A stretch of DNA of 64,000 bases from positions 25,082 through 89,081 of IMG/VR virus record IMGVR_UViG_3300049215_000496, one strand, 5' to 3'. The notes below the pieces were generated by a model that was not told the origin of the DNA, searched no databases, and worked only from the letters and a program-made list of their open reading frames with translations. Positions 1 to 64,000 of this stretch are shown here, piece after piece. The position numbers and the translations under genes were made by a program. This stretch comes from a virus. The stretch's first letter is position 1. The number at the start of each line of letters is the position of its first letter.

Positions 1-47
1 TCACGGTCGACATCGCGCTCCTCGGGTACATGCTCCTGCCGCGTTGA
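1..47 (+). CDS. 3' end of an upstream gene (…TVDIALLGYMLLPR*), probably structural
   Basis: Open frame from position 3 to TGA 45-47, immediately followed by ATG at 50. Confidence 0.5.
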   Translation, partial: TVDIALLGYMLLPR

Positions 48-49
48 AA

Positions 50-469
50 ATGGCCTTCGACAATCCAGCAATCGTTGGAGTTCGCGCTACGCCGGGATTT
101 GTACCCGCGCCGAACTCCAAGCCGCTCGGTTCAAAGACCGGCGCCCCCCCGCGCACGCAGTTTTACAGCCGCCCGGTAATCCCCGCGACGATGCTCGGGC
201 AGGGCGGAGGCTCACCGACGCAAATCGTGGCGGGCACCGCGGAGAACCGCGTGGCAATCCTGACAGCACCGTTGATCGGCTTTACCGTGTACATCGGGGG
301 CTCGGGCGTGACGCCACAGAATGGCCTTGCACTGACGCCAGGGCTCAACTACGAAGCGATCCTGCCAGGATTGCAGGAGCTGTTCGCGGTGACTGACGCA
401 CCGGTGTTCGTTCCGCTACAAGTCCAGGTCGCGCCGGTACTGATGGCGGAGCGCGAACGGGAGACTTGA
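50..469 (+). CDS. hypothetical beta-rich putative virion protein
   Basis: ATG at 50 just after upstream stop; Gly/Pro/Val-rich beta-strand pattern; structural neighbourhood. Confidence 0.55.
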   Translation: MAFDNPAIVGVRATPGFVPAPNSKPLGSKTGAPPRTQFYSRPVIPATMLGQGGGSPTQIVAGTAENRVAILTAPLIGFTVYIGGSGVTPQNGLALTPGLNYEAILPGLQELFAVTDAPVFVPLQVQVAPVLMAERERET

Positions 470-473
470 TCTC

Positions 474-1052
474 GTGCTCCCCCTGGCGCTGCTCGCCATC
501 GCCGGAATGGTCACGGCGGCCATCAAGCTCACCGGTGGTCCGAATCTTACGCGCGTCGCCGCTGGACTGAGTCTGCCGCTTCAGTACGTGCAGCTCGCGT
601 CGACGTGGGCGCGTAAGCGCAGCCTCCCCATCGAATGGGTGCTCGCGACCATTTTGGTTGAATCCGGGGGCAACGCACGTGCTGCTGGCGATGCTGACGG
701 GCGGTCCGCCGGGCTCATGCAAGTAAACACCGTGGCGCACGCACAAGAAATGGCAGCAGCGGGCGTGACGCGTGCTCAGATGTTCGATCCCGCGACCAAC
801 ATCGAATGGGGCACGAAGTACATGGCTGCGTTCCGAGCGCAGATTCAAGCGGCTTTGGGTGGCCGCCGCTCGCCCGCGCCGCTCGACGAGATTCTGCGCT
901 TGTCCTACAAAGGCCCCGCGGCGGTGCTGTCCGCGCTGAAGCGTGGCGAAGATCCAACCAGCACGATTTCATGGGCGCCTGCGGCGCTGTCAAACTGGCG
1001 ACAGGCGATGGCGCGCGTTACAGCTTTGACGCGCAGCAGATCAACGGCTTAG
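474..1052 (+). CDS. lytic transglycosylase (SLT/GH23) with N-terminal membrane anchor
   Basis: Catalytic ES motif (ILVESGGN), GLMQV and NIEWGTKYM; hydrophobic N-terminus. Confidence 0.9.
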   Translation: MLPLALLAIAGMVTAAIKLTGGPNLTRVAAGLSLPLQYVQLASTWARKRSLPIEWVLATILVESGGNARAAGDADGRSAGLMQVNTVAHAQEMAAAGVTRAQMFDPATNIEWGTKYMAAFRAQIQAALGGRRSPAPLDEILRLSYKGPAAVLSALKRGEDPTSTISWAPAALSNWRQAMARVTALTRSRSTA

Positions 1053-1369
1053 TCAGACTGCGCAGACCGGCGTGCACACGCTTTGGCTTCCCAGAACTTC
1101 CTGAAAGCGCGATTGCCTGCTTCACAGCGCTGCTTGGATGGCTGCTGTGATTCCATCACGCGTTGTTCTTTGGTTCCTGCTTTCAGCAATTCAGAACAAC
1201 TGGTGAGACGATCGGCACCGTACTCCGTCGCGCGATGCCGCGCGGTGTACATTTCTTCTGCGATACTGCGCAAGCACGCTTCCTGGTCAGGAAGGGCTTT
1301 CACCTATGCAGGTAGCACCGGCCGACTATGATCGTGTAAAACTAGCACAGCGGCCGGGGGTTGCGTCAT
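1049..1369 (-). pseudogene. small Cys protein, paralog of 3062-3338, with in-frame TAG at 1304-1306
   Basis: ACLRSIAEEMYTAR…RKFWEA aligns to paralog; TAG aligns with the paralog's Trp codon; in-frame ATG at 1369. Could instead start at GTG 1303. Confidence 0.5.
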
Positions 1370-1414
1370 GCCCCGTCACAGGCGTAGAGTAATAGCCATG
1401 CGGGGGAGCCTCCA

Positions 1415-1894
1415 ATGATCTGCCGGACCTACGTCGTCAAGATGCCCACCAGTTCCTCGTCTACGCCGTTGGACATCTTGGTGCAGGATTCTCCCGGAAC
1501 GCAGGACGCGCCCATTGTCGTTGGCGATGCTGCGTACTACGAGTGGCGCGGGCGCCCGGTGCGCATCCCGGTCGAATCGGGAGGTGCACCCCCATCCGCC
1601 GCCGCCATCACAGCAGGGTTCGTGCCGCGCTTTCGCCTGGGGTGCCTGGTGAGCCTCACACCGATTCGCACGGGCATCGCATCTGATCTACCTGGCATGC
1701 AGCTTTCGTCGTCGCTGGCGTCGTTGGCCAGCACGGACGGCGGTCCGGTGATCAACATCCCGGCGTTTGCCGATCCTGCGGGTGGCCCTGCGATCCGCTT
1801 GACCGGTGGTGTCGGCACGGCGGGCGGGTACTACCTCGTGGCGTTGAGGATTCCCGAGGCGAAGGACGAGGACCGCGAAGGCACGGGCGTGTGA
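1415..1894 (+). CDS. hypothetical beta-rich putative virion protein
   Basis: SD GGGGAG upstream; TTGCGT-18-TAGAGT promoter at 1361-1390. Confidence 0.6.
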   Translation: MICRTYVVKMPTSSSSTPLDILVQDSPGTQDAPIVVGDAAYYEWRGRPVRIPVESGGAPPSAAAITAGFVPRFRLGCLVSLTPIRTGIASDLPGMQLSSSLASLASTDGGPVINIPAFADPAGGPAIRLTGGVGTAGGYYLVALRIPEAKDEDREGTGV

Positions 1895-2319
1895 TGATCA
1901 TCTCCCTCGGTGCAGGCTACCCGCTCGTCCCCGTGCCCTATCCGGATGACAATCCGGATCACGGGGGCGGCCCGATCCGCAAGAGCCCCAACAACGCGCT
2001 GCCCGCGCACGCCGGCAACATGGTGTATCGCACGCTGTTGCTCGTCACGCGTGAAGCCGAGGCAGGCTCGCGCTGGCCTGGTGATCTGTCCAAGATGATG
2101 TTTCTGCCCGACGGCCGCCTCGTGCCGGCCAAGCCGTACGCGTTCGATATGTTCAACGGTGCTGGTGAATCTTCGAGCGGCTTTCTTCACACGCTCGTGC
2201 CCGCGCTGTCGATGTTCGCGGGCGCAGGTGCCGGGTACAAGCTGTCGAGCAAGCATCGTGCGTTGAGCACGTTTGGTGGTGCTGTGGTCGGGGGAATTCT
2301 TGGTCTGATTTTTCGGTGA
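1891..2319 (+). CDS. putative virion membrane protein (Gly-rich C-terminal TM helices)
   Basis: C-terminal hydrophobic segments; SLGAG and FNGAG motifs. Confidence 0.65.
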   Translation: MMIISLGAGYPLVPVPYPDDNPDHGGGPIRKSPNNALPAHAGNMVYRTLLLVTREAEAGSRWPGDLSKMMFLPDGRLVPAKPYAFDMFNGAGESSSGFLHTLVPALSMFAGAGAGYKLSSKHRALSTFGGAVVGGILGLIFR

Positions 2320-2323
2320 TCCT

Positions 2324-3034
2324 GTGATCGATCAGATTGGTCGACAACTGATTATGCAGCGCAACGGCGTGTCGTTGGGCGCTGCTAAGGTGCTCCCGCC
2401 CGCCGATCCAAAGATCGTGCAGGTATCGAACATGATACAGACCAATCGCCAAGCACGCCAGTTGTTGGGTATCGCCGCGACACACATCCAACAGGCGTAT
2501 CAGGTCGTTGAAACAATTCCGTCAAATATGTGGTACGGTCTGCTGCGCTGGATGCGCTATTTCGATGGTACGAGTGACTTAGCTAAGCAGGCACGTTTGC
2601 TGTTGGATCGAACCAACGCATACGCACAGAGAGTGTACGCCACGCTGCCTGACAATGACGCGCCAGTGTCTTCGATAGGCAAGAAACAAGTCAACACAGC
2701 GCTAGCGCAAGCTTCATCCAACCTGCAACTTGTGTCGTCATCGGCCAATGAGATTCACAAGAGCTTGATCGATGACTTGATCGATGCGGTGAACGCATGG
2801 ATCGCTGGAAACGTGCCAAGCGGATTCCCTAAGCTGCCGAAAGCGACAGGCAAGATCATTGTCTACGTTGCAATTGGAGCTGCAGGACTTGTTGGACTGT
2901 TCGTGTTGGGCAAGCTGCTGCACACAATCGCGCTAGGGTCTGCGGAGCTGATTGAGGCAGAGAATGCTGCGATGGCTATCGCCGATGCGCAGCGCCGAAA
3001 GCGCAGCTCGCGCTCCGTGCTGTCGATTGCATAG
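2324..3034 (+). CDS. helical protein with TM segment and basic tail
   Basis: TM IIVYVAIGAAGLVGLFVLG followed by RRKRSSRS. Confidence 0.7.
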   Translation: MIDQIGRQLIMQRNGVSLGAAKVLPPADPKIVQVSNMIQTNRQARQLLGIAATHIQQAYQVVETIPSNMWYGLLRWMRYFDGTSDLAKQARLLLDRTNAYAQRVYATLPDNDAPVSSIGKKQVNTALAQASSNLQLVSSSANEIHKSLIDDLIDAVNAWIAGNVPSGFPKLPKATGKIIVYVAIGAAGLVGLFVLGKLLHTIALGSAELIEAENAAMAIADAQRRKRSSRSVLSIA

Positions 3035-3061
3035 CGGTCTTTTTTGGCCTATAGTATTTCT

Positions 3062-3338
3062 GTGGCCGGAAAACACAAAAAGATTGCAGTCGCTATCCCC
3101 TCGTGGGTAAACGCGCTCACACCGAATGACGCGTGCCTGCGCAGCGTGGCTGAAGACGTGTACACCGCGAAAGCGTTTGCTGAAAGTTACGGGGCAACTG
3201 AAAAGTCCAAAGTGTGTGGGCTTGCTCAGCGCCGCGAACAAATCGCTGCGTATGTTGGAGAACTCGAAAGCGGGGGACAAGCTGCGCTGCCGAGAAGGTG
3301 ATCGGGCAGCGCGCAAGTTCTGGGAGGCAACACAATGA
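3062..3338 (+). pseudogene. small Cys protein with +1 frameshift near 3200-3212 (paralog of 1049-1369)
   Basis: Removing one A from GAAAAGTCCAAAG gives YGATEKSKCVGLLSAANKS, a gapless match to paralog YGADRLTSCSELLKAGTKE; shifted frame ends in ATGA overlap with the next gene; TTGCAT-17-TATAGT-6-GTG promoter. Confidence 0.65.
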
Positions 3339-3499
3339 ACCCTCAAAAATCCAACGCAGGAACAGTGGCACTCGTGCTCGGTGGCCTCGCGGCTGTCGGA
3401 ACGGCAGCAGCCGTAGCGTTCAGCGGAAGCAAGAAACCTGCCCCGCGTCTAGGATCTGTGCGCCGCCCCGTGCGCAAGCCCTGTGGTTGCGGCCGATAA
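3335..3499 (+). CDS. 54-aa membrane protein with basic Cys-containing tail (not in ORF track)
   Basis: MNPQKSNAGTVALVLGGLAAVGTAAAVAFSGSKKPAPRLGSVRRPVRKPCGCGR; ATGA coupling. Confidence 0.7.
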   Translation: MNPQKSNAGTVALVLGGLAAVGTAAAVAFSGSKKPAPRLGSVRRPVRKPCGCGR

Positions 3500-3596
3500 G
3501 CTTGCGCTCGCGGCCCGCGGCGTGATTCAATCGTCTGTGAACATAAGCAGGTTTCTCCTGCATCACCGACGATCAGAATAACTGGCGTCCAGTGGA

Positions 3597-6500
3597 GTGG
3601 ATGGTTTCAAACCACCCTTCCGCCTGGCGCCTTTTGGCGTATCGCCGAAATGCACCACAAACACGGGGCAAAATTGCATGTTAGACGGCAGTTACGTCAC
3701 AGGTTACAACGCTGAATCAAACAATCTGATCCAGGGCGAGCTTGTACGAGTCTACGCCGTCGGGGGCCAAAAACGCGTTGTTCGCGCGCAAGCGGATGCC
3801 CCAATCCACCTCCAGGGGCTGATCGGTGTCGTCTTTTCTGGTGTGGTTCGTCCGGGGGGGCCTGTCGCGGTGGCCGCTGTTGCCAGCGCCGCTGTACGCA
3901 TTCTTCTCGATGGAGGACTCGCGCCGCAGCCGAGCAACACACTGTATGTATCGGTGGTGAATCCCGGGCGTGCGACCACGATCCCGTCGGTTGGCACTCC
4001 CGCGATCGCTGTTGTATTCGATGCAACACAGTATTCCCGCGACAACTCGGTCGTCGGTATCCTGACTCAAACCGCGACGGGTTTGGTTGGAGGTCCCGGA
4101 GCGACCGGAGCTACCGGCGCGACAGGCGCGACCGGAGCTACCGGTGCGACAGGTGCAGGTGCAACAGGTGCAACAGGCATAGGCGCGACGGGCGCGACAG
4201 GTGTGACAGGCGCTACCGGATCTCCAGGTGGCGCGACGGGCGCGACAGGAACGCAAGGCGCGACAGGTATTCCGGGCAGCCCCGGCGGAGCTACTGGCGT
4301 GCAAGGCGCGACCGGAGCTACCGGAGCTACCGGAGCTACCGGAGCTACCGGCGCGACGGGCGCAGGCGCAACAGGTGCCACCGGTGTGCAGGGTGCAACA
4401 GGCACTACAGGGTCCGCTGGCGGGGCCACTGGTGCCACTGGTGCAACCGGCGCCACCGGCGTGGGTGCCACTGGTGCAACTGGCGTGGGGGCCACGGGCG
4501 CCACCGGGTTGACAGGCGCAACAGGATCAAACGGAACAGTAGGGCCGCCCGGTGCGGATGGATCTGACGGCACTGACGGGCTCGATGGCATCGACGGCGC
4601 TACCGGCGCGACGGGAGCCACGGGTGTAGGCGCGACGGGTGCCACTGGTGTCCCCGGTAGCCCTGGTGGCGCGACGGGCGCGACAGGAACGCAAGGCGCG
4701 ACAGGTATTCCGGGCAGCCCCGGCGGAGCTACTGGCGTGCAAGGCGCGACCGGAGCTACCGGAGCTACCGGAGCTACCGGAGCTACCGGAGCTACCGGAG
4801 CTACCGGAGCTACGGGACCGATGGGGCCTCCGGGCGCGGATGGATCTGACGGCACTGACGGGCTCGATGGCCCTCCAGGTGCCACGGGCGCTGGCGCAAC
4901 GGGTGCGACAGGCGCAACCGGGGCACTGGGTGCTACCGGCGCGACAGGTGTCGGACCTGGGTTTGGATTTGCGCAACAGAATTGGGTGTCTCTTGTTGAT
5001 GGTGTATCGCCGCTCGTTCCGCACGCGGATCATCAACACACAGCATTTCCATCCCCCGACATGTTTGTCGTTTATGCTGTCGATCAAGACGGAGTAGTTC
5101 TGCCGGGAAACGACACGACAGGACAGCCTGGCACGTCCATTTATCAGGCCACGCCAGCATTGGATATGAGCAACGCATTGGCGTTTGCCGTTGCCACACC
5201 ATACAAGACATTGGAGCAGGTTGGACGCCAACTTCCGCGTGAGGGCAACAACGCAACGCTGGTCGTACTGATTCGTCCGCGTATTGGCGGCGCTACGTAT
5301 AAAAAGATCGATGGTGTGTCCGATCAAGACATGGGGTGGATGAGTCAGCTAACGGGTTGGAAGCGCGTACTGATTCGCGCAACCAACACCTTTCTGAACG
5401 ACACTGCTGACAAGGTAGCGTGCGGATTCCAAACGGTAGCTTCTACATTCGCGGGCGGCTACAACGCACTGGCTGGCAGCACTCCAAGCACACTGAATTG
5501 TCAGAAACAGGGGGGAGCGGCTGCGGGTTTTCCTGCTGAAGCGGGCGGATCGAGCGCGATATCCGGCAAGCGAATTCGATTCACATCAGGCGCACTGATC
5601 AATCAAACAGCTATGATTTGGAAGAATACAACCACACAGTTGGTTCTTTCGAATGCTTTGACTGGAGTTCCGAATCCAGCAGACAACTTTTTAATTGAAG
5701 AGCCCGGACTGCACGTTGGAAACTTTACACACAGTGTGAATCATAACGGAAGTGCCGTCGCACTTGCAGGTTTCGGATCTACGATCGGGTCGGCTACAGT
5801 ATATGGCCCTGGCGGCATCAACTACGCCGGCAGCGAATCCTCTGGTGACATATCTTTCACAGGGCTGTCAACAGCCACACTGACACGATCGTATACAGAC
5901 GAACTTGGAAATGATGTTGTTGTAGGCGTATCGCTGCGCGCAGCAAGCAACGTGAGCGCGTCTCACATCGGTGATTTGACACACGCCTCAGGGTACACGC
6001 ACGTTCGAACCGCAATATCAAACAGCGTGTCACTGAACGTTGGTGCTGGGTGTGTGTACAGGAAAGGTGGATCAATCCAGGCAGGTGCCGGGTCCAGCAA
6101 ATACGGTGGAGCGGGCAATGCCGCGTACATCGCCGGAAGTCAAAATGTCGCCGGAACACAAAAGCTGCGTGTGACACAGGCGCTTATTGCCGATGGATTC
6201 ACCGGGGCTTTCGAGCTTCAGGGCATTTCTGGTTCACTTGTGTACGGCATTGATTTCGCGAATTGCACCGTTCCATTGATCGACTTTAAGTCATCCGGCG
6301 CTGTGTTTGACGTTGACGGCATAACGTCATTAGACGGGGGCAACACTAACACTGTATTGAATCTGACGTCAGGATCTAATCAGACCATAGCTGTTGGCCT
6401 CATAGCGGCGGAAATGACGGCGGCGGCAGCGCTTGGCGATATACGTATGGCTGGGTTGGAGATCGCCCCATTCACGCTATTGATCGATGCTAACTATGTT

Positions 6501-9479
6501 GACACAGTTGGCAACAACGTGTACGGCCAAGGTGGCATAGTTATATGTAACGATGTTGTTCAATCCAATGTTAGTGCAGGAACTATAGCAGCATACAGTG
6601 TATTGCGTGTAACCGGCAACAATCAAGTGGCTCTTGCGCAAGCTCCTGCAAATATAGATGCCTTTGGGGTCGCCCAAATGGCTTCCTCTTCTGGAAATAC
6701 GGTTCTGACTGCCGTGGCTGGTCCTGTGCCGATGTTGTTCAACGCGCCAAACCCCACGCCGGGTAACATCGCGTATCTGTCTACAACTGCTGGGCAAGCA
6801 CAAGACACATTTGTCAATAATTCTGTGCGCCTCGGACGCATTATCGGGCAGCTCAATGGCAGCGTAGGCTTGGTGGCGCTCGACATCGATCTGCAAACAG
6901 TATTTACCCCCGCTCCGGCCTCCGCCATGGTTGCGCTGGTTGACTACGATGCGGTGATCGCCAATGGAACAGGTGGATTCGGTGTCGCCAGTGACGTAAC
7001 CGGGCGCTTCGGATATGCACCTTCCACAGGCGTGCTTACCACAGACATTCAAACAGCGTTGAATTCCGCCATGCTCACGCCATTCAAAACGCTTGAGCAG
7101 GTTGGAAAATCGTTTCCGCGTGGAGCCGGAAACGGATCGAATTTGAGGATTTTCATCCGACCACGGATAGGATCCGCTCCATACCGAAATATAGCTAACA
7201 CCGCAGACCAAAACGGTGTTGACTGGTTGTCCGGCATCAGCGGATGGAATTCCGTGGTTATTCGCGGTTCGCTGAATCTGACCAACACACAAGAAGATGT
7301 TACAACAGCCGGGTACTACCCTACAGCAGGAACGAATCCTGGTGGGTACAATGTAACGGCAAGCACCGTTGGCGGTACAAGTTACACAACATGCCAATTG
7401 AATGGAGGTGGTGCTCCCGGCTTCACAGCTGAATCTGGTGGATGGTCCGTGCTACTAGGTAAACGTATTCGTTGGTCTGCCACTACTACCACGCCTGCGT
7501 TGAGAAACACCACGTCCGTGATCAATGAAGTTCTAACTAATGTAGGACTCGTTCCATCCAACCAAATATTTGTTACGCCGGTTGCATCGGATGTATTCTT
7601 TATTGAATCTCCCGGAGTGGTAGTTGGCAACTTAACACATTTTGCTGGTGTTAACGGTTCAATGTCTTTGACAGGTTTCGGCACAACCACGGCACTGCAA
7701 ACACTGTCAAATGAAGGACCGGCCACATACAACGGAATAACTGTGAGCGGCGTCGGGTTTATGGCCATCACCGGAGCAAATTCAGGATCTATATCCTTGA
7801 ATGCTTTGGACTACAACGGAACGGCTGGAAACGATATAACAATCGGACAAGCTACAAACGTCATTATTCAAAACAGCGCATACAGAAATGTTCGTATGCG
7901 CATAACGAGTCCGGCTACTAGGGTGACGTTTGGATCTGGTTGTGTGATCAGCGGGCCGTTCGAGAATCTTGCCACAATTGACAACCGGATGTTCACGGTC
8001 GGTGGCCAATTTATTCCAACAGCCGCGCCGCTGCGGTACACACAGTTCGTGTACGTGACAGGACAGGCTGCAATGAATTTGTGCGGTGGTGGTGGAAACA
8101 TCGGGGGCGTACGAATTGACAACTGTACGGCAGGCGTATCTTGGGGATTGATAAATTTCCAAGGAATTCCGTTTGCAAATGCGCCTACGGGCGAGCCCTC
8201 AGGTGTGTGGGCCATCGATGGCCTAACAGGCAGCGGAAATACAGGATTTATTTTAAATAGCGGGCACACCGGAACGGCGCGCAATGCGGGATCTGATTTT
8301 ACGGTAGCGTGGGCCGGTCTACAGCCCAACACGATTACAGCGAACCCACCGGTAGGAACGTTGCCTGCTAACAGCGTGTCGTGGGGAAATTGTCAAACAT
8401 CGCTTGCACCCTTGCAACACACTAATGTGTATTTAAGTGGATGCAATTTGACAACCAGTGGCATAGGCACTGTGTTCAAAGATGTAATCAGAACAACAAT
8501 ACATTCCACCGCCGTTGACACCGACATCGCACTGTTCCGCGTTGTAAGAAACGCTCCCGTAAATTCACTGACGTATTACAACGCCAATGCTGTTCCTGCT
8601 TCCGCGGATTTGTTGGTGAATTGCACAGGAATAACTGGTGTTTCAATAAGTGATGGCGGGTATGTTGGACAGGACGTAATAGTAGCCACGGATGGTGTTG
8701 TTCCGATAGAATTCACAGCAATCCCTGCTTACACGGACGTTGGGCAACCAGTATGGTTATCTGCTTTGACTGGAGCTAATGCCGGAAAGGTACAAACAAC
8801 ACCCGGAACAGTACCGGTGATGATCGGGACGTTATACGAGTGCTACGGAACAACGATAGGGCGCGTAAAGTTGAATGCGCTGCAGCCTCAATCGACATTG
8901 ATAGGCGCAACTGGTGTAGCTGGCGCCGCTGGCGCCCCGGGTGCCGCAGGTGCCACGGGTGCAACGGGCGCGGGTGGTGTCGGATCACAAGGCGCCACCG
9001 GCGCAACGGGCACTGCAGGCGCCGCGGGAACGCAGGGCGCAACGGGCGCGACCGGTGTCATGGGTGCAACCGGGGCCAATGGCCCAATCACGCTCGCCAC
9101 GTTCGCGATCGGGTATGAGAGCACTGTTGGTGTGCAGATACTCACAGGAATCACATACGGCCTTCCACCGTACACGATCACCACACCGTTCGGCTTTGCC
9201 ATCCAATGGCGTGTTCCGCAAAACCTGAGCAACATCGAAGTTTGGGTTGAAACAGACAGCATCATCGATTTGGGTGCTGCTGGTTCGTTCACGATTGAGC
9301 TGCTCAAGAACGGTGTCCCTTCCGGAGCCGGGAATGTGATCAACAGCATCGGAGCAACCACGCTGGTTGGTGGACCGATCGCTTACGTCGCAGGCGATCG
9401 GTATGGATTCAATGTCACAGGTGGTGGCACCGTCGGCGTAAGCGTCAGCTTCACACTGTTCGCACGAGGTATTCCGTAA
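3597..9479 (+). CDS. large collagen-like fibre/spike protein (start may be ATG 3678)
   Basis: G-A-T triplet tracts; two internally repeated beta-rich modules (PYKTLEQVG…IRPRIG / PFKTLEQVG…IRPRIG); N-terminus shared with 11129 gene. Confidence 0.85.
4098..4952 (+). repeat. collagen-like G-X-T coding repeats with 9-bp units (ggagctacc) and duplicated blocks
   Basis: Tandem ggagctacc; block starting ggtggcgcgacgggcgcgacaggaacgcaagg at about 4227 and 4665; gcggatggatctgacggcactgacgggctcgatggc present twice. Confidence 0.9.
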
Positions 9480-10424
9480 GTGCGCATAGTCCAGGTGTTG
9501 CCCCCTGCTGGCGCAGGAGGCTTCGAGGAACTTGGGGCGAGCTTCAGCTCGATGCTTGCAGCATGCACCAGCAACCTTTCCGTGCACGTCAGCAGCATCG
9601 CCGCTGTGCTGCAAACAAAACCCGCGTGCGATGTCGTGGCACATTCGTTCTGTGTGGCCAACCCTGAGATACTGAAAGCGTATCCACACGCGCGGCATGT
9701 AGAGATAATTGTCGGCAGCGATCTGGCCCCCACGCCCGGTGTTGATCGCGTCTATCCGTCCTGGGCGTGGCTGAATTTTTTGTGGGGTAAGTACGAGGCA
9801 AGGCACCTCGGGCGCGTAGGCGATGTCATGATCCCGCATTGGGTCAATCCAAGCGACTGGCCTCTAGGAGCGAAAACCGAGGACTTTTTGCTGTTCGTCG
9901 GGCGCCTCGTACCGCAAAAATTCGGGCTGCTCCGTGCAATCGCAAGAGCGCTTCCGCGGCAAAAAATCGTAGTCGCAAGTGCGGGTGACCCGCGCGAGGT
10001 TGCAGGTATTCCCAACATCGATGTGATTGGATTCGCCGCGCCGAACAAGCTCGCGGGGCTCATGGGCAAAGCCAAAGCGGTGCTTTGTCCATCTCTTTAC
10101 TGCGAGCCGTTTGGGCTTGCCGCAGTCGAGGCAGGGCTCACCGGTGCCCACGTGATCGCATCGAGGGTAGGCGGTTTCGTAGAAACACTGCCACCCAATT
10201 CAACACTGTGTAATCCAAACAAACTAGAAGACTGGCTGGCAGCAATAGCTTCCACAGCGTGTAGCAATGATGAACGCGTTAAGCGTCGCGTTTGGCATAT
10301 GTCGCACCACTCCCCGGAAGTGATTGCGCCTCAATACATCAAGTTTCTTTGTGCTGAAAAACGATCACCAGTACCGGTGTACGGACCACGTGGTACCGTT
10401 GCTGCAACATTAGAAAGGGTATGA
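9480..10424 (+). CDS. GT4 (GT-B) glycosyltransferase
   Basis: LLFVGRL…K and PSLYCEPFGLAAVEA (EX7E) motifs. Confidence 0.85.
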   Translation: MRIVQVLPPAGAGGFEELGASFSSMLAACTSNLSVHVSSIAAVLQTKPACDVVAHSFCVANPEILKAYPHARHVEIIVGSDLAPTPGVDRVYPSWAWLNFLWGKYEARHLGRVGDVMIPHWVNPSDWPLGAKTEDFLLFVGRLVPQKFGLLRAIARALPRQKIVVASAGDPREVAGIPNIDVIGFAAPNKLAGLMGKAKAVLCPSLYCEPFGLAAVEAGLTGAHVIASRVGGFVETLPPNSTLCNPNKLEDWLAAIASTACSNDERVKRRVWHMSHHSPEVIAPQYIKFLCAEKRSPVPVYGPRGTVAATLERV

Positions 10425-10427
10425 AAA

Positions 10428-11081
10428 ATGTCAACGACGAATGCCAAGAACCCAAAAATATTTTTTTCAGGTCCATTCACCGCTGCTGGTGCTACGTTGT
10501 ACACGGTTCCGGCAGGAACCAACGCAAACATCAAGCAAATACGAATTGCCAGCAACGTCAACAATGACACAACTGTCAACATAATAATGCAGTCTTATGC
10601 CGCTGCTCAAAACGTGGTGGTTCCAGCCAGGGGTGTGTTGAATTTGCTGTTTTCTGACGCGAATTTTACCCCTGGGCAGCAAATTCTCGCGTCATCTTCC
10701 GGAATATCCGGTGACTTAACAGTGCTTATAGACGGAGAAGAATACTATCTGCTCAACACACGTTTTTCCGCTGTTGGGGTCGATGCTGCTCAACACACGC
10801 TGTTCACGGTTCCGGCCAACGAACAGTATCTGATCAAGCACATACGCATAGCCAACAGCGACGGCTCGCCACACGGGATGCAACTGTCTATTGGACCATT
10901 GGCGGCCCCTCTGGCGTATCTCAGATCGAATGGCAACGGTGATACTGTGCCTGCAGGCGGCGGTGTGGACATGTGGATGCAAACTCCTGTGAACACAGGG
11001 GAAATATTCCAATATCAAGCAGGTGCTGTTGGCGTCATGAACATCACCGTCGATATTGAGCGAAAGATTCTGACAGCCTAG
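10428..11081 (+). CDS. putative structural protein with two tandem small beta-sandwich domains
   Basis: Repeat TLYTVPAG…IKQIRIA / TLFTVPAN…IKHIRIA. Confidence 0.7.
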   Translation: MSTTNAKNPKIFFSGPFTAAGATLYTVPAGTNANIKQIRIASNVNNDTTVNIIMQSYAAAQNVVVPARGVLNLLFSDANFTPGQQILASSSGISGDLTVLIDGEEYYLLNTRFSAVGVDAAQHTLFTVPANEQYLIKHIRIANSDGSPHGMQLSIGPLAAPLAYLRSNGNGDTVPAGGGVDMWMQTPVNTGEIFQYQAGAVGVMNITVDIERKILTA

Positions 11082-11128
11082 AAATCGAATTCGTAAAAAC
11101 CTGCACGCCGTTTTGGAGGGCACCCGAA

Positions 11129-12109
11129 ATGTTAGATGGCAGCTACGTCACAGGGTACAACGCTGAGAGCAACAACCTCATCCAAGGAGAGGTTGTGCGC
11201 GTGTTTTCGTCCGGTGGGCAGAAGCGCGTCGTGCGCGCGCAGGCTCCGAGCGCGCTGCAAGGGCTCCTAGGCGTGGTCCACTCGGGCGTGGTTGGCCCGG
11301 GTGGACCTGTGGTCGTTGCAGCTATCGCATCCGCGGCCGTCAAGATCCTGCTCGATACAGGGCTCACGCCGATTGACGGAGGAACGTTATACGTGTCGGC
11401 TGTGACCGCCGGACGGGCGACGACCACCATGTCCGGCGCAGCGCTCGCCATCGCATACGACATCTCGAAGTACGCAACGACCACATCCGTGATCGGCATA
11501 CTGGCGCAAAATACCGGACTGGGCGCAACGGGTGTTGGTGGAGCCACTGGTGCGACCGGAGCAGCAGGCGCAACGGGCACAGCCGGAACGGCTGGAACAG
11601 CAGGCGCAACGGGAGCTACCGGTGTGGGCGCGACCGGCGCTACCGGTGCCGCGGGCACTCCTGGAGGAGCAACAGGGGCTACCGGTGTGGGCGCGACCGG
11701 CGCTACCGGCGCGGTGTTCTTTTCGCCGTTTCTGTTTGGGCGCCAAGCCAGTCAGATCCCCAGTGATTCGAATTGGTCCTTGTCGCCGAGTGGCTTCGAC
11801 ATCGTCAGCGACGGTCCGGGTTGGATGACATTCCAGCAGACCAATTTCGTTGATCTGGAAATGTTAATAACGTTCTTGACGTGGGTCGGCGGCGGTAACG
11901 CGAGCTTTCAGGTGCAGCACAGAGCTACCCCGGGCGTCGGCGCTTGGACCACCGACTGCACCATATCGATTCCAAGCGGCACAACAGGTCGACAGCACAC
12001 CACGGTGCCTGCCACGATCCCAGCAGCGGCCGAAGTGCGGCTGCTCGCGTCCGTGCCTGCGTCCACGGACCTGACCGTGATCGATTGGTCGATCTTCCTG
12101 TTCAACTAG
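11129..12109 (+). CDS. short collagen-like fibre, paralog of the large fibre
   Basis: [22 protein letters not shown]-terminus identical to that in the large fibre; GAT repeats; different C-terminal head. Confidence 0.85.
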   Translation: MLDGSYVTGYNAESNNLIQGEVVRVFSSGGQKRVVRAQAPSALQGLLGVVHSGVVGPGGPVVVAAIASAAVKILLDTGLTPIDGGTLYVSAVTAGRATTTMSGAALAIAYDISKYATTTSVIGILAQNTGLGATGVGGATGATGAAGATGTAGTAGTAGATGATGVGATGATGAAGTPGGATGATGVGATGATGAVFFSPFLFGRQASQIPSDSNWSLSPSGFDIVSDGPGWMTFQQTNFVDLEMLITFLTWVGGGNASFQVQHRATPGVGAWTTDCTISIPSGTTGRQHTTVPATIPAAAEVRLLASVPASTDLTVIDWSIFLFN

Positions 12110-12122
12110 ACATTCGTGCTGT

Positions 12123-13295
12123 GTGTCTGGCATTCTCTTCCGGATGCCACCCACCATACATCTGATCGCCCCCTTTCACACGATCACGAACACCGCGCAT
12201 TCGCACTGTGCCTTTACACAAAAGGCTCTGCGCTTTTCAAAGATGATGCACTTGGCGGCTGCCCCGTACCATGTGATCGAGTATTCGAACGAGGGCTCTG
12301 AATCTGAAGCCGATGAGCACGTGGTGATGCTCACCGCAGACGAATACCGCACGTTCTACAAGCCCGAAACCAGCTCACCGGGTGCCCAAGCCAACATCAA
12401 TACTCCCGGCTGCACCTTGTTCAAATCGCGGCTCGTATCTGCCATCGAGCAGCGCGCCCGCATGGGAGATCTCGTTGCCCACGTTTTCGGGCCGTCGCTG
12501 CACACAGCTGTCGTCCAACGTTTTCCGGGGCTCATCCACGTTGAGACAGGCATCGGGTATCCATGGAGTCCAATGGGGGCTTATCCGATCTTCGAGTCCG
12601 AAGCCTGGCGGCACTACCAGTGGGGACGCCACGGCAATCCGGGCGGCGTGCTGCCGACAGGAAACATTGCGTTGACACCGTCACGCACGTGGGTGATTCC
12701 GAACTACTTCGACGAGGAGGACTGGCCGTTGAACGTCGATCCTGAAAACAGCGTGGTGTTCATGTCGAGATTCGTTGTCGACAAGGGCATCGACATGCTT
12801 GCGCGCGTGATCCAGGCATGGGATCGCAAACACCCGGGGGACGGCCTGAAATTCGTGTTGGCGGGTATGGGGGATTTTCTTGGCTGGGCAAGCAGCAGCG
12901 GGTTCTCATCAACAGAGCTGGATCGCATCGCGTACCGCGGTGTTGTGACAGGAAAAGATCGTGCCTCCTTGCTGGGCAGTGGGAAAGCATTCATCTTGCC
13001 GACGATATTCGTCGAGCCATTTGGGGGTGCAGCTGTGGAATCGATGCTGTGCGGGACACCTGTGCTCGTGCCCAGTTTTGGAGCTTTCACCGAAACCGTG
13101 CGACACCGCGAAACCGGATTTCACTGCCGAACCGTCGAGGATTACGTTCTGGGAATCGAAACGGCGTGCAATTTCTCGCGCGACGATCGCACGGCTATCG
13201 CCACAGAAACCAGGCGACGCTACACCCTCGAAGCGTGCGCCGCGCTGTACGATACGGTGTTCACGCAACTTTCGCAGCGCCCTGGTATCGAATAA
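12123..13295 (+). CDS. GT4 glycosyltransferase
   Basis: FMSRFVVDKG and FVEPFGGAAVES…GTPV motifs. Confidence 0.85.
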   Translation: MSGILFRMPPTIHLIAPFHTITNTAHSHCAFTQKALRFSKMMHLAAAPYHVIEYSNEGSESEADEHVVMLTADEYRTFYKPETSSPGAQANINTPGCTLFKSRLVSAIEQRARMGDLVAHVFGPSLHTAVVQRFPGLIHVETGIGYPWSPMGAYPIFESEAWRHYQWGRHGNPGGVLPTGNIALTPSRTWVIPNYFDEEDWPLNVDPENSVVFMSRFVVDKGIDMLARVIQAWDRKHPGDGLKFVLAGMGDFLGWASSSGFSSTELDRIAYRGVVTGKDRASLLGSGKAFILPTIFVEPFGGAAVESMLCGTPVLVPSFGAFTETVRHRETGFHCRTVEDYVLGIETACNFSRDDRTAIATETRRRYTLEACAALYDTVFTQLSQRPGIE

Positions 13296-13305
13296 ACTTG
13301 GAGGC

Positions 13306-13962
13306 ATGGGGACTCGCGCAACCGGCATCGATGTGTCGTCGTACCAAGCTCACGTCAATTGGCCGACTGTGTACGCTTCCGGTGTCCGCTTCGTGGGCAT
13401 CAAAGCTTCCGAAGGTCGCACCCACATAGATACACAATTCGAAACACACCGAGCAGGCTTCCGCGGGTGCCCCTTCACGCTAGGTGTGTTTTACCACTTC
13501 GCGCGCCCGGGCGATCCTAAAGAGCAGGCTGCGTTGTTTCTCAAAACGGTTGGGCCGCTCCTCGACAACGAGCGCCTGGCGTTGGACTTCGAACTAGCAC
13601 TCACGCTCGTGCCTGCAGATAGCTTGGCATGGATCGACACGTTTTTCGGCGAGCTGCGCAAGGCATACAGTGATCGGCGCCATCTCATTTACACTTCCAA
13701 GCGGATCTGGAAGAGCATTGGGGATCCTGACTGGTCCGGGGCGCGGAACGTAGATCTGTGGGCACCGCGGTACAACAGCATCGGGCACGAGCCCGAGGTG
13801 CCCAGACCATGGTCCGAGTGGCACATCTGGCAATGGACCGATGGGGGCCTGCAAGAGACTCCCGGTGTCGGCCGTTGTGATGCAAACGTATTTTGCGGGG
13901 ACAATGAAGCGCTGACGGCGTACGCGAAGCTGGACGAGGATCTCACGCCTGTTGTGGCGTGA
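13306..13962 (+). CDS. GH25 lysozyme/muramidase (endolysin)
   Basis: GIDVSSYQ, IKASEG, YHFARP, ALDFE, IYTS and WQWT motifs. Confidence 0.92.
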   Translation: MGTRATGIDVSSYQAHVNWPTVYASGVRFVGIKASEGRTHIDTQFETHRAGFRGCPFTLGVFYHFARPGDPKEQAALFLKTVGPLLDNERLALDFELALTLVPADSLAWIDTFFGELRKAYSDRRHLIYTSKRIWKSIGDPDWSGARNVDLWAPRYNSIGHEPEVPRPWSEWHIWQWTDGGLQETPGVGRCDANVFCGDNEALTAYAKLDEDLTPVVA

Positions 13963-14124
13963 TCATCTCAACCGCAAGACACCGCTGCCAGACGCGACGA
14001 GCCCCGCTGCAAGCCCTGCCGTGAAGCACGCCAGGCCGATCGCCTGCACCTTCCCGTTGTTGGACACCAAATACGCGAGCAGCCCGAGGACCGCCACCAG
14101 AACGGCAAACAGTTGGATTGTCAT
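13963..14124 (-). CDS. 53-aa two-TM membrane protein (holin-like candidate)
   Basis: Two hydrophobic helices; adjacent to lysin; TGcTATCCT-7-ATG leaderless promoter. Confidence 0.6.
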   Translation of the reverse strand: MTIQLFAVLVAVLGLLAYLVSNNGKVQAIGLACFTAGLAAGLVASGSGVLRLR

Positions 14125-14147
14125 GCGGGGCAGGATAGCACGGGGGG

Positions 14148-15473
14148 TTACACCCGCACGATTTTGTCCGAGACGATGCCCTTCGTTGCGTTTCGGCAAT
14201 CCACGACACGTTGCGATTCAGCCACAAGTTTCGTGTAGTCGACGTTTACATGATCTGTGACGATCACGGCACAATCGTAGTATCCATACTGCGGCACGAA
14301 GCTGAGCCCGCTGACCATTAGATCGCCAACCTTCAAATTCAAAGCGGGCACATGCTTGTCGTAGAACTCGACCGCAGCGCCGCGTGCCAGCAGGCCCTCA
14401 ATGACGTCGAACGCAGGGGACTCTCGCACGTCGTCCACGTCGCGCTTGTACGTCACACCGACAATGAGAATCTTAGAGCCTCTCACAGCTTTGAATCGAT
14501 CGTTCAGGGCGTCCGCTACACGCTGCACCACGAACGCAGGCATCGCACTGTTCACCGCGTCAGCCAGATCGATGAACCTCGGAGCGTACTTCAACGTGCG
14601 CAACCGCCAGGCAAGATACCGCGGGTCCACCGGGATGCAGTGGCCGCCTAGCCCTGGGCCTGGGTAGAATGGCATAAACCCGAAGGGCTTGGTCGCTGCC
14701 GCGTCGATCAGCTCCCATACGTCGAGCTTGAGGTGCTGACACATGATAGCGATTTCGTTAACGAGCCCGATGTTGACAGCTCGAAACGTGTTCTCTAGCA
14801 GCTTGGTCATCTCGGCCGCGTCGGTAGAAGACACCGGAACCACCGTGTCCACAAACGTGCTGTAGAACGCCATGGCGAGTTCGCGGCTGATCGTGGACGC
14901 TCCTCCGACGATCTTTGGTGTGTTTTGGATCCCGTAGGTCTTGTTGCCGGGATCAACCCGTTCGGGGGAGAATGCCAGGAAAAAGTGCTGATTGAGGTGC
15001 TTCGGTATCGAGCCGATCGTACACGACTCCAGCAGCGGACGCGCGACTTCCCGAGTGAAACCTGGAAACGTCGTGCTCTCGATGATCACCAACTGCGGGC
15101 GAACAGCCCCAATGGCACGCACATCGTTCAGCGCCGTCACCACGAACGAGTTGTCTGGATCTTTGGTCTTGTTCAACGGTGTCGGTACGCACACGACGAT
15201 GATGTCCGCGTGTTTGAGCCCTTGCGGCGATTCTGCCGCACGAAAGGCGCTGTTCATCTCGTTAAGCTGCGCGACCTTCTTCGGATCCGTGTCAAAGATG
15301 CTTGTGTGAAATCCCACTTTTGAAATTTCAATCGCCAGGGGCAGCCCGACGTACCCGCCGCCGATGACAACGACTTTGGCTGTGCGTGATTCGATCAGAT
15401 CCAGTAGCTCCGCATCAGGCGTAGGCGTTGGCGATCCGTTATTCCATTCGTCGTATTCTTCTTCAGTTGTCAT
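14148..15473 (-). CDS. UDP-N-acetylhexosamine 6-dehydrogenase (WbpA/WecC/TviB family)
   Basis: GGGYVG Rossmann motif, FSPERVDPG, KLLENTFRAVNI, catalytic GPGLGGHCIPVDP. Confidence 0.93.
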   Translation of the reverse strand: MTTEEEYDEWNNGSPTPTPDAELLDLIESRTAKVVVIGGGYVGLPLAIEISKVGFHTSIFDTDPKKVAQLNEMNSAFRAAESPQGLKHADIIVVCVPTPLNKTKDPDNSFVVTALNDVRAIGAVRPQLVIIESTTFPGFTREVARPLLESCTIGSIPKHLNQHFFLAFSPERVDPGNKTYGIQNTPKIVGGASTISRELAMAFYSTFVDTVVPVSSTDAAEMTKLLENTFRAVNIGLVNEIAIMCQHLKLDVWELIDAAATKPFGFMPFYPGPGLGGHCIPVDPRYLAWRLRTLKYAPRFIDLADAVNSAMPAFVVQRVADALNDRFKAVRGSKILIVGVTYKRDVDDVRESPAFDVIEGLLARGAAVEFYDKHVPALNLKVGDLMVSGLSFVPQYGYYDCAVIVTDHVNVDYTKLVAESQRVVDCRNATKGIVSDKIVRV

Positions 15474-15556
15474 CGACTACCCTTTCATGCGCAAGCTCCC
15501 ACCGATCGTTTTTGAATTTCCACGAAAGTTCACTGAACAGCAACCACGCTTCATAT

Positions 15557-15721
15557 TCATCGTGTGTCATTGAACACCCGAAACCTGAAGCACGTAAGGC
15601 ATTTCGGTTCTCCGATCAACCTTCGAATCGTGTTATCAATAGTTTTGAGTGTGCTCCTAGCGAGTTCACGTTGACGTTTTTTAACGCGTCGGCGTTTGAT
15701 ACGTCGTTTACGTTTTGTCAT
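15557..15721 (-). CDS. 54-aa very basic protein with CxxC (not in ORF track)
   Basis: MTKRKRRIKRRRVKKRQRELARS…KCLTCF; ATGA overlap with recombinase stop. Confidence 0.5.
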   Translation of the reverse strand: MTKRKRRIKRRRVKKRQRELARSTLKTIDNTIRRLIGEPKCLTCFRFRVFNDTR

Positions 15722-16434
15722 CTGGGCACCACATCCGGTTTCACTCCGCGCAACCCCAACAAAGCCCCGTCCAGTCGGGCCGCGGCTGCCTTGGTTCCTC
15801 GTGCGTATCCCAACGTGACGGCGAGATTCCGGTGCCCGACGTGTTCCTGGACAACCACCGGCACCACCCCCGCCTCCAGCAAGTGCGTGACGATCGAGTG
15901 CCTGAATACGTGCGGATGCCGGCGCTCGACCTCAACACCGATCTCCTTGAGCACACTGTCCGCCAGCGCCGCGACCTCGTGCCGAGACACTCCCCAACGC
16001 TTGCCTGTCGTCCCGCAGTGATAGCAGTCGATCTTCTGGACCTGCTTGCTTTTGCTCGTCGTGAGCTGCCCCGAGCCCTGACACGGGTAGCAGTCCCCTG
16101 GTTGCGCGCTCGGGAACAGAAACGGCTTTTGTTCAACTGCGACGATGCTGTCAGGCTGCACCTTGAGCCACGGAGGGAGCGCGGCCCGGCACTCGTGCAG
16201 GAGAGCATCCCATTCGCGCTCGGCGCCGTGCTTCAGGTGCACCACACGGGCGCGGCTGTTGTGTGTGTCGACGTCCTTCAAGAGCTGCAAGCCGGGCTCG
16301 GACGCGCGGGCGCCCCACTCGTAGAGCCAGGCAAGAAGCGCGTACTCGAATGGGCCTCGGGCTTTGGCGACGGCGAGGGCACGATTGACCTCGTCGACTT
16401 CGAGCACGGCTTTCTCGTTACGGGTTGTGGGCAT
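15718..16434 (-). CDS. tyrosine recombinase (catalytic domain only) with inserted Zn finger
   Basis: WGARASE (R), HLKHG (K), HPHVFRHS (HxxR), VGH, TLGY (Y); insert CYPCQGSG…CYHCGTTG. Confidence 0.88.
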   Translation of the reverse strand: MPTTRNEKAVLEVDEVNRALAVAKARGPFEYALLAWLYEWGARASEPGLQLLKDVDTHNSRARVVHLKHGAEREWDALLHECRAALPPWLKVQPDSIVAVEQKPFLFPSAQPGDCYPCQGSGQLTTSKSKQVQKIDCYHCGTTGKRWGVSRHEVAALADSVLKEIGVEVERRHPHVFRHSIVTHLLEAGVVPVVVQEHVGHRNLAVTLGYARGTKAAAARLDGALLGLRGVKPDVVPR

Positions 16435-16569
16435 CGTCTTTGACAGTCTTAGGTGTTGAGCTTTTTCCACCAGCGAGCGCTGCACCGCCAGAAACTCACC
16501 TTGGAATTCTCCTTCTTGACCACTGTCTGTTTCCGCTGCATCATCACCGCACACTACCTGCAAGAGTGG

Positions 16570-16654
16570 AGTCTTGCAAGAATTAAGTTACGCTACGTAA
16601 CACTACGCACTGCGTTATTGACGGTTGCGGTGCGGTGGAGCTATGATTCAAAGC
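16570..16654 (+). promoter_or_regulatory. divergent control region with palindromes and a sigma70-like leaderless promoter
   Basis: TCTTGCAAGA and GTTACG-CTA-CGTAAC palindromes; TTGACG(16618)-18-TATGAT-7-ATG 16655. Confidence 0.55.
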
Positions 16655-16948
16655 ATGGCTCGCCAAGTCCAAAAAGAAATCGCGCAGCTCATCGCACGCG
16701 GCCCGCAATCGCGCGGGCGAGGCAGCGCTCCGAGCGTCTGCGAAGTGCGATCGATGACACACGGCGAAGCTTGTCGAATACGCGCGTGCATCGACTGCGG
16801 CGCTCCGGGCGGCCAGTTGCTCAAAACGACCAAGGGGGAAAATCCCGGGCGGCTCTTGCGCCTCTGCGCAGCGTGTTTGCGTGGCGGCGTTTGGTGGTGC
16901 TTCGGGCTTGTCGATCGGGATCCGTTGCCTCTCGAAGAAGTTGCCTGA
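16655..16948 (+). CDS. small Zn-binding hypothetical protein
   Basis: CIDCG…CAAC. Confidence 0.6.
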   Translation: MARQVQKEIAQLIARGPQSRGRGSAPSVCEVRSMTHGEACRIRACIDCGAPGGQLLKTTKGENPGRLLRLCAACLRGGVWWCFGLVDRDPLPLEEVA

Positions 16949-17202
16949 TGCCCAGACCTCGCGGAAAACACGGGCGAGATGCCAGCACGGCCATCGCCAT
17001 ACGTGTACCGGATGACCTCCTAGAACTACTGCGCCAGGCGGCCGGTGCCGACGGTGGATCAGCGTTCGCCGAATGGTTTCGCAACGTGCTTCGACGGCAG
17101 GTCAACATACCGATTGACTACGAAGCTGGCTACGAAGAGGGCAAAGCCGCAGGGTGGGCTGACGCACAAGAGCGTTTCCGTGCGGCTATGAAGGGGGTGT
17201 AA
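16948..17202 (+). CDS. ribbon-helix-helix DNA-binding protein
   Basis: AIAIRVPDDLLELLRQAA…FAEWFRNVL pattern; coupled start. Confidence 0.7.
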   Translation: MPRPRGKHGRDASTAIAIRVPDDLLELLRQAAGADGGSAFAEWFRNVLRRQVNIPIDYEAGYEEGKAAGWADAQERFRAAMKGV

Positions 17203-17298
17203 TTTGGTGACGCCATTAAGTGTTCCAAGACCTGCAATGGTAACTGCACAAATGCGACTTCGAGCTGCTGCTCGTAGCCACCGGTTGGCTAGCTGAGT

Positions 17299-17643
17299 AT
17301 GAAGTGCGCGGTTTTCAATGGATCGCCGACGTACTGTGCCACCAATGGCGATGCACTAGTGGCACTTGAAGATCAGCTAGTCGACAACGGCACTCTTGTC
17401 AGTCGCACGGAAAACTACCGTCAATCGGGCGTTCCGCTATCTCGCCACATACACGGTGCTTCGTGCTGTGAACTGTGCCATTGCCCAATCAGCACCATAG
17501 GATCATATTGGTGTTGGAACTGCTGGCTTCGCTTCACTGAGCCAAAAGGGACGTGTCTGGTGCGTCCATACATACATTTGACCTCTTGGAATCGCGCGCG
17601 TGAGTGCAAAGAAGAGCAAGAAGAATCAGCCCGACGGGCGTGA
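17299..17643 (+). CDS. Cys-rich hypothetical protein
   Basis: CELC…CWNC. Confidence 0.5.
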   Translation: MKCAVFNGSPTYCATNGDALVALEDQLVDNGTLVSRTENYRQSGVPLSRHIHGASCCELCHCPISTIGSYWCWNCWLRFTEPKGTCLVRPYIHLTSWNRARECKEEQEESARRA

Positions 17644-17664
17644 CCGTCGCGCTAAACTCAATTG

Positions 17665-17913
17665 GTGGTAGATGGCGACACCCCCACCCCGACCATCGTA
17701 GACCCCTGCGTGTGGTGTGGCGGTAAGCTGGTCCGCGTCACCGACCGCTTACCTGCTCCGAGCGACCTGTCCGAAGCGTGGCGCGACTGGCGTCAGAACT
17801 GCGTAGCAGCACAATCCAATATGTGGGCCTACTGCCCGCGGGCCAACAAAGGACAGGTCATGCACGAGTCCATGAAGATGTTGTCGCTGGAGCGCCGCGC
17901 GGGCTTGCGATAG
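17665..17913 (+). CDS. hypothetical protein (CxxC)
   Basis: TAAACT-6-GTG; CVWCGG. Confidence 0.5.
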   Translation: MVDGDTPTPTIVDPCVWCGGKLVRVTDRLPAPSDLSEAWRDWRQNCVAAQSNMWAYCPRANKGQVMHESMKMLSLERRAGLR

Positions 17914-17923
17914 GATGTTTGGA

Positions 17924-18160
17924 ATGAAACGCACCCTGCGCTGCGCTCCGGGTGAACAACGATTTACGGTCCTGCGTGTGAACGGCGATCCGAAAGACAC
18001 ACACGCAGCGCGCAGCTACGCCAAAGCCCGCGAGCTGGCAATGCCCGATCGGGGCTCACGTGTCGAAGTCTTCGCCGTGTGCGCCCGTGAGCCTGGACAG
18101 GCGCGCTTGCTCAATACTGTACGGGGACAGCTCCTGCGCACGATGCGCGTGAAGCGGTGA
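17924..18160 (+). CDS. small basic hypothetical protein
   Basis: TAGGAT-7-ATG. Confidence 0.55.
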   Translation: MKRTLRCAPGEQRFTVLRVNGDPKDTHAARSYAKARELAMPDRGSRVEVFAVCAREPGQARLLNTVRGQLLRTMRVKR

Positions 18161-18219
18161 TCCCTACCGACCAACCGTGAAATTGACCCTCTCACCGCCC
18201 TGAGAGTAGAATCTCTAGA

Positions 18220-18507
18220 ATGAACGAGATTTTCACCCTCAGCGGAGCTGACGCGCCGTTCTACCTTGCAGCTCCGCCGGCAATCGACGTGGAGTGCGCC
18301 CAGAAGGTCAAGACGGTGCTGGTGGTCGGCAGCTTGACCACGATCAGCGCGGTCCCCGTCGGGCTCTTCGGCACGTACAAGCTCATCAAGGGGAAGGGAG
18401 CCGCCGGGATCACGGCGCTTCTGGCGATGGGCGCGCTGTTCTTTGTCGGTCGCACGTTGGTCGCTTCGAGCGCGAAGGCGTTCGACACGTGCCGAAAGGG
18501 CGCGTGA
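18220..18507 (+). CDS. two-TM membrane protein with N-terminal EIFTLSGA leader
   Basis: TTGACC-18-TAGAAT-7-ATG; two hydrophobic helices. Confidence 0.75.
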   Translation: MNEIFTLSGADAPFYLAAPPAIDVECAQKVKTVLVVGSLTTISAVPVGLFGTYKLIKGKGAAGITALLAMGALFFVGRTLVASSAKAFDTCRKGA

Positions 18508-18782
18508 TGGCGCGTCGCCGGAAGGGATTGGGATCGAGCCCCGAGGTTCACGAAAGTAAAATGCAACCGCTTCTCGATGTGGCACGCGCGGAAGCTGAAA
18601 ACGCTGTTGATCATCTCAGCAAAGGAAACTGTGCCGCAGCAATTCGTGCGGTAGCGCGAGGATACTTCGCCGCCGGACGAGCTGATGCCCACGGGCAGAG
18701 CGCCGGGCGCGTACAAACAGCTTACTCCCCCCGCTTGGATACGGTGATCAGCCAAGTCGCTCTACGCTGTTCTCGCAAGTGA
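18507..18782 (+). CDS. small helical protein starting MARRRKGLGSS
   Basis: Coupled start; L..GNC..A..AVAR motif shared with 28979-29389. Confidence 0.7.
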   Translation: MARRRKGLGSSPEVHESKMQPLLDVARAEAENAVDHLSKGNCAAAIRAVARGYFAAGRADAHGQSAGRVQTAYSPRLDTVISQVALRCSRK

Positions 18783-18786
18783 TCTC

Positions 18787-19068
18787 GTGCCCTCCCCCGC
18801 GGTATTCGTCTTCGGCATGCAAGGCTGTCCGGCCTGCGAAGAGTACATGCCGCGGTTCAAGAACGCTTGCTCACGCAACCCCCCGAGCTGCCCGGTAGGC
18901 GTCTACGACCTGGCGAGTGATCCCCGCGCCAACGAATTTGCCACGCGCCTCGGGATCCGTGCGACACCCACCACGGTGGTCATGGACCGGCGAGGAAAGC
19001 TCCACAAGTTCGTCGGGGCGCTCGCCGATTCGAAGATCCTGCAAATACTGAAACAAGTCGTCACGTAA
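18787..19068 (+). CDS. thioredoxin-family protein
   Basis: GCPAC active site, GIRATPT cis-Pro motif. Confidence 0.85.
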   Translation: MPSPAVFVFGMQGCPACEEYMPRFKNACSRNPPSCPVGVYDLASDPRANEFATRLGIRATPTTVVMDRRGKLHKFVGALADSKILQILKQVVT

Positions 19069-19083
19069 GGTAGAATACCGAGC

Positions 19084-19428
19084 GTGGAAACGCCGGCTAA
19101 GATGCCCACTGTGGACATCACGAAAACCCACATGCCCGTCACGTACGTGGTGGTGATTGTGGGTGCAATCGTCGGGGGTGCGCTCGGAGTCGCGCGAAGC
19201 TACAACGCGCAAGCCTGGGAAGTGCGTACACTCCGTGAAAAGATCGAATCGCTCGCGACAAAGGAAGATCTGCACAAAGCCGAAATTGCTTCACAAGCCG
19301 ACATGCGCGAGTTCGCGCGCGAACGTGTGAAGTTCTATCTCGAACACGCAGCGTTGCGCGTGGCAAAGCCCACAAACGGGAAAACGTACATGACAGGCAA
19401 AGTCGAGTTCCCGATCGTCGACGAGTAG
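19084..19428 (+). CDS. single-TM coiled-coil protein
   Basis: TAGAAT-7-GTG; TM YVVVIVGAIVGGALGVA. Confidence 0.7.
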   Translation: METPAKMPTVDITKTHMPVTYVVVIVGAIVGGALGVARSYNAQAWEVRTLREKIESLATKEDLHKAEIASQADMREFARERVKFYLEHAALRVAKPTNGKTYMTGKVEFPIVDE

Positions 19429-19431
19429 CGC

Positions 19432-19890
19432 TTACGCCGCGTTTATCGACGACTTCACCAGTTCATCGAACACGTCTCGAACACCAGGATCCTTCACGCG
19501 TTCATCGATCCAAGCTGCCACGGCGGCTGCTCGCGCGCCTTGGAGAGGCTCCCACAGCATGCAGTTCGACAGGCGGCACGCCCGCCCCTTCGTGCTGTTG
19601 TACTCGGCTACTTTGCGCCCTGTGTCCATCTGTAGCTGCTTCACTTCGGGCAACTGTTTGGTGCTACAGAGCACACCGAATGGTGTGCGCAGCAATCCGA
19701 GCTGCCGAAGGCGCCGCATATAGTCCGTCGTGATCACGTTCGCGGCCCGCCGATCCTTCGAGATCTCGCGCTGCATGATCACCGTCAGGGTACCTGCATG
19801 CTCCGAGGAGGTCTTCTGGACGGTGTTGGTCTCGCCGCCCTCGACACGGACAGTTCCTGTGATGACAATCAGCGGACGCAACTCGACCAT
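19432..19890 (-). CDS. hypothetical protein
   Basis: TATCCT-6-ATG; 152-aa ORF. Confidence 0.6.
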   Translation of the reverse strand: MVELRPLIVITGTVRVEGGETNTVQKTSSEHAGTLTVIMQREISKDRRAANVITTDYMRRLRQLGLLRTPFGVLCSTKQLPEVKQLQMDTGRKVAEYNSTKGRACRLSNCMLWEPLQGARAAAVAAWIDERVKDPGVRDVFDELVKSSINAA

Positions 19891-20118
19891 GCCCGGAGGA
19901 TACGATATTGCTGGACGGCTAGCAAACCTGTGCTGTATTGTTGGCACGTCGAAAGGGTTACATGATGCACACACGCCGCGCGTTTCTATTCGCCCCGGCA
20001 ACCCTGCAAGGCACGGCGGTTGGGTTTGCACGTGCGGGGAAGTTTTGAGCTTGTACACAGAACAACGGTGTGTCTGTGGTACCAGATGGAAGCGTACACA
20101 TGCTGGCGTGGAACCTGT

Positions 20119-20649
20119 ATGATCCTGTACAGCACACAAAAGCATAAGCGCGCGTTTACGGCCCACCTCGCGGCGTCGGCGCTCGCTCCAGGATATGGAC
20201 CGGGACCGGCGTGCACGCTACCGGAACAGTTAACGAGGCTGATCGACAAACTTGAATGCACGCTCGAATTCTTTGAAGCGGTTCCAATCGGCGCGGATCT
20301 GACAGACGTTCTTCCCCGGTGGTTTTTGTGGTTGCTGACGGAAGAACTCGGACAGTATCCCACAAGCAAGCCAGTTGCGGAGCTTTACCACCGTCAACTC
20401 GCGGGGGATCCACCAACGAAAAAAGAGTGGGGGGCCGCCTACGCCGCCTACGCCGCCGCCGCCACCGCCGCCGCCGCCTACGCCGCCTACGCCGCCGCCT
20501 ACGCCGCCTACGCCGCCACCGACGCCACCGCCTACGCCGCCTACGCCGCCATCGCCGCCACCGACGCCGCCGCCACCGACACCGCCGCTTGTTACAAACG
20601 GATGCGCGAAGCCCTGCTACGGATCACACATGAATGTTCTCCAACCTGA
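20119..20649 (+). CDS. Ala-rich repeat protein, family member 1
   Basis: Paralog of 57107-57664; low-complexity GCC/TAC/ACC/GAC tract at about 20434-20586. Confidence 0.75.
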   Translation: MILYSTQKHKRAFTAHLAASALAPGYGPGPACTLPEQLTRLIDKLECTLEFFEAVPIGADLTDVLPRWFLWLLTEELGQYPTSKPVAELYHRQLAGDPPTKKEWGAAYAAYAAAATAAAAYAAYAAAYAAYAATDATAYAAYAAIAATDAAATDTAACYKRMREALLRITHECSPT

Positions 20650-21466
20650 TCGCGCGACCCCATTCCTAAAGTGGGCGGGCGGTAAGAATAAACTTGTGCC
20701 TGAGCTGCTCAAGTTGATTCCGGAGCGCTTCAACACGTACCACGAACCGTTCCTCGGGGGAGGAGCACTGTTCTTCGCACTTCAACCGAAGCACGCGGTA
20801 CTGTCTGACGCCAACGAACTGCTCGTTAAGACATACACAGGCGTGCGAGATTACGTCGAAGACGTGATTGGCTACCTGAAGGAGCACTACATCCCGCTGC
20901 ACGCAGCTCACGGCATAGATTTCTACAATCACACACGTGCCACCAGGCTGCAGCACCTAAGCGAGGGCGGAATAGCCGCCTGGATGATCTACTTGAATCA
21001 CACATGCTTCAACGGATTGTGGCGCGTTAACAAGTCCGGGACATTCAATGTGTCTGCGGGTAAGTACAGCAACCCGAACATTTGCGCCGATGACAACCTG
21101 CGGGCATGCTCCAAAGCACTGCAGCATACAGAGATCCTGTGTCGGGACTTCGAAAAATTGCCGCACGCAAAAGACCGCACTGGCGAGCTGTACTACTTCG
21201 ATCCTCCATACGTCCCGGTGTCCGACACAGCCAACTTCACTGGGTACACCACCACAGGCTTCGACTTGCACGATCAAATCAGACTGCGGGATCTGGCGGT
21301 GCGGCTGAAGGGCGCACGCGCCCACGTGATCCTGTCGAATGCCGGATCGGATCACGTCCGATCGTTGTACAATACCGGCTTCGAAATCCGTGAGGTTGCA
21401 ATGCGTCGAAACATCAACTCGGCTGTGCACAAACGAGGGACTGTTACGGAGTTCATCATTCGGTGA
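20630..21466 (+). CDS. dam: DNA adenine methyltransferase (Dam/D12 class)
   Basis: PFLKWAGGK, EPFLGGG, FNGLWRVN and YFDPPY motifs. Confidence 0.92.
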   Translation: MNVLQPDRATPFLKWAGGKNKLVPELLKLIPERFNTYHEPFLGGGALFFALQPKHAVLSDANELLVKTYTGVRDYVEDVIGYLKEHYIPLHAAHGIDFYNHTRATRLQHLSEGGIAAWMIYLNHTCFNGLWRVNKSGTFNVSAGKYSNPNICADDNLRACSKALQHTEILCRDFEKLPHAKDRTGELYYFDPPYVPVSDTANFTGYTTTGFDLHDQIRLRDLAVRLKGARAHVILSNAGSDHVRSLYNTGFEIREVAMRRNINSAVHKRGTVTEFIIR

Positions 21467-21729
21467 TCGCGACCAAGCACGAACCTGTGGTGTACAACGG
21501 TGACGACGAACACGCCGTGATATGTCGCGTGTGTTACAGATTGGGAAAGACTGCAACGATTAGACTACCGACTTTTACAGCAACCGTCACACTGTGGTTT
21601 GCAGGAGATGCCTCAACGCTAGTCGACATTTATGCCGCCAGTAAAGAGTGTGATGGCAACGACGCCTGGATGAATGCTCCAGCACTCGAACCGTCAAAGG
21701 CGCGCGAGCAGAAATCTGTCGTTGGCTAG
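21463..21729 (+). CDS. hypothetical protein
   Basis: GTGA coupling; CRVC. Confidence 0.45.
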   Translation: MIATKHEPVVYNGDDEHAVICRVCYRLGKTATIRLPTFTATVTLWFAGDASTLVDIYAASKECDGNDAWMNAPALEPSKAREQKSVVG

Positions 21730-21996
21730 GGCTTCGAGAGACTGCCGAGTTTCGTGAGCGATATCCCCAAGCGCCCCCATCTTGTCTGCGAGGGCCCGGA
21801 CTGCAAAGACGCGTTCATCAACTTGAAGTCGCGGGATAATTCGCGCACTTTCAGCAAGATCGCGGACAATTTCGTTGAGCGAAAATCCAACGTCGCGGAG
21901 AGCCTCGCTGAGGACTGATCCGCTGTCCGGAGAGGTTGGGCGCTCTCCATCGAAATCGTCGTCGCTAGGCTCATGTGAATCCCCCATGTCGTGCAA
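21694..21996 (-). CDS. acidic helical hypothetical protein (start may be 21987)
   Basis: ORF track; ERPTSPDS region. Confidence 0.5.
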   Translation of the reverse strand: MHDMGDSHEPSDDDFDGERPTSPDSGSVLSEALRDVGFSLNEIVRDLAESARIIPRLQVDERVFAVRALADKMGALGDIAHETRQSLEALANDRFLLARL

Positions 21997-22027
21997 TCCC
22001 CGTAATCAGCATACCATCTGCCCCCCT

Positions 22028-22423
22028 CTACACCGCAATCGTTCCGAAAGGCGCGGTCACCGACACCGTTGCCGGACCCCCTGATGCCAAGCGCATCTGA
22101 ATACGAACCATCGGCCTACGCCGCTTGAACTCTGCATCGAGAAAATGCGCTCCAACGGCAAGTGTTGATCCGCCGTTGTCCGTGAACGTTCGCAGGATCT
22201 CGGGCATCTTGATGGCACCCAATCCCGTATCCTCCTCGGCGATCTCGCGGAACCACGGGCCGCTAGGAGCTTCCCCCGTTTCGAGATACCATTCGATCAC
22301 CGCAGGAGCTGTGACTACTGTGATCTCGAAGCCAAAGGTGGCGTCAACGCCCGCGATCAACAGGGCCTTCGTCGCTTTGAAGGATGCCGAAAGTGCGCCA
22401 TTGAACAAGCTGACAACGCTCAT
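22028..22423 (-). CDS. beta-rich putative virion protein
   Basis: ATGA coupling to upstream gene; beta-strand pattern. Confidence 0.6.
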   Translation of the reverse strand: MSVVSLFNGALSASFKATKALLIAGVDATFGFEITVVTAPAVIEWYLETGEAPSGPWFREIAEEDTGLGAIKMPEILRTFTDNGGSTLAVGAHFLDAEFKRRRPMVRIQMRLASGGPATVSVTAPFGTIAV

Positions 22424-22926
22424 TTTCGTTTCTTCTTGAGTGCCGCAGCAACCAGCGACAACGCGATCAAAACCGACACACCACCGACCACGTACCACAC
22501 CCACTGCTGATTCGATGCCATTCCGGTATTCTGCTGCGTGATCGGTATCGGAACGAGCGCGCCACTCGACGAGGATCTGCGAACGGCACGCTGAACAACT
22601 GGATCCGGAACGCTCCCGCCACTCTTTTGCACGCGTTGCGCGACGAGCGCCGCGAGTGCCCCTGCGTACTGCCGCACGCGCGTGACGTCCAGGTCAGCGC
22701 GAGGGAACGCCGAGGTGCCACCGACGTACGTCGCCAGCGCGTAGTTGACAGCTTTCACCGTCGCTGGCCCGATCACGCCATCGACCGCGACCTTTGACAG
22801 ATTCGGATCGCCTGTCGTATTCCCGAGAGCCTTCAGCGCGTTCTGAAGCTGCGCCGCAGGGGATACAGGTGCGGGAGACGCGGCGGGCGCTGCGTGAGCA
22901 CCTGAAATGGTGTAGATTTCCGCCAT
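22420..22926 (-). CDS. peptidoglycan-binding-domain protein with C-terminal TM and KKKRK tail
   Basis: QLQNALKALG…VDGVIGPATVKAV (PG_binding_1-like); N-terminus EIYTISGA. Confidence 0.8.
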   Translation of the reverse strand: MAEIYTISGAHAAPAASPAPVSPAAQLQNALKALGNTTGDPNLSKVAVDGVIGPATVKAVNYALATYVGGTSAFPRADLDVTRVRQYAGALAALVAQRVQKSGGSVPDPVVQRAVRRSSSSGALVPIPITQQNTGMASNQQWVWYVVGGVSVLIALSLVAAALKKKRK

Positions 22927-22995
22927 AGGCGATCCGGGTCCAAAGACTGTACCACGGGTTGCAAGTGCAGCGAAAGTGGCTGTAGTATTGAAGCC

Positions 22996-23508
22996 GTGGA
23001 AATGAAACGCCCATTCCTCACCGGTGCCGCTGTGGGCGCACTGGGATTGTTCATGTGGCTCAGACGCGGCTGGTTCCTCGGACTCTTCCAGCACGCCAAA
23101 TCGGTGTTCCACGGATTCGGTGAAGCGGGTGTCCCGGGCGCGCTGACCGCGGCACTGACCGCCATGGGACCGCCCGACGCCGGCCCGATAGCAATTCGCC
23201 AGATCCGCCGATACGCGTTCGCGGCGTCGCAGGACCAGTCCCCGGTGGTCGGGCTCACGCACGCGTCCTACGCCCTGGTGCTGCTCGACACGGTGGAAGA
23301 GATGCTCGGGCGCGAAGCGTTGAAAGGTGTCACCGGTGTGGACCCCACACGGATGCGCACGTTCATCACGGCGCAGCAGGACCGGCACGCGAAGGTGCTG
23401 GAGCGCTGCGATCCATACTTGCTGTCGGTTTTGAAGATGGAACGGGACAGCGGGAAGTTGCCGGGGTTCATCTTGCAGGGCGCGGGCAGCGCACCTCGGG
23501 GGGCTTGA
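22996..23508 (+). CDS. membrane-anchored hypothetical protein
   Basis: TTGCAA-18-TAGTAT-7-GTG; N-terminal TM; ends LQGAGSAPRGA. Confidence 0.7.
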   Translation: MEMKRPFLTGAAVGALGLFMWLRRGWFLGLFQHAKSVFHGFGEAGVPGALTAALTAMGPPDAGPIAIRQIRRYAFAASQDQSPVVGLTHASYALVLLDTVEEMLGREALKGVTGVDPTRMRTFITAQQDRHAKVLERCDPYLLSVLKMERDSGKLPGFILQGAGSAPRGA

Positions 23509-23792
23509 TGCGAATCGGTCCAAAGCATTGCAACACGCTACCGGACATGGATCCGGGCATGATTGAGAAAACCGGTTACGCTGCTACGAAGCTGCGCTCG
23601 CTCGTCACGGGCAAGAAGCCGAATCGCGTGCTCGGCTACGAAGGCGAATGGACGGCAAAGGTCGTTGGCAATGACGTAGAAACAGGCAACCAAGTGACGG
23701 TGGCCTACTACGATCACGCCTATACACACGCAGCGGATGCACGATGCCGGGCCTCACAGTTGCTGCGCCATCTGAAAACGCGGGGGGCTTGA
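23508..23792 (+). CDS. hypothetical protein
   Basis: TGATG coupling. Confidence 0.55.
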   Translation: MRIGPKHCNTLPDMDPGMIEKTGYAATKLRSLVTGKKPNRVLGYEGEWTAKVVGNDVETGNQVTVAYYDHAYTHAADARCRASQLLRHLKTRGA

Positions 23793-24031
23793 TGCCAAAA
23801 ACTCTAAAGACGGTGTGCGCCCTGACAGGCGGTGGGTTCGTCCTGTATACGTCAGCGAACGGCAGACTTCGCCCAATTGCTGCGCCTGCCGGATACACGC
23901 CTAACGTGATGTCGTACGCGACGGAAGGGGAAGCGCATCGGGCCGGACGCCGACTCTTGCTACGCTACCCGAGCAAAAAATTCGTCGTTCACGATTGTCG
24001 CAAGAAAGCAACCGATCCGGTGTATCCGTGA
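23792..24031 (+). CDS. small basic hypothetical protein
   Basis: TGATG coupling. Confidence 0.55.
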   Translation: MPKTLKTVCALTGGGFVLYTSANGRLRPIAAPAGYTPNVMSYATEGEAHRAGRRLLLRYPSKKFVVHDCRKKATDPVYP

Positions 24032-24567
24032 CGGCAGGCAAGAAAAAGAAAGGCATCCCACCGACCGTCTGCAATTTCATGGCGGTACTGTCCTCGAAGC
24101 TCACGCAACACGACGTGAAGGAGAGCGCCCGCGAGATGAAACGTGGCAACGCCAACATCTATCGCCTCGGGCACTTGTTGGAAGCAAAGCAGAAGGTCGA
24201 AGCCGACGTGGCACGCGTGGTGCCCAACTGCGACGTGACCGTGACCCCCGAGATCGCCGCTACGATCAAGCGTAGCCTCAACACGCGTTTCAATCCCGGC
24301 TTTCCTCCCATTCGGAACGTCGAGAAGCAGCTCGATGCGTTTCTCGCGAGTGGCAAGCAGCCGTCGCTTCTCGGGGCGCGCCGCTTAGGATCGAGCAAGA
24401 CCAAGCTAGATTTGATCTTGGACAAAGTGCAGCGCGGTGTGCGAGAAGTTACGTTCGATGCAGAAGGCTACACTAAACAACAATTGCAACGTCTCGTGTC
24501 GACAGCAAAGAATCGTGGGTTGCACGTCTCAGGTACCAAGCGCTGGATTCTAGTCCGATCTTTGTGA
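24028..24567 (+). CDS. basic two-domain protein split by LLGARRLGSS linker
   Basis: GTGA coupling; N-terminal KKKK. Confidence 0.65.
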   Translation: MTAGKKKKGIPPTVCNFMAVLSSKLTQHDVKESAREMKRGNANIYRLGHLLEAKQKVEADVARVVPNCDVTVTPEIAATIKRSLNTRFNPGFPPIRNVEKQLDAFLASGKQPSLLGARRLGSSKTKLDLILDKVQRGVREVTFDAEGYTKQQLQRLVSTAKNRGLHVSGTKRWILVRSL

Positions 24568-24734
24568 TGCTGCGTGCAGCACAAATCGGTTCGTTCTCCA
24601 CCGACGCACGCACGGCAATCACCGTCGCGCCCGACTACTTCGTGCGCTGGTACACCATCAAGAGCATCGGGCTCGGTGTGGTCGCCGCAGCGCTGGCGTT
24701 CATGATCGGGCGTGCGACAGCGCAACACCGCTGA
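24567..24734 (+). CDS. 55-aa membrane protein (not in ORF track)
   Basis: TGATG coupling; TM SIGLGVVAAALAFMIG. Confidence 0.6.
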   Translation: MLRAAQIGSFSTDARTAITVAPDYFVRWYTIKSIGLGVVAAALAFMIGRATAQHR

Positions 24735-24771
24735 CTTGCACCTACCCCCCACAGCAAGCTACTCTTGCAGC

Positions 24772-25203
24772 ATGAAACGCATTGCACTGCTTCTCGTCCT
24801 GCTCTCCGCTTCGCTGACCCCCAGTTGTGCGACAGTCCAGAAAAACCTGCCGACGGTTCTGGCGTATGTGCAAGACGGAATGTTGGTCCTCGACGAGATC
24901 GCACGCTTTGCGCCAATCGTCTTCGCAGCGCACCCTGATCCAGCACTCGAAGCCAAAGTGGATGCCGGTTTGAGCAAAGCTCGGGCAGCTCTCGATACGG
25001 CTTTGCGAATCGCTCAAGGCACCACGGACATCAACCAAGCACAGCTCGACGCCGCATTCGCGGAATTCAAGCAAGCCTACTTGGACGTGACAGGGCTCCT
25101 CGGCCCATACGGAGTGAGTCGTCAAGGTACGGCGATGGTCGCGCGGGGTGGACCGAAGCCAACGCTGGTGGTCCCCGAACCGCTGGCGGTAATCGGACGG
25201 TGA
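24772..25203 (+). CDS. putative lipoprotein
   Basis: MKR + hydrophobic core + Cys (LTPSC); TTGCAC-18-TACTCT-6-ATG. Confidence 0.7.
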   Translation: MKRIALLLVLLSASLTPSCATVQKNLPTVLAYVQDGMLVLDEIARFAPIVFAAHPDPALEAKVDAGLSKARAALDTALRIAQGTTDINQAQLDAAFAEFKQAYLDVTGLLGPYGVSRQGTAMVARGGPKPTLVVPEPLAVIGR

Positions 25204-26063
25204 GCACAACTTTCCAGAAGCGTGGGCGCGGTTGGCTGAAAGACAAGCCGGACGCCCGAGACCATTCCTACAGCGCGAAGCGCACAGCAGGTGCAGTAGC
25301 GTCCCCGGATGCGCACCTCCGCAAGTACATCCTGGACATCCTAGATCAAGGATCCGAGGGTTCGTGCGTCGCCAATTCGCTAGCCCAAAACGTTCGGATG
25401 TCCCACGTTCGCCAGGGAGCAGTCAATCCCCCCCTGCTGTCGCGTAATGGCCTTTACTACCTCGCGCGAGCCGTGACGGGTGACCAACACCAGGACACCG
25501 GTACGTACACTCGCAACGCTTGCGCGGCTCTGGTCAAATTCGGCTTCGCTCCTGAGTCCGTGTGGCCCTACGACGACAACACCAAGCCTGGCCCAAACGG
25601 AGAGCTTCCGAAGTTCGCCCAGATGCCACCCGCGGAGTTCTTTCGACAAGGCTTCGATCAAAAGGCGAAGCAAACAGCGGCGGGGGTGCTGCCGGCCTAC
25701 TTACGAATCACAGAAACCGGAACGGATCGCATCGCCGTCATTCGACACGCTCTTGCGTCGGGCTTCGGCGTGTCGTTCGGAACGTTGGTGTCGGAAGCCT
25801 TTTGCGCAGGAGAAACCGATTCGACCAAAGCATTAGGCCCCCCGATCAACGAACAGATTGCTGGCGGTCACGAGCTGCTGATCACAGACAGTTGGACGAT
25901 GCCCGACGGATCGTTCGAGTTCAGCATTTGCAATTCGTGGAGCAAAGATTGGGGCGACGGCGGGTTCTTTCGCATGCGCACGGACTATGTAAAGTGGTCT
26001 GAAACGGATGATCTGTGGATCGTCGAAGCGCCGCCTCTCTACTCCACGGAGCTGTCGTCATGA
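25200..26063 (+). CDS. papain-like cysteine protease (C1A)
   Basis: DQGSEGSCVAN (Q, C), GGHELL (H), CNSWSKDWGDGG (N). Confidence 0.9.
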   Translation: MSTTFQKRGRGWLKDKPDARDHSYSAKRTAGAVASPDAHLRKYILDILDQGSEGSCVANSLAQNVRMSHVRQGAVNPPLLSRNGLYYLARAVTGDQHQDTGTYTRNACAALVKFGFAPESVWPYDDNTKPGPNGELPKFAQMPPAEFFRQGFDQKAKQTAAGVLPAYLRITETGTDRIAVIRHALASGFGVSFGTLVSEAFCAGETDSTKALGPPINEQIAGGHELLITDSWTMPDGSFEFSICNSWSKDWGDGGFFRMRTDYVKWSETDDLWIVEAPPLYSTELSS

Positions 26064-26338
26064 TGCGCGCGTTGCTGATCGCTGGAATGTTCTTTCTTGG
26101 TGAAGGCTGCCCGCACCCGGCGCCTCCACCTGTTCCGCCAACACCCGTGATCGCCTCATGCGCCACGGTTTGCGCACACGAAACGGATCTCGGCTGCCCC
26201 GCGGCCCGCTCGACGCCGAACGGCGCGACCTGCGAAGATGTGTGCCGAAACGTTCAGACGTCTGGAATCATCACGTGGGATCTCGCGTGCCGCAGCACCG
26301 CGCCCACCTGTTCGGCTATCGACGCGTGCGAGCGCTGA
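26060..26338 (+). CDS. Cys-rich lipoprotein
   Basis: Signal ending GEGC, Pro linker, CxxxC repeats. Confidence 0.75.
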   Translation: MMRALLIAGMFFLGEGCPHPAPPPVPPTPVIASCATVCAHETDLGCPAARSTPNGATCEDVCRNVQTSGIITWDLACRSTAPTCSAIDACER

Positions 26339-26470
26339 AGCTAGATCTCCTCGCACTGGCACGCCTCTCACTCCACGCGTGCTGGCTGCTACCGACGGCG
26401 TTGATCGCTCGATGGACGCTGGACGAGAAGTTGATGTGCTACGTGCACAAGCGCACGGCCGAGGAGTGGT

Positions 26471-27226
26471 TCAGGTTCGACCGGACGCTGCGGGGGTGAG
26501 CGCCGGATCTTCACGAAGCATCGCACACGCTTGCGCCAGAATTTGACACGCACGTGATTCCGTTCGCTCGATAACGATGCCGATCTCGCCAAGGGACAAA
26601 TCTTGGCAGAAGTACAGCGTCAGCACGCGCTGCATCTGAAGTGGAAGCCTTTCGATCGCCGCTTGCAAGCAATCAAGCATCTGTCCGTGTGCGGCTGCTT
26701 GTAGCGCGTCGACGGCTTTAGGATCCGCGGTGAGTTCGAAGAAGTCGCGGCCGGGCGGCACGGCTTCGTCGTACCCAACCACACGGTCCCCCGCGAGGCG
26801 GCTGCGCATCTTTGCCAGTTCAGCATCGGTAAGGCCCATGTGCGCGGCGATCTCACTTTGGTCCGGCGTGCGCATGAGTGCCCTTTCAAGCTCGTTCACA
26901 ACGTCTCGGAGGTGCATGGACACACGGCGCATGTCTCGCGACAGCGTATCGTTGGCTCGAATCGAATCCAGCATGGCGCCCCGAATCCGTGTCTCAGCAA
27001 ATCCCTCGAACGACACGCCGTGCTTAGCATCGTACCGCGTCGCCGCGTCGATGAGCCCGAGGTTACCGGCTGCGATCAAGTCATCGAGATCGATGTGGTC
27101 TGGCAGCTTGCGAGCCAAACGGCGTGCGACGTTGGCTACAAACGGGAGGGGGTCAGCGATCAGTGCGTCGCGTTTGTGGCGTGCTGCTTGCGAGATAGCC
27201 TGCGGAGGTTTTCGTCGTCGGTCCAC
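26471..27226 (-). CDS. fliA: FliA/WhiG (sigma28)-family RNA polymerase sigma factor
   Basis: LPDHIDLDDLIAAGNLGL, RIRGAMLD, region 4 LSLGEIG…TESRACQI. Confidence 0.9.
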   Translation of the reverse strand: MDRRRKPPQAISQAARHKRDALIADPLPFVANVARRLARKLPDHIDLDDLIAAGNLGLIDAATRYDAKHGVSFEGFAETRIRGAMLDSIRANDTLSRDMRRVSMHLRDVVNELERALMRTPDQSEIAAHMGLTDAELAKMRSRLAGDRVVGYDEAVPPGRDFFELTADPKAVDALQAAAHGQMLDCLQAAIERLPLQMQRVLTLYFCQDLSLGEIGIVIERTESRACQILAQACAMLREDPALTPAASGRT

Positions 27227-27235
27227 ATTTTCGCG

Positions 27236-27415
27236 TCAGCACTTTTTGAGCAGTGCATCGCGCTTGCGCATGAGACGCTTCACGACGGGATCGTCAAACA
27301 GTCCGCCGCGACCGCTCACGAATCCCGTATAGCCGTGCTTGTCAGCTTTGGCCATTGCACGCAAGAGATTCTCCTCGATGATCCGACGCTTGATTTTGCA
27401 CGCGTGTGAAGTCAT
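27236..27415 (-). CDS. small basic protein
   Basis: ATGA coupling. Confidence 0.5.
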   Translation of the reverse strand: MTSHACKIKRRIIEENLLRAMAKADKHGYTGFVSGRGGLFDDPVVKRLMRKRDALLKKC

Positions 27416-27747
27416 CGATGCTTCCTCGCCCCGGCCAGTGTTTCTACGATTCGGCACTCAGCGGCGTCGAGCAGATCGGCGAATCTATCGGGACGAAACA
27501 CTGTGAAAGGCTCGGAGCGTTCGCCAATAGATGCGATGGGCGGGTTACCACCAATCGCGTTCTGGCGCATCCAGCGAAACCCGCTCGCGGTTTTGCACTC
27601 GATGTGCACACGCATCGGCTTCTTCAGCTTCATCGACTTCTCGTCCGCCAGGTTCGTTGAGAAGCCTTCGGATATTATTTCAGCAATCGTAGCCCGATCC
27701 TCACCACGTCCTTGCACTTTGATCAAGTCCACACGCCGCCCTGCCAT
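27412..27747 (-). CDS. basic hypothetical protein
   Basis: Part of a coupled minus-strand run. Confidence 0.55.
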   Translation of the reverse strand: MAGRRVDLIKVQGRGEDRATIAEIISEGFSTNLADEKSMKLKKPMRVHIECKTASGFRWMRQNAIGGNPPIASIGERSEPFTVFRPDRFADLLDAAECRIVETLAGARKHR

Positions 27748-27974
27748 ATTGGCCAATAACTGTGCGCCCCGTTTGGCAACAGCAGCGTTGGCACGCACAC
27801 AAGTGCCGCGAACTCGCCGGAACTCGACCAACAATAACCGCGATCTGGTATTCCACGATGTGAACTGTGCTTGGCCCAAAATGTCTCGTACTTCTGGTGG
27901 GAGGAGCGCGAACCCCCGAACTTGACGAACGGAAACTTGCTCGTGAGCCGAAGTGTTTTGCGCCGTCGAGCCAT
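27723..27974 (-). CDS. small basic protein starting MARRRK
   Basis: ORF track; N-terminal motif shared with three other genes. Confidence 0.55.
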   Translation of the reverse strand: MARRRKTLRLTSKFPFVKFGGSRSSHQKYETFWAKHSSHRGIPDRGYCWSSSGEFAALVCVPTLLLPNGAHSYWPIWQGGVWT

Positions 27975-27975
27975 C

Positions 27976-28179
27976 TTACTCGTGCCCTCGTTTCCTGCGG
28001 GAGAGTTCCGCGCAGCCCTTCATGAGCTTCGCTTTCACTGCGCGGGCCTGCGACACACTCACCGGACGCGGCAGCACGATGTAGTTCAGCAAGCGCCCGT
28101 CACGCGCGTAGAGAACCGCGACAGCGGTGCGCTTGGCGCCGCGTTGAGATTGGAAGCGAACGGTGCACTGGGCGGCCAT
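27976..28179 (-). CDS. small basic protein
   Basis: Coupled ORF. Confidence 0.55.
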   Translation of the reverse strand: MAAQCTVRFQSQRGAKRTAVAVLYARDGRLLNYIVLPRPVSVSQARAVKAKLMKGCAELSRRKRGHE

Positions 28180-28595
28180 CAGCGTCTCCCTGCGTATCTC
28201 TTGAATGCTTCACTCTCAGGGTACTTCTCACGCAACCGCTGTTTCCAACCGACTTCACGCTTGGCAGGCTTCAATTTCTTTTGCTTTGGCGCTTTCCATA
28301 CAGCGCCTGGGCCGCGCAGCGACTCAGACGACGTCTCGCCGGTCAGCTTGCACGCGATCTCAGCGCCGCTTTTCTTGCACGTCGCGTGTGCTGGAGAGAG
28401 CACGAAATCGACGCGGGCCTTACCCGTGACGTACGCGCCGCGAAACCGGAGCGTGCTTGCTTTGACGTTCACGGAGTGGTTTACGTTTTCACCGTAAGGC
28501 GAACCGGACGTTGGGATGCAACTAACACGCACTTCAGCCTTGCCTGCACCGTCCAGTGCGACGTAGCGAACGTGACAGCCTTTGGGGGTGAGCAT
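28179..28595 (-). CDS. beta domain + LRGPG + basic tail protein
   Basis: Coupled ORF; Lys-rich C-terminus. Confidence 0.6.
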   Translation of the reverse strand: MLTPKGCHVRYVALDGAGKAEVRVSCIPTSGSPYGENVNHSVNVKASTLRFRGAYVTGKARVDFVLSPAHATCKKSGAEIACKLTGETSSESLRGPGAVWKAPKQKKLKPAKREVGWKQRLREKYPESEAFKRYAGRR

Positions 28596-28898
28596 CTACC
28601 GACGCTTCCGTTTCTTCGCCCCGTGCAGCTCACGAATCGAAGCCATCGCTTCGGACGAGTAGTCCTTCTCGTACGTGATCAACGGCCAGGTAAGTCGACA
28701 TGCTTTGCGCACATCGCCAACAATCAGGGGCTTTGATCCATCCCCGCCGCCGGGCGTGAGCACCTGGAGCTGCGCCCCGTGACCGGCTCCACCAACCGGG
28801 CACAAGCGAAACTCTCGCGCTTTCGTGCCCTTGCGCTGTACGATCATGCGCACGCACTCAGTGAGCTTGATCTTTTGTGCTTTGTTCCACTGAATCAT
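28596..28898 (-). CDS. basic protein ending LHGAKKRKRR
   Basis: SD GGGGAGG before ATG 28898. Confidence 0.6.
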   Translation of the reverse strand: MIQWNKAQKIKLTECVRMIVQRKGTKAREFRLCPVGGAGHGAQLQVLTPGGGDGSKPLIVGDVRKACRLTWPLITYEKDYSSEAMASIRELHGAKKRKRR

Positions 28899-28978
28899 CG
28901 GCGCCTCCCCGAATGACGGCGCGACACGCGACCGTGGTCGCCCACACCCACCAGCTCTTCGTCTTGGTTCTCTGTGCA

Positions 28979-29389
28979 TTACGAATCCTTGTAAATTGCC
29001 CAGAACCCGTAGAACAACCCGAACGCGGCACCGGCGATCCCCAGCGTCGCAAGTGTCGTGGTGATGTTGCCGACGATCCCCGCGCCATGAAACGACGGGG
29101 GCAGCAAGCCCTCAGGGGTGTACGGATTCGCCACGTACGACGGAGGCATCAATCCCTCGGGGGTCTGTTGCTGCGACGTGTACGTTGGCGCCATGAGCCC
29201 GCACTTGCGTCCGATCACAGTGTGGGCCTTCATCACAGTTCTCTGCGTGGACGCACTCTGACGGACCGGTGCGTTCTGTAGCAGCCCGATGGCCCGCGCG
29301 ACAGCATCCCGGGCGAACACACAATTGCCCTCACGCAGAGCTTCGTTGGCCTGACGCACGTACGACAGGATCAGCGCTTTGTGAGTCAC
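28979..29389 (-). CDS. helical domain + FHGAG + C-terminal TM protein
   Basis: GTGA coupling; repeated TPEGL(M/L)PPS; TM. Confidence 0.65.
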   Translation of the reverse strand: MTHKALILSYVRQANEALREGNCVFARDAVARAIGLLQNAPVRQSASTQRTVMKAHTVIGRKCGLMAPTYTSQQQTPEGLMPPSYVANPYTPEGLLPPSFHGAGIVGNITTTLATLGIAGAAFGLFYGFWAIYKDS

Positions 29390-29850
29390 TCTGCCAGCTC
29401 CTGATATCGATGGTACAGCATGACGCCGCCCACGACGAGTCCCGTTGCCAGCGCCAGCGCGCCAACGATCTTCCACGGAGTCCAGAACGGCTTGTCACTT
29501 CCCGCGCCCTGCACCTGAACGACGTATGTACCGTCCGGAAGGTCAACTGCCACGCCGACAGGAACAAGCTCTTGGCCGGTCGTCCGGGGCGCACCGGCGC
29601 CGCACGGGAGCATCGTCAGCGCGTGTGTGTGGCCGTCCGACGGATCCGGTTGGACCTTGAAGTCCCGCACGCGGTGGTAGTGCCCCGAATCAACGTCAGT
29701 GTTTCCGGTGCCCTCAGCGTTCAGCCACGCCCCGTGCTTGTGCATCGGAACGTTCTTGCCTGTGTTCGTGGTCGTCTGCTGGCACGGAAAACCGGGAGGC
29801 AGCGGCCTCGCGTAGACCACATCCGCCGGATTTGGATACTCGTTGCGCAC
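29386..29850 (-). CDS. His-motif (HxH) protein with C-terminal TM anchor
   Basis: HKH, GHYH, GHTH motifs; VQGAG before TM. Confidence 0.7.
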   Translation of the reverse strand: MRNEYPNPADVVYARPLPPGFPCQQTTTNTGKNVPMHKHGAWLNAEGTGNTDVDSGHYHRVRDFKVQPDPSDGHTHALTMLPCGAGAPRTTGQELVPVGVAVDLPDGTYVVQVQGAGSDKPFWTPWKIVGALALATGLVVGGVMLYHRYQELAE

Positions 29851-29872
29851 GGTGGGAGCGGGGGGCCACCCC

Positions 29873-30616
29873 TTACGCGTAGTCGTGTGGCGTGACCTGA
29901 CGGACGTTGCCGGCAGCGTCGCGATACTCGGTCACGCGCCCGTTGCACACAGTGACGGTGAGCCCGTCGGACGGACGCGGCCCGTAGGTCTCACACGCGC
30001 GAACTTCCGCGACGGTCGGGGGTGAGAACATGCGAGAGAACCATCCGCGGCCCCTACGATGCCGGGGAGCCCCGAAGCCTTTCATGGTCGGTGCGGGCGC
30101 GACTGGAGCGGGCGGGGGTGGCGGAGGGGGCGGGGAGAGCATGATCGAGCGATTGTTGCCCGACTGAAACGGCAACGATCGCTGCACACGATCATCGACG
30201 TGCGTGACACCGTATCGGATGTTGGATCCGCTCGGCATCACACCGGGAACCACACCCTGGCGCATGATCATGTACGGATCGATGTGCGCGTGCCCGCCGC
30301 GCGTGCCACCGGTGCTGCCAAAACCGATCCCGGAGAATCCTGCCATGCCTCCCGCTTTCGGTTGAACAGCAGGAGCGCTCGGGGCTGGCGCGGTGACAGC
30401 CGGGGCCGGCGCGGGAACATTTGGCATGACCCCCGGACCTGCATTCGGATTCAGCTGCGGCATGTAGAATCCATTTGCGGCAGGCATCCGTCGCATCACT
30501 TGATTGAATGGTTGGAAGTGCGAATAGAACCCGACACCCGGAATGCCGGGGCGAAAACTCGGGCTCGCGGCTTCGGGACGAGTGAAATCTGCGTGACGGG
30601 TTTGGCCAAGAATCAT
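29873..30616 (-). CDS. Pro/Gly-rich low-complexity putative core protein
   Basis: TTGACC-18-TAGTAT promoter plus SD GAGGA; MAGFSGIGFG and MKGFG motifs. Confidence 0.7.
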   Translation of the reverse strand: MILGQTRHADFTRPEAASPSFRPGIPGVGFYSHFQPFNQVMRRMPAANGFYMPQLNPNAGPGVMPNVPAPAPAVTAPAPSAPAVQPKAGGMAGFSGIGFGSTGGTRGGHAHIDPYMIMRQGVVPGVMPSGSNIRYGVTHVDDRVQRSLPFQSGNNRSIMLSPPPPPPPPAPVAPAPTMKGFGAPRHRRGRGWFSRMFSPPTVAEVRACETYGPRPSDGLTVTVCNGRVTEYRDAAGNVRQVTPHDYA

Positions 30617-30788
30617 CGGTATGTCCTCGCTTTACGGAAATACTACGCCTACAACTCGGGTGTGGTCAACTGGGGGGTGCAGGCAAACGCAAACCACATC
30701 GAACAAACCCGAGCACGTAGCCGACAACGAAGGCTGTCAAAGCCACCGCAGTGGGATGGTCATGCAACAGGTGCATGCCACGATTGTA

Positions 30789-31010
30789 TCACGTTCTTGG
30801 GGGTCCCTTAAGTGCTGCAAGCAGCTGCGTGACAGTCTGTTTGATTGCCATCGCACCCATAGCTCCGCGCTGCGTACCGTAGGAGTACGCGAAACGCACC
30901 ACACATATCAAAGAGCAAACCGACACAGTCCCGTCGACGGCCCCGGTCGTATTGATGTGGTTGAGCTGGTAGTGCGAACTCATAGCGTTGCTACATTGTT
31001 GGCAGGTCAT
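30789..31010 (-). CDS. small Zn-binding protein
   Basis: CQQC…CSLIC; ATGA coupling. Confidence 0.55.
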   Translation of the reverse strand: MTCQQCSNAMSSHYQLNHINTTGAVDGTVSVCSLICVVRFAYSYGTQRGAMGAMAIKQTVTQLLAALKGPPRT

Positions 31011-31819
31011 CCCAGCACGCTTTCGTTCGGCAACGTCATTCGATAGGACTTCCACCCAACAAGATTTCCGTGTCGTGACGGAACATCGAGCGCCACCGCC
31101 ACGTGCTCGAACGGCGCTGCGTGGGGAGGATTTTGATCCCGCAAACGATCGTGGAGTTTCACATCCTCTGCAATATCCCGGCGACCGTCGTGCGTGAGGT
31201 ACGAAACGCGCGCGCAGCGCCCGACTGCCACTTTGATCAGTGTCGCGATGTCCTCTTGATGCAGCTCTTGCGGCGTAATGAACGGGAAATGCCATTCTCC
31301 TGCTTCCAGCTGCTTAGGTGTGTGAGCTTCCTTCAACATTCTCATCCTTCGTGCAAGCTCTTGAAAATGGGGCTCCGCGGCTGGATGATCTCGCAACGCA
31401 AAGAAGTTGTTCCATTCTGTACCAGTGATGACAACAGTGATCCACATCCACGGTTCTAGTATTCGATTCACCACCTGTTTGTGGATCCCGAGGGTGACCA
31501 GCTCCATCGCGTGTCTGACAGCTTCGTCGCGAGCGTGCATCCATACACGAATGGCCTTTTTGCGCGTGTCCTCGTCGACCATCTCTGTAGCCTGCATGCC
31601 CTTTTGATTCTTACCGATGTGCTCCGGAATCCACGGGTCTTCCATTACACGATCGATGAGCTTCTGAACGGGAATCGCACGGGAGCTGGCGGAACTCTTT
31701 GTCAACATTCTGTGCGTCATTATTTCTGAATGGATAGCACGAGGATACGTACATTCGTATGTGATCAAGCGCTTACCGCACGGCGCAAGAGAATCTGCCA
31801 GAATTTTTGCTGAAATCAC
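31007..31819 (-). CDS. thyX: FAD-dependent thymidylate synthase (phage ThyX type)
   Basis: PRAIHSEIMTHRMLTKSSASSRAIP, RCARVSY, HAAPFEH. Confidence 0.85.
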   Translation of the reverse strand: MISAKILADSLAPCGKRLITYECTYPRAIHSEIMTHRMLTKSSASSRAIPVQKLIDRVMEDPWIPEHIGKNQKGMQATEMVDEDTRKKAIRVWMHARDEAVRHAMELVTLGIHKQVVNRILEPWMWITVVITGTEWNNFFALRDHPAAEPHFQELARRMRMLKEAHTPKQLEAGEWHFPFITPQELHQEDIATLIKVAVGRCARVSYLTHDGRRDIAEDVKLHDRLRDQNPPHAAPFEHVAVALDVPSRHGNLVGWKSYRMTLPNESVLG

Positions 31820-32163
31820 GCGGCCACCGCCAACCGCACCGCAACCTCTTCCTGGCTCAAACCAGTGAGATTCAAGACAGGCTTTCCAAGTGCTGCAGCG
31901 CAATCGCCCTCAAGTTGCATTCCCGGCGAGAGGACAGGCCCCACCTGCCAAACTTCATCAGCACGGGAGACCATCTCCATATCAGTAGCCAGACCCAGTT
32001 CGCGCATCGACTCATCCCAGACGCCCGTCAGCACGATCCAATCGGCGCTGATGGCAACGCCGTAAGTTTTCGCGATCCAGCCACACCATTCGGCGGCAGC
32101 CAACCGGTTAGCTTCGCGATCGGCACCGCACCCTAAACGATGCGCTACGTATACAACTTTCAT
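31816..32163 (-). CDS. DUF4406/nucleoside-deoxyribosyltransferase-like protein
   Basis: MKVVYVAH…ADEVW…SPGMQLE…LGKPV pattern. Confidence 0.65.
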   Translation of the reverse strand: MKVVYVAHRLGCGADREANRLAAAEWCGWIAKTYGVAISADWIVLTGVWDESMRELGLATDMEMVSRADEVWQVGPVLSPGMQLEGDCAAALGKPVLNLTGLSQEEVAVRLAVAA

Positions 32164-32762
32164 TATTCACCCGCCTCCAGCCAATCACCAACATGTTGCC
32201 ATATTTGATCAGCGACACTGTCCCGTGAACATTCACCGTTCACGATTCGCCATTCCGTTAGCGTGCTCTCCGCCATGTGAACGTACTTCAGCCGTACGGC
32301 AGCCTGCTTGGCACGGTCCTTCTCGTAACGATCGCGGGCATCGGGACGTCGTCGGAGAGCCTCTTCCGGTGAGACGTCGAGAAAAATGTTTAACGTTGCT
32401 TTAGGCAAACCGCGATGCAGATTCTCTAGTAACGCAGCATCGACACCATCCGCGGCTCCGTAGCATATGCCAGATGCAATCCAGCGATCACAAACAACAT
32501 GGTGGTCACGCGCCAGAACGCGCCGTATTTCAGGGGCCGCGTCATACTTGTCACCCAGCATAAGGCATTGCAACGTAAGTGCATCTTCAGTGTTCCATAT
32601 TCCTACAGAACGCAAACGTCTTTTGATCACCTCCCCTATCGGTGTGGAGTAACGCGGAAACGAAAACAGTTTTGTGTGTTTAATTTGACTCAATCGATTG
32701 GTAAGCATTCCTGCCTGTGTAGCTTTCCCAGCCGCATCCAATCCTTCGATTGCGACAAGCAT
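32163..32762 (-). CDS. tmk: thymidylate kinase
   Basis: IEGLDAAGKATQ, FSFPRY, VCDRW…S…Y. Confidence 0.9.
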   Translation of the reverse strand: MLVAIEGLDAAGKATQAGMLTNRLSQIKHTKLFSFPRYSTPIGEVIKRRLRSVGIWNTEDALTLQCLMLGDKYDAAPEIRRVLARDHHVVCDRWIASGICYGAADGVDAALLENLHRGLPKATLNIFLDVSPEEALRRRPDARDRYEKDRAKQAAVRLKYVHMAESTLTEWRIVNGECSRDSVADQIWQHVGDWLEAGE

Positions 32763-32763
32763 T

Positions 32764-33570
32764 TTAATCCCTCGACAGCTTTCTCGTGAATGTGGCAACG
32801 CGCACGTTCACACATGTGCGGGATTTGCCTCCAGCATCAAAAGCCGCGATGCTTTCTTCGACCGTGTTTCCTGAGGCTATCGCGTCTTCGCCGTCGTCAA
32901 CGAACAGCACCGGCGCAAGTGGCCCGTCAACTATTGCTTGCGCTATGCAATACCGGCACTTCCAGTCGGTGTTGGTGTGTTCCTGGCATTTCCATACTGC
33001 CGTGTGCTTTGGCGCCGCAATCGGCTCCGCAATCGGTGCCGCATCTTCCAATACGCTTTCATCGCGTCCGGCCAGTATGTCTGACGCTGCGATCGGATCC
33101 TTACGGCCTTTCTTGCGTGCCAGTTCAATCACGGCGATCTTGCCTTTCTCCTCGGGGGTCAGTTCCCGAGAAATGGCATTCACTTGATCTGCATGGCGTT
33201 GCGCTTGCCCTGGCTCCAACCCACCAATTGTGTTGTGTGCAAGGCAGAAGCGATCGATCGGAACGAAACACGGCAGTCCGACACCGCCGCCTGCGAGCCC
33301 GAGACGCAAGCGCTTGATCGCGCCTAGCGTTGTCAATACCGGATCACCTGTCAGCGCCCCTTCGGGCATGTCGTGCTGTAGTACCGCGTACGCGCCCGTG
33401 CATCCCAACAGCTCGATGTCCTCGGCAACGTGAACGTCACACGTAGCGAGCGTCGCGCGAACCCACTGCGCTTCAGCTTCACGATCCGGTGCACCAGCGC
33501 CGAACGGCATGTCGTTGATCGATCGTGTGTCACGGAATAGGTTATCGAGGGGATTTACATAAACGGACAT
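32764..33570 (-). CDS. hypothetical protein with C-terminal Zn-binding motif
   Basis: SD AGGAG; CQEH…CRYC. Confidence 0.65.
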   Translation of the reverse strand: MSVYVNPLDNLFRDTRSINDMPFGAGAPDREAEAQWVRATLATCDVHVAEDIELLGCTGAYAVLQHDMPEGALTGDPVLTTLGAIKRLRLGLAGGGVGLPCFVPIDRFCLAHNTIGGLEPGQAQRHADQVNAISRELTPEEKGKIAVIELARKKGRKDPIAASDILAGRDESVLEDAAPIAEPIAAPKHTAVWKCQEHTNTDWKCRYCIAQAIVDGPLAPVLFVDDGEDAIASGNTVEESIAAFDAGGKSRTCVNVRVATFTRKLSRD

Positions 33571-33579
33571 GGATTCTCC

Positions 33580-34599
33580 TTATCGATAGAAGTTGTTGGC
33601 AGCACGCGCGCGAAATGAATCACCCCCGCCACCGGTGAAGCGCGATTGAGGCAAGTACCGGGACGCCACGGGGCGGTTGGAAATCTGCACGGCTGTGGCT
33701 CGCCGCGCCGATTCGATTGTCTGATTCAAGTATCGAGCGCCCGCCTCGCGATATTTAAGTAGCCCTACAGGGCAACGTTCAAACACCCAGTGAATCACTT
33801 CGTCCGACGCTCCCGCGCTGATCAGCGCGCACACCACAACCCAATCGGCTTCGGACCGGGTGATCTGCTTTTCGCTGTACGCGTTCTTCTCTCCGGTGTC
33901 GATGATATCGAGCACACCGGCGTGCAGGATTCGGCGCAGCTCCATCCAATCTGTGGGAGGATCGATCGCGACAGGGATACCTTCCTTTGGTGGTCGCGCG
34001 GGCGCGGCCCCAAGACGATCGAGAGCGGCTTCGACGTGCGCCAGTGTGTACCGTCGATCGGGGTACACCCCCGTCAAGTGGCACCAGCGGGGCGTGCTCT
34101 TCCAGTTCACCGTGCCGGCAAGACGAAAGATCCTGTTGACGTTGAACACGGCATCGCTGCCGGTGTACTTGCACAGACGCTCCCACACGATCTTCGCCTT
34201 GTGTGCCTCCGCAGGCTCGGACAGCCCGATATAAAAGTGCGCGCCGTGCCCGGAGTTCGCTGTCACGGTTGGCGAAATTCCCCCGAAGGTCAAGCGCTTG
34301 TCCACTTCCTCGATCCCGGTCCGCTCGGGTTGCAGGTCTAGCCCTAACGCTGTCACGAAAGGCACATCGCGCTCGAACCCTGACATCGCGGAGCGTGGGT
34401 TGATCGCAACGAACACGGAATATTGCATGGCATTCGTCTCGATCCCGAAGACCGTCGCTAACGCAGCATCCGTGAAGTAGCGCTTGATTGGAGCGCGTTT
34501 TGGCGCCAGGCCCGTGATCTCGATCAGCGCTTGCGCATCCGGGCGCGGGTGAAGCGTCGAGATCAGCGTATGCGCGTGAAGCAGTTGCGTATCGATCAC
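33580..34599 (-). CDS. RepB-like (AEP) DNA primase with C-terminal helical domain
   Basis: NSGHGAHFY, RIFRLAGTVNWK, RSEADW; motif I reads DLQ. Confidence 0.8.
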   Translation of the reverse strand: MIDTQLLHAHTLISTLHPRPDAQALIEITGLAPKRAPIKRYFTDAALATVFGIETNAMQYSVFVAINPRSAMSGFERDVPFVTALGLDLQPERTGIEEVDKRLTFGGISPTVTANSGHGAHFYIGLSEPAEAHKAKIVWERLCKYTGSDAVFNVNRIFRLAGTVNWKSTPRWCHLTGVYPDRRYTLAHVEAALDRLGAAPARPPKEGIPVAIDPPTDWMELRRILHAGVLDIIDTGEKNAYSEKQITRSEADWVVVCALISAGASDEVIHWVFERCPVGLLKYREAGARYLNQTIESARRATAVQISNRPVASRYLPQSRFTGGGGDSFRARAANNFYR

Positions 34600-34735
34600 G
34601 ATATTCGATCTCCGAGCCCAAGAGCAATCGCTTGTGTTCGCCAGCGCTCGAACTCCAACGCGTAGTACCGCGGACAAAACAGCATGCGCGGTTGAACCGT
34701 GCGGCTACAAGCGTGCGCGTGACACGTGTGTTCCA

Positions 34736-36343
34736 TTAAATCTTTCCGATGTACACAGCCGCCATTGTCTGAGCGCGTGTCAAACTAGTGTACATCCAAC
34801 GCCGGCCATCTTCTTCGTTCAATCGTACTGACGGTTCAACTATTACAAGCACGAAAGGCCATTGACTTCCTTGCGATTTATGGCTTGTCCACGCATATCC
34901 AAAGTTGACATGAACGTGTGGCGCAACGCTGTCACCCAAATACACGCCTTGCATTCGCGCCCAATTGCTTGCAGCAATTTCTATCGCTTTGGGACCGGCC
35001 GTCAATCGTCCGTGCAACTCTTCCAAAGCGATAGTGACTGTAGCCTTTCCGATCTTGGTCGCACCGAAGCGCGCGTCTTCCTCCACAGGCTTATACTTGT
35101 CAAACACGCGCTCGTAGCTCTCTGGAGCGCTCGACCAGCCTTCGAACGCGAAAGATTCCCCGTTCATCACGCCAGCTTCGTAGGCGTTTTTGAGAACCAT
35201 CAACGGCTCGCCTTTTTGCGGCATCTCGTCGTAGATCCCGAGCATCGCGCGAGCACCTGCGTTGAGCTGGAACCGTGTCACGTTGCGATGGCAGATTGTC
35301 ACACCCCCATTGCGGTATGTCTCCACCAGGCAACCCCACAACTGCGACGTATCGAGGCGGGGAAGCTCAGCAAGAGCACGAATGCCCAAGCCGTTGCGGA
35401 GTCCCATCGACGCACGAATCACAGGCGATCCTTGCGCCTGTCGCAAGACCTCCGTCATTTCTATCCGCTCGGCTTTCCACGCTGCCGCGAATTCCGGAAG
35501 CAGTACCGAGAACGGAGGAGAATTCGGAGGCAACACAGGAGGCAACTGAAATCCGTCTCCGATGAGCACGAGGCACAGCCCTAACTGCGTGCAGATCGTG
35601 TTCACGTCTTTCCACAGCTCGGGGCTGACCATCGAGGCTTCGTCAAGAATGACGAGACGTGAACGCGGCACAGCTATGTCATCGGGCAGACGCCGCACGA
35701 ACCGCACAGTGCCTGTTTTTTCGTCTTCTTTTGGTTTGTAGATCCACCGGTGGATCGTTTCAGCGTGCAGGCTCGTTGCCTCTCGAACACGCAACGCAGC
35801 TTTCCCTGTTGGTGTGATAACAATTGGTGTTCCGTGCTCAGCCGCAAGTGCACGTATCAGCGTCGTTTTCCCGACGCCGGCAAATCCGGCGATCACGCAC
35901 AGTCCGTAACCGGATTTGCTCTTGATTCGTCGCACGGCCGCTGCGGCATTCTCCTGTCCTTCGGTGAGCGCGAACGGTAGCGGTTCGATCTTTTGCTCTT
36001 CAACGATTGGCGGCGCTGCGCGCGGGGCGTCCTCGTATGCTGTCGCGATCCAGCGCCCAACACGACGCTCTATCCGTTTTGCCAGATCGATGAACCCTAG
36101 CTCGTGCACACGGAAGATGGCTGCGCGTAGGTGGTCCGGTGCTAGCGTGTTGCTGGCAATGGCGTGCATGATATAATTGACGAGAATTCGATCAGCTTCG
36201 GCAAGCGCTCGCGTGTCGTAGCTGTTTTGCACGACGCAGTCAGGACCAAGAGCAATCTCAGCAGAGATTGCATCAGTCAGTGGGCGGCCACAAGCCGCAC
36301 AGTTAGACGAAACGTACGGCTGAATAGCTACTGCGACTGTCAC
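34736..36343 (-). CDS. RecD/Dda-like SF1B helicase with N-terminal DUF6011-like Zn finger
   Basis: GFAGVGKT, PTGKAA, DEASMV, GDGFQLPPV, RQAQGS, HKSQGSQW; CAACGRPLTD…GPDC. Confidence 0.9.
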   Translation of the reverse strand: MTVAVAIQPYVSSNCAACGRPLTDAISAEIALGPDCVVQNSYDTRALAEADRILVNYIMHAIASNTLAPDHLRAAIFRVHELGFIDLAKRIERRVGRWIATAYEDAPRAAPPIVEEQKIEPLPFALTEGQENAAAAVRRIKSKSGYGLCVIAGFAGVGKTTLIRALAAEHGTPIVITPTGKAALRVREATSLHAETIHRWIYKPKEDEKTGTVRFVRRLPDDIAVPRSRLVILDEASMVSPELWKDVNTICTQLGLCLVLIGDGFQLPPVLPPNSPPFSVLLPEFAAAWKAERIEMTEVLRQAQGSPVIRASMGLRNGLGIRALAELPRLDTSQLWGCLVETYRNGGVTICHRNVTRFQLNAGARAMLGIYDEMPQKGEPLMVLKNAYEAGVMNGESFAFEGWSSAPESYERVFDKYKPVEEDARFGATKIGKATVTIALEELHGRLTAGPKAIEIAASNWARMQGVYLGDSVAPHVHVNFGYAWTSHKSQGSQWPFVLVIVEPSVRLNEEDGRRWMYTSLTRAQTMAAVYIGKI

Positions 36344-36498
36344 CTATACGCCTCCAACAAGATCACCCGGGCTTCCAACTCGAACACGCGCCTCTTCAGA
36401 TGCACAACACCGACCGTCAAGGCCGAAACGACATTCACCAACACGAACAGCCCCGACACGAGTAGCAGTTTCCTCGCATCGGGGCTTCGAAAACTCAC
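36340..36498 (-). CDS. small TM protein
   Basis: GTGA coupling at both ends; hydrophobic helix. Confidence 0.5.
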   Translation of the reverse strand: MSFRSPDARKLLLVSGLFVLVNVVSALTVGVVHLKRRVFELEARVILLEAYR

Positions 36499-37058
36499 GC
36501 CGTCAGATCTCGACTCGACAACATGTTGCGCGGGACGAACCCGACAAATGTGTGGGCATTGCCCGCTCCACCAATACGCACCGGCGGAGTCTTCGTGGAT
36601 GGGTCGCACGAATCGGAAACGAAAAATTCCTCAGTTCCTTTGAGCTTCAACTGCTTCCCGATCACCTCCAATCCCTCCGGCTTGAGGAACACACGCATCC
36701 CTGGCTGAATCGTGAATCCACGCCCCTTGGTCCGCACGGGCTTGTAGCCTGTCGCGGCAAGGTCCGCCAGGGCTGCGGACATTTCGGTCAGATCACGAAC
36801 CAGATCCGGACCGAACTCTTCAGGTATCGGCAGCTCCTTCGTGCCGAACGGGAACGTCTTCATCTTGTTGTGCAGCTTCTGCACGAAGCGCGCATAGTTC
36901 GCGAACTTGACCGCGGCGTTGCCCGCCGGGTTGTCTCGCCAAGCCGGAGGCTTCGGCTGTGCCGCGCGAGCTGCGCGAGCTTTCACCAAGCCAGCTGTGC
37001 TCCTCTTCTTACTGCTAGATGAAACGCCATTCCTGCTAGCACCATTCGTCTTCGACAT
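36495..37058 (-). CDS. hypothetical protein with basic N-terminus
   Basis: SD GGAGG; 187-aa ORF. Confidence 0.7.
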   Translation of the reverse strand: MSKTNGASRNGVSSSSKKRSTAGLVKARAARAAQPKPPAWRDNPAGNAAVKFANYARFVQKLHNKMKTFPFGTKELPIPEEFGPDLVRDLTEMSAALADLAATGYKPVRTKGRGFTIQPGMRVFLKPEGLEVIGKQLKLKGTEEFFVSDSCDPSTKTPPVRIGGAGNAHTFVGFVPRNMLSSRDLTA

Positions 37059-37091
37059 AACGATTTCCTCCTGGTTTACTGTTGAACATTG

Positions 37092-39551
37092 TCAGCTCGC
37101 GGCCTTCCAGTCATCTGCCGCTTTAGCTACGGCAGGGAAGTACATCGGGCCAATGCGTTTTTGCATAACACGTTCTACGATTTTTTTCACATGTTCTGTT
37201 TCGTGAGCACCACATTCTACGACGAGCTGATCGTGTCCTTGAATAACTAAGCCCCGGTGCTGTACAAAATCGAACGGGTATGACGCCACAAGAGCCATCA
37301 CGGCATCGTTTTGCATATCAGCTGACGCTCCTTGGATGGGGTGATTTCCCATCTCTTCGCGCTTTTCTCCTCCGATGAAAAACCGCTTTCGCTGGTGATA
37401 GGCTGTGGCGATGAACCCGTGACTACGCCAACCCAAGATCAGCTTTCGCTTCCACTCGACTATTGCCGGGTGAACCTTCCACCACAGGTTGTACACCCGC
37501 TCGACCTCGGCTAACGTGATATGAGGGAACAGCGGTTCAAGATTGTCGTTTCGAAGCAGCGACAGTGTTCGATAGATTGTTGGCGTACCAGCATCGTACG
37601 ACAGTGCATACACGAAGCGCTTGACGAAGTTCCGCACTTCATCGTTCACGTCCTCAGGCTTGCACCTGAACAAACTGCACGCATTGAATATGTGCACGTC
37701 CGGGCCACGCTTTTCATCGAACGCCTTGAACGCTTCGATCAGCGGCTCGTCGCCGGCAAGCAGCGCGATCTGGCGAAGCTCGACGGCGCTCATGTCAGCC
37801 GCGACGAACTTGTTTCCGGGCGCGGGCTTGAACATCGCACGCAATTTCTTCGGGATGTTCTGACAATTCGGGTCGCTTGAGCCCCATCGTCCAGATCGCT
37901 TGCCGGGGCGCCACGATGAGCGAACGCGACCGTCCGCGTGCACAATCGGGCCGCCTTCGATATGCCCGTCTACGATGTGCCCTGTGTTCACACCAAGCAG
38001 CTTCTCGGCTTCCCGATACCCGAGCAGCCCATGGATGACCTTGCGCGCACGATCGTCGAGTCCTACCGCCAGCAAATCCAGCAGCGTCGGTTCGTCCGTC
38101 GACGGATCTCCGGAATCCGTCATGTGCTCATCGAGCATGGGCAGCCCTAGATCGTGATAGAGCAGCTTGCGCACCTGAACAGGAGATCCTGGATTGATAT
38201 CTCGGCCCGCGATCTCAACAAACTCTCGTTTCAAGCGATCAGATTTCTCTTGATACTCAGCCGCGAACTTCCAGCGCATTGCCGGATCAATCCAGATCCC
38301 GAGCGCCGCCATCGATCGCGCGATTCGGAACAGCTCGGCGTCCAGGTTGTAGATGTGCTCTTGCTTCGCCCACGACACATTTTGTATCACGTACGGCTCG
38401 GACAGATACGTGACGGCGATGTCGTACGACAGATACTTGTCTAGCGTTGCGTCGTCTTTGATCTCAGAATGCTTGGCATCGTCCTTCCAAAATCTGGCGT
38501 CTGTGTACATCGATCCAAGAAAATCCAATCTGTGAGGCAATTCGGACGTAGGCCCTATCTGATGTGCGATCATGGTGTCGAACGATGTGTCGTCACGCAG
38601 AGGCACCCCATGCCGATGCAACACGATCGAATCGAAGCCGATTCCGTTGTGGAGCACCACGTGCTGGTCTGTCTGGAAGTACCCCGCGATCACACGCTGG
38701 CACGTTTCGATTTCGTGCTCCGGCATCAACAGGTGGCCCCGCACGCTCAACGGTGCGTAGATCATGACTTCGCGATCGGTTCCTATGCCGATCCGACGCA
38801 ACCGGCACGACCAAGCGTCTTTCCCGTCGGTCTCGACGTCAACGGCAACGCGTGGGCGCGGCACCGCCAAGAAGTTGTAGATCTCCGTGGCGGTCTTTGG
38901 AACGAAATACAGCGGGTCCTGCCACGTGTTTCCCCCACGCGACAGGCGCACGGCTTTGGCGACGTCTGCATGGAACAGCGGGCGCTGCACCCGCCCCTCT
39001 TCACGCATCACAAACGCAGCGTGCAGGATCGGCAACGCTGGAGGGCCGTTCGGGATCTGAACAGGCGTGCCACGCAGCTTGGTGATGCTCCCTCCAATGC
39101 CCACGGCTGTGAGACTCGCGGAGCCCATCAAGATCACGAAGCGGGTGCGAGCAAGTTCAGCCTGGAGCCGAGGGCGGCAGCATTCGATGGGAGAGGGCAC
39201 CCCCTGCTTCTTGCACTGCTGAAGATAGCGCTTCAGATCCGTGCCTGGCGGACGGCACAAAATACTGTTCGTGAAACCTGTGTGCTGTGGATCGGCCCCC
39301 GCAGTCCGTAGCGCCGTACGAATCTCACGCCCAGCGGCACCGACTTGTGTTTTCCCTTCTGAGATTTCTGTAGATCCCGGCGCTTCCGCGACCACAAGCA
39401 ACGCGATTTCGCCGTCAGGCAGAGACGGCGGAACTGGGCCTTGACCACTGTTCCGCAAACTACATTCGCTACATTTCGCACCCGCAGCGACGGCAAAATC
39501 ATGCTGTGGACCTAGCGCACCAGCAACAAAATCAAATGCACTACTGGACAC
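37092..39551 (-). CDS. polA: family A DNA polymerase with N-terminal family-4 UDG-like domain and 3'-5' exonuclease
   Basis: UDG: CSECSL, AEAPG, NSILCRPP; exo: VDVET, HNGIGFD, YLSYD; pol: DMSAVELR, RNFVKRFVY…Y, GHDQL. Confidence 0.92.
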   Translation of the reverse strand: MSSSAFDFVAGALGPQHDFAVAAGAKCSECSLRNSGQGPVPPSLPDGEIALLVVAEAPGSTEISEGKTQVGAAGREIRTALRTAGADPQHTGFTNSILCRPPGTDLKRYLQQCKKQGVPSPIECCRPRLQAELARTRFVILMGSASLTAVGIGGSITKLRGTPVQIPNGPPALPILHAAFVMREEGRVQRPLFHADVAKAVRLSRGGNTWQDPLYFVPKTATEIYNFLAVPRPRVAVDVETDGKDAWSCRLRRIGIGTDREVMIYAPLSVRGHLLMPEHEIETCQRVIAGYFQTDQHVVLHNGIGFDSIVLHRHGVPLRDDTSFDTMIAHQIGPTSELPHRLDFLGSMYTDARFWKDDAKHSEIKDDATLDKYLSYDIAVTYLSEPYVIQNVSWAKQEHIYNLDAELFRIARSMAALGIWIDPAMRWKFAAEYQEKSDRLKREFVEIAGRDINPGSPVQVRKLLYHDLGLPMLDEHMTDSGDPSTDEPTLLDLLAVGLDDRARKVIHGLLGYREAEKLLGVNTGHIVDGHIEGGPIVHADGRVRSSWRPGKRSGRWGSSDPNCQNIPKKLRAMFKPAPGNKFVAADMSAVELRQIALLAGDEPLIEAFKAFDEKRGPDVHIFNACSLFRCKPEDVNDEVRNFVKRFVYALSYDAGTPTIYRTLSLLRNDNLEPLFPHITLAEVERVYNLWWKVHPAIVEWKRKLILGWRSHGFIATAYHQRKRFFIGGEKREEMGNHPIQGASADMQNDAVMALVASYPFDFVQHRGLVIQGHDQLVVECGAHETEHVKKIVERVMQKRIGPMYFPAVAKAADDWKAAS

Positions 39552-39568
39552 GCAACGGCTCCTCCACC

Positions 39569-39748
39569 TCACTCTTCGACGGTCATGTGCTCTACTGATT
39601 CGAACGGCCAGTAGTGCGTCTTGCCGTCTTGTTCGATCTCAAACAACCCGTCCTCCGATCCGATCGACGTCACGTTCTCGTACACGATTGGTGACGATGC
39701 GCTAGGCGCTTTGGTCACAACAGTAACTTTCGCTAGATCCTTGCCCAT
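39569..39748 (-). CDS. 59-aa beta protein (not in ORF track)
   Basis: SD GGAGG; MGKDLAKVTVV…HYWPFESVEHMTVEE. Confidence 0.6.
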   Translation of the reverse strand: MGKDLAKVTVVTKAPSASSPIVYENVTSIGSEDGLFEIEQDGKTHYWPFESVEHMTVEE

Positions 39749-39751
39749 GGC

Positions 39752-40507
39752 TCATTCCTCCAAGAAAAGACGTTTGGTGTCACTTCCGAACGATATCCCC
39801 CCATCCAACCCTGCTGTACTGCACGCGTGCATGAACCGTGTCGCCACGGTCCGATAGTGATCGAGTGTGATTCGACCACGCATGAGTTGATACCGAAAAA
39901 ACAGGAACGTCGTGCGCGCAACATCGACTAGGCAGTACGATTCGATTTTCTGTGCCTGCCCAGCCGCGAACATCCCCGCGACCTTTGATCCATCCATCCC
40001 ACCCTTCCCCGGCAATCCGATGATCTGTGAGAACTGATCGAGAGAAAACCCTGCGCGCCCGACGAGCCCGTACTCCGTGAGCTGATCGAACAGATCAAGA
40101 TGGTCGTCCTTGTACCGGTTCCGAAACCCCCCTCCGTACCATCCCTGCGCAACGCCGTGCCTCAACGCGCGCAGAGACAGCACGGGCATGTCGAACGATC
40201 GCCCGTTGAATGATACGAGCGTGGCCCGGTTCTGATCGGCGAACGCGTTCCAAGCGACGAGTAGAGCGCGTTCATCCTCCCCGAACGTGGTGGTCCCTGC
40301 CACGCCCATGTTGACCACATCCAGCTCTTCGTTGAGCAGCACGTAGCCGATCGCGACAGGTCTGTGGGCGAAATGAGGAGGGAACTCGTCTTTCTTTGCC
40401 CGCGGTTTTCGTTTCGGCGCAATATCCGTTGGCGGCGAAGTCGCGGGGGCTGTCCACAGCGCTGGATCCGGCACCGTCTCAATGTCGAACACGAGAAACG
40501 ACATCAC
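39752..40507 (-). CDS. stand-alone PolB-type 3'-5' exonuclease
   Basis: FDIETVPD, SFNGRSFDMP, GLPGK, YCLVDV. Confidence 0.88.
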   Translation of the reverse strand: MMSFLVFDIETVPDPALWTAPATSPPTDIAPKRKPRAKKDEFPPHFAHRPVAIGYVLLNEELDVVNMGVAGTTTFGEDERALLVAWNAFADQNRATLVSFNGRSFDMPVLSLRALRHGVAQGWYGGGFRNRYKDDHLDLFDQLTEYGLVGRAGFSLDQFSQIIGLPGKGGMDGSKVAGMFAAGQAQKIESYCLVDVARTTFLFFRYQLMRGRITLDHYRTVATRFMHACSTAGLDGGISFGSDTKRLFLEE

Positions 40508-40791
40508 AGCCCTCGTGTGATACCGGGTTGCTTCATCGTATCGGGATTGCTGTGCGCAAATGCTTCAAAGCGTGCGATTAGTTCATCGACTTGCTTGAGC
40601 TGAAAATCGTTGCATCCGTCACCGATACACAGTGCGCGATAGTTTCGCAGCATCGGCAGCGCGAGACGATCACGTGCGCGGAACAAGATCAACGGCTCTT
40701 CGTCTGGAATGACGACGCCATTTCCTGTCTTGACGATCTGTCCTTGATCGTCGACATGGTGCTTAAGGTCTATCTTACGAAGAATGGCCAT
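40504..40791 (-). CDS. conserved phage hypothetical protein
   Basis: IPDEEPLILFRARDRLA…Y pattern; SD GGAG. Confidence 0.65.
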   Translation of the reverse strand: MAILRKIDLKHHVDDQGQIVKTGNGVVIPDEEPLILFRARDRLALPMLRNYRALCIGDGCNDFQLKQVDELIARFEAFAHSNPDTMKQPGITRGL

Positions 40792-40888
40792 TGAGATCTC
40801 CTTTCAAGTGCTCCGGAGCGGTCAGGGAGACTTCCTCTCGGACGTCGCTGTACGCTCTTTCCCTGCCCGCTCCGGAAGCTCGAAAAAC

Positions 40889-41821
40889 CTACGACCCTGC
40901 TCCCGGAGCAGGCGGAAACGGGAACGCCGGTGCGCCTCCCGGTTGCGGTGCAACTGCCGCGGGAGGCGGCGGGAACGTAAACGCTTGTGCCGGTGCAGCA
41001 GCTTGCGGAACTGGCGGAAACTGGAACGACGCCGCCGGAACGGGAAGGCCCCCGTTGGGTGCTGCGGGAGCAAACGCGAATCCTTGCTGTGGTGCCATCG
41101 TCGGCGGTAGCGTTGATGGCACGGACGGCGCGGCTTGCTGCATCGGAGCTGCCGAAGCGGGTGCCGGAACTGCGCCAGCGAACGGCGATGCGGGCGCACC
41201 GGGCAAGCCCATTCCGCTCATTCCAGGAAACGACGACGGCAGACCTGCGGGGAGCGCACCGACAGCGCCAGCACCCGCACCGCCTTTGACCTTGGCCGGC
41301 CAACGGTGCTTCTTCGCAACAACTGCCTGATCATACTCCGTCTTGGTCACGAACGCATCGACGCCAGTGCGTTGCGCCCCGCTGCTATCGAGGTACGCGC
41401 CCGTGCGTCCGTAGCAGATCTGATTCGTGAACATCCCTGTCGTGTAACGCAAACCCGCACGCGCTACGTCGAGCCCTCCGGTGATCGAGCGGATCAGCCC
41501 ACGCCACGTGAACCAGATATCTTTGGTGGTTGTTCGCGGGTCGGACAGGAACTTCGAGAGCATCTTGCCCCGCGCGTCCTCGTCCACGATCTCCAAATTC
41601 AGGAATACGCCAGCAGCCTTTCCTGAATCGTGCCGAGAGGACTCCTTGGTGATCCGCATCGCATAGTATCCGTCGGTGTCGAGCGTGTCTGTTGTGTCGA
41701 ACGGCTCCCAGCTTGCGTCAGGCGGGATATCGAGCACAAATCCTGTCCCGGAAGGCTGTGCTGCTTGTGGTTGCTGCGCGCCCGGTACCGCGCCCATTCC
41801 GGGAAATGCTCCAAATGACAT
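40889..41821 (-). CDS. putative ssDNA-binding protein (DUF669-like) with Pro/Ala tail
   Basis: DGYYAMRI…FLNLEIVD beta pattern; next to Sak4-like and nuclease genes. Confidence 0.6.
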   Translation of the reverse strand: MSFGAFPGMGAVPGAQQPQAAQPSGTGFVLDIPPDASWEPFDTTDTLDTDGYYAMRITKESSRHDSGKAAGVFLNLEIVDEDARGKMLSKFLSDPRTTTKDIWFTWRGLIRSITGGLDVARAGLRYTTGMFTNQICYGRTGAYLDSSGAQRTGVDAFVTKTEYDQAVVAKKHRWPAKVKGGAGAGAVGALPAGLPSSFPGMSGMGLPGAPASPFAGAVPAPASAAPMQQAAPSVPSTLPPTMAPQQGFAFAPAAPNGGLPVPAASFQFPPVPQAAAPAQAFTFPPPPAAVAPQPGGAPAFPFPPAPGAGS

Positions 41822-41861
41822 AACTAGCTCCTGTTGTTTGTTGGTTTACGGAAGACGAAAT

Positions 41862-42644
41862 TCAAAGCCCCGGATACGGCGGGGTCCGCGATCTAAGAAA
41901 CGCCCCGAGATCCGCAGGCACAACCATCTGATTGCATCCCTCGCGGTTCTTCACCCGCCACGAGCGAACATCCTGCGGCATCCCGAACGTACCGAGAGAC
42001 TCCGGCCAGATCTCCCCGCCGGTGTAGTACACCCGCATCGGCGCGCGCCCTGGAATTGTCAGCCAATCGACACGTAAGACCGAATCCAGCAACCCGAAAT
42101 AGTTGTCCGTCATGGTCTTCGGGACCATCGCCGGACCGCCCGCGTAGAACACGCCGTCGAGCACCGCGGGGGGCGCCGAATGCGCGATGAACACACTGTG
42201 CAAGCCGATCTGGCGGATCCACTCGCGCAAGTTGTACAGCACCGCACGCATCTCCGTCGGGATCGCGAACTTGTTCCGGTTGCCCGCGAAGCGCGCTTCA
42301 AGTTCCTTGTACACGTAGTTGCAGAACGTGCTGAAGCCGTCGATCACACCCGCAACGTACTTGTCGCGGTTCTGCGCGAGCCATGCGATTGTCTCTGTCA
42401 TTTGAGTCCACGTTTTCACTGTGTCGCGTGGATGATCCGGAATTGGATAGCCCCGTGCTGCAATCGATTTGAGAGCACCGTCTTCGCACGGAATGAAAAA
42501 CGCACGACAGCGACCGTCCTTGAAGAAAGCCTCGTATGAGTCTGTCGTCTTTTTCATGCCGGGACCGCCATACAGTAAGACGTTGGCCGGCGTAGAGACG
42601 ACGTTTGCTTGGGCTTGTGCACCTGTGACGATCTCGATGCTCAC
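41862..42644 (-). CDS. Sak4-like AAA_24 phage ATPase
   Basis: LLYGGPGMKKT, VIDGFS, VFIAH. Confidence 0.75.
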   Translation of the reverse strand: MSIEIVTGAQAQANVVSTPANVLLYGGPGMKKTTDSYEAFFKDGRCRAFFIPCEDGALKSIAARGYPIPDHPRDTVKTWTQMTETIAWLAQNRDKYVAGVIDGFSTFCNYVYKELEARFAGNRNKFAIPTEMRAVLYNLREWIRQIGLHSVFIAHSAPPAVLDGVFYAGGPAMVPKTMTDNYFGLLDSVLRVDWLTIPGRAPMRVYYTGGEIWPESLGTFGMPQDVRSWRVKNREGCNQMVVPADLGAFLRSRTPPYPGL

Positions 42645-42871
42645 GATTTCATATTCCGTGTTGCAAGCAAATCTGTGAGCAGCTCTTCAAGCCAAGGCAT
42701 CACAACCTGAAGTTTTTCGTCTCGTGAAGATTTCCAGGTGATCGAAGATAGCGCTTGCAGTTGTTCTTCCAGGCACCATCTTTTATCATCAAAGAACTTT
42801 TTAAGCTGGGCCGCACGGTTCTCACGTGCGACGAAAGCCATAGAACCCAGCTTCAATTGTTTGACAGGCAT
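42641..42871 (-). CDS. hypothetical protein
   Basis: Coupled ORF. Confidence 0.5.
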   Translation of the reverse strand: MPVKQLKLGSMAFVARENRAAQLKKFFDDKRWCLEEQLQALSSITWKSSRDEKLQVVMPWLEELLTDLLATRNMKS

Positions 42872-43065
42872 TGAAGTGTCGTGCCGTCACTTGTGCTTTG
42901 AAGAATTTCAGCCAACACCCGCCGTGCTTGAGCGCTCTGCCCTTGCACGAGATCGTGTAGCATCTCTGGCGAGACACCAACGGACAGGGCCATCTCGACC
43001 GCCATCCGGAACAACACCACGACTTCGTCTTCGTGGGGCGCCTTCGGTTTTCCTGTTTCGGCCAT
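42853..43065 (-). CDS. hypothetical protein
   Basis: SD GGGAG before ATG 43065. Confidence 0.5.
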   Translation of the reverse strand: MAETGKPKAPHEDEVVVLFRMAVEMALSVGVSPEMLHDLVQGQSAQARRVLAEILQSTSDGTTLQCLSNN

Positions 43066-43067
43066 AA

Positions 43068-43922
43068 TCAATACTCCCTTCGTCTGTATTCGACCAACCG
43101 AGACGTTCCGTCCTCGCACAGCGGCTTGAACTCGCACGCTCCGTACGGTGTGTAACAAGCATTCGTGTTGCGCGGCCGGATCATCGGGTCCGGAAACGCC
43201 TTTTTCACAGCCGCCCGCTGCGCTAGATAATACGCTGTGTCCTTCGCGAAGTGGTTGTACGCCTCAACAGATACAGGCACCGCGAAGCGCCCGAACGTCG
43301 GAGGTGACAACGGTGTTGGCTTGCCCCCACGGGTGATGCCGTTGATGTACACGCGCTTGATGTCGTAACCGTTCGCTCGCGCCAGAATGAGATTCGTGAG
43401 CATTTGGCGATCCATTGACAGAGAACTCCCCGTCGAACGCGGGAGCGTCCCTTTGATCTTGTGATCGGCCAGAATCAGATCGCCGTACTCCATCGCGATC
43501 AAATCTGTGCGGCACGTGAAAAAATCTTCCCCGAGCTGCCACTGGAACTGATGCTCGACGAGAACAGGAACCCACGAATCGTTCTGATACTGATGTGCGT
43601 ACCACGCGAAGATTCCTTTACAGAGATCTGTCAGGTCTTGCCGAGAGATCGCCGTCGAAAGCTTGTCGATAGCGTCGTACGGATCGGCGTAGACCACCCA
43701 CGCTGGTCGGGTTGGAAGCTTCGCGGCGTAGTGGTACGCGAGCGCCGCGTGCACGAGAGACCCGATCGGCAACGCGTCTTTCTCGACGAGCGGGGTGAGC
43801 TTGGCTTCGTAGTTGAAACCTTCTAGCTGCGGACACGAACTGAACGCATTGAGCCGGTAAGGCCCCGCACCACGGACATTCTTGTCTCCGGGCCAGATCG
43901 GAACGTGCGGAAGACTGCTCAT
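43068..43922 (-). CDS. Cas4-like PD-(D/E)XK exonuclease
   Basis: CPQ, GSLVH, VE, RTD, DHK and C-terminal C…C…C. Confidence 0.8.
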   Translation of the reverse strand: MSSLPHVPIWPGDKNVRGAGPYRLNAFSSCPQLEGFNYEAKLTPLVEKDALPIGSLVHAALAYHYAAKLPTRPAWVVYADPYDAIDKLSTAISRQDLTDLCKGIFAWYAHQYQNDSWVPVLVEHQFQWQLGEDFFTCRTDLIAMEYGDLILADHKIKGTLPRSTGSSLSMDRQMLTNLILARANGYDIKRVYINGITRGGKPTPLSPPTFGRFAVPVSVEAYNHFAKDTAYYLAQRAAVKKAFPDPMIRPRNTNACYTPYGACEFKPLCEDGTSRLVEYRRREY

Positions 43923-44503
43923 GGATCGTGGCCTTCCGCTGCGCGAACAGCCTGATCCGCATACTCTTCTTTTTCTTGCTCAATCCATACCGCGCACGTC
44001 TTCAAGTGCTCTACGCTCTCGTCGATGTCGTCCTTCGCGCGATGCGCTTCTGCTTTCGGGATCTTTTCCATTCCCAAGGTCTGGCAGAACAGCTTCACGG
44101 CGCTCACGTCAAGATAGCGGTGTGAAAATAAATTCGCCAAATCTGGCATGTGCACCTTCAAGAAAGCGTGATCGAAGTGCACGCTTGAACCCGCCAGTAT
44201 TGGCCGAGACTCATAATCATCCCCTGGCAGAATCAACTTGAGCAGTTCTTGTTCGACACCAGCAACTGAATTCCGACTTTCAAGGCACTCTGAAAGCAAG
44301 CCGCTTTTGGTGTGCATATCTCGGATGAACGGTGCCCATTCATTGATGTCGAAGCACGGCAGAACAGCATGATACACATGCTCTATGTCAAACAAGCTGA
44401 TCTGTTTTGCTACGGCGATTTCAAGAATCTGATCGCGTGCTGGCAGCAGGCCAGTGGTCTCGATATCCAACCAGTAGATTACAGGCTCATGCATCGCCGC
44501 CAC
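43919..44503 (-). CDS. orn: oligoribonuclease-like DEDDh exonuclease
   Basis: WLDIETTGL, MHTKSGL, LAGSSVHFD, HRYLDVS, HRAKDDIDES. Confidence 0.88.
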   Translation of the reverse strand: MAAMHEPVIYWLDIETTGLLPARDQILEIAVAKQISLFDIEHVYHAVLPCFDINEWAPFIRDMHTKSGLLSECLESRNSVAGVEQELLKLILPGDDYESRPILAGSSVHFDHAFLKVHMPDLANLFSHRYLDVSAVKLFCQTLGMEKIPKAEAHRAKDDIDESVEHLKTCAVWIEQEKEEYADQAVRAAEGHDP

Positions 44504-46169
44504 CTTTCATCGACTTCAATTTCGCGAACAGATCGTCGACGATCGACTCATCTGTCCGGCCACCCAATAACACCTTCATATCGTTGTTGTCGCTTTCCAT
44601 TCCCATCGCTTGTTCGATCGTCGACAACTTCGAGATCACACTCTCTGCGACGTGCTCATCCAGCGTACCTGTACCGATCAAATACCGGACCAGCAACCGC
44701 GTGGTCCCTCCGATTCGGTGTGCACGCTTCTCGAACTGCACGAGCTTCCACGGCTCTGGTACGAGATCACCGAACAGCATCAGATCTGCCCCGACCAATG
44801 AAATCGCCAGACCGACCGAATCGATCGTCGCCACGAAACACGCCGGGGCTTGAACCTCACGAAAGACTTTCGCCTGCGCGTCCCGCCCATCAGGGGACAG
44901 ATCACCGTGCACGCACGCCACAGGGCAATCGACCGCGGCTTTGATCGCTTTGGCAACAGCTTCACACTGTTCCCGCATGTAGAGCCCGACGATCACCTTT
45001 TGCTTGGATTGAAGTGCTTCAACCGCCTGCTGGACCACGGCCGAACGTTTGGCTTTGGCCGTGATCCGTAGTGCCTTCCCTACAAAACCGGACTTCGACA
45101 GCGCCTCGTGCCCTTCGTGCACCGTCGGAGCCGACACAGTCACATCGATTCGATAAATTTCCCGGCGCTTCTCGGGCAGCTCCAGCTTGACAGATTCGGC
45201 AGTGCGCCCGAGGCAGAAGAATGTGAGCCGTCGTCCCAACTCATCCAACCGCGTGCCCCCGGTGTCCTTCCAACCGTATTGCGCCTGCTGCCCGTCGCAG
45301 TAGGCCCGCGCCCACGTGTAGTAGTCCCCGAACAGACCACCAGAAACCAGATCGATCAGCGCCCACAGATCGCGGATGTAGTTCGGAATCGGTGTGCCCG
45401 TGAGCCCCCACACGACCGGAACACGCCGGCAGACCTGCTTCGCCGCTTTCGTGCGCTGCGACTTTCGCCCGCGCAGCAGATGCGCTTCGTCGGCAATCAC
45501 AATCAAAAACTGATCGGTAAGCGTTGAACACCAACCAGGCAGCGTGTCAACCGCGTGCACGACGCCCGCTGCATCCCGTTTGTGTGCTCCGTGCAGAATG
45601 TCATAATTCGCGATCACGTAGCGCGTTTGCGGAATCGGACCGGGGGTCAGCGTCGCGAGAACCTCCGCGTCGTGCCCCGTCCACTTTTTGACTTCGCGCT
45701 GCCAGTGGCGTTTCGCCAGCGCAGGAGAAAGAACTAACACGACAGGTGTGGTGTGCGATGGAATCGAAGCAAGGGACAGACGCGCTTCAGCGGCGATCAG
45801 TGATTGAGCGGTCTTGCCCACGCCGGGCTGATCTGTGAGCAACGCGTAGTCACGCTCCGCCAAGAACGCCGCTCCATCGTGCTGGTAGTGCCACAACCCG
45901 ACGTGTTTTGCGTACTCGATCGCGTGCTCACGGGCCCCCGGTACGCCTGGCCACATCGGAGGCGCGCTCACAGGTGCCCCCAATACCGCTTGCACCAGCC
46001 ATGCAGCGTCTACAGCACACTGTGTTTCTCCTCTGCGGATGTCCGATCCAGGTGCATGGAAATCGTCCATCGCACCGTTGAACACATAGTTTCGTGTTCC
46101 GCGCGCATGGATGCTCGGCTGGAGCATCGCACGCGAGGGCAAACGGAATGGCACGGCCGAGGTCGTCAT
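44487..46169 (-). CDS. SNF2-family helicase
   Basis: DQPGVGKT, ADEAH, LTGTP, QFEKRAHRIG. Confidence 0.88.
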   Translation of the reverse strand: MTTSAVPFRLPSRAMLQPSIHARGTRNYVFNGAMDDFHAPGSDIRRGETQCAVDAAWLVQAVLGAPVSAPPMWPGVPGAREHAIEYAKHVGLWHYQHDGAAFLAERDYALLTDQPGVGKTAQSLIAAEARLSLASIPSHTTPVVLVLSPALAKRHWQREVKKWTGHDAEVLATLTPGPIPQTRYVIANYDILHGAHKRDAAGVVHAVDTLPGWCSTLTDQFLIVIADEAHLLRGRKSQRTKAAKQVCRRVPVVWGLTGTPIPNYIRDLWALIDLVSGGLFGDYYTWARAYCDGQQAQYGWKDTGGTRLDELGRRLTFFCLGRTAESVKLELPEKRREIYRIDVTVSAPTVHEGHEALSKSGFVGKALRITAKAKRSAVVQQAVEALQSKQKVIVGLYMREQCEAVAKAIKAAVDCPVACVHGDLSPDGRDAQAKVFREVQAPACFVATIDSVGLAISLVGADLMLFGDLVPEPWKLVQFEKRAHRIGGTTRLLVRYLIGTGTLDEHVAESVISKLSTIEQAMGMESDNNDMKVLLGGRTDESIVDDLFAKLKSMKGGGDA

Positions 46170-46297
46170 GGAGCGTACGCCGCCCTTTTTACGCGTGTCT
46201 CAAAACGCCGTCAACAAATTTTTTCTTGTTTGACGAGTATTCTGTCTCATCAAAATGTTGACGCGCATGTGTAGAATCTGTTACACCCGATCGCCCC

Positions 46298-47554
46298 GTG
46301 TTACCCGATCGGATCAGCCAAGCACTTCCCCAAGGCTACGGCTTCTTGAGGAGCTATGTGGAGTATGCCGCTCAATGCTCCGACGCGCCGGAGATCTACC
46401 ACGTCGGTGTGGCTCTCACGATCTTCTCTGGCGCTGTCGCAAAAAAGCTCACATGTCCTTGGATGGCTGGCCGCACGCTGGTGCCCAATCTGTACACACT
46501 GCTCGTCGGACCTTCGCGTTCTGCCCGCAAAACTGGGTCGATGGACACAGGAATCGATATCATCCGGATGGCGAACAACGATCTAGTCATTCCAATCCCT
46601 GGATCGTACGAAGAGATGATCTCGCAGATCCGCGCTACACCGCACGGATTGTTGACATACCGAGAGTTCGGGCACTTCTTGAAAACCACACAACGTGGAT
46701 ACGGGGAGCCGATTCGCACGGTGTTGATGGACCTGTACGACTGGCCTCCAGACCGCGCCTATACTCGTAACCTGAAGAAAGTTAAGACTGTGGTCGAAGC
46801 ACCAATATGCCTGTCGATGCTGAGCAGCATAGCGACCGATCTGCTTTACGCATTCACCGATACGGAAGAGTGGACCGGCGGGTTCTTCGGTCGAATGCTG
46901 CTGCTCTATGGCGAGCGTGAGAGTTTTCGAATGCCAACGACGTGGATCTCGGCGCGAGATTACCTTGTTGGAATGCTCCATCAGCACTACCATTACCCGT
47001 TTCCACAGTGCGGCGGGTTCTCCCCCGCGGCATGGCAACAATTCGAGAGTTGGTCGCAGTGGCGTGACTCAAAAGCCAACGAAGCTCCAGCACGAATGCA
47101 AACGCACATCGCGGGCGCGACAACACTTGCCGCTAAGGTTGCGTTGCTCTACGCCGCGGACGCTGCCGAAGTCATGGCGGGAAACGGATGGCTGATCACG
47201 CTTGAATCCATGACACGCGCGATCTTGTTCATCGAGAACCTGTACCTGCCGAGCGTGATGCATCTTGGGGAGCGCCTGGCGCTTGGGATTTGGGAGCGGG
47301 ACCGCCAACGCGTGCTCGACGCCGTGGAGTCCGGCGGGCACCTAGGAATATCCCGAAAGGCACTGCTCCTACGCGTGAAAATGGAGTCGACGTTCTTAGA
47401 GTCGATCATCAACACGCTTCGCGAAGAGGGATCGATTTCGCAGATCAACGACTCGCGCGGGTTGGCCTATCGACGATCACGCCCGAGCGAAGGTAGTGGT
47501 TTGGTGGGCAGCGGACCGATAGCGAACGTCATTCCGATTCGCGGGACGCCGTAA
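46298..47554 (+). CDS. DUF3987/YfjI-type replicative helicase-like ATPase with C-terminal wHTH
   Basis: PNLYTLLVGPSRSARKT, EFG, LMDLYD, GGFFGR. Confidence 0.75.
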   Translation: MLPDRISQALPQGYGFLRSYVEYAAQCSDAPEIYHVGVALTIFSGAVAKKLTCPWMAGRTLVPNLYTLLVGPSRSARKTGSMDTGIDIIRMANNDLVIPIPGSYEEMISQIRATPHGLLTYREFGHFLKTTQRGYGEPIRTVLMDLYDWPPDRAYTRNLKKVKTVVEAPICLSMLSSIATDLLYAFTDTEEWTGGFFGRMLLLYGERESFRMPTTWISARDYLVGMLHQHYHYPFPQCGGFSPAAWQQFESWSQWRDSKANEAPARMQTHIAGATTLAAKVALLYAADAAEVMAGNGWLITLESMTRAILFIENLYLPSVMHLGERLALGIWERDRQRVLDAVESGGHLGISRKALLLRVKMESTFLESIINTLREEGSISQINDSRGLAYRRSRPSEGSGLVGSGPIANVIPIRGTP

Positions 47555-47818
47555 TCACGTCTCCCATCCGGTGTCCGCTTCAGATGATGCCGACAACTGT
47601 GCTTGCAAGATTGCATTCTCTTTTTGCAGCTGTTCAACGTTGTCCGGCAGCCCGTACCATTCAAACACTTTTGCTTTAAGTGCGTCTTTAGCGCCGGGAG
47701 ACGCCACGAGCTTCGGCGAATGTGTGCTCGGATCGTGCAGTACGATGACAAGATTTCGAATGCCTAATCGCGTAGCCAATTGGGAGCATTGCAATACGAA
47801 CTGTTCGACAGCAGTCAT
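47555..47818 (-). CDS. hypothetical protein
   Basis: ORF track; SD AGGTG. Confidence 0.55.
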   Translation of the reverse strand: MTAVEQFVLQCSQLATRLGIRNLVIVLHDPSTHSPKLVASPGAKDALKAKVFEWYGLPDNVEQLQKENAILQAQLSASSEADTGWET

Positions 47819-47823
47819 GTGGT

Positions 47824-48045
47824 TTAGTTCACCTGATTCGCTTTAAACACCCACGACAGAGCCGCCCGAGTTGCGGCTTCACCTTCGGTTGAAGACATCT
47901 TCATAACGTTGCGTCCGCCCTCGTTGAACCCGTAGATAGCCACAAGGGCTATGCCGCGGTCCTTAGCGGCTTTCAAAAGTGAGCGCATGAAAATGTCAAC
48001 AGGCACGTCGTCGTTTTTAGGCGGCATTTGCTGGGAGCATATCAC
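47824..48045 (-). CDS. hypothetical protein
   Basis: ORF track. Confidence 0.5.
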   Translation of the reverse strand: MICSQQMPPKNDDVPVDIFMRSLLKAAKDRGIALVAIYGFNEGGRNVMKMSSTEGEAATRAALSWVFKANQVN

Positions 48046-48073
48046 AAGAGGGTTCTGGTTGGGGAAGGACCAC

Positions 48074-48174
48074 GTTGGAGAATCTTGCCCTCTCCACAGG
48101 GGTTGGCGCCATGATCACAGTGCCGGCTGATTTCATCGGCTACAAATGGTTGGAGAATCTTGCCCTCTCCACAG
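48074..48174. repeat. two identical 26-bp direct repeats with internal palindrome, 49-bp spacer
   Basis: GTTGGAGAATCTTGCCCTCTCCACAG at 48074-48099 and 48149-48174 (TGGAGA…TCTCCA). Confidence 0.9.
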
Positions 48175-48191
48175 AGTTTGCGACGCGCCAC

Positions 48192-48527
48192 CTACGTTTC
48201 ATTGATTGCATTTATTTGTCCTTTTCCACATACAAGCGTTATCTCATCACCGTCGTGAATGTTTAAACTTTTTTCGTTGGCATAACCACGCCATTTCTCT
48301 TGCCCACGTCGCAGTTCCCACTCTTTTAACCGCAACGAACGTGCAAGATCTGTTTGAGCGATGTCATCAAAAAGTGCCTCACATGTCCATGGCGTTCCGC
48401 TAGCAGTTTTCAGTTCGGCATCGAAACGCTTTGTTTCTGTGTCGTCGTTTAGACGAATATTGTGGTTGCCTATTTTGAACCTGAGCTGTTGCGCATCGCT
48501 ACGTTTGAGTGTGATTCTGAGTTTCAT
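48192..48527 (-). CDS. hypothetical protein
   Basis: ATGA coupling to upstream gene. Confidence 0.55.
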   Translation of the reverse strand: MKLRITLKRSDAQQLRFKIGNHNIRLNDDTETKRFDAELKTASGTPWTCEALFDDIAQTDLARSLRLKEWELRRGQEKWRGYANEKSLNIHDGDEITLVCGKGQINAINET

Positions 48528-49528
48528 GTGCTCACCGTTTGTTCTGTCGGCGCATCTTCTGCAGGCAATTCTGTCGGTTCTGTCGATGCACGCTCTGTCA
48601 CTTCGAGATGCGACGCCGCCCACAACAACTCTGTGACAACAGACTGCACGCTCAATGCAATGTCGTCAAAATGCGCGCTGCCCAACACACTTCGTTCGAT
48701 CACGAGCACGTCTGCACCTTCTTTCAATCGCGCATCGAACGCTGCGAGATCATCCGTCACGCTTCCCCGCAACGAAGACAGCGCACTTGCCAAGGCGCCC
48801 CGCGGCACGAGCGCGACGATCCGGCCCGTTTCAACCGGTGGCGGGGCGCTGTCAGCCTTCCAATCGCGCGGGGGCTCGCCGAATAACGGGGTCTCGGACG
48901 GCACAAGATGCAGGTTGCGGTGCCCCCACGCTGCCTCAAATGCGCTGGCCAAGGCCTCTAGCAGCTCGCTGGTAAGCTCGATCGGCGTGCAGTCGACACA
49001 TGGGTCCTTGTGGGCAGGACACGCAGCACGCGGCACGTGGAGTGTCCAGGACGCGCACGGGAACCACCCGAACGTTGCAGGTGTGGCGCTGATCACGGTT
49101 TTGGTCTCGGTGTCTAGCCGCAGCTCGGGCATGCTCGTGATCCGCGGGATGGTCTTGCCCTCGTACGGGGGCACCACGGAGCCGACACGTAACCACGCGA
49201 TGCCGTCCCGCACATCGGCGTGCTTAAAAGCCCGGATCACCGGCTGAACGCGGGCGTAGTACGATTCGGTTTGCCAGCGCAGGTACGCGTTCGCGGCCGT
49301 ACGCTCCGTGTTGTGCACGAGCAGCTCCGGCTTGAACAGGCGCCCTTGACGTTTCAGCCGGGCCGCGAGTTTCACGTACACGCTGGTCACGGCCGGCGAG
49401 ATGTTGCCTCTGCCCAAAAGGTCCTGAGCGAACGCGCGGGCCTCTGGGAAGGTGTCCAGCAAGCTCGCGTGGAAGGTGAACGTCAACCCGTTCACGGTGA
49501 TACTCGTAGGATTTTTATATCTCGGCAT
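48524..49528 (-). CDS. hypothetical protein, possibly a degenerate tyrosine-recombinase fold
   Basis: DVRDGIAWLRVGSV…IELTSELLEAL…PLF loosely resembles recombinase boxes; HxxR/Y not seen. Confidence 0.55.
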   Translation of the reverse strand: MPRYKNPTSITVNGLTFTFHASLLDTFPEARAFAQDLLGRGNISPAVTSVYVKLAARLKRQGRLFKPELLVHNTERTAANAYLRWQTESYYARVQPVIRAFKHADVRDGIAWLRVGSVVPPYEGKTIPRITSMPELRLDTETKTVISATPATFGWFPCASWTLHVPRAACPAHKDPCVDCTPIELTSELLEALASAFEAAWGHRNLHLVPSETPLFGEPPRDWKADSAPPPVETGRIVALVPRGALASALSSLRGSVTDDLAAFDARLKEGADVLVIERSVLGSAHFDDIALSVQSVVTELLWAASHLEVTERASTEPTELPAEDAPTEQTVST

Positions 49529-49582
49529 GATGGACGGGCAGTGTACGCGAAATTGAATTTAGTGTCCATACTATTAATTTTA

Positions 49583-49676
49583 TCGCGCGCGCACAATAAG
49601 CGATTATCAACGTATGTATATAAAGAAGGGCTTCTTCGTATACACGCGTTAATAACCGCTTATTGTGCGCGCGCGA
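49583..49676. repeat. 94-bp near-perfect palindrome (46-bp arms, 6 mismatches, GG centre)
   Basis: Outer 20 bp perfect: TCGCGCGCGCACAATAAGCG / CGCTTATTGTGCGCGCGCGA. Confidence 0.95.
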
Positions 49677-49753
49677 GGAGGGGGCTCCGTTGAACGTGCA
49701 GCGCACGCCAAAAACGTGTTATAGGAGTAATCGTGGCAGCGATCATTCCCGGC

Positions 49754-49996
49754 ATGCGAATCACCGTGATGTCTCGTATGGAACTGGAAAGTGGCCCCGT
49801 GCCAGAACCGCTGCGGGGCACTGTGCTGCATGTGCACGAATCACGAATCACGTGGCGGACGCCCAACGGTTCGTTCGGTTGGCCTTTGCTGCTTCACGAC
49901 GAAGGCGTGCGCTGGATCCGTGGGCACCACGCGCCGAACAGCCAAGAAGTGCTTGCTCTCCAAGCGGCGTTCGCGTTGGCAGGATCCGGCACTTGA
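49754..49996 (+). CDS. hypothetical protein
   Basis: ORF track. Confidence 0.55.
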   Translation: MRITVMSRMELESGPVPEPLRGTVLHVHESRITWRTPNGSFGWPLLLHDEGVRWIRGHHAPNSQEVLALQAAFALAGSGT

Positions 49997-50053
49997 CGCG
50001 AGCCTGCACACAGGCGCTTGACACGTTTCGCGAACTCGTGCAGGCTTCCCCAC

Positions 50054-50314
50054 ATGGCGACTCCCGCCGAAACCAAAACCGCAATCGGCGACGAGATCCG
50101 CCGACTGCGTGACGCGCTCGGGATGACATTGCAGGATTTCGGGCGCCACGTCGGTGTGCCGTGGCAAACGATTCAGGCGTACGAGACCGGGCGCGTGATG
50201 CCCCCTGCGGATCGGCTGTTCAAAATCGTGCACGCGTGCCGGCGTGCGAAAGAGCCGTTCCGGTTCGAGCACGTTGCGCGTGCTGTCGGAACAGCGGTAT
50301 TGCGAGCTGCATGA
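50054..50314 (+). CDS. XRE-family HTH transcriptional regulator
   Basis: IGDEIRRLR…MTLQDFG…VPWQTIQAYETGRVMP; TTGACA-17-CAGGCT-7-ATG. Confidence 0.88.
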   Translation: MATPAETKTAIGDEIRRLRDALGMTLQDFGRHVGVPWQTIQAYETGRVMPPADRLFKIVHACRRAKEPFRFEHVARAVGTAVLRAA

Positions 50315-50376
50315 TGCGAGATCGTGTGCATTCAGCAAAGCAGCAGATGTTTTGCTGGCAGGGAGGGAAGAGCGCC

Positions 50377-50640
50377 ATGAAAAAGCAAACGCGCTATCAC
50401 GTGGTCGGGACAGATCGCGACACACATCTGTTCGAGGAATGCGGGGACACTTCGGGGGAGCTTTATCGGCTCGCGCCGTGCAAATCGGGGCAGCCCATCA
50501 ACGGGCAACTCGTCACCGTTACGCGGGAGGACGAGGAGCATTTTCGGTTCGATGCTGTGGAATTGTCAGGTCCTGTACAAGTCGCAACACCCGCGTATCG
50601 CAAGGGGTGGGCCGATACTTTCGGCGGCGCTCCGAACTAG
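50377..50640 (+). CDS. hypothetical protein (…GPVQVATPAYRKGWADTFG)
   Basis: SD GGAGG. Confidence 0.65.
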   Translation: MKKQTRYHVVGTDRDTHLFEECGDTSGELYRLAPCKSGQPINGQLVTVTREDEEHFRFDAVELSGPVQVATPAYRKGWADTFGGAPN

Positions 50641-50661
50641 CTGGTTGTACAAGCGGGTGCC

Positions 50662-50952
50662 ATGTCACGCGCAGCCACCCTAGGGCCGGCTCCAACCAGA
50701 GTCACGATACGGTGCCCTGTGTGTGGTCGAGACCACGAGCCGCAGGCGTTTGGGTTGACTCCCGACGGCTCCTACGACGCCGCCAACGCGCACCGCAACG
50801 AGATGTCGCTCAGAATCGACCGGTTTGGGGGACCGCAGCGGATCACGGTAGAGCGCCACCCGGTGCCTCTCGCAATTGCCTACGGGCTCCGGGATGCTCT
50901 GCGTGCCGCTTTAGCGCGGGTCGAGGCTGATATCGCAGCGGCGGGCGAGTGA
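50662..50952 (+). CDS. hypothetical protein (CPVCG)
   Basis: ORF track. Confidence 0.6.
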   Translation: MSRAATLGPAPTRVTIRCPVCGRDHEPQAFGLTPDGSYDAANAHRNEMSLRIDRFGGPQRITVERHPVPLAIAYGLRDALRAALARVEADIAAAGE

Positions 50953-51309
50953 CTACGCCGCGTCCGTGTCGTCTGGCTGTGCGGCCGTTGGTTCCACAAC
51001 ATCGGCAACCGCCGACATCTCCAGGCCCCACAGCAGGACAGCCTCGAACACCGGTGTCAAAAATACAGCGAGCACGCCCGCCAACAAAACCCCGAGCGAT
51101 TGTGGAGCAACATCGACAGGCCGCACGCCGATCATCCCAAGAAACAGCCCGAGCCAGAAACCCGAGCACGCCGGGCACCGCAACAGTTCGTCGACAAAAC
51201 CCTTGGTGTGCGACCAGAACGGCTCCGCGATCTTCGAGCGCGCGACGAGCCAGTGAATCGAGCTGGCGAGAATTCCGAGGAGCAACAGGTGAGGCAGATT
51301 TACGGTCAT
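50953..51309 (-). CDS. DUF1360-like membrane protein
   Basis: ELLRCPACSGFW plus TM helices; TACCCT-7-ATG. Confidence 0.7.
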   Translation of the reverse strand: MTVNLPHLLLLGILASSIHWLVARSKIAEPFWSHTKGFVDELLRCPACSGFWLGLFLGMIGVRPVDVAPQSLGVLLAGVLAVFLTPVFEAVLLWGLEMSAVADVVEPTAAQPDDTDAA

Positions 51310-51333
51310 CCGCCGGAGGGTACGGGATCTCGG

Positions 51334-51759
51334 CTACCCGCGCAACCGCCGCTGCAAATCCGTTTTCGTGGTAGTCGCTGTCCATGCAGCACATGTGCTT
51401 TGCATGTCGGTCGGCAGCAAATCACGCCGGCAAAATCCGAAGTCGTGCGGATCTAGCACCAGCGATTTGCGCCCGGGGAAGTCCTTTACGATCGGCGTCT
51501 TGAACGTGCCGTCAGGCTGTACTTCCAGTCCGTGCGCCATGAAGTGCTGCACGACGCGTTTCGTTTCTACACGCTCCCATTTCGCGCACATCATGCACGG
51601 GCGCAGTTCAACACCCGTGGCCATTTGGATCGCACCGCGTGCGGTCTGCTCACCGTCCCCGCCTGTGATCTGGATGGATTGCCAGCACGTGCCGTCGGGG
51701 CTGCAGGATGCGCATGGATGCGTGCCGTGATCTTCGTGGTTGCAAGCAGGACAGGACAT
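51334..51759 (-). CDS. Cys-rich Zn-binding hypothetical protein
   Basis: CPAC, CASC, CMMC. Confidence 0.65.
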   Translation of the reverse strand: MSCPACNHEDHGTHPCASCSPDGTCWQSIQITGGDGEQTARGAIQMATGVELRPCMMCAKWERVETKRVVQHFMAHGLEVQPDGTFKTPIVKDFPGRKSLVLDPHDFGFCRRDLLPTDMQSTCAAWTATTTKTDLQRRLRG

Positions 51760-51851
51760 TGCGATCCACGGTAACGCGTTAGAAAACTAGCGACAAGCAG
51801 TTTCTTTCGAGATACGATGCCGGGCTAGTTCCACAGCGAGGTGAATGCAAA

Positions 51852-53837
51852 ATGGCTGTAAGCACAATCGAACCGCTTCCAAAGTCGCAACCCGACATGT
51901 CGAAGCTGAACACGTTCACGGGGCACACCGTTACCGTGACCAAACACGTGGCGCCGCGGAACAGCACGGGGCAGATGGTTGTTCCCACACAGCAGATGAA
52001 ACTGACGCAGATTCTGGAGCTGATGACATCCACGCCGATGCAATACGGTCCGGGGTATTACCGCTTCACGGTGTCAGACACCGGCGGCACCGGCGACGAT
52101 GTCTGGCTCGTGAAGCTAGGTCCCGATTTTCAGGAGGCTCCCCAGATGGCGAACGTGACACCAATCGGTCCTGGACAGCAACCCCCCGCCGGAGAGGGCG
52201 TCGTCCATCTCGGACATGGGTTCTACTACAACGCAGATCTCGGGACGCTGACCACACCGTGGCGAACAGTTCACAACTGGAAGCAAGGCGATCCGATTCC
52301 CACACAGCCAACCAGTTCGAGCGTACAAACACCCGCTGCAACACCGTGGTGGCAAAATCTTCCGCAGCAGCAGCCGGGCGGTTGGGGCGGGTTTCCGGTT
52401 GGAGGCTCCGACGATCGCGTGAAGCAGCTCGAACAGCAAATTGCCGATCAGACCAGACGGCAAGAACAAGCTGATTTGCGTGCAGAGATGCGCCGCGTGG
52501 AAGAGAACGCGCAGAAGCGCGCGGACGAGCAAGCAGCACGTTTCGAAAAGCTGATCGAGAAGCTGACGTCGAAGCCTGCGGGGCCATCTGAAGCGGAACA
52601 ACGGCTTGAGCGGGAATTGGCGGAGCAACGACGTCGAATAGAAGAACGCGAGCGCGAAGACCGTTTGCGTGCGGAAATCAAAGCGCAGCAAGACAACACA
52701 GATCGATTGCTTCGTGAGATGAACACAAACAAAACAGATCCGATGATTCCACTGTTGATGCAGGTCATGACGGCTGCGTCTTCCCAAGCGCAGGAAACAG
52801 TCAAAGCGATTCAGTCCAGTACGCAAGCCACAGCGGCAGCATCCGAACGGGGCACGCAAGAACTCGTACGGCAGCTTTCAGCATCTGTGATGTCACCGTT
52901 GCAACTCGTACAACTGATACAGTCGTCAAAGGGCGAAGGCGCAGAAATGGGCCGGATGGTGATCGACGCGACCAAAGAAACAATGAGCATGCAAAAGGAG
53001 GTCTATCAGCAGTTGCTCGACGTCGCGGGATCGTCAGGACAGCCTGCGTGGGTGGGGCTCGTGCAGGAAGCGATGTCAAAGATCGGTGACGTTGGCGCGG
53101 CGCTCGCAGCTCGTGGGCAGCAACCGGCCCCAATGATGATGCCTCCACCTCCACAGCGCCAGATGGTGCAGCAAATGCCACAACAACGACAAGCGGCAGC
53201 GCCTCAAATCGCACCACAACCTGTCCAACATGGGCCTATGACTCCGGCAGCGTTGCGAGAGCAAGCGGCAGCGCAGGTTCCGCACCTTGTGCCAACACAA
53301 GCTCCAGCGATGCATGCTGCGCCCATGGCAGGTCCGATGAATGGGGCTACTGCTCCCGCGCAAGCTGCGCCACCCCCGGTAGAAGTTATTCCTCCCGCAA
53401 AGGCGGCAAGGAAGCCGACGAGACGCAAATCGCGTAAATCCCAAGAGCCTGCACCACCCGCTGATCCGAAGGGCTACACGATCGAGGAGATGCGTGTACA
53501 GGATCCCGATGAGGTACGCGCCGTGATCGCGCCGTTCAGTGATGAACAGGTGTTTGGTGGGTTGTATCAGTACGTGCTGCAATTGCGCAGTTCACAGTTG
53601 CCTCCAGACACTGTGGCGGCGTACATCCTGCAGGCACGCGAAGCGGCGGTGCAGCAGGGTATGATCACACCAGCAATCGAATTGCTGTTGTCAGAGCAAC
53701 TCGATGTGCTTGTCGAGCGGTTGTTCCCGGAAGCCCCAAAGGGGTATCACGTGGCTGTTGTGCAGGCGATGGCCACTGCGATCAGTGCGAAGGATGGTGA
53801 CGAGGATGAAGACGAGGAAGACGAAACGGAGGCATAG
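51852..53837 (+). CDS. 661-aa coiled-coil, Gln/Pro-rich protein
   Basis: SD GAGGTG; long E/R/Q coiled coil; acidic C-terminus. Confidence 0.85.
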   Translation: MAVSTIEPLPKSQPDMSKLNTFTGHTVTVTKHVAPRNSTGQMVVPTQQMKLTQILELMTSTPMQYGPGYYRFTVSDTGGTGDDVWLVKLGPDFQEAPQMANVTPIGPGQQPPAGEGVVHLGHGFYYNADLGTLTTPWRTVHNWKQGDPIPTQPTSSSVQTPAATPWWQNLPQQQPGGWGGFPVGGSDDRVKQLEQQIADQTRRQEQADLRAEMRRVEENAQKRADEQAARFEKLIEKLTSKPAGPSEAEQRLERELAEQRRRIEEREREDRLRAEIKAQQDNTDRLLREMNTNKTDPMIPLLMQVMTAASSQAQETVKAIQSSTQATAAASERGTQELVRQLSASVMSPLQLVQLIQSSKGEGAEMGRMVIDATKETMSMQKEVYQQLLDVAGSSGQPAWVGLVQEAMSKIGDVGAALAARGQQPAPMMMPPPPQRQMVQQMPQQRQAAAPQIAPQPVQHGPMTPAALREQAAAQVPHLVPTQAPAMHAAPMAGPMNGATAPAQAAPPPVEVIPPAKAARKPTRRKSRKSQEPAPPADPKGYTIEEMRVQDPDEVRAVIAPFSDEQVFGGLYQYVLQLRSSQLPPDTVAAYILQAREAAVQQGMITPAIELLLSEQLDVLVERLFPEAPKGYHVAVVQAMATAISAKDGDEDEDEEDETEA

Positions 53838-53882
53838 CGGCGTTTTGTTGACTACGTGTGTAGCGCACCGTAAGCTTGCTTG

Positions 53883-54278
53883 ATGCTGCTGCGAGGAAAC
53901 CCAGACGCCACACTGCACGAAGCCCGCGGGATGCTGAAACGTGCACGCGAAGAAGCACGCGGACAAGGCAACACGCTTCAGGTTCGACAAGCGGCCGAGA
54001 AGGTGTGGCTCGCGGCGTCCACGGCTGCCGATGCGATGATCGGGGGCGCCGTCGAAAATTCTGGAGCGGTCGTCAAAACGTTTGAGCGCGCGTGGGGTGC
54101 GGAAGGGCGTGAGATCGCCAAGGACATTTCGATTTCGCTCCATCGCGGGTGCTTCTACGGGGGCGCCAAAGAATGTGACGGAGCGTATGTGTTGAAGTTC
54201 GCAGATCGCCTTGGGCGAGTGCTCAACAAACCTGTACGGGACGCAATGCTGCGTAGGAGGGTGTCCCGCAATGGCTAA
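53883..54278 (+). CDS. PaREP1-like HEPN-family protein
   Basis: QAAEKVWLAA…LHRGCFY; TTGACT-17-TAAGCT-6-ATG. Confidence 0.65.
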   Translation: MLLRGNPDATLHEARGMLKRAREEARGQGNTLQVRQAAEKVWLAASTAADAMIGGAVENSGAVVKTFERAWGAEGREIAKDISISLHRGCFYGGAKECDGAYVLKFADRLGRVLNKPVRDAMLRRRVSRNG

Positions 54279-54468
54279 GAAACGACAAGAGGCGATGCCT
54301 GTCCGTGTTTCCCCGGACGCGTACGACTGCTTGAAGAGGCTCACGAGTAAAGCCGCTCGTGAGGGCTGGCGCAGCGTTGGGTTTCCGGAGCGGGACGATC
54401 CGCCAACGCTGTCTGCGGTTTTGGGGGCTGCGCTGACGGCACTTGAGCAGGCACATCCGACGAGTTGA
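54271..54468 (+). CDS. RHH-like small DNA-binding protein
   Basis: PVRVSPDAYDCLKRL…TLSAVL; SD AGGAGG. Confidence 0.6.
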   Translation: MAKKRQEAMPVRVSPDAYDCLKRLTSKAAREGWRSVGFPERDDPPTLSAVLGAALTALEQAHPTS

Positions 54469-54501
54469 CACGCTACCGGGGTAGGTCGTACGCTCGTACC
54501 C

Positions 54502-54630
54502 ATGGCAAGACGACGTCAGAACATTCCCCAGAAGTGCAAGACCGGTCTGTCCCACTGCATGAAGGGGGGCGGCAAGCGGCGCGCTGGTCCCTGCATGCGT
54601 GCGTTTTGGGCGTGCCGGCGGGCGGCGTAG
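54502..54630 (+). CDS. 42-aa basic Cys protein starting MARRR (not in ORF track)
   Basis: TTGACA-18-TACGCT-7-ATG. Confidence 0.6.
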   Translation: MARRRQNIPQKCKTGLSHCMKGGGKRRAGPCMRAFWACRRAA

Positions 54631-54876
54631 ATGGCTCGTCGCCGCACACGATGCGGGGCTCGGGGCTTCCGATCACGATCACGTGACGATAGCCCAACGG
54701 CACGTCAACGATACGTGGAGGGATCTCGAACGCATGAAATGAAACCCACCCGCGCCGAAGCGTGCAGCATCCTGTCCTGTCTCGGGGCGAACAAGGATTT
54801 CTTCGCGCAGAGCGCCAACGGCTCGCGGGCGCGGTATTTACGGCAGCGGGCTCCGTGGACCAATCGAGGTGCGTGA
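54631..54876 (+). CDS. basic protein starting MARRR
   Basis: Abuts upstream stop. Confidence 0.5.
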   Translation: MARRRTRCGARGFRSRSRDDSPTARQRYVEGSRTHEMKPTRAEACSILSCLGANKDFFAQSANGSRARYLRQRAPWTNRGA

Positions 54877-55147
54877 GCTGCAACTGTTCTGCGAGAACGA
54901 CGGTGATCTCTATCGCCAGCAGGTAGTGCCGATCCAGAACAGCCTCAAGCGCAAGATCTCCAAGGGCATTTTCGATCGCGCGAAGGCCGAGAAGCTCTGG
55001 ATGTACCTAGCGGACAACTGCGCCAAGAAGTACGCGAAAGAGTTCGGCTCGCCGGGGCAGCCCTGGCACAAGATGTTCTCGACGTCGGACCGGCGCGCGG
55101 TGGCAAAGTCGTTCAACGACGCCTTCGTGCAAGAATACGGAGGATAG
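54869..55147 (+). CDS. conserved phage hypothetical protein
   Basis: ELQLFCENDGDLYRQ…AKKYAKEF. Confidence 0.65.
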   Translation: MRELQLFCENDGDLYRQQVVPIQNSLKRKISKGIFDRAKAEKLWMYLADNCAKKYAKEFGSPGQPWHKMFSTSDRRAVAKSFNDAFVQEYGG

Positions 55148-55318
55148 ATGGCCAAGCCACCGGTATCACATCGCGACTCAGAACGGGTATGTTGACGGCA
55201 CGTTTTCGAAGCGCGAGGTCAACAAGGTTCTCACAGAGAACGCGCGGGTTCGTGCAGCGGATACGACACTCACGCCGTCAATCGCTGTGGGTTCACCGGA
55301 GTGCTGGGCACGGATACA

Positions 55319-55645
55319 TCACGGCCGGGAAAGTGACGTAGCCGCTCGAACCAGCACGAACCCGTTCTCGCGCCAATCGTACAACGCGTGATCTGGGAAA
55401 TCCCCACTCCCGCGGAATGCCGCTTCGAGTTTCATTACGAAGCGTTGAAGGTCTACTCGAAGCTCGTGCGTAATGTCGCGGTCTTGATCGGACCATCCGT
55501 CGCGCACTGGTAGTAAGTACGGGAAGGTCTGCATCGGGTCGGGGGACAGCGCGCGACGGATGGTTGACCAGTCGGGGGCAGGGTGGGGGAGCCGCAGGAA
55601 CATCTTGGGCTCGGGGGCGTTGACGAGATAGAGGTGGGTTCTCAT
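55319..55645 (-). CDS. hypothetical protein
   Basis: ATGA coupling to the Ala-rich remnant. Confidence 0.55.
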   Translation of the reverse strand: MRTHLYLVNAPEPKMFLRLPHPAPDWSTIRRALSPDPMQTFPYLLPVRDGWSDQDRDITHELRVDLQRFVMKLEAAFRGSGDFPDHALYDWRENGFVLVRAATSLSRP

Positions 55646-55755
55646 TGTTGGACGATTTTGATCAGAGCTTCGCGCATTCGCGTGTAGGGGTTGGCGACGG
55701 TGGGTGTTAGTGCAGCAGCGGCATATGCGTATGCGGCGGCGTTGGCTGCGACAAT
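55642..55755 (-). pseudogene. decapitated third copy of the Ala-rich family
   Basis: Frame reads IVAANAAAYAYAAAALTPTVANPYTRMREALIKIVQQ*, matching the RMREAL C-termini of both paralogs; cut at the 75-bp repeat. Confidence 0.7.
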
Positions 55756-55794
55756 TGACGTCAGGATGGCCAATTGTGCAAGTCATGGAGAGGT

Positions 55795-56010
55795 CTATCG
55801 GGCAGATGGTGCTGTTTCTTTAGCAATATGCAAGTGGAATGATCTGTGCAGCAGATCGCTCCCAGCTACGTTCGATTTGCTTCTTAGCCTGTCGTGCTTC
55901 AGTAGCAGTTTCGTACCGTTTGGCGTACTCTTGATGAGTGCGTCGAATCCAGCACCTGTGTAGAAGTACGAACAGAAGCCGGTGGGCTGTTCGAGCACGT
56001 ACGCCATCAA
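55795..56010 (-). pseudogene. small protein, probably frameshifted near 55930
   Basis: After FYTGAGFDALIK the alternative frame gives EYAKRYETATEARQAKKQIERSW…YC*; the ORF-track tail is borrowed from the repeat. Confidence 0.4.
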
Positions 56011-56207
56011 ATGTGCCCTCGCACCAAGTTCACGGCCCCCCGCTCAATCTTGTGCGCGATCATGTACGCTTGTGTCGGGTACGTCCAGACGCCGACCAGC
56101 ACGAGCGCCAAGCCCACCACCAATACAATCTTCGATGCCATGGCGATCACACGCACAGAAACAGCCGCTAGCACGAGCGCGATTAACCCTACCACCAGCG
56201 TTTCCAT
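56007..56207 (-). CDS. small two-TM membrane protein
   Basis: Hydrophobic; TAATG coupling. Confidence 0.65.
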   Translation of the reverse strand: METLVVGLIALVLAAVSVRVIAMASKIVLVVGLALVLVGVWTYPTQAYMIAHKIERGAVNLVRGHI

Positions 56208-56683
56208 TAGTTCTTCCTCAAGTCTTTGAGGGCGCTCTTCACCAGTATTTCTAATGGCTGTGCGAGATTCATCTTCGCCAACAGCGGCTCGTACTCTTCG
56301 CGGCGGTATCCGAAGTTCTTGAGTGCTACGTGCACGTCCGAAATCTTGAGCCTGGCGCTTGGCGTTAACTGTGCCTGTTGTGCTGCTTGGTTTAGTGCAA
56401 CGTCAAGCTCGTGCGACAATGCAGCCTTTCGCACTTCTCGCTGTTCGTGGCGCCGATTGACAGAGCGCTTGCGTATGGCGACAAGCGCACGTCCTATGGA
56501 GACATCCAGACCCGCCAGGCCCCCAGCGACAGCTCCCAAGACGAAGACAATCAGGCGCATGCCAAATGTGCCAAACAGATACAGTGTGGCACGTGTGAGC
56601 TGTTGCCCAACAAAACCACAATGTGGTGCGTTGTTGATGAAGATCGCGAGAGCAAGGAGGAGCAGGGCTTGGAGTTTTTTCAT
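56207..56683 (-). CDS. membrane protein with C-terminal RuvA domain-III-like module
   Basis: N-terminal TMs; ISDVHVALKNFGYRREE…LEILVKSALKDL. Confidence 0.65.
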   Translation of the reverse strand: MKKLQALLLLALAIFINNAPHCGFVGQQLTRATLYLFGTFGMRLIVFVLGAVAGGLAGLDVSIGRALVAIRKRSVNRRHEQREVRKAALSHELDVALNQAAQQAQLTPSARLKISDVHVALKNFGYRREEYEPLLAKMNLAQPLEILVKSALKDLRKN

Positions 56684-56684
56684 T

Positions 56685-56730
56685 TTGGCGTTTTCCTTTC
56701 TGTGCTGTTTATACAGCATATCCCGTGCCA
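56685..56730 (-). promoter_or_regulatory. sigma54-type promoter + palindrome + shared SD leader (copy 1)
   Basis: TGGCACGGGATATGCT (GG-N10-GC), TGCTGT-ATAA-ACAGCA, AGAAAGGAAAACGCCAA. Confidence 0.75.
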
Positions 56731-56894
56731 GCGCACGCTAACTAAGCGCCTCTGCGCTTCCGCAGCTAAACACATCTGGTGGCAGCGGTCCGACAGGTGG
56801 TGCGGGATTGATCGGCACATCGAGGTTCACCTCCGGATTGGTCAATCGACATACGATCTCGAATCGGGTTGCACGCAAACCCTTTCTGTGCCGT

Positions 56895-57098
56895 TCAGCC
56901 ACTGTGTGGCGTGATCGCCCCACTCAATTGCACTTCTGTCTCAAGTTCAATTCCTAGCGTGCTGCCACATCGTAGGCAGTTTCGTAGAACGTAGTCGCTG
57001 TCGCCCGGGGCTCCCCGCTGGACGCCAATCAACACCGTTTCGGTTCGGAGGCGCGTCAGATCGGCTTTGACGTCAGGATGGCCAATTGTGCAAGTCAT
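56895..57098 (-). CDS. small Zn-binding protein
   Basis: RNCLRCGSTL; start lies inside the 75-bp repeat. Confidence 0.6.
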   Translation of the reverse strand: MTCTIGHPDVKADLTRLRTETVLIGVQRGAPGDSDYVLRNCLRCGSTLGIELETEVQLSGAITPHSG

Positions 57099-57106
57099 GG
57101 AGAGGT

Positions 57107-57660
<554 letters not shown>

Positions 57661-57664
<4 letters not shown>

Positions 57665-57903
57665 CGTCCGACCAGTCTGCGCTCCGCTGCACGTGCGAGG
57701 GCGCGCTCGCGGTAGGCTTTGACCGCTTCTTCATCCGTGTGCGACGGTACTCCGATCAGCATCGTCATAGCACCAGTGCATGTCATGCATGCATCGATTT
57801 TGTACGGCTGCCCGCCGATGCTGAACGTCAGCACGTGCGTTGCGTGTTCGCCACACATGCAATCACCTTGTGTTCCTTTTGCAAGTTCGATAGCGAACCA
57901 CAT
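57661..57903 (-). CDS. small Zn-binding hypothetical protein
   Basis: CMCG…CMTC; coupled. Confidence 0.55.
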
Positions 57904-58004
57904 CACATCCCGAAGAACTTGAAGGCGATGTCGACAATAGAATCGACCGAACAGACGATCAGAACGACAGCGAGCACGGCAGTGAATTTCAGAATTGCAG
58001 TCAT
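57903..58004 (-). CDS. 33-aa hydrophobic peptide with shared leader (not in ORF track)
   Basis: AAAGGAAAACGCC-ATG; MTAILKFTAVLAVVLIVCS…. Confidence 0.55.
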   Translation of the reverse strand: MTAILKFTAVLAVVLIVCSVDSIVDIAFKFFGM

Positions 58005-58594
58005 GGCGTTTTCCTTTCCTTTTTGGCTTCATCGAATGCCCAATTAATTTCAGCTGCTACCGCGTCTGTGCCTCCGACATCCGGGTGGTGCGTGGCCAGT
58101 AGTTTCAAGCGCGCTTGTTCGATCACTTCCCACGGCGCCATTTCTCTGACGCCAAGCACTTGCCACCACGTTCGTGCTTCGGGCATCGCGGGCAGCGCCC
58201 GGTACCCGCCGAACGCTTGCTCGACCGAACCTATTCCCCACCGCAGTTGCCCGCGCATCGCCGACACGTGCTTGCGCAGCGCGACCATGTTGTGCGCGAC
58301 CGTATCCCATTTGTCGCCCGCCAGGACGCGCGGTTCGTTCTTGATTCGAAAGTACACCGCGACACCGTGGTCCGCAGGCTCGCGTGCTTTGGAGTAGGGC
58401 AACCCGTCAAGCCGAACGGGGATGTTCGTCGACAGCACGATCGACGTCGCGTGCAGTAGACGCAGCTCTTGCTCCAGGCCTGATCTCGCTTTGTACAGTG
58501 TGATGTGGCGATCGAATCGGGAGGACTGCGGAGATTTTGTTCGAGGCCACCCGGCAGGCCAAGCCAGGGGGTAGCTCTCGTGGCTTTCAGGCAT
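58001..58594 (-). CDS. phage J-domain (DnaJ-like) protein
   Basis: YPLAWPAGWPRT N-terminus; WWQVLGV…HHPDVGG. Confidence 0.85.
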   Translation of the reverse strand: MPESHESYPLAWPAGWPRTKSPQSSRFDRHITLYKARSGLEQELRLLHATSIVLSTNIPVRLDGLPYSKAREPADHGVAVYFRIKNEPRVLAGDKWDTVAHNMVALRKHVSAMRGQLRWGIGSVEQAFGGYRALPAMPEARTWWQVLGVREMAPWEVIEQARLKLLATHHPDVGGTDAVAAEINWAFDEAKKERKTP

Positions 58595-58905
58595 CACGCC
58601 ACCACCGGAACGCGCTTGATCCGAGCCGCCCACTTGCGGGCGAATGCTGCACGGCGCGCGGGATTGATAAGAGTCCCTGGGTTTGCAGCCACTTGAAGAA
58701 GGAACGGTAGCAACAAGTCTCCGCGGCGCTTCTGTCCCTCACAGAGCGCGAGCAGGTTGTACGCCGTTGAGTCGCGTTCGCGAACACCTGCGTGGGCGTT
58801 CACACACGCGTCAATGGCAGGGCTGCGGTCCTGCATAATCGCTATCCATCGTGGTTGTTGTAGGTGGGCGTGCCAAAAGTTGACGTGCGTCTGTGTGAGC
58901 TTCAT
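58594..58905 (-). CDS. hypothetical protein
   Basis: Preceded by shared leader and promoter copy 2. Confidence 0.65.
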   Translation of the reverse strand: MKLTQTHVNFWHAHLQQPRWIAIMQDRSPAIDACVNAHAGVRERDSTAYNLLALCEGQKRRGDLLLPFLLQVAANPGTLINPARRAAFARKWAARIKRVPVVA

Positions 58906-58907
58906 TG

Positions 58908-58951
58908 GGCGTTTTCCTTTCTGTGCTGTTTATACAGCATCATCCGTGCCG
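58908..58951 (-). promoter_or_regulatory. sigma54-type promoter + palindrome + leader (copy 2)
   Basis: CGGCACGGATGATGCT; 33 bp (58908-58940) identical to 56687-56719. Confidence 0.75.
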
Positions 58952-59061
58952 GGGCAAGATCCGCCCTTTTCACCTCACGTGTGAAGCTTTTGCGTCGCCA
59001 AGCGCGCCACACTGGGCCGGTCCTGCCGGGGCGATCCCGCTCAAAAGCGCGGGAACTTGAC

Positions 59062-59122
59062 TGGCACGCCGAATGCTGTATAACCAGCATGTAACGCCAA
59101 CCTCAAAAAAGGAAAACGCCAA
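59062..59122 (+). promoter_or_regulatory. sigma54-type promoter + palindrome + leader (copy 3, divergent from copy 2)
   Basis: TGGCACGCCGAATGCT; ATGCTG-TATAAC-CAGCAT; AAAGGAAAACGCCAA at 59108-59122. Confidence 0.75.
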
Positions 59123-59123
59123 A

Positions 59124-60269
59124 ATGAACACTGCAATTCTGAAAGCCTTGATGTTCTGTCCATCCCCCGAAGGCGCTTGGGGGCTGCCCGTGCTGTTGTG
59201 GGGTGAGCCTGGTACGGGCAAGACCGCCATGCTGCGCGCCGTCGCAAAAGCGCTGGGGCTGTACTGCTACCGCGTCAGCCCCGCGGAAAAGGGCGAAGGC
59301 TTTTTCGGTGTGGTGCCCGTGCCGGGCGCTGACGGGTGCTTGCACTATCCTCCGCCGATCTGGACACAGCAGATCGCCAATGGCGGGGTGCTGTTCGTTG
59401 ACGAAATTTCGACGGCCGCGCCAGCGCTGCAGGCCCCCCTCCTCGGCCTGGTGCAGCTCCGCACGATCGGTGATCACCAGCTCGGTAATCGCGTGCGCGT
59501 GATCGGTGCTGCCAACGAGACGGCCGATGCCGCGGGCGGGTGGGATCTCGCGCCCGCGCTGTGCAACCGGTTCGGGCACTTCGACTTCGACGGTCTGGAC
59601 GTGAACGATTGGACGGTCGGGTTGCTCGGGGGTTTCTCGACACCGGAATCGCAAGCGCCGGTTGACGCTGTGGCGCTGGAGCAACACGTGATGGCCGCAT
59701 GGCCTGCGGCCGACGCCTACGCTCGCGGGATGGTTGCCGGGTTCATCACGCGCCGTCCGGAGCTGCTCCACAAGCGGCCCGCACGGGGCGGGGATCGTGC
59801 CTGGCCTTCACGTAGAAGCGTCGAATACGCCACAGTCGCGCTCGCGTCGGCCCGCGTGCACGGATTGTCCGAGATGGACACGGACGCGCTGATGTCCGCG
59901 TTCGTGGGCGTGTCGTGGGTGAGCGAGTTCCGTGCTTGGACAGCGTTGCAGGATTTGCCCGATCCTGTTGCGGTGCTGGATGGCACGGTGAAGTTCGCGC
60001 ATGACGAGCGCCGGCTGGACCGCACGATGGCCTTGCTCGGCGCGTGTGCAGCGCTGGTCATTCCGGACAAAGCTGAAAAGCGGCTGGAGCGCGGCGCGGC
60101 GCTGTGGGCGCTGATCGGCACGGTGATTCAGGACGCGGCCGACATCGCGATTCCGCCAGCGCGTGCTCTGTTGTTGTCCGGGCTGGTCGTGCCGAAGGCA
60201 TCGGGGCCGACGTTGGTGAAACTCCTTCCGATTTTGACTGCCGCGGGCATACAAGCAAAGGCCGCGTGA
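59124..60269 (+). CDS. MoxR/dynein-like AAA+ ATPase
   Basis: GEPGTGKT, LFVDEI, AAN, LCNRF, WPSRRS. Confidence 0.88.
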   Translation: MNTAILKALMFCPSPEGAWGLPVLLWGEPGTGKTAMLRAVAKALGLYCYRVSPAEKGEGFFGVVPVPGADGCLHYPPPIWTQQIANGGVLFVDEISTAAPALQAPLLGLVQLRTIGDHQLGNRVRVIGAANETADAAGGWDLAPALCNRFGHFDFDGLDVNDWTVGLLGGFSTPESQAPVDAVALEQHVMAAWPAADAYARGMVAGFITRRPELLHKRPARGGDRAWPSRRSVEYATVALASARVHGLSEMDTDALMSAFVGVSWVSEFRAWTALQDLPDPVAVLDGTVKFAHDERRLDRTMALLGACAALVIPDKAEKRLERGAALWALIGTVIQDAADIAIPPARALLLSGLVVPKASGPTLVKLLPILTAAGIQAKAA

Positions 60270-61654
60270 TGCTATCCCACAAGCAAAAACTGGCTGCTGC
60301 CGTTGCCCGCGTCTCCGATGTCGACGGGTACGCTCCGTACTTCGGCGCGATCCTGCGCGGGTTGATCCGTCGCGAGATGCCCCTCGAAATGCAAGCGGCG
60401 ATGCGCGCCGTGGGTGGTGCTCCTACGATGGCGGTCACGAAGGACGGGATCTTGTTCTGGGCGCCCGAGTTCGTGGAAGAGTCCACCAACGAGGATCTGG
60501 CGATGGCGCTCATGCACCAGACGATGCACGTGATGTTGAAGCTGCGGGATCGCATGACAGCGCTCGGGATCGTGCTGGAGGCTTCGGCAGACGCGCGCTC
60601 GAAAGCGTTCCTCGCAAACATCGCACACGACGCATGCATCAACGAATCGCTTCGTAAGATCCACGCGTGCCCTGTAGAGTGGGTGTATCCCGAGACTTTG
60701 AAGCAGGCGGAGAATCTGATCTTCGAGGAGCGTTACCGCCTCCTATTGCAGCAGCAGCAGCAACAACAACAACAACAACAACAACAGCAGCAGCAGCAAG
60801 CGGGGGGCTCGAAGGGATCCGCCGATGCGGGTGCTTCTAAGGTGGAGGAGGGTTCCAAGCCGGGTGTGGGCAACGGTTGGTGTGGAGGTTGCGCGGAACA
60901 TCCGCTGCCGGGCGAGCCGACGACGGGGGATCAATCACAAGCAGGACGTTCGGACGCCGAGCTGGAACGGTTTCGGCGTGAGACCGCAGGCAGTATCAAA
61001 GAGTACGTGGCAAAGAAGCGTGGCACCGTTCCGGACAGTTTGGTGCGGTGGGCTGACGATCAACTCGCGCCGCCGAAGATCGACTGGCGCCGCAAGCTCG
61101 CGCAGAGTGTACGCGCGGCCGTTGCGTATCGAGCCGGCGCGGTGGATCTGACCTACCGCAAGATCAGCCGACGGCAGGCGGGTGTGGGGTTTGGCTTCGG
61201 GCGCCCGGTGCTGTCGGCCATGCACGCGCCAGTGCCTAACGTGTCCGTGCTTTTGGACTCTTCAGGGTCGATGGGCACGGATGATCTGACCGGGGCATTG
61301 TCAGAGGTGCAGGGCGTTTTGAATGCGGTGGGGGCCTCCGTGACGTTCGTGGTGTGCGACGCGCAGGTGCACGGTGTGGCAGAGGTTGCTACAGCGAAAG
61401 CAGCAGCGGCGATGCTAAAGGGTGGCGGGGGGACAGACATGCGACCCGGTTTCTCGGCGTTGGCCGGACGTAGAACGCGCCCCGATGTGCTTGTGGTGCT
61501 GACTGATGGGCACATCGGCAACGGGTACCCCGCAATCGAGCCCCCGTGGCGCACGGTGTGGGTGGTGCTGGGAGCGCACGGCAACTCAAAACCGTGCCCG
61601 TGGGGTGAAGTTGTGGTTGTGGACGGAGCTACCGCGCCTGTGAAAGGAGCGTAA
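60269..61654 (+). CDS. DUF2201-type metallopeptidase-like + VWA protein with poly-Gln tract
   Basis: HQTMH (degenerate HExxH), DACIN, DSSGSM MIDAS, GGGGTD, LTDG; 17 Gln codons at 60749-60799. Confidence 0.85.
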   Translation: MLSHKQKLAAAVARVSDVDGYAPYFGAILRGLIRREMPLEMQAAMRAVGGAPTMAVTKDGILFWAPEFVEESTNEDLAMALMHQTMHVMLKLRDRMTALGIVLEASADARSKAFLANIAHDACINESLRKIHACPVEWVYPETLKQAENLIFEERYRLLLQQQQQQQQQQQQQQQQQAGGSKGSADAGASKVEEGSKPGVGNGWCGGCAEHPLPGEPTTGDQSQAGRSDAELERFRRETAGSIKEYVAKKRGTVPDSLVRWADDQLAPPKIDWRRKLAQSVRAAVAYRAGAVDLTYRKISRRQAGVGFGFGRPVLSAMHAPVPNVSVLLDSSGSMGTDDLTGALSEVQGVLNAVGASVTFVVCDAQVHGVAEVATAKAAAAMLKGGGGTDMRPGFSALAGRRTRPDVLVVLTDGHIGNGYPAIEPPWRTVWVVLGAHGNSKPCPWGEVVVVDGATAPVKGA

Positions 61655-61657
61655 AAA

Positions 61658-62002
61658 ATGCTTGTCGTGCTTGCCTGGCAGCTGTGGACGGCGTCCGCTG
61701 CAATCAACTTCAACCCGTTTGTCAATTTTCACAAGGAGATACCTTGTCCGCCGCAGCAGGCACATTGGAAAGCGACTGAGTGTGCCGTATCGGATCAGAT
61801 GTGCCTCAATGAGCATGATATGCGTGTGACAGCGCTTGGAATCCTCCTGGGGGACGTCACGCAGTGCTGGAAAGCTGTCACGCCAGCACGGTGTGCCGAT
61901 GAGGTACGATTGATTTCAACTATGCCACCATCGGCACGTACTTTGCTGCTAGACTCTTGGGTGAACGGATACAACAAACCAACAAAGGAAAACGCCAAAT
62001 GA
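61658..62002 (+). CDS. hypothetical, possibly secreted protein
   Basis: SD AAGGAG; hydrophobic N-terminus. Confidence 0.5.
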   Translation: MLVVLAWQLWTASAAINFNPFVNFHKEIPCPPQQAHWKATECAVSDQMCLNEHDMRVTALGILLGDVTQCWKAVTPARCADEVRLISTMPPSARTLLLDSWVNGYNKPTKENAK

Positions 62003-62883
62003 ACACGAACAACGAATTGACCGTAACGCCAGAGTCTGTTGCTACTGCCGGAGCGATCAGCTACTGGAGACTGTCCGGACCTGTGTCGCTGGAGCAGCTG
62101 GCAGCAGCATGGGGGCGTATGAATCTCGACGGTACGTTACTGCCCAAGCCCCCCGCTGACGAAGTGGCATTGGGGCGTGCGGTGCGCGAGCAAGCGTGCA
62201 AACGTCGCCTGGTCCGTCCACTGGCCCGCCGGGGCGCGTGGGCGATCGTGGACGAGACTGTGTCGCAAGACGGTACACTGGACTACGCGGTGATGCTCTC
62301 CGTAACATGGCACCAACACATGGTGCAGTTCGGACGTCCAGCTGTATACACACGGCAAGCGGATGACATCGAAACCGCCATTCGCACCGATTTCGAGCGC
62401 CATCGTGGCGAGTTGGCTCCGGAAGACATCTCAGCTTGGCTGATCAAGCTCGCGGACTCGAACAACGCTGTCACGCTCCGGGACACCGGTGGGATCTACT
62501 TCGTGCCGCGGACGAGCATGCCGTTCTGGCGTTCGGTGGTCGATGCGCTCGAATCCGTGTCGGCGCATCGCGTGTTCAAGATCCCCGCCATGAAGAACTC
62601 CGAGGCGATCGACGCGATCACCGAGGCGGTCACGGCCGAGGCGACGCGCCTGTACGATACGATGATGGCCGAGTTGGAGCGTACGGGTGACGAGCGCTTG
62701 GGAACGCGGGCTCTTGCAACGCGGGCATCCGAGTGCCAGGCGATGCTCGGCAAGGTCCAGTCATATGAGCAGCTCTTGGGTGTACTGATGCCACGTATTG
62801 TCGGGCACATCGAGGAGCTGTCAGCGAGCGTCGCGGCGGCGGCACTGCTGGCGAGCGCAGACGCCACTGAGCGCGCGGCGTAG
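61999..62883 (+). CDS. DUF3150-like helical protein with shared leader
   Basis: AAAGGAAAACGCCAAATG; TLRDTGGIYFVP motif. Confidence 0.7.
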   Translation: MNTNNELTVTPESVATAGAISYWRLSGPVSLEQLAAAWGRMNLDGTLLPKPPADEVALGRAVREQACKRRLVRPLARRGAWAIVDETVSQDGTLDYAVMLSVTWHQHMVQFGRPAVYTRQADDIETAIRTDFERHRGELAPEDISAWLIKLADSNNAVTLRDTGGIYFVPRTSMPFWRSVVDALESVSAHRVFKIPAMKNSEAIDAITEAVTAEATRLYDTMMAELERTGDERLGTRALATRASECQAMLGKVQSYEQLLGVLMPRIVGHIEELSASVAAAALLASADATERAA

Positions 62884-62894
62884 AATCCTTTGGG

Positions 62895-62955
62895 GGCTCC
62901 CGGATCGAGTTTTGGGGGATTGGCGTTTTCCTTTCTCGGTCCGGGAGCCTTTTTT
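62895..62955 (+). terminator. intrinsic terminator hairpin carrying the antisense of the shared leader (candidate sRNA)
   Basis: 15-bp stem 62895-62909/62935-62949 (one G-U), 25-nt loop, T6 tract; TTGGCGTTTTCCTTTCT at 62920-62936. Confidence 0.8.
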
Positions 62956-62975
62956 GTTGAAGGGGAGGCTTGGTT

Positions 62976-63680
62976 ATGAAGTACATGCTGCTGGTACTAC
63001 TGCTGGGATGCGGGGAGGATGTTGTGCATCCGTTCGGGTCGCGCGTGGATCTGCCGATTGCCACGGGTGGGCGGAGCGTGGGGGCGAGCACTGGCGGGTC
63101 GGGTACCGGCGGGGCGAGCACTGGCGGGGCGAGCACCGGCGGGGCGAGCACCGGCGGGGCGAGCACTGGCGGGGCGAGCACCGGCGGGGCGAGCACTGGC
63201 GGGGCGAGCGCGGAAAATTTCGTGACAAACGGCACTTGGACCGGGAGCATGTACGTGCAGCCAATTGGCAATCCGAAGGTGTCTGTGGTGCCCGCAACAA
63301 TTGTCGCTACGAACGCACCCGGTGCGATCCAGTGCGTTCAAGGCACTGTCGTGTGGTATTCGGTGGCACTCTGGGGGTGGACCATCGGTCCTGTGGCAAC
63401 GTCCGGAACAGGACTCGCGATTACTATGTCAGCCGCTGTGCCTGCAGCGGACGTACGCGTGCACATCCAGGACGCTGCGATGAACACGTGGTGCGCGATC
63501 CTGCCCGGAGCCGCAGCTATGATCCCGTGGAGCGCGTTCACCACAACGTGCGGATCGCCCGATCAGGGGGTGCCGTACACTGTCGGAGTGCTGATAACTG
63601 ACGTGCAGATAACGATACGTCCGACATATCGACAGCCGATCCATTTCGATTTCTGCATACAGGACCTTCAGCAGTATTAG
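62976..63680 (+). CDS. myxobacterial-type lipoprotein with GGAST linker repeats and putative carbohydrate-binding domain
   Basis: LLLGC lipobox; 15-bp repeats ggcggggcgagcac(t/c); WCA…IPWSAFTTTC…FDFCI. Confidence 0.75.
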   Translation: MKYMLLVLLLGCGEDVVHPFGSRVDLPIATGGRSVGASTGGSGTGGASTGGASTGGASTGGASTGGASTGGASTGGASAENFVTNGTWTGSMYVQPIGNPKVSVVPATIVATNAPGAIQCVQGTVVWYSVALWGWTIGPVATSGTGLAITMSAAVPAADVRVHIQDAAMNTWCAILPGAAAMIPWSAFTTTCGSPDQGVPYTVGVLITDVQITIRPTYRQPIHFDFCIQDLQQY

Positions 63681-64000
63681 AATGGATTCTCGGCAACGCG
63701 CAGCTTGATGCTTACATCTGAATCAGTGGACAACGTCACGAGTACGGATGCCGGCGTGGTCTGATTCGAGGCTACCTGTCGTCGGACTTCGACATCAGCG
63801 TCTCCCGCAAGCGCCGTGAGAACTGCGTTTGTGGCTGCAGGGTTGGTCCGCTACGTTGCGCCTGACCTGCAAACACGGTTGATCTCGTCGACGGGTTCGA
63901 GGCAGCGGCGCGACGCACCTCGACGCGCGAATCCGCGGCCAACGTTGTGATCGTAGCTGGTGGTGTTGATGGGTTCTCGGCAACGCCTGCACGCACTGTG
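63677..64000 (-). pseudogene. LRV/HEAT-like repeat gene (partial), frameshifted
   Basis: Repeats VRxxVAxNPxTP continue over three frames and end …LRVAENPF* with TAA overlapping the lipoprotein stop. Confidence 0.65.

Follow-up and report, generated by a model that had tools for sequence, protein, structure and literature searches.

The window analysed here is a 64,000-nucleotide stretch of the 89,081-bp genome of an uncultured virus from a moss metagenome. It contains five genes that start behind one and the same leader motif and a terminator hairpin that holds a sixth, inverted copy of it, with the following genes and features.

56207-56683, minus strand: gene of leader 1, a 158-aa membrane-anchored protein
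56687-56699, minus strand: leader copy 1, 4 nt before the ATG at 56683; longest match to the hairpin loop (17 nt)
56703-56729, minus strand: -24/-12-type box (56715-56729) and overlapping palindrome TGCTGTATAAACAGCA (56703-56718), upstream of leader 1
57903-58004, minus strand: gene of leader 2, a hydrophobic peptide of only 33 aa
58005-58017, minus strand: leader copy 2, abutting the ATG at 58004
58594-58905, minus strand: gene of leader 3, a 103-aa protein
58908-58920, minus strand: leader copy 3, 2 nt before the ATG at 58905
58924-58950, minus strand: the same type of box (58936-58950) and the same palindrome TGCTGTATAAACAGCA (58924-58939), upstream of leader 3
59063-59089, plus strand: the same type of box (59063-59077) and palindrome TGCTGTATAACCAGCA (59074-59089), upstream of leader 4
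59108-59120, plus strand: leader copy 4, 3 nt before the ATG at 59124
59124-60269, plus strand: gene of leader 4, an AAA ATPase
61933-61947, plus strand: -24/-12-type box within the ORF 61658-62002, 37 nt before leader 5
61984-61996, plus strand: leader copy 5, 2 nt before the ATG at 61999
61999-62883, plus strand: gene of leader 5, DUF6744 (Pfam PF20529)
62892-62955, plus strand: terminator hairpin and T6 tract (5′ arm to 62909, loop 62910-62934, 3′ arm from 62935)
62920-62936, plus strand: anti-leader segment TTGGCGTTTTCCTTTCT, covering the 3′ side of the loop and reaching 2 nt into the 3′ arm
62921-62924, plus strand: predicted apical tetraloop TGGC in the fold of the anti-leader loop
62922-62934, minus strand: sixth motif copy, inverted, inside the 25-nt loop
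62976-63680, plus strand: lipoprotein-like gene downstream of the hairpin

The 13-mer AAAGGAAAACGCC is present in six exact copies in the window against 0.07 expected, and none of 100 shuffles contained six or more. No copy with one mismatch was found in the window, and the 25 matches with up to three mismatches (15.8 expected) comprise the six exact copies and 19 with two or three mismatches, which is the chance level. A search of the whole 89,081-bp genome, as proposed in the preliminary description of this DNA, returned the same six copies over a span of 6.3 kb and no further ones, and in G001 and G002, two complete relatives, the leader motif likewise keeps to one module. All five forward copies sit 0-4 nt 5′ of an ATG, which bears out the earlier statement that the motif directly precedes the starts at 56683, 58004 and 58905 on the minus strand and at 59124 and 61999 on the plus strand. 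In these leaders the AAGGA core is followed by an invariant AAACGCC.

At three of the five leaders a 16-bp palindrome overlaps an upstream -24/-12-type box, an arrangement that resembles the ESAS extension of the mycobacteriophage motifs discussed below. The box at 61933-61947 has no accompanying palindrome, and no promoter-like box was found upstream of leader 2 at 58004. The gene at 61999 had been described as internal to its operon, but with the box at 61933-61947 it is not exclusively so, and its former label DUF3150 was also wrong and is rejected, as Pfam gives DUF6744 (PF20529). Given that promoter-like boxes precede four of the five leaders by 20-50 nt, the 13-mer might be a duplex-DNA site for a protein, either a roadblock repressor or another regulator of -24/-12-type promoters, with the terminator copy as one more site in reverse and its hairpin setting incidental. 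The exact copies within one module fit this explanation, as copy identity can also be selected at the DNA level, and the sections of Pope et al. (PMC3203893) used here left 'RNA or protein' open for the start-associated sequences (SAS) of mycobacteriophages. However, the motif follows the start codon at 0-4 nt and includes the SD sequence even at the box-less 58004, and we consider a DNA site quite unlikely.

The sixth copy lies after the AAA/VWA/DUF6744 operon in a hairpin with an 18-bp stem, made of 15 Watson-Crick or G-U pairs and three G-U pairs to the U-tract, with T6 next, and the mRNA thus has an intrinsic terminator at its 3′ end. The segment 62892-62952 folds at -40.3 kcal/mol (z -4.76), which none of 200 shuffles equalled, and within the 25-nt loop seven pairs, four of them G-U, form a weak inner helix. 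On the minus strand, ATG, GTG and TTG are absent from the 40 nt behind the sixth copy. The loop can form 17 contiguous pairs with the leader at 56683, 15 plus one G-U with that at 58004 and 15 with each of those at 58905, 59124 and 61999. These data agree with the preliminary description, which had placed a copy without a start codon in the loop and 3′ arm of a T6 terminator hairpin and had given its complementarity as 17 nt to the 56683 leader and 15 contiguous nt to the other four. The downstream gene at 62976-63680 has the same orientation, and transcription through the hairpin therefore gives the anti-leader sense.

We then compared 40 related loci, seeking in each an antisense run to its own leader up to 450 nt downstream of DUF6744. 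Such a run to the DUF6744 leader was found in four of the 40, namely the window and the relatives L123, L124 and L153, and the same four, and no others, have the GGA..ACGCC leader type. In these four the own-leader scores were 13-16 against control means of 6.0-6.5 and control maxima of 8.0-9.5 (z 7.6-11.9). In all four the antisense run occupies the 3′ part of a 16-25-nt loop on a long hairpin, the predicted folds have UGGC at the hairpin tip, the flanking genes lie on the same strand and that strand has a T-run behind the hairpin, with T4-T5 runs 4-14 nt past the stem in L123, L124 and L153. An inverted copy in a hairpin loop in each of the four genomes, and also in the mycobacteriophage Anaya, argues further against a duplex-DNA site, which needs no loop. 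The possibility of an ordinary terminator only, with an unconstrained loop of 3-8 nt, was rejected, given loops of 16-25 nt and a conserved core in 4/4 genomes.

The hairpins have diverged in a way that retains both their stems and their loop core. Across the innermost 11 stem positions of the four genomes, 44/44 cells are paired and 8/11 positions show at least two pair types, and the stem differences among the four are compensatory changes. Between genomes just 3-6 of 11 positions of the 5′ arms are identical, whereas the loop core A[TC]TGGCGT[TG]TT.C is conserved. The leaders and the loop also differ together: the window has AAAA in its leaders and TTTT in its loop, L123 and L124 have AAAAA and TTTTT, and L153 has ACAC in all eight leaders and GTGT in the loop. 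A-to-G leader variants within L123, L124 and L153 face a loop U and so stay paired as G-U, and the L124 loop forms 14 contiguous pairs with each of six leaders of three sequence variants. The loop copy of L124 is without one motif G; in RNA a G-U pair makes up for this loss, whereas a DNA site would be thrown out of register. The seed is therefore complementary to the initiation regions of its targets and conserved or co-varying in relatives, and the test set out in the preliminary description, that the loop is kept and co-varies with the leaders, came out positive in all three relatives of this leader type.

A quick tree places the four antisense-bearing genomes in one clade with one change (SH-aLRT 77), and we therefore count them as one lineage and not as four separate origins. 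About two events account for the co-variation: an A:T indel and a change of A to C. Other standard leaders with no antisense copy are present in more distant relatives, namely L133, L158, L149 and L128 and the sister group L125, L126 and L154, so an antisense partner is not obligatory for such leaders.

The inverted copy might instead be the relic of a lost minus-strand gene start, or form a decoy hairpin in the minus-strand sense that titrates ribosomes or a leader-binding factor. The copies in the window and L123 do run on as ...GCCAATC, like a leader with a decayed ATG. The minus-strand ORF behind the sixth copy, which the preliminary description had named as a refuting observation, is absent in three of the four genomes, but L153 retains an ATG and an unconserved 62-aa ORF. 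Against such an origin, the copy is kept in genomes whose DUF6744 proteins share 43-56% identity and whose stems and 5′ loop halves have diverged, and it tracks later leader changes. Both flanking genes and the T-run are on the plus strand, and no leftward promoter-like box was found there. We regard a relic or decoy as very improbable.

The loop might also pair in cis, with the leader or leaders of its own transcript, and have no effect on the three minus-strand genes; for example, a message of approximately 1 kb, spanning the stretch between the 61933 box and the terminator, could be closed 5′ to 3′, and this could limit the translation of DUF6744 (and AAA) from within or stabilize the message. 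In all four genomes the hairpin follows DUF6744, and the leader stands before both DUF6744 and AAA. In the window, DUF6744 at 61999 has a promoter-like box to itself, and in the sister-group member L126 a shared leader is found on DUF6744 and AAA alone. However, the identical 13-mer also stands before the minus-strand genes, with the longest match (17 nt) at copy 1, which is unexplained if the plus-strand leaders alone matter, and the sister group has the two-gene leader and no antisense copy. Pairing restricted to cis is unlikely in our estimation.

The tag and its mirror have changed together in three relatives, which makes base pairing between the hairpin RNA and the tags, and control of translation by it, probable. 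Judging from the sequence comparisons, we lean towards an anti-leader RNA formed by the 3′ end of the operon, which would base-pair with the leader class across spacer, SD and start region. Transcripts of AAA/VWA/DUF6744 would end in the large-loop hairpin, whose loop would show the complement of the standard initiation leader of five genes in one 6.3-kb module. The 3′-terminal RNA, whether still within the mRNA or released as a stable product of decay or processing, could then pair with the leaders, beginning with the exposed UGGC tip on the spacer GCCA and extending over the SD towards the start codon. Ribosome binding at a paired leader would be occluded, and the predicted outcome is that all genes of the leader class, those of the operon itself among them, are shut off or placed under dose-dependent negative feedback. 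We infer the pairing as RNA, the action in trans and the repressive effect, and the antisense 3′ end proposed in the preliminary description is in this sense partly supported.

The interaction energies bear on the anti-leader RNA in both directions. With opening costs paid, loop-only interaction energies were -8.4 to -21.7 kcal/mol for 19 leaders. By raw duplex energy, own-genome and cross-genome pairs could not be told apart, and shuffled leaders reached -26.9 kcal/mol against an observed -23.0 to -30.5, which counts against such an RNA. A helix of 15-17 bp within a closed 25-nt loop also needs strain or stem opening.

Several known RNAs share parts of this arrangement. The c4 RNA of phages P1 and P7 sits upstream of its targets, is processed out and controls one gene (ant). 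According to the parts of PMC12197685 drawn on here, c4 resembles the window hairpin in being a phage RNA from the transcription unit of its own targets, in holding complementary segments in loops, in targeting the ribosome-binding region and in a specificity that varies between related phages. The window loop, however, would address a class of five leaders and not one gene, and membership of the P1/P7 c4-type family is not supported, as Rfam gave no relevant match at E≤1 in 55000-64000. Base-pairing sRNAs that derive from 3′-UTRs and end in a terminator are known more widely in bacteria and prophages. They share with the window hairpin the mRNA's intrinsic terminator and a seed that matches several initiation regions, but their seed is usually in a single-stranded 5′ part and not inside the terminator loop, and their targets are short, individually evolved sites and not one standardized tag. 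The loop of IS10 RNA-OUT pairs with the 5′ end of RNA-IN. DicF is a prophage sRNA of the 3′-UTR-derived, terminator-ending class (PMC12197685, in the part used), and RsaE, as far as the consulted part of PMC6158497 describes it, is a C-rich anti-SD sRNA with many targets for one RNA. RsaE and RNA-OUT resemble the window hairpin in a loop that pairs with SD or start regions; they recognize the generic G-rich SD, whereas here UGGCG, the best-conserved and most exposed part of the loop, matches the non-SD spacer ACGCCA. Such a match would be expected to keep host mRNAs out.

The closest known case is that of the Cluster K mycobacteriophages, in which SAS and ESAS are standardized RBS motifs (Pope et al. 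2011, PMC3203893, in the sections used), and an SAS-like motif standardized at the RBS is also described for Cluster EF Microbacterium phages in the corresponding part of PMC7302621. The view that no comparable phage 'barcode' exists is thereby refuted. Like SAS in these accounts, AAAGGAAAACGCC is an asymmetric motif of approximately 13 bp in many near-identical copies, lies at the RBS a few nucleotides 5′ of mostly ATG starts with conservation that may reach beyond the SD, is limited to one non-structural part of the genome (6.3 of 89 kb), has in a subset a promoter and inverted repeat upstream, and has one reverse copy that is not at a gene start. Pope et al. report one reverse SAS copy per K1 genome in the sections used. 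In Anaya we found that the 10-nt loop of a sense-strand hairpin holds this single reverse SAS, a setting that those sections of PMC3203893 do not describe. The anti-SAS loop is kept in five of nine sampled Cluster K phages, and in Ekdilam 17 consensus SAS are kept with a degenerate loop and no co-variation; the antisense partner is therefore dispensable for standardized leaders. In contrast, the reverse copy of the window lies in a U-tract terminator that ends an operon and co-varies with its leaders. The virus, host and motif sequence are also unrelated to those of the SAS phages, with five leader copies here against 11-19 SAS and upstream promoters of the -24/-12 type against SigA-like ones for SAS (PMC11373665). 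A blastn search of the region against 50,697 phage records gave no match. On sequence grounds the motif is one that works like SAS but is not an SAS member by descent.

Only tentatively do we suggest that start-codon tags with one hairpin-loop anti-tag are a general, convergent phage device, by which one RNA switches a whole gene set, in this uncultured 89-103-kb virus family and in Cluster K1 mycobacteriophages. If this is true, the reverse SAS recorded in 2011 by Pope et al. would be the regulator of the SAS genes, and the tag's non-SD spacer would be an address that excludes host mRNAs. If the loop pairs with the leaders, it would form a compact post-transcriptional switch, with one terminator hairpin produced in proportion to the operon's output and a gene set addressed through a private RBS-spacer tag and not the generic SD. 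The mycobacteriophage SAS, whose role has been called unknown since 2011 (also in PMC11373665 and PMC12699233), gain a concrete and testable hypothesis, and the SAS phages of M. smegmatis are genetically tractable. Large-loop terminators in phage genomes can hold regulatory sequence, which is a warning for annotation; in the window, a simple terminator scan recovered only an inner fragment of the hairpin.

The virus record (89,081 bp, with direct terminal repeats) contains six exact copies of the 13-base tag AAAGGAAAACGCC, against an expected 0.07, and no copy with a single mismatch; near-identical DNA is present in moss-metagenome runs. The whole-genome search suggested in the preliminary description returned the same six copies only, none of them outside the window, and allowing up to three mismatches gave 25 matches compared with 15.8 expected, the additions being at chance level. 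As had been described, five of the copies lie directly before start codons, 0–4 nt 5′ of the ATG, and these leaders, together with the hairpin that holds the sixth copy, are located in the final 8 kb of the window.

Genes that carry the leader (position of the start, strand, product)
56683, minus strand, 158-aa membrane-anchored protein
58004, minus strand, 33-aa hydrophobic peptide
58905, minus strand, 103-aa protein
59124, plus strand, AAA ATPase
61999, plus strand, DUF6744 protein (PF20529)

The plus-strand operon had been described as containing a DUF3150 gene, which is instead the DUF6744 gene. A blastn search of positions 56000–63700 against 50,697 phage records gave no match, and a search of the window for tRNA genes was also negative.

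The sixth copy (62922–62934, minus strand) has no start codon within 40 nt behind it and, read on the plus strand, falls inside a 25-nt hairpin loop (hairpin 62892–62952, followed by T6), which bears out its earlier placement in a terminator. This hairpin, between the DUF6744 stop codon at 62883 and a lipoprotein-like gene that begins at 62976 on the plus strand, has a folding energy of −40.3 kcal/mol (z −4.76; 0/200 shuffles as good). Its plus-strand RNA would bear UUGGCGUUUUCCUUUCU, and our pairing count reproduced the complementarity reported previously, which runs to 17 nt with the 56683 leader and 15 nt with each of the others; at 58004 there is an extra G-U pair. Inside the loop the segment is indeed held by weak G-U-rich pairing, namely a 7-pair helix with four G-U pairs and an opening cost of ~7.8 kcal/mol. 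For 19 leaders, interaction energies estimated in the manner of RNAup, with opening costs added to the duplex energy and the loop alone considered, ranged from −8.4 to −21.7 kcal/mol. Raw duplex energies did not separate own-genome leaders from foreign or shuffled leaders, the RNAcofold ddG was uninformative because that tool cannot model loop-to-linear pairing, and no relevant Rfam family was matched.

The most economical and best-supported reading of the loop, judged from the sequences, is that it acts as an anti-leader RNA, to which we would give somewhat better than an even chance. The 3′ hairpin of the operon would display bases complementary to both the private spacer (ACGCCA) and the Shine–Dalgarno (SD) sequence of the leader class, and the hairpin RNA would pair with untranslated leaders and block initiation, giving feedback or shut-off in proportion to operon output. 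Pairing might instead be confined to cis, between the hairpin loop and leaders 5′ on the same transcript; however, the minus-strand leaders show full motif fidelity, and we consider this alternative unlikely. Within 62884–62975 we also observed that AATCCTTTG, just 5′ of the hairpin, pairs with GAAGGGGAGG, the SD region of the downstream lipoprotein-like gene, in a 131-nt fold, a modelled cis structure that could possibly join termination to downstream translation.

DUF6744 relatives are numerous and lie on contigs of 85–130 kb, the closest protein relatives (P0002–P0009) displaying 55–67% identity. Profile-guided scans recovered 29 loci from IMG/VR, 23 metagenome loci and three further loci; the same type of scan of a genome collection and a single-protein search of IMG/VR found no relatives, and an exact 15-mer scan of IMG/VR gave single chance matches only. 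The GGA..ACGCC leader type is common to only three of the relatives.

Relatives that share the leader type (record, DUF6744 identity, leaders)
L123, 94.5-kb complete record, 56%, 4 leaders
L124, 102.9 kb, 46%, 6 leaders
L153, 24-kb contig, 43%, 8 leaders

In the two complete genomes among these, the leader copies all fall in the same module. Each of the three relatives has exactly one inverted copy, carried by a long hairpin downstream of DUF6744, within the 3′ part of its loop; this hairpin is directly 3′ of the gene in L124 and L153 and is separated from it by one 68-aa ORF in L123. One might regard the inverted copy as a relic or a minus-strand decoy, but the hairpins of all three relatives are flanked on both sides by plus-strand genes, and we find this very improbable.

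In a blind comparison of 40 loci, each DUF6744 leader was matched against the 450 nt downstream of that gene and against the corresponding stretch from other loci. The window, L123, L124 and L153 scored 13–16, against control means of 6.0–6.5 and maxima of 8.0–9.5 (z 7.6–11.9). Left out of this test were L142, where the locus ends at the gene, weak or partial matches and too-short contigs (L148–L151, L163, L164 and L167–L174), and duplicates (L152, L175–L182 and L185). The next best locus, L130, has an 11-nt complementary run (z 3.2), which we treated as chance because no hairpin loop contains it and L130 lacks a repeated leader. A 62-aa minus-strand ORF that starts at an ATG behind the L153 loop was also rejected as a gene, since this ATG is missing in the other three genomes; the product would be Pro/Arg/Gly-rich and the ORF overlaps DUF6744 in antisense. 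These data confirm the leader and hairpin observation, and the comparison strengthens it beyond the single-genome view.

The loop is kept and co-varies with the leaders in L123, L124 and L153, the outcome that the preliminary description had looked for in relatives. Counting stem pairs of the four hairpins by hand, anchored at the loop-closing pair, we found all 44 cells of the innermost 11 stem positions paired, with two or three pair types at 8/11 positions, whereas only 3–6/11 bases of the 5′ stem arms are identical between genomes. The 5′ loop halves are unrelated (2–4/8 identical), and the loop core A[TC]TGGCGT[TG]TT.C is conserved in all four genomes. Loop sizes of 16–25 nt are far above what a terminator needs, and the apical tetraloop is UGGC in all four predicted folds; this U/C-U-G-G tip presumably conforms to YUNR, the U-turn motif known from antisense RNA loops. 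In the window, four A residues precede CGCC in the leaders and the loop has four T residues, whereas the leaders of L123 and most of those of L124 have five A residues and the loop five T residues; in L153, 8/8 leaders read ACACGCC and the loop GGCGTGT. Leader variants within a genome are mostly A-to-G changes opposite a loop U, so that pairing survives as G-U, and the L124 loop GGCGUUUUUCUUUC forms 14 contiguous pairs with each of the six leaders (three variants). A duplex-DNA site for a protein is a further explanation of the repeated motif, but the inverted copy lies in a hairpin loop in every genome and an indel is absorbed by a wobble pair, and we hold such a site to be rather unlikely, slightly more so than pairing confined to cis. 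The points raised here argue against the three alternatives to different degrees.

The four genomes with an anti-leader fit a single clade in a quick tree (one change; SH-aLRT 77), and the comparison therefore represents one lineage with approximately two co-variation events. Relatives outside this clade have standard leaders and no antisense copy within the 11–21 kb examined (L133, L158, L126, L149 and L128), each of these more distant family members having its own standardized leader.

Leaders outside the clade, without an antisense copy
L133, 5689–11180, CTCCCAAGGAG, five copies, a small hairpin before each
L158, 582–6922, GGAAAGGAATC, four copies
L126 of the sister group, 6836 and 9971, AGGGAGATAG on AAA and DUF6744

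Upstream of four of the five leaders, at 20–50 nt, we found a −24/−12-type box, read here as GGCAC-N5-[AT]TGCT, of which the genome has seven compared with 1.26 in shuffles.

Boxes upstream of the leaders in the window
56715–56729, minus strand, −24/−12-type box
58936–58950, minus strand, −24/−12-type box
59063–59077, plus strand, −24/−12-type box
61933–61947, plus strand, −24/−12-type box

Two of the leader genes had been described as internal to operons. The 58004 gene has no such box upstream; 61999 is preceded by a promoter-like box of its own and so cannot simply be called operon-internal. Three boxes are overlapped by the 16-bp palindrome TGCTGTATAA[AC]CAGCA, and L153 (boxes at 3599(−), 3748(+) and 4354(+)) and L123 (6741(−)) show the same arrangement, in which a promoter and an operator-like palindrome accompany the standard leader. 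If we assume the usual spacing from the −12 element, the 56683 and 58905 mRNAs are predicted to begin ~10 nt upstream of the motif, in which case pairing with the anti-leader would take up most of the 5′ UTR. Sigma-54-type boxes before leader-class genes are an unusual feature in a virus, and they would imply reliance on an enhancer-binding ATPase supplied by the host or by the virus itself; the AAA protein next to the boxes has a weak Sigma54_activat match (31 bits). In addition, Logan contigs from moss-metagenome runs break exactly at two identical promoter–palindrome–leader cassettes of ~45 nt (window 56690–56716 and 58911–58937), because repeated cassettes affect the assembly graph.

Standardized leaders and antisense control of ribosome-binding sites are already known kinds, on which the element of this virus is a variation. 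Pope et al. (2011; PMC3203893) place the start-associated sequences (SAS) of Cluster K mycobacteriophages 3–7 bp ahead of start codons, most of them ATG, and exclusively within the non-structural arm, with conservation that extends past the SD and an upstream inverted-repeat element at half of them, and leave open ‘RNA or protein’ as the binder. The role of SAS is still called unknown in later papers (PMC11373665; PMC12699233), and a similar motif is described for Cluster EF Microbacterium phages (PMC7302621). In phage Anaya (JF704106; our L187) we found 16 SAS-like sites in forward orientation and a single reverse one, which lies between gp96 and gp97 (L187 39850–39900, record 59849–59899). 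On the sense strand a strong hairpin folds there (161 nt, −78.5 kcal/mol, z −3.99), with the reverse site as its 10-nt loop, CCUCCUAUCC. Conservation of this region extends to 150 records of Cluster K, some annotations placing an ORF across it. The anti-SAS loop is kept in 5/9 sampled Cluster K phages, degenerate in Ekdilam despite 17 retained consensus SAS, and absent from Yuna, Keshu and SirPhilip, so the parallel is real but not universal. The two elements work alike, but their sequences are unrelated, and ours is therefore not a member by descent. Terminator-sharing sRNAs and the c4 RNA of P1/P7 (reviewed in PMC12197685) are the characterized systems nearest in mechanism. Among the main texts of openly accessible papers searched, we found none that assigns an anti-leader role to a terminator loop or to a reverse SAS, a reading that connects the element with the unexplained SAS in a useful and testable way.

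Coding simple repeats also occur in three genes. The VWA/DUF2201 protein includes a poly-Q stretch of 17 residues (60750–60805, plus strand), the lipoprotein-like gene has (GASTG)n repeats (63090–63210, plus strand), and on the minus strand one ORF contains a long run of GCC/GGC (57160–57330) that shows length and sequence variants among metagenome contigs.
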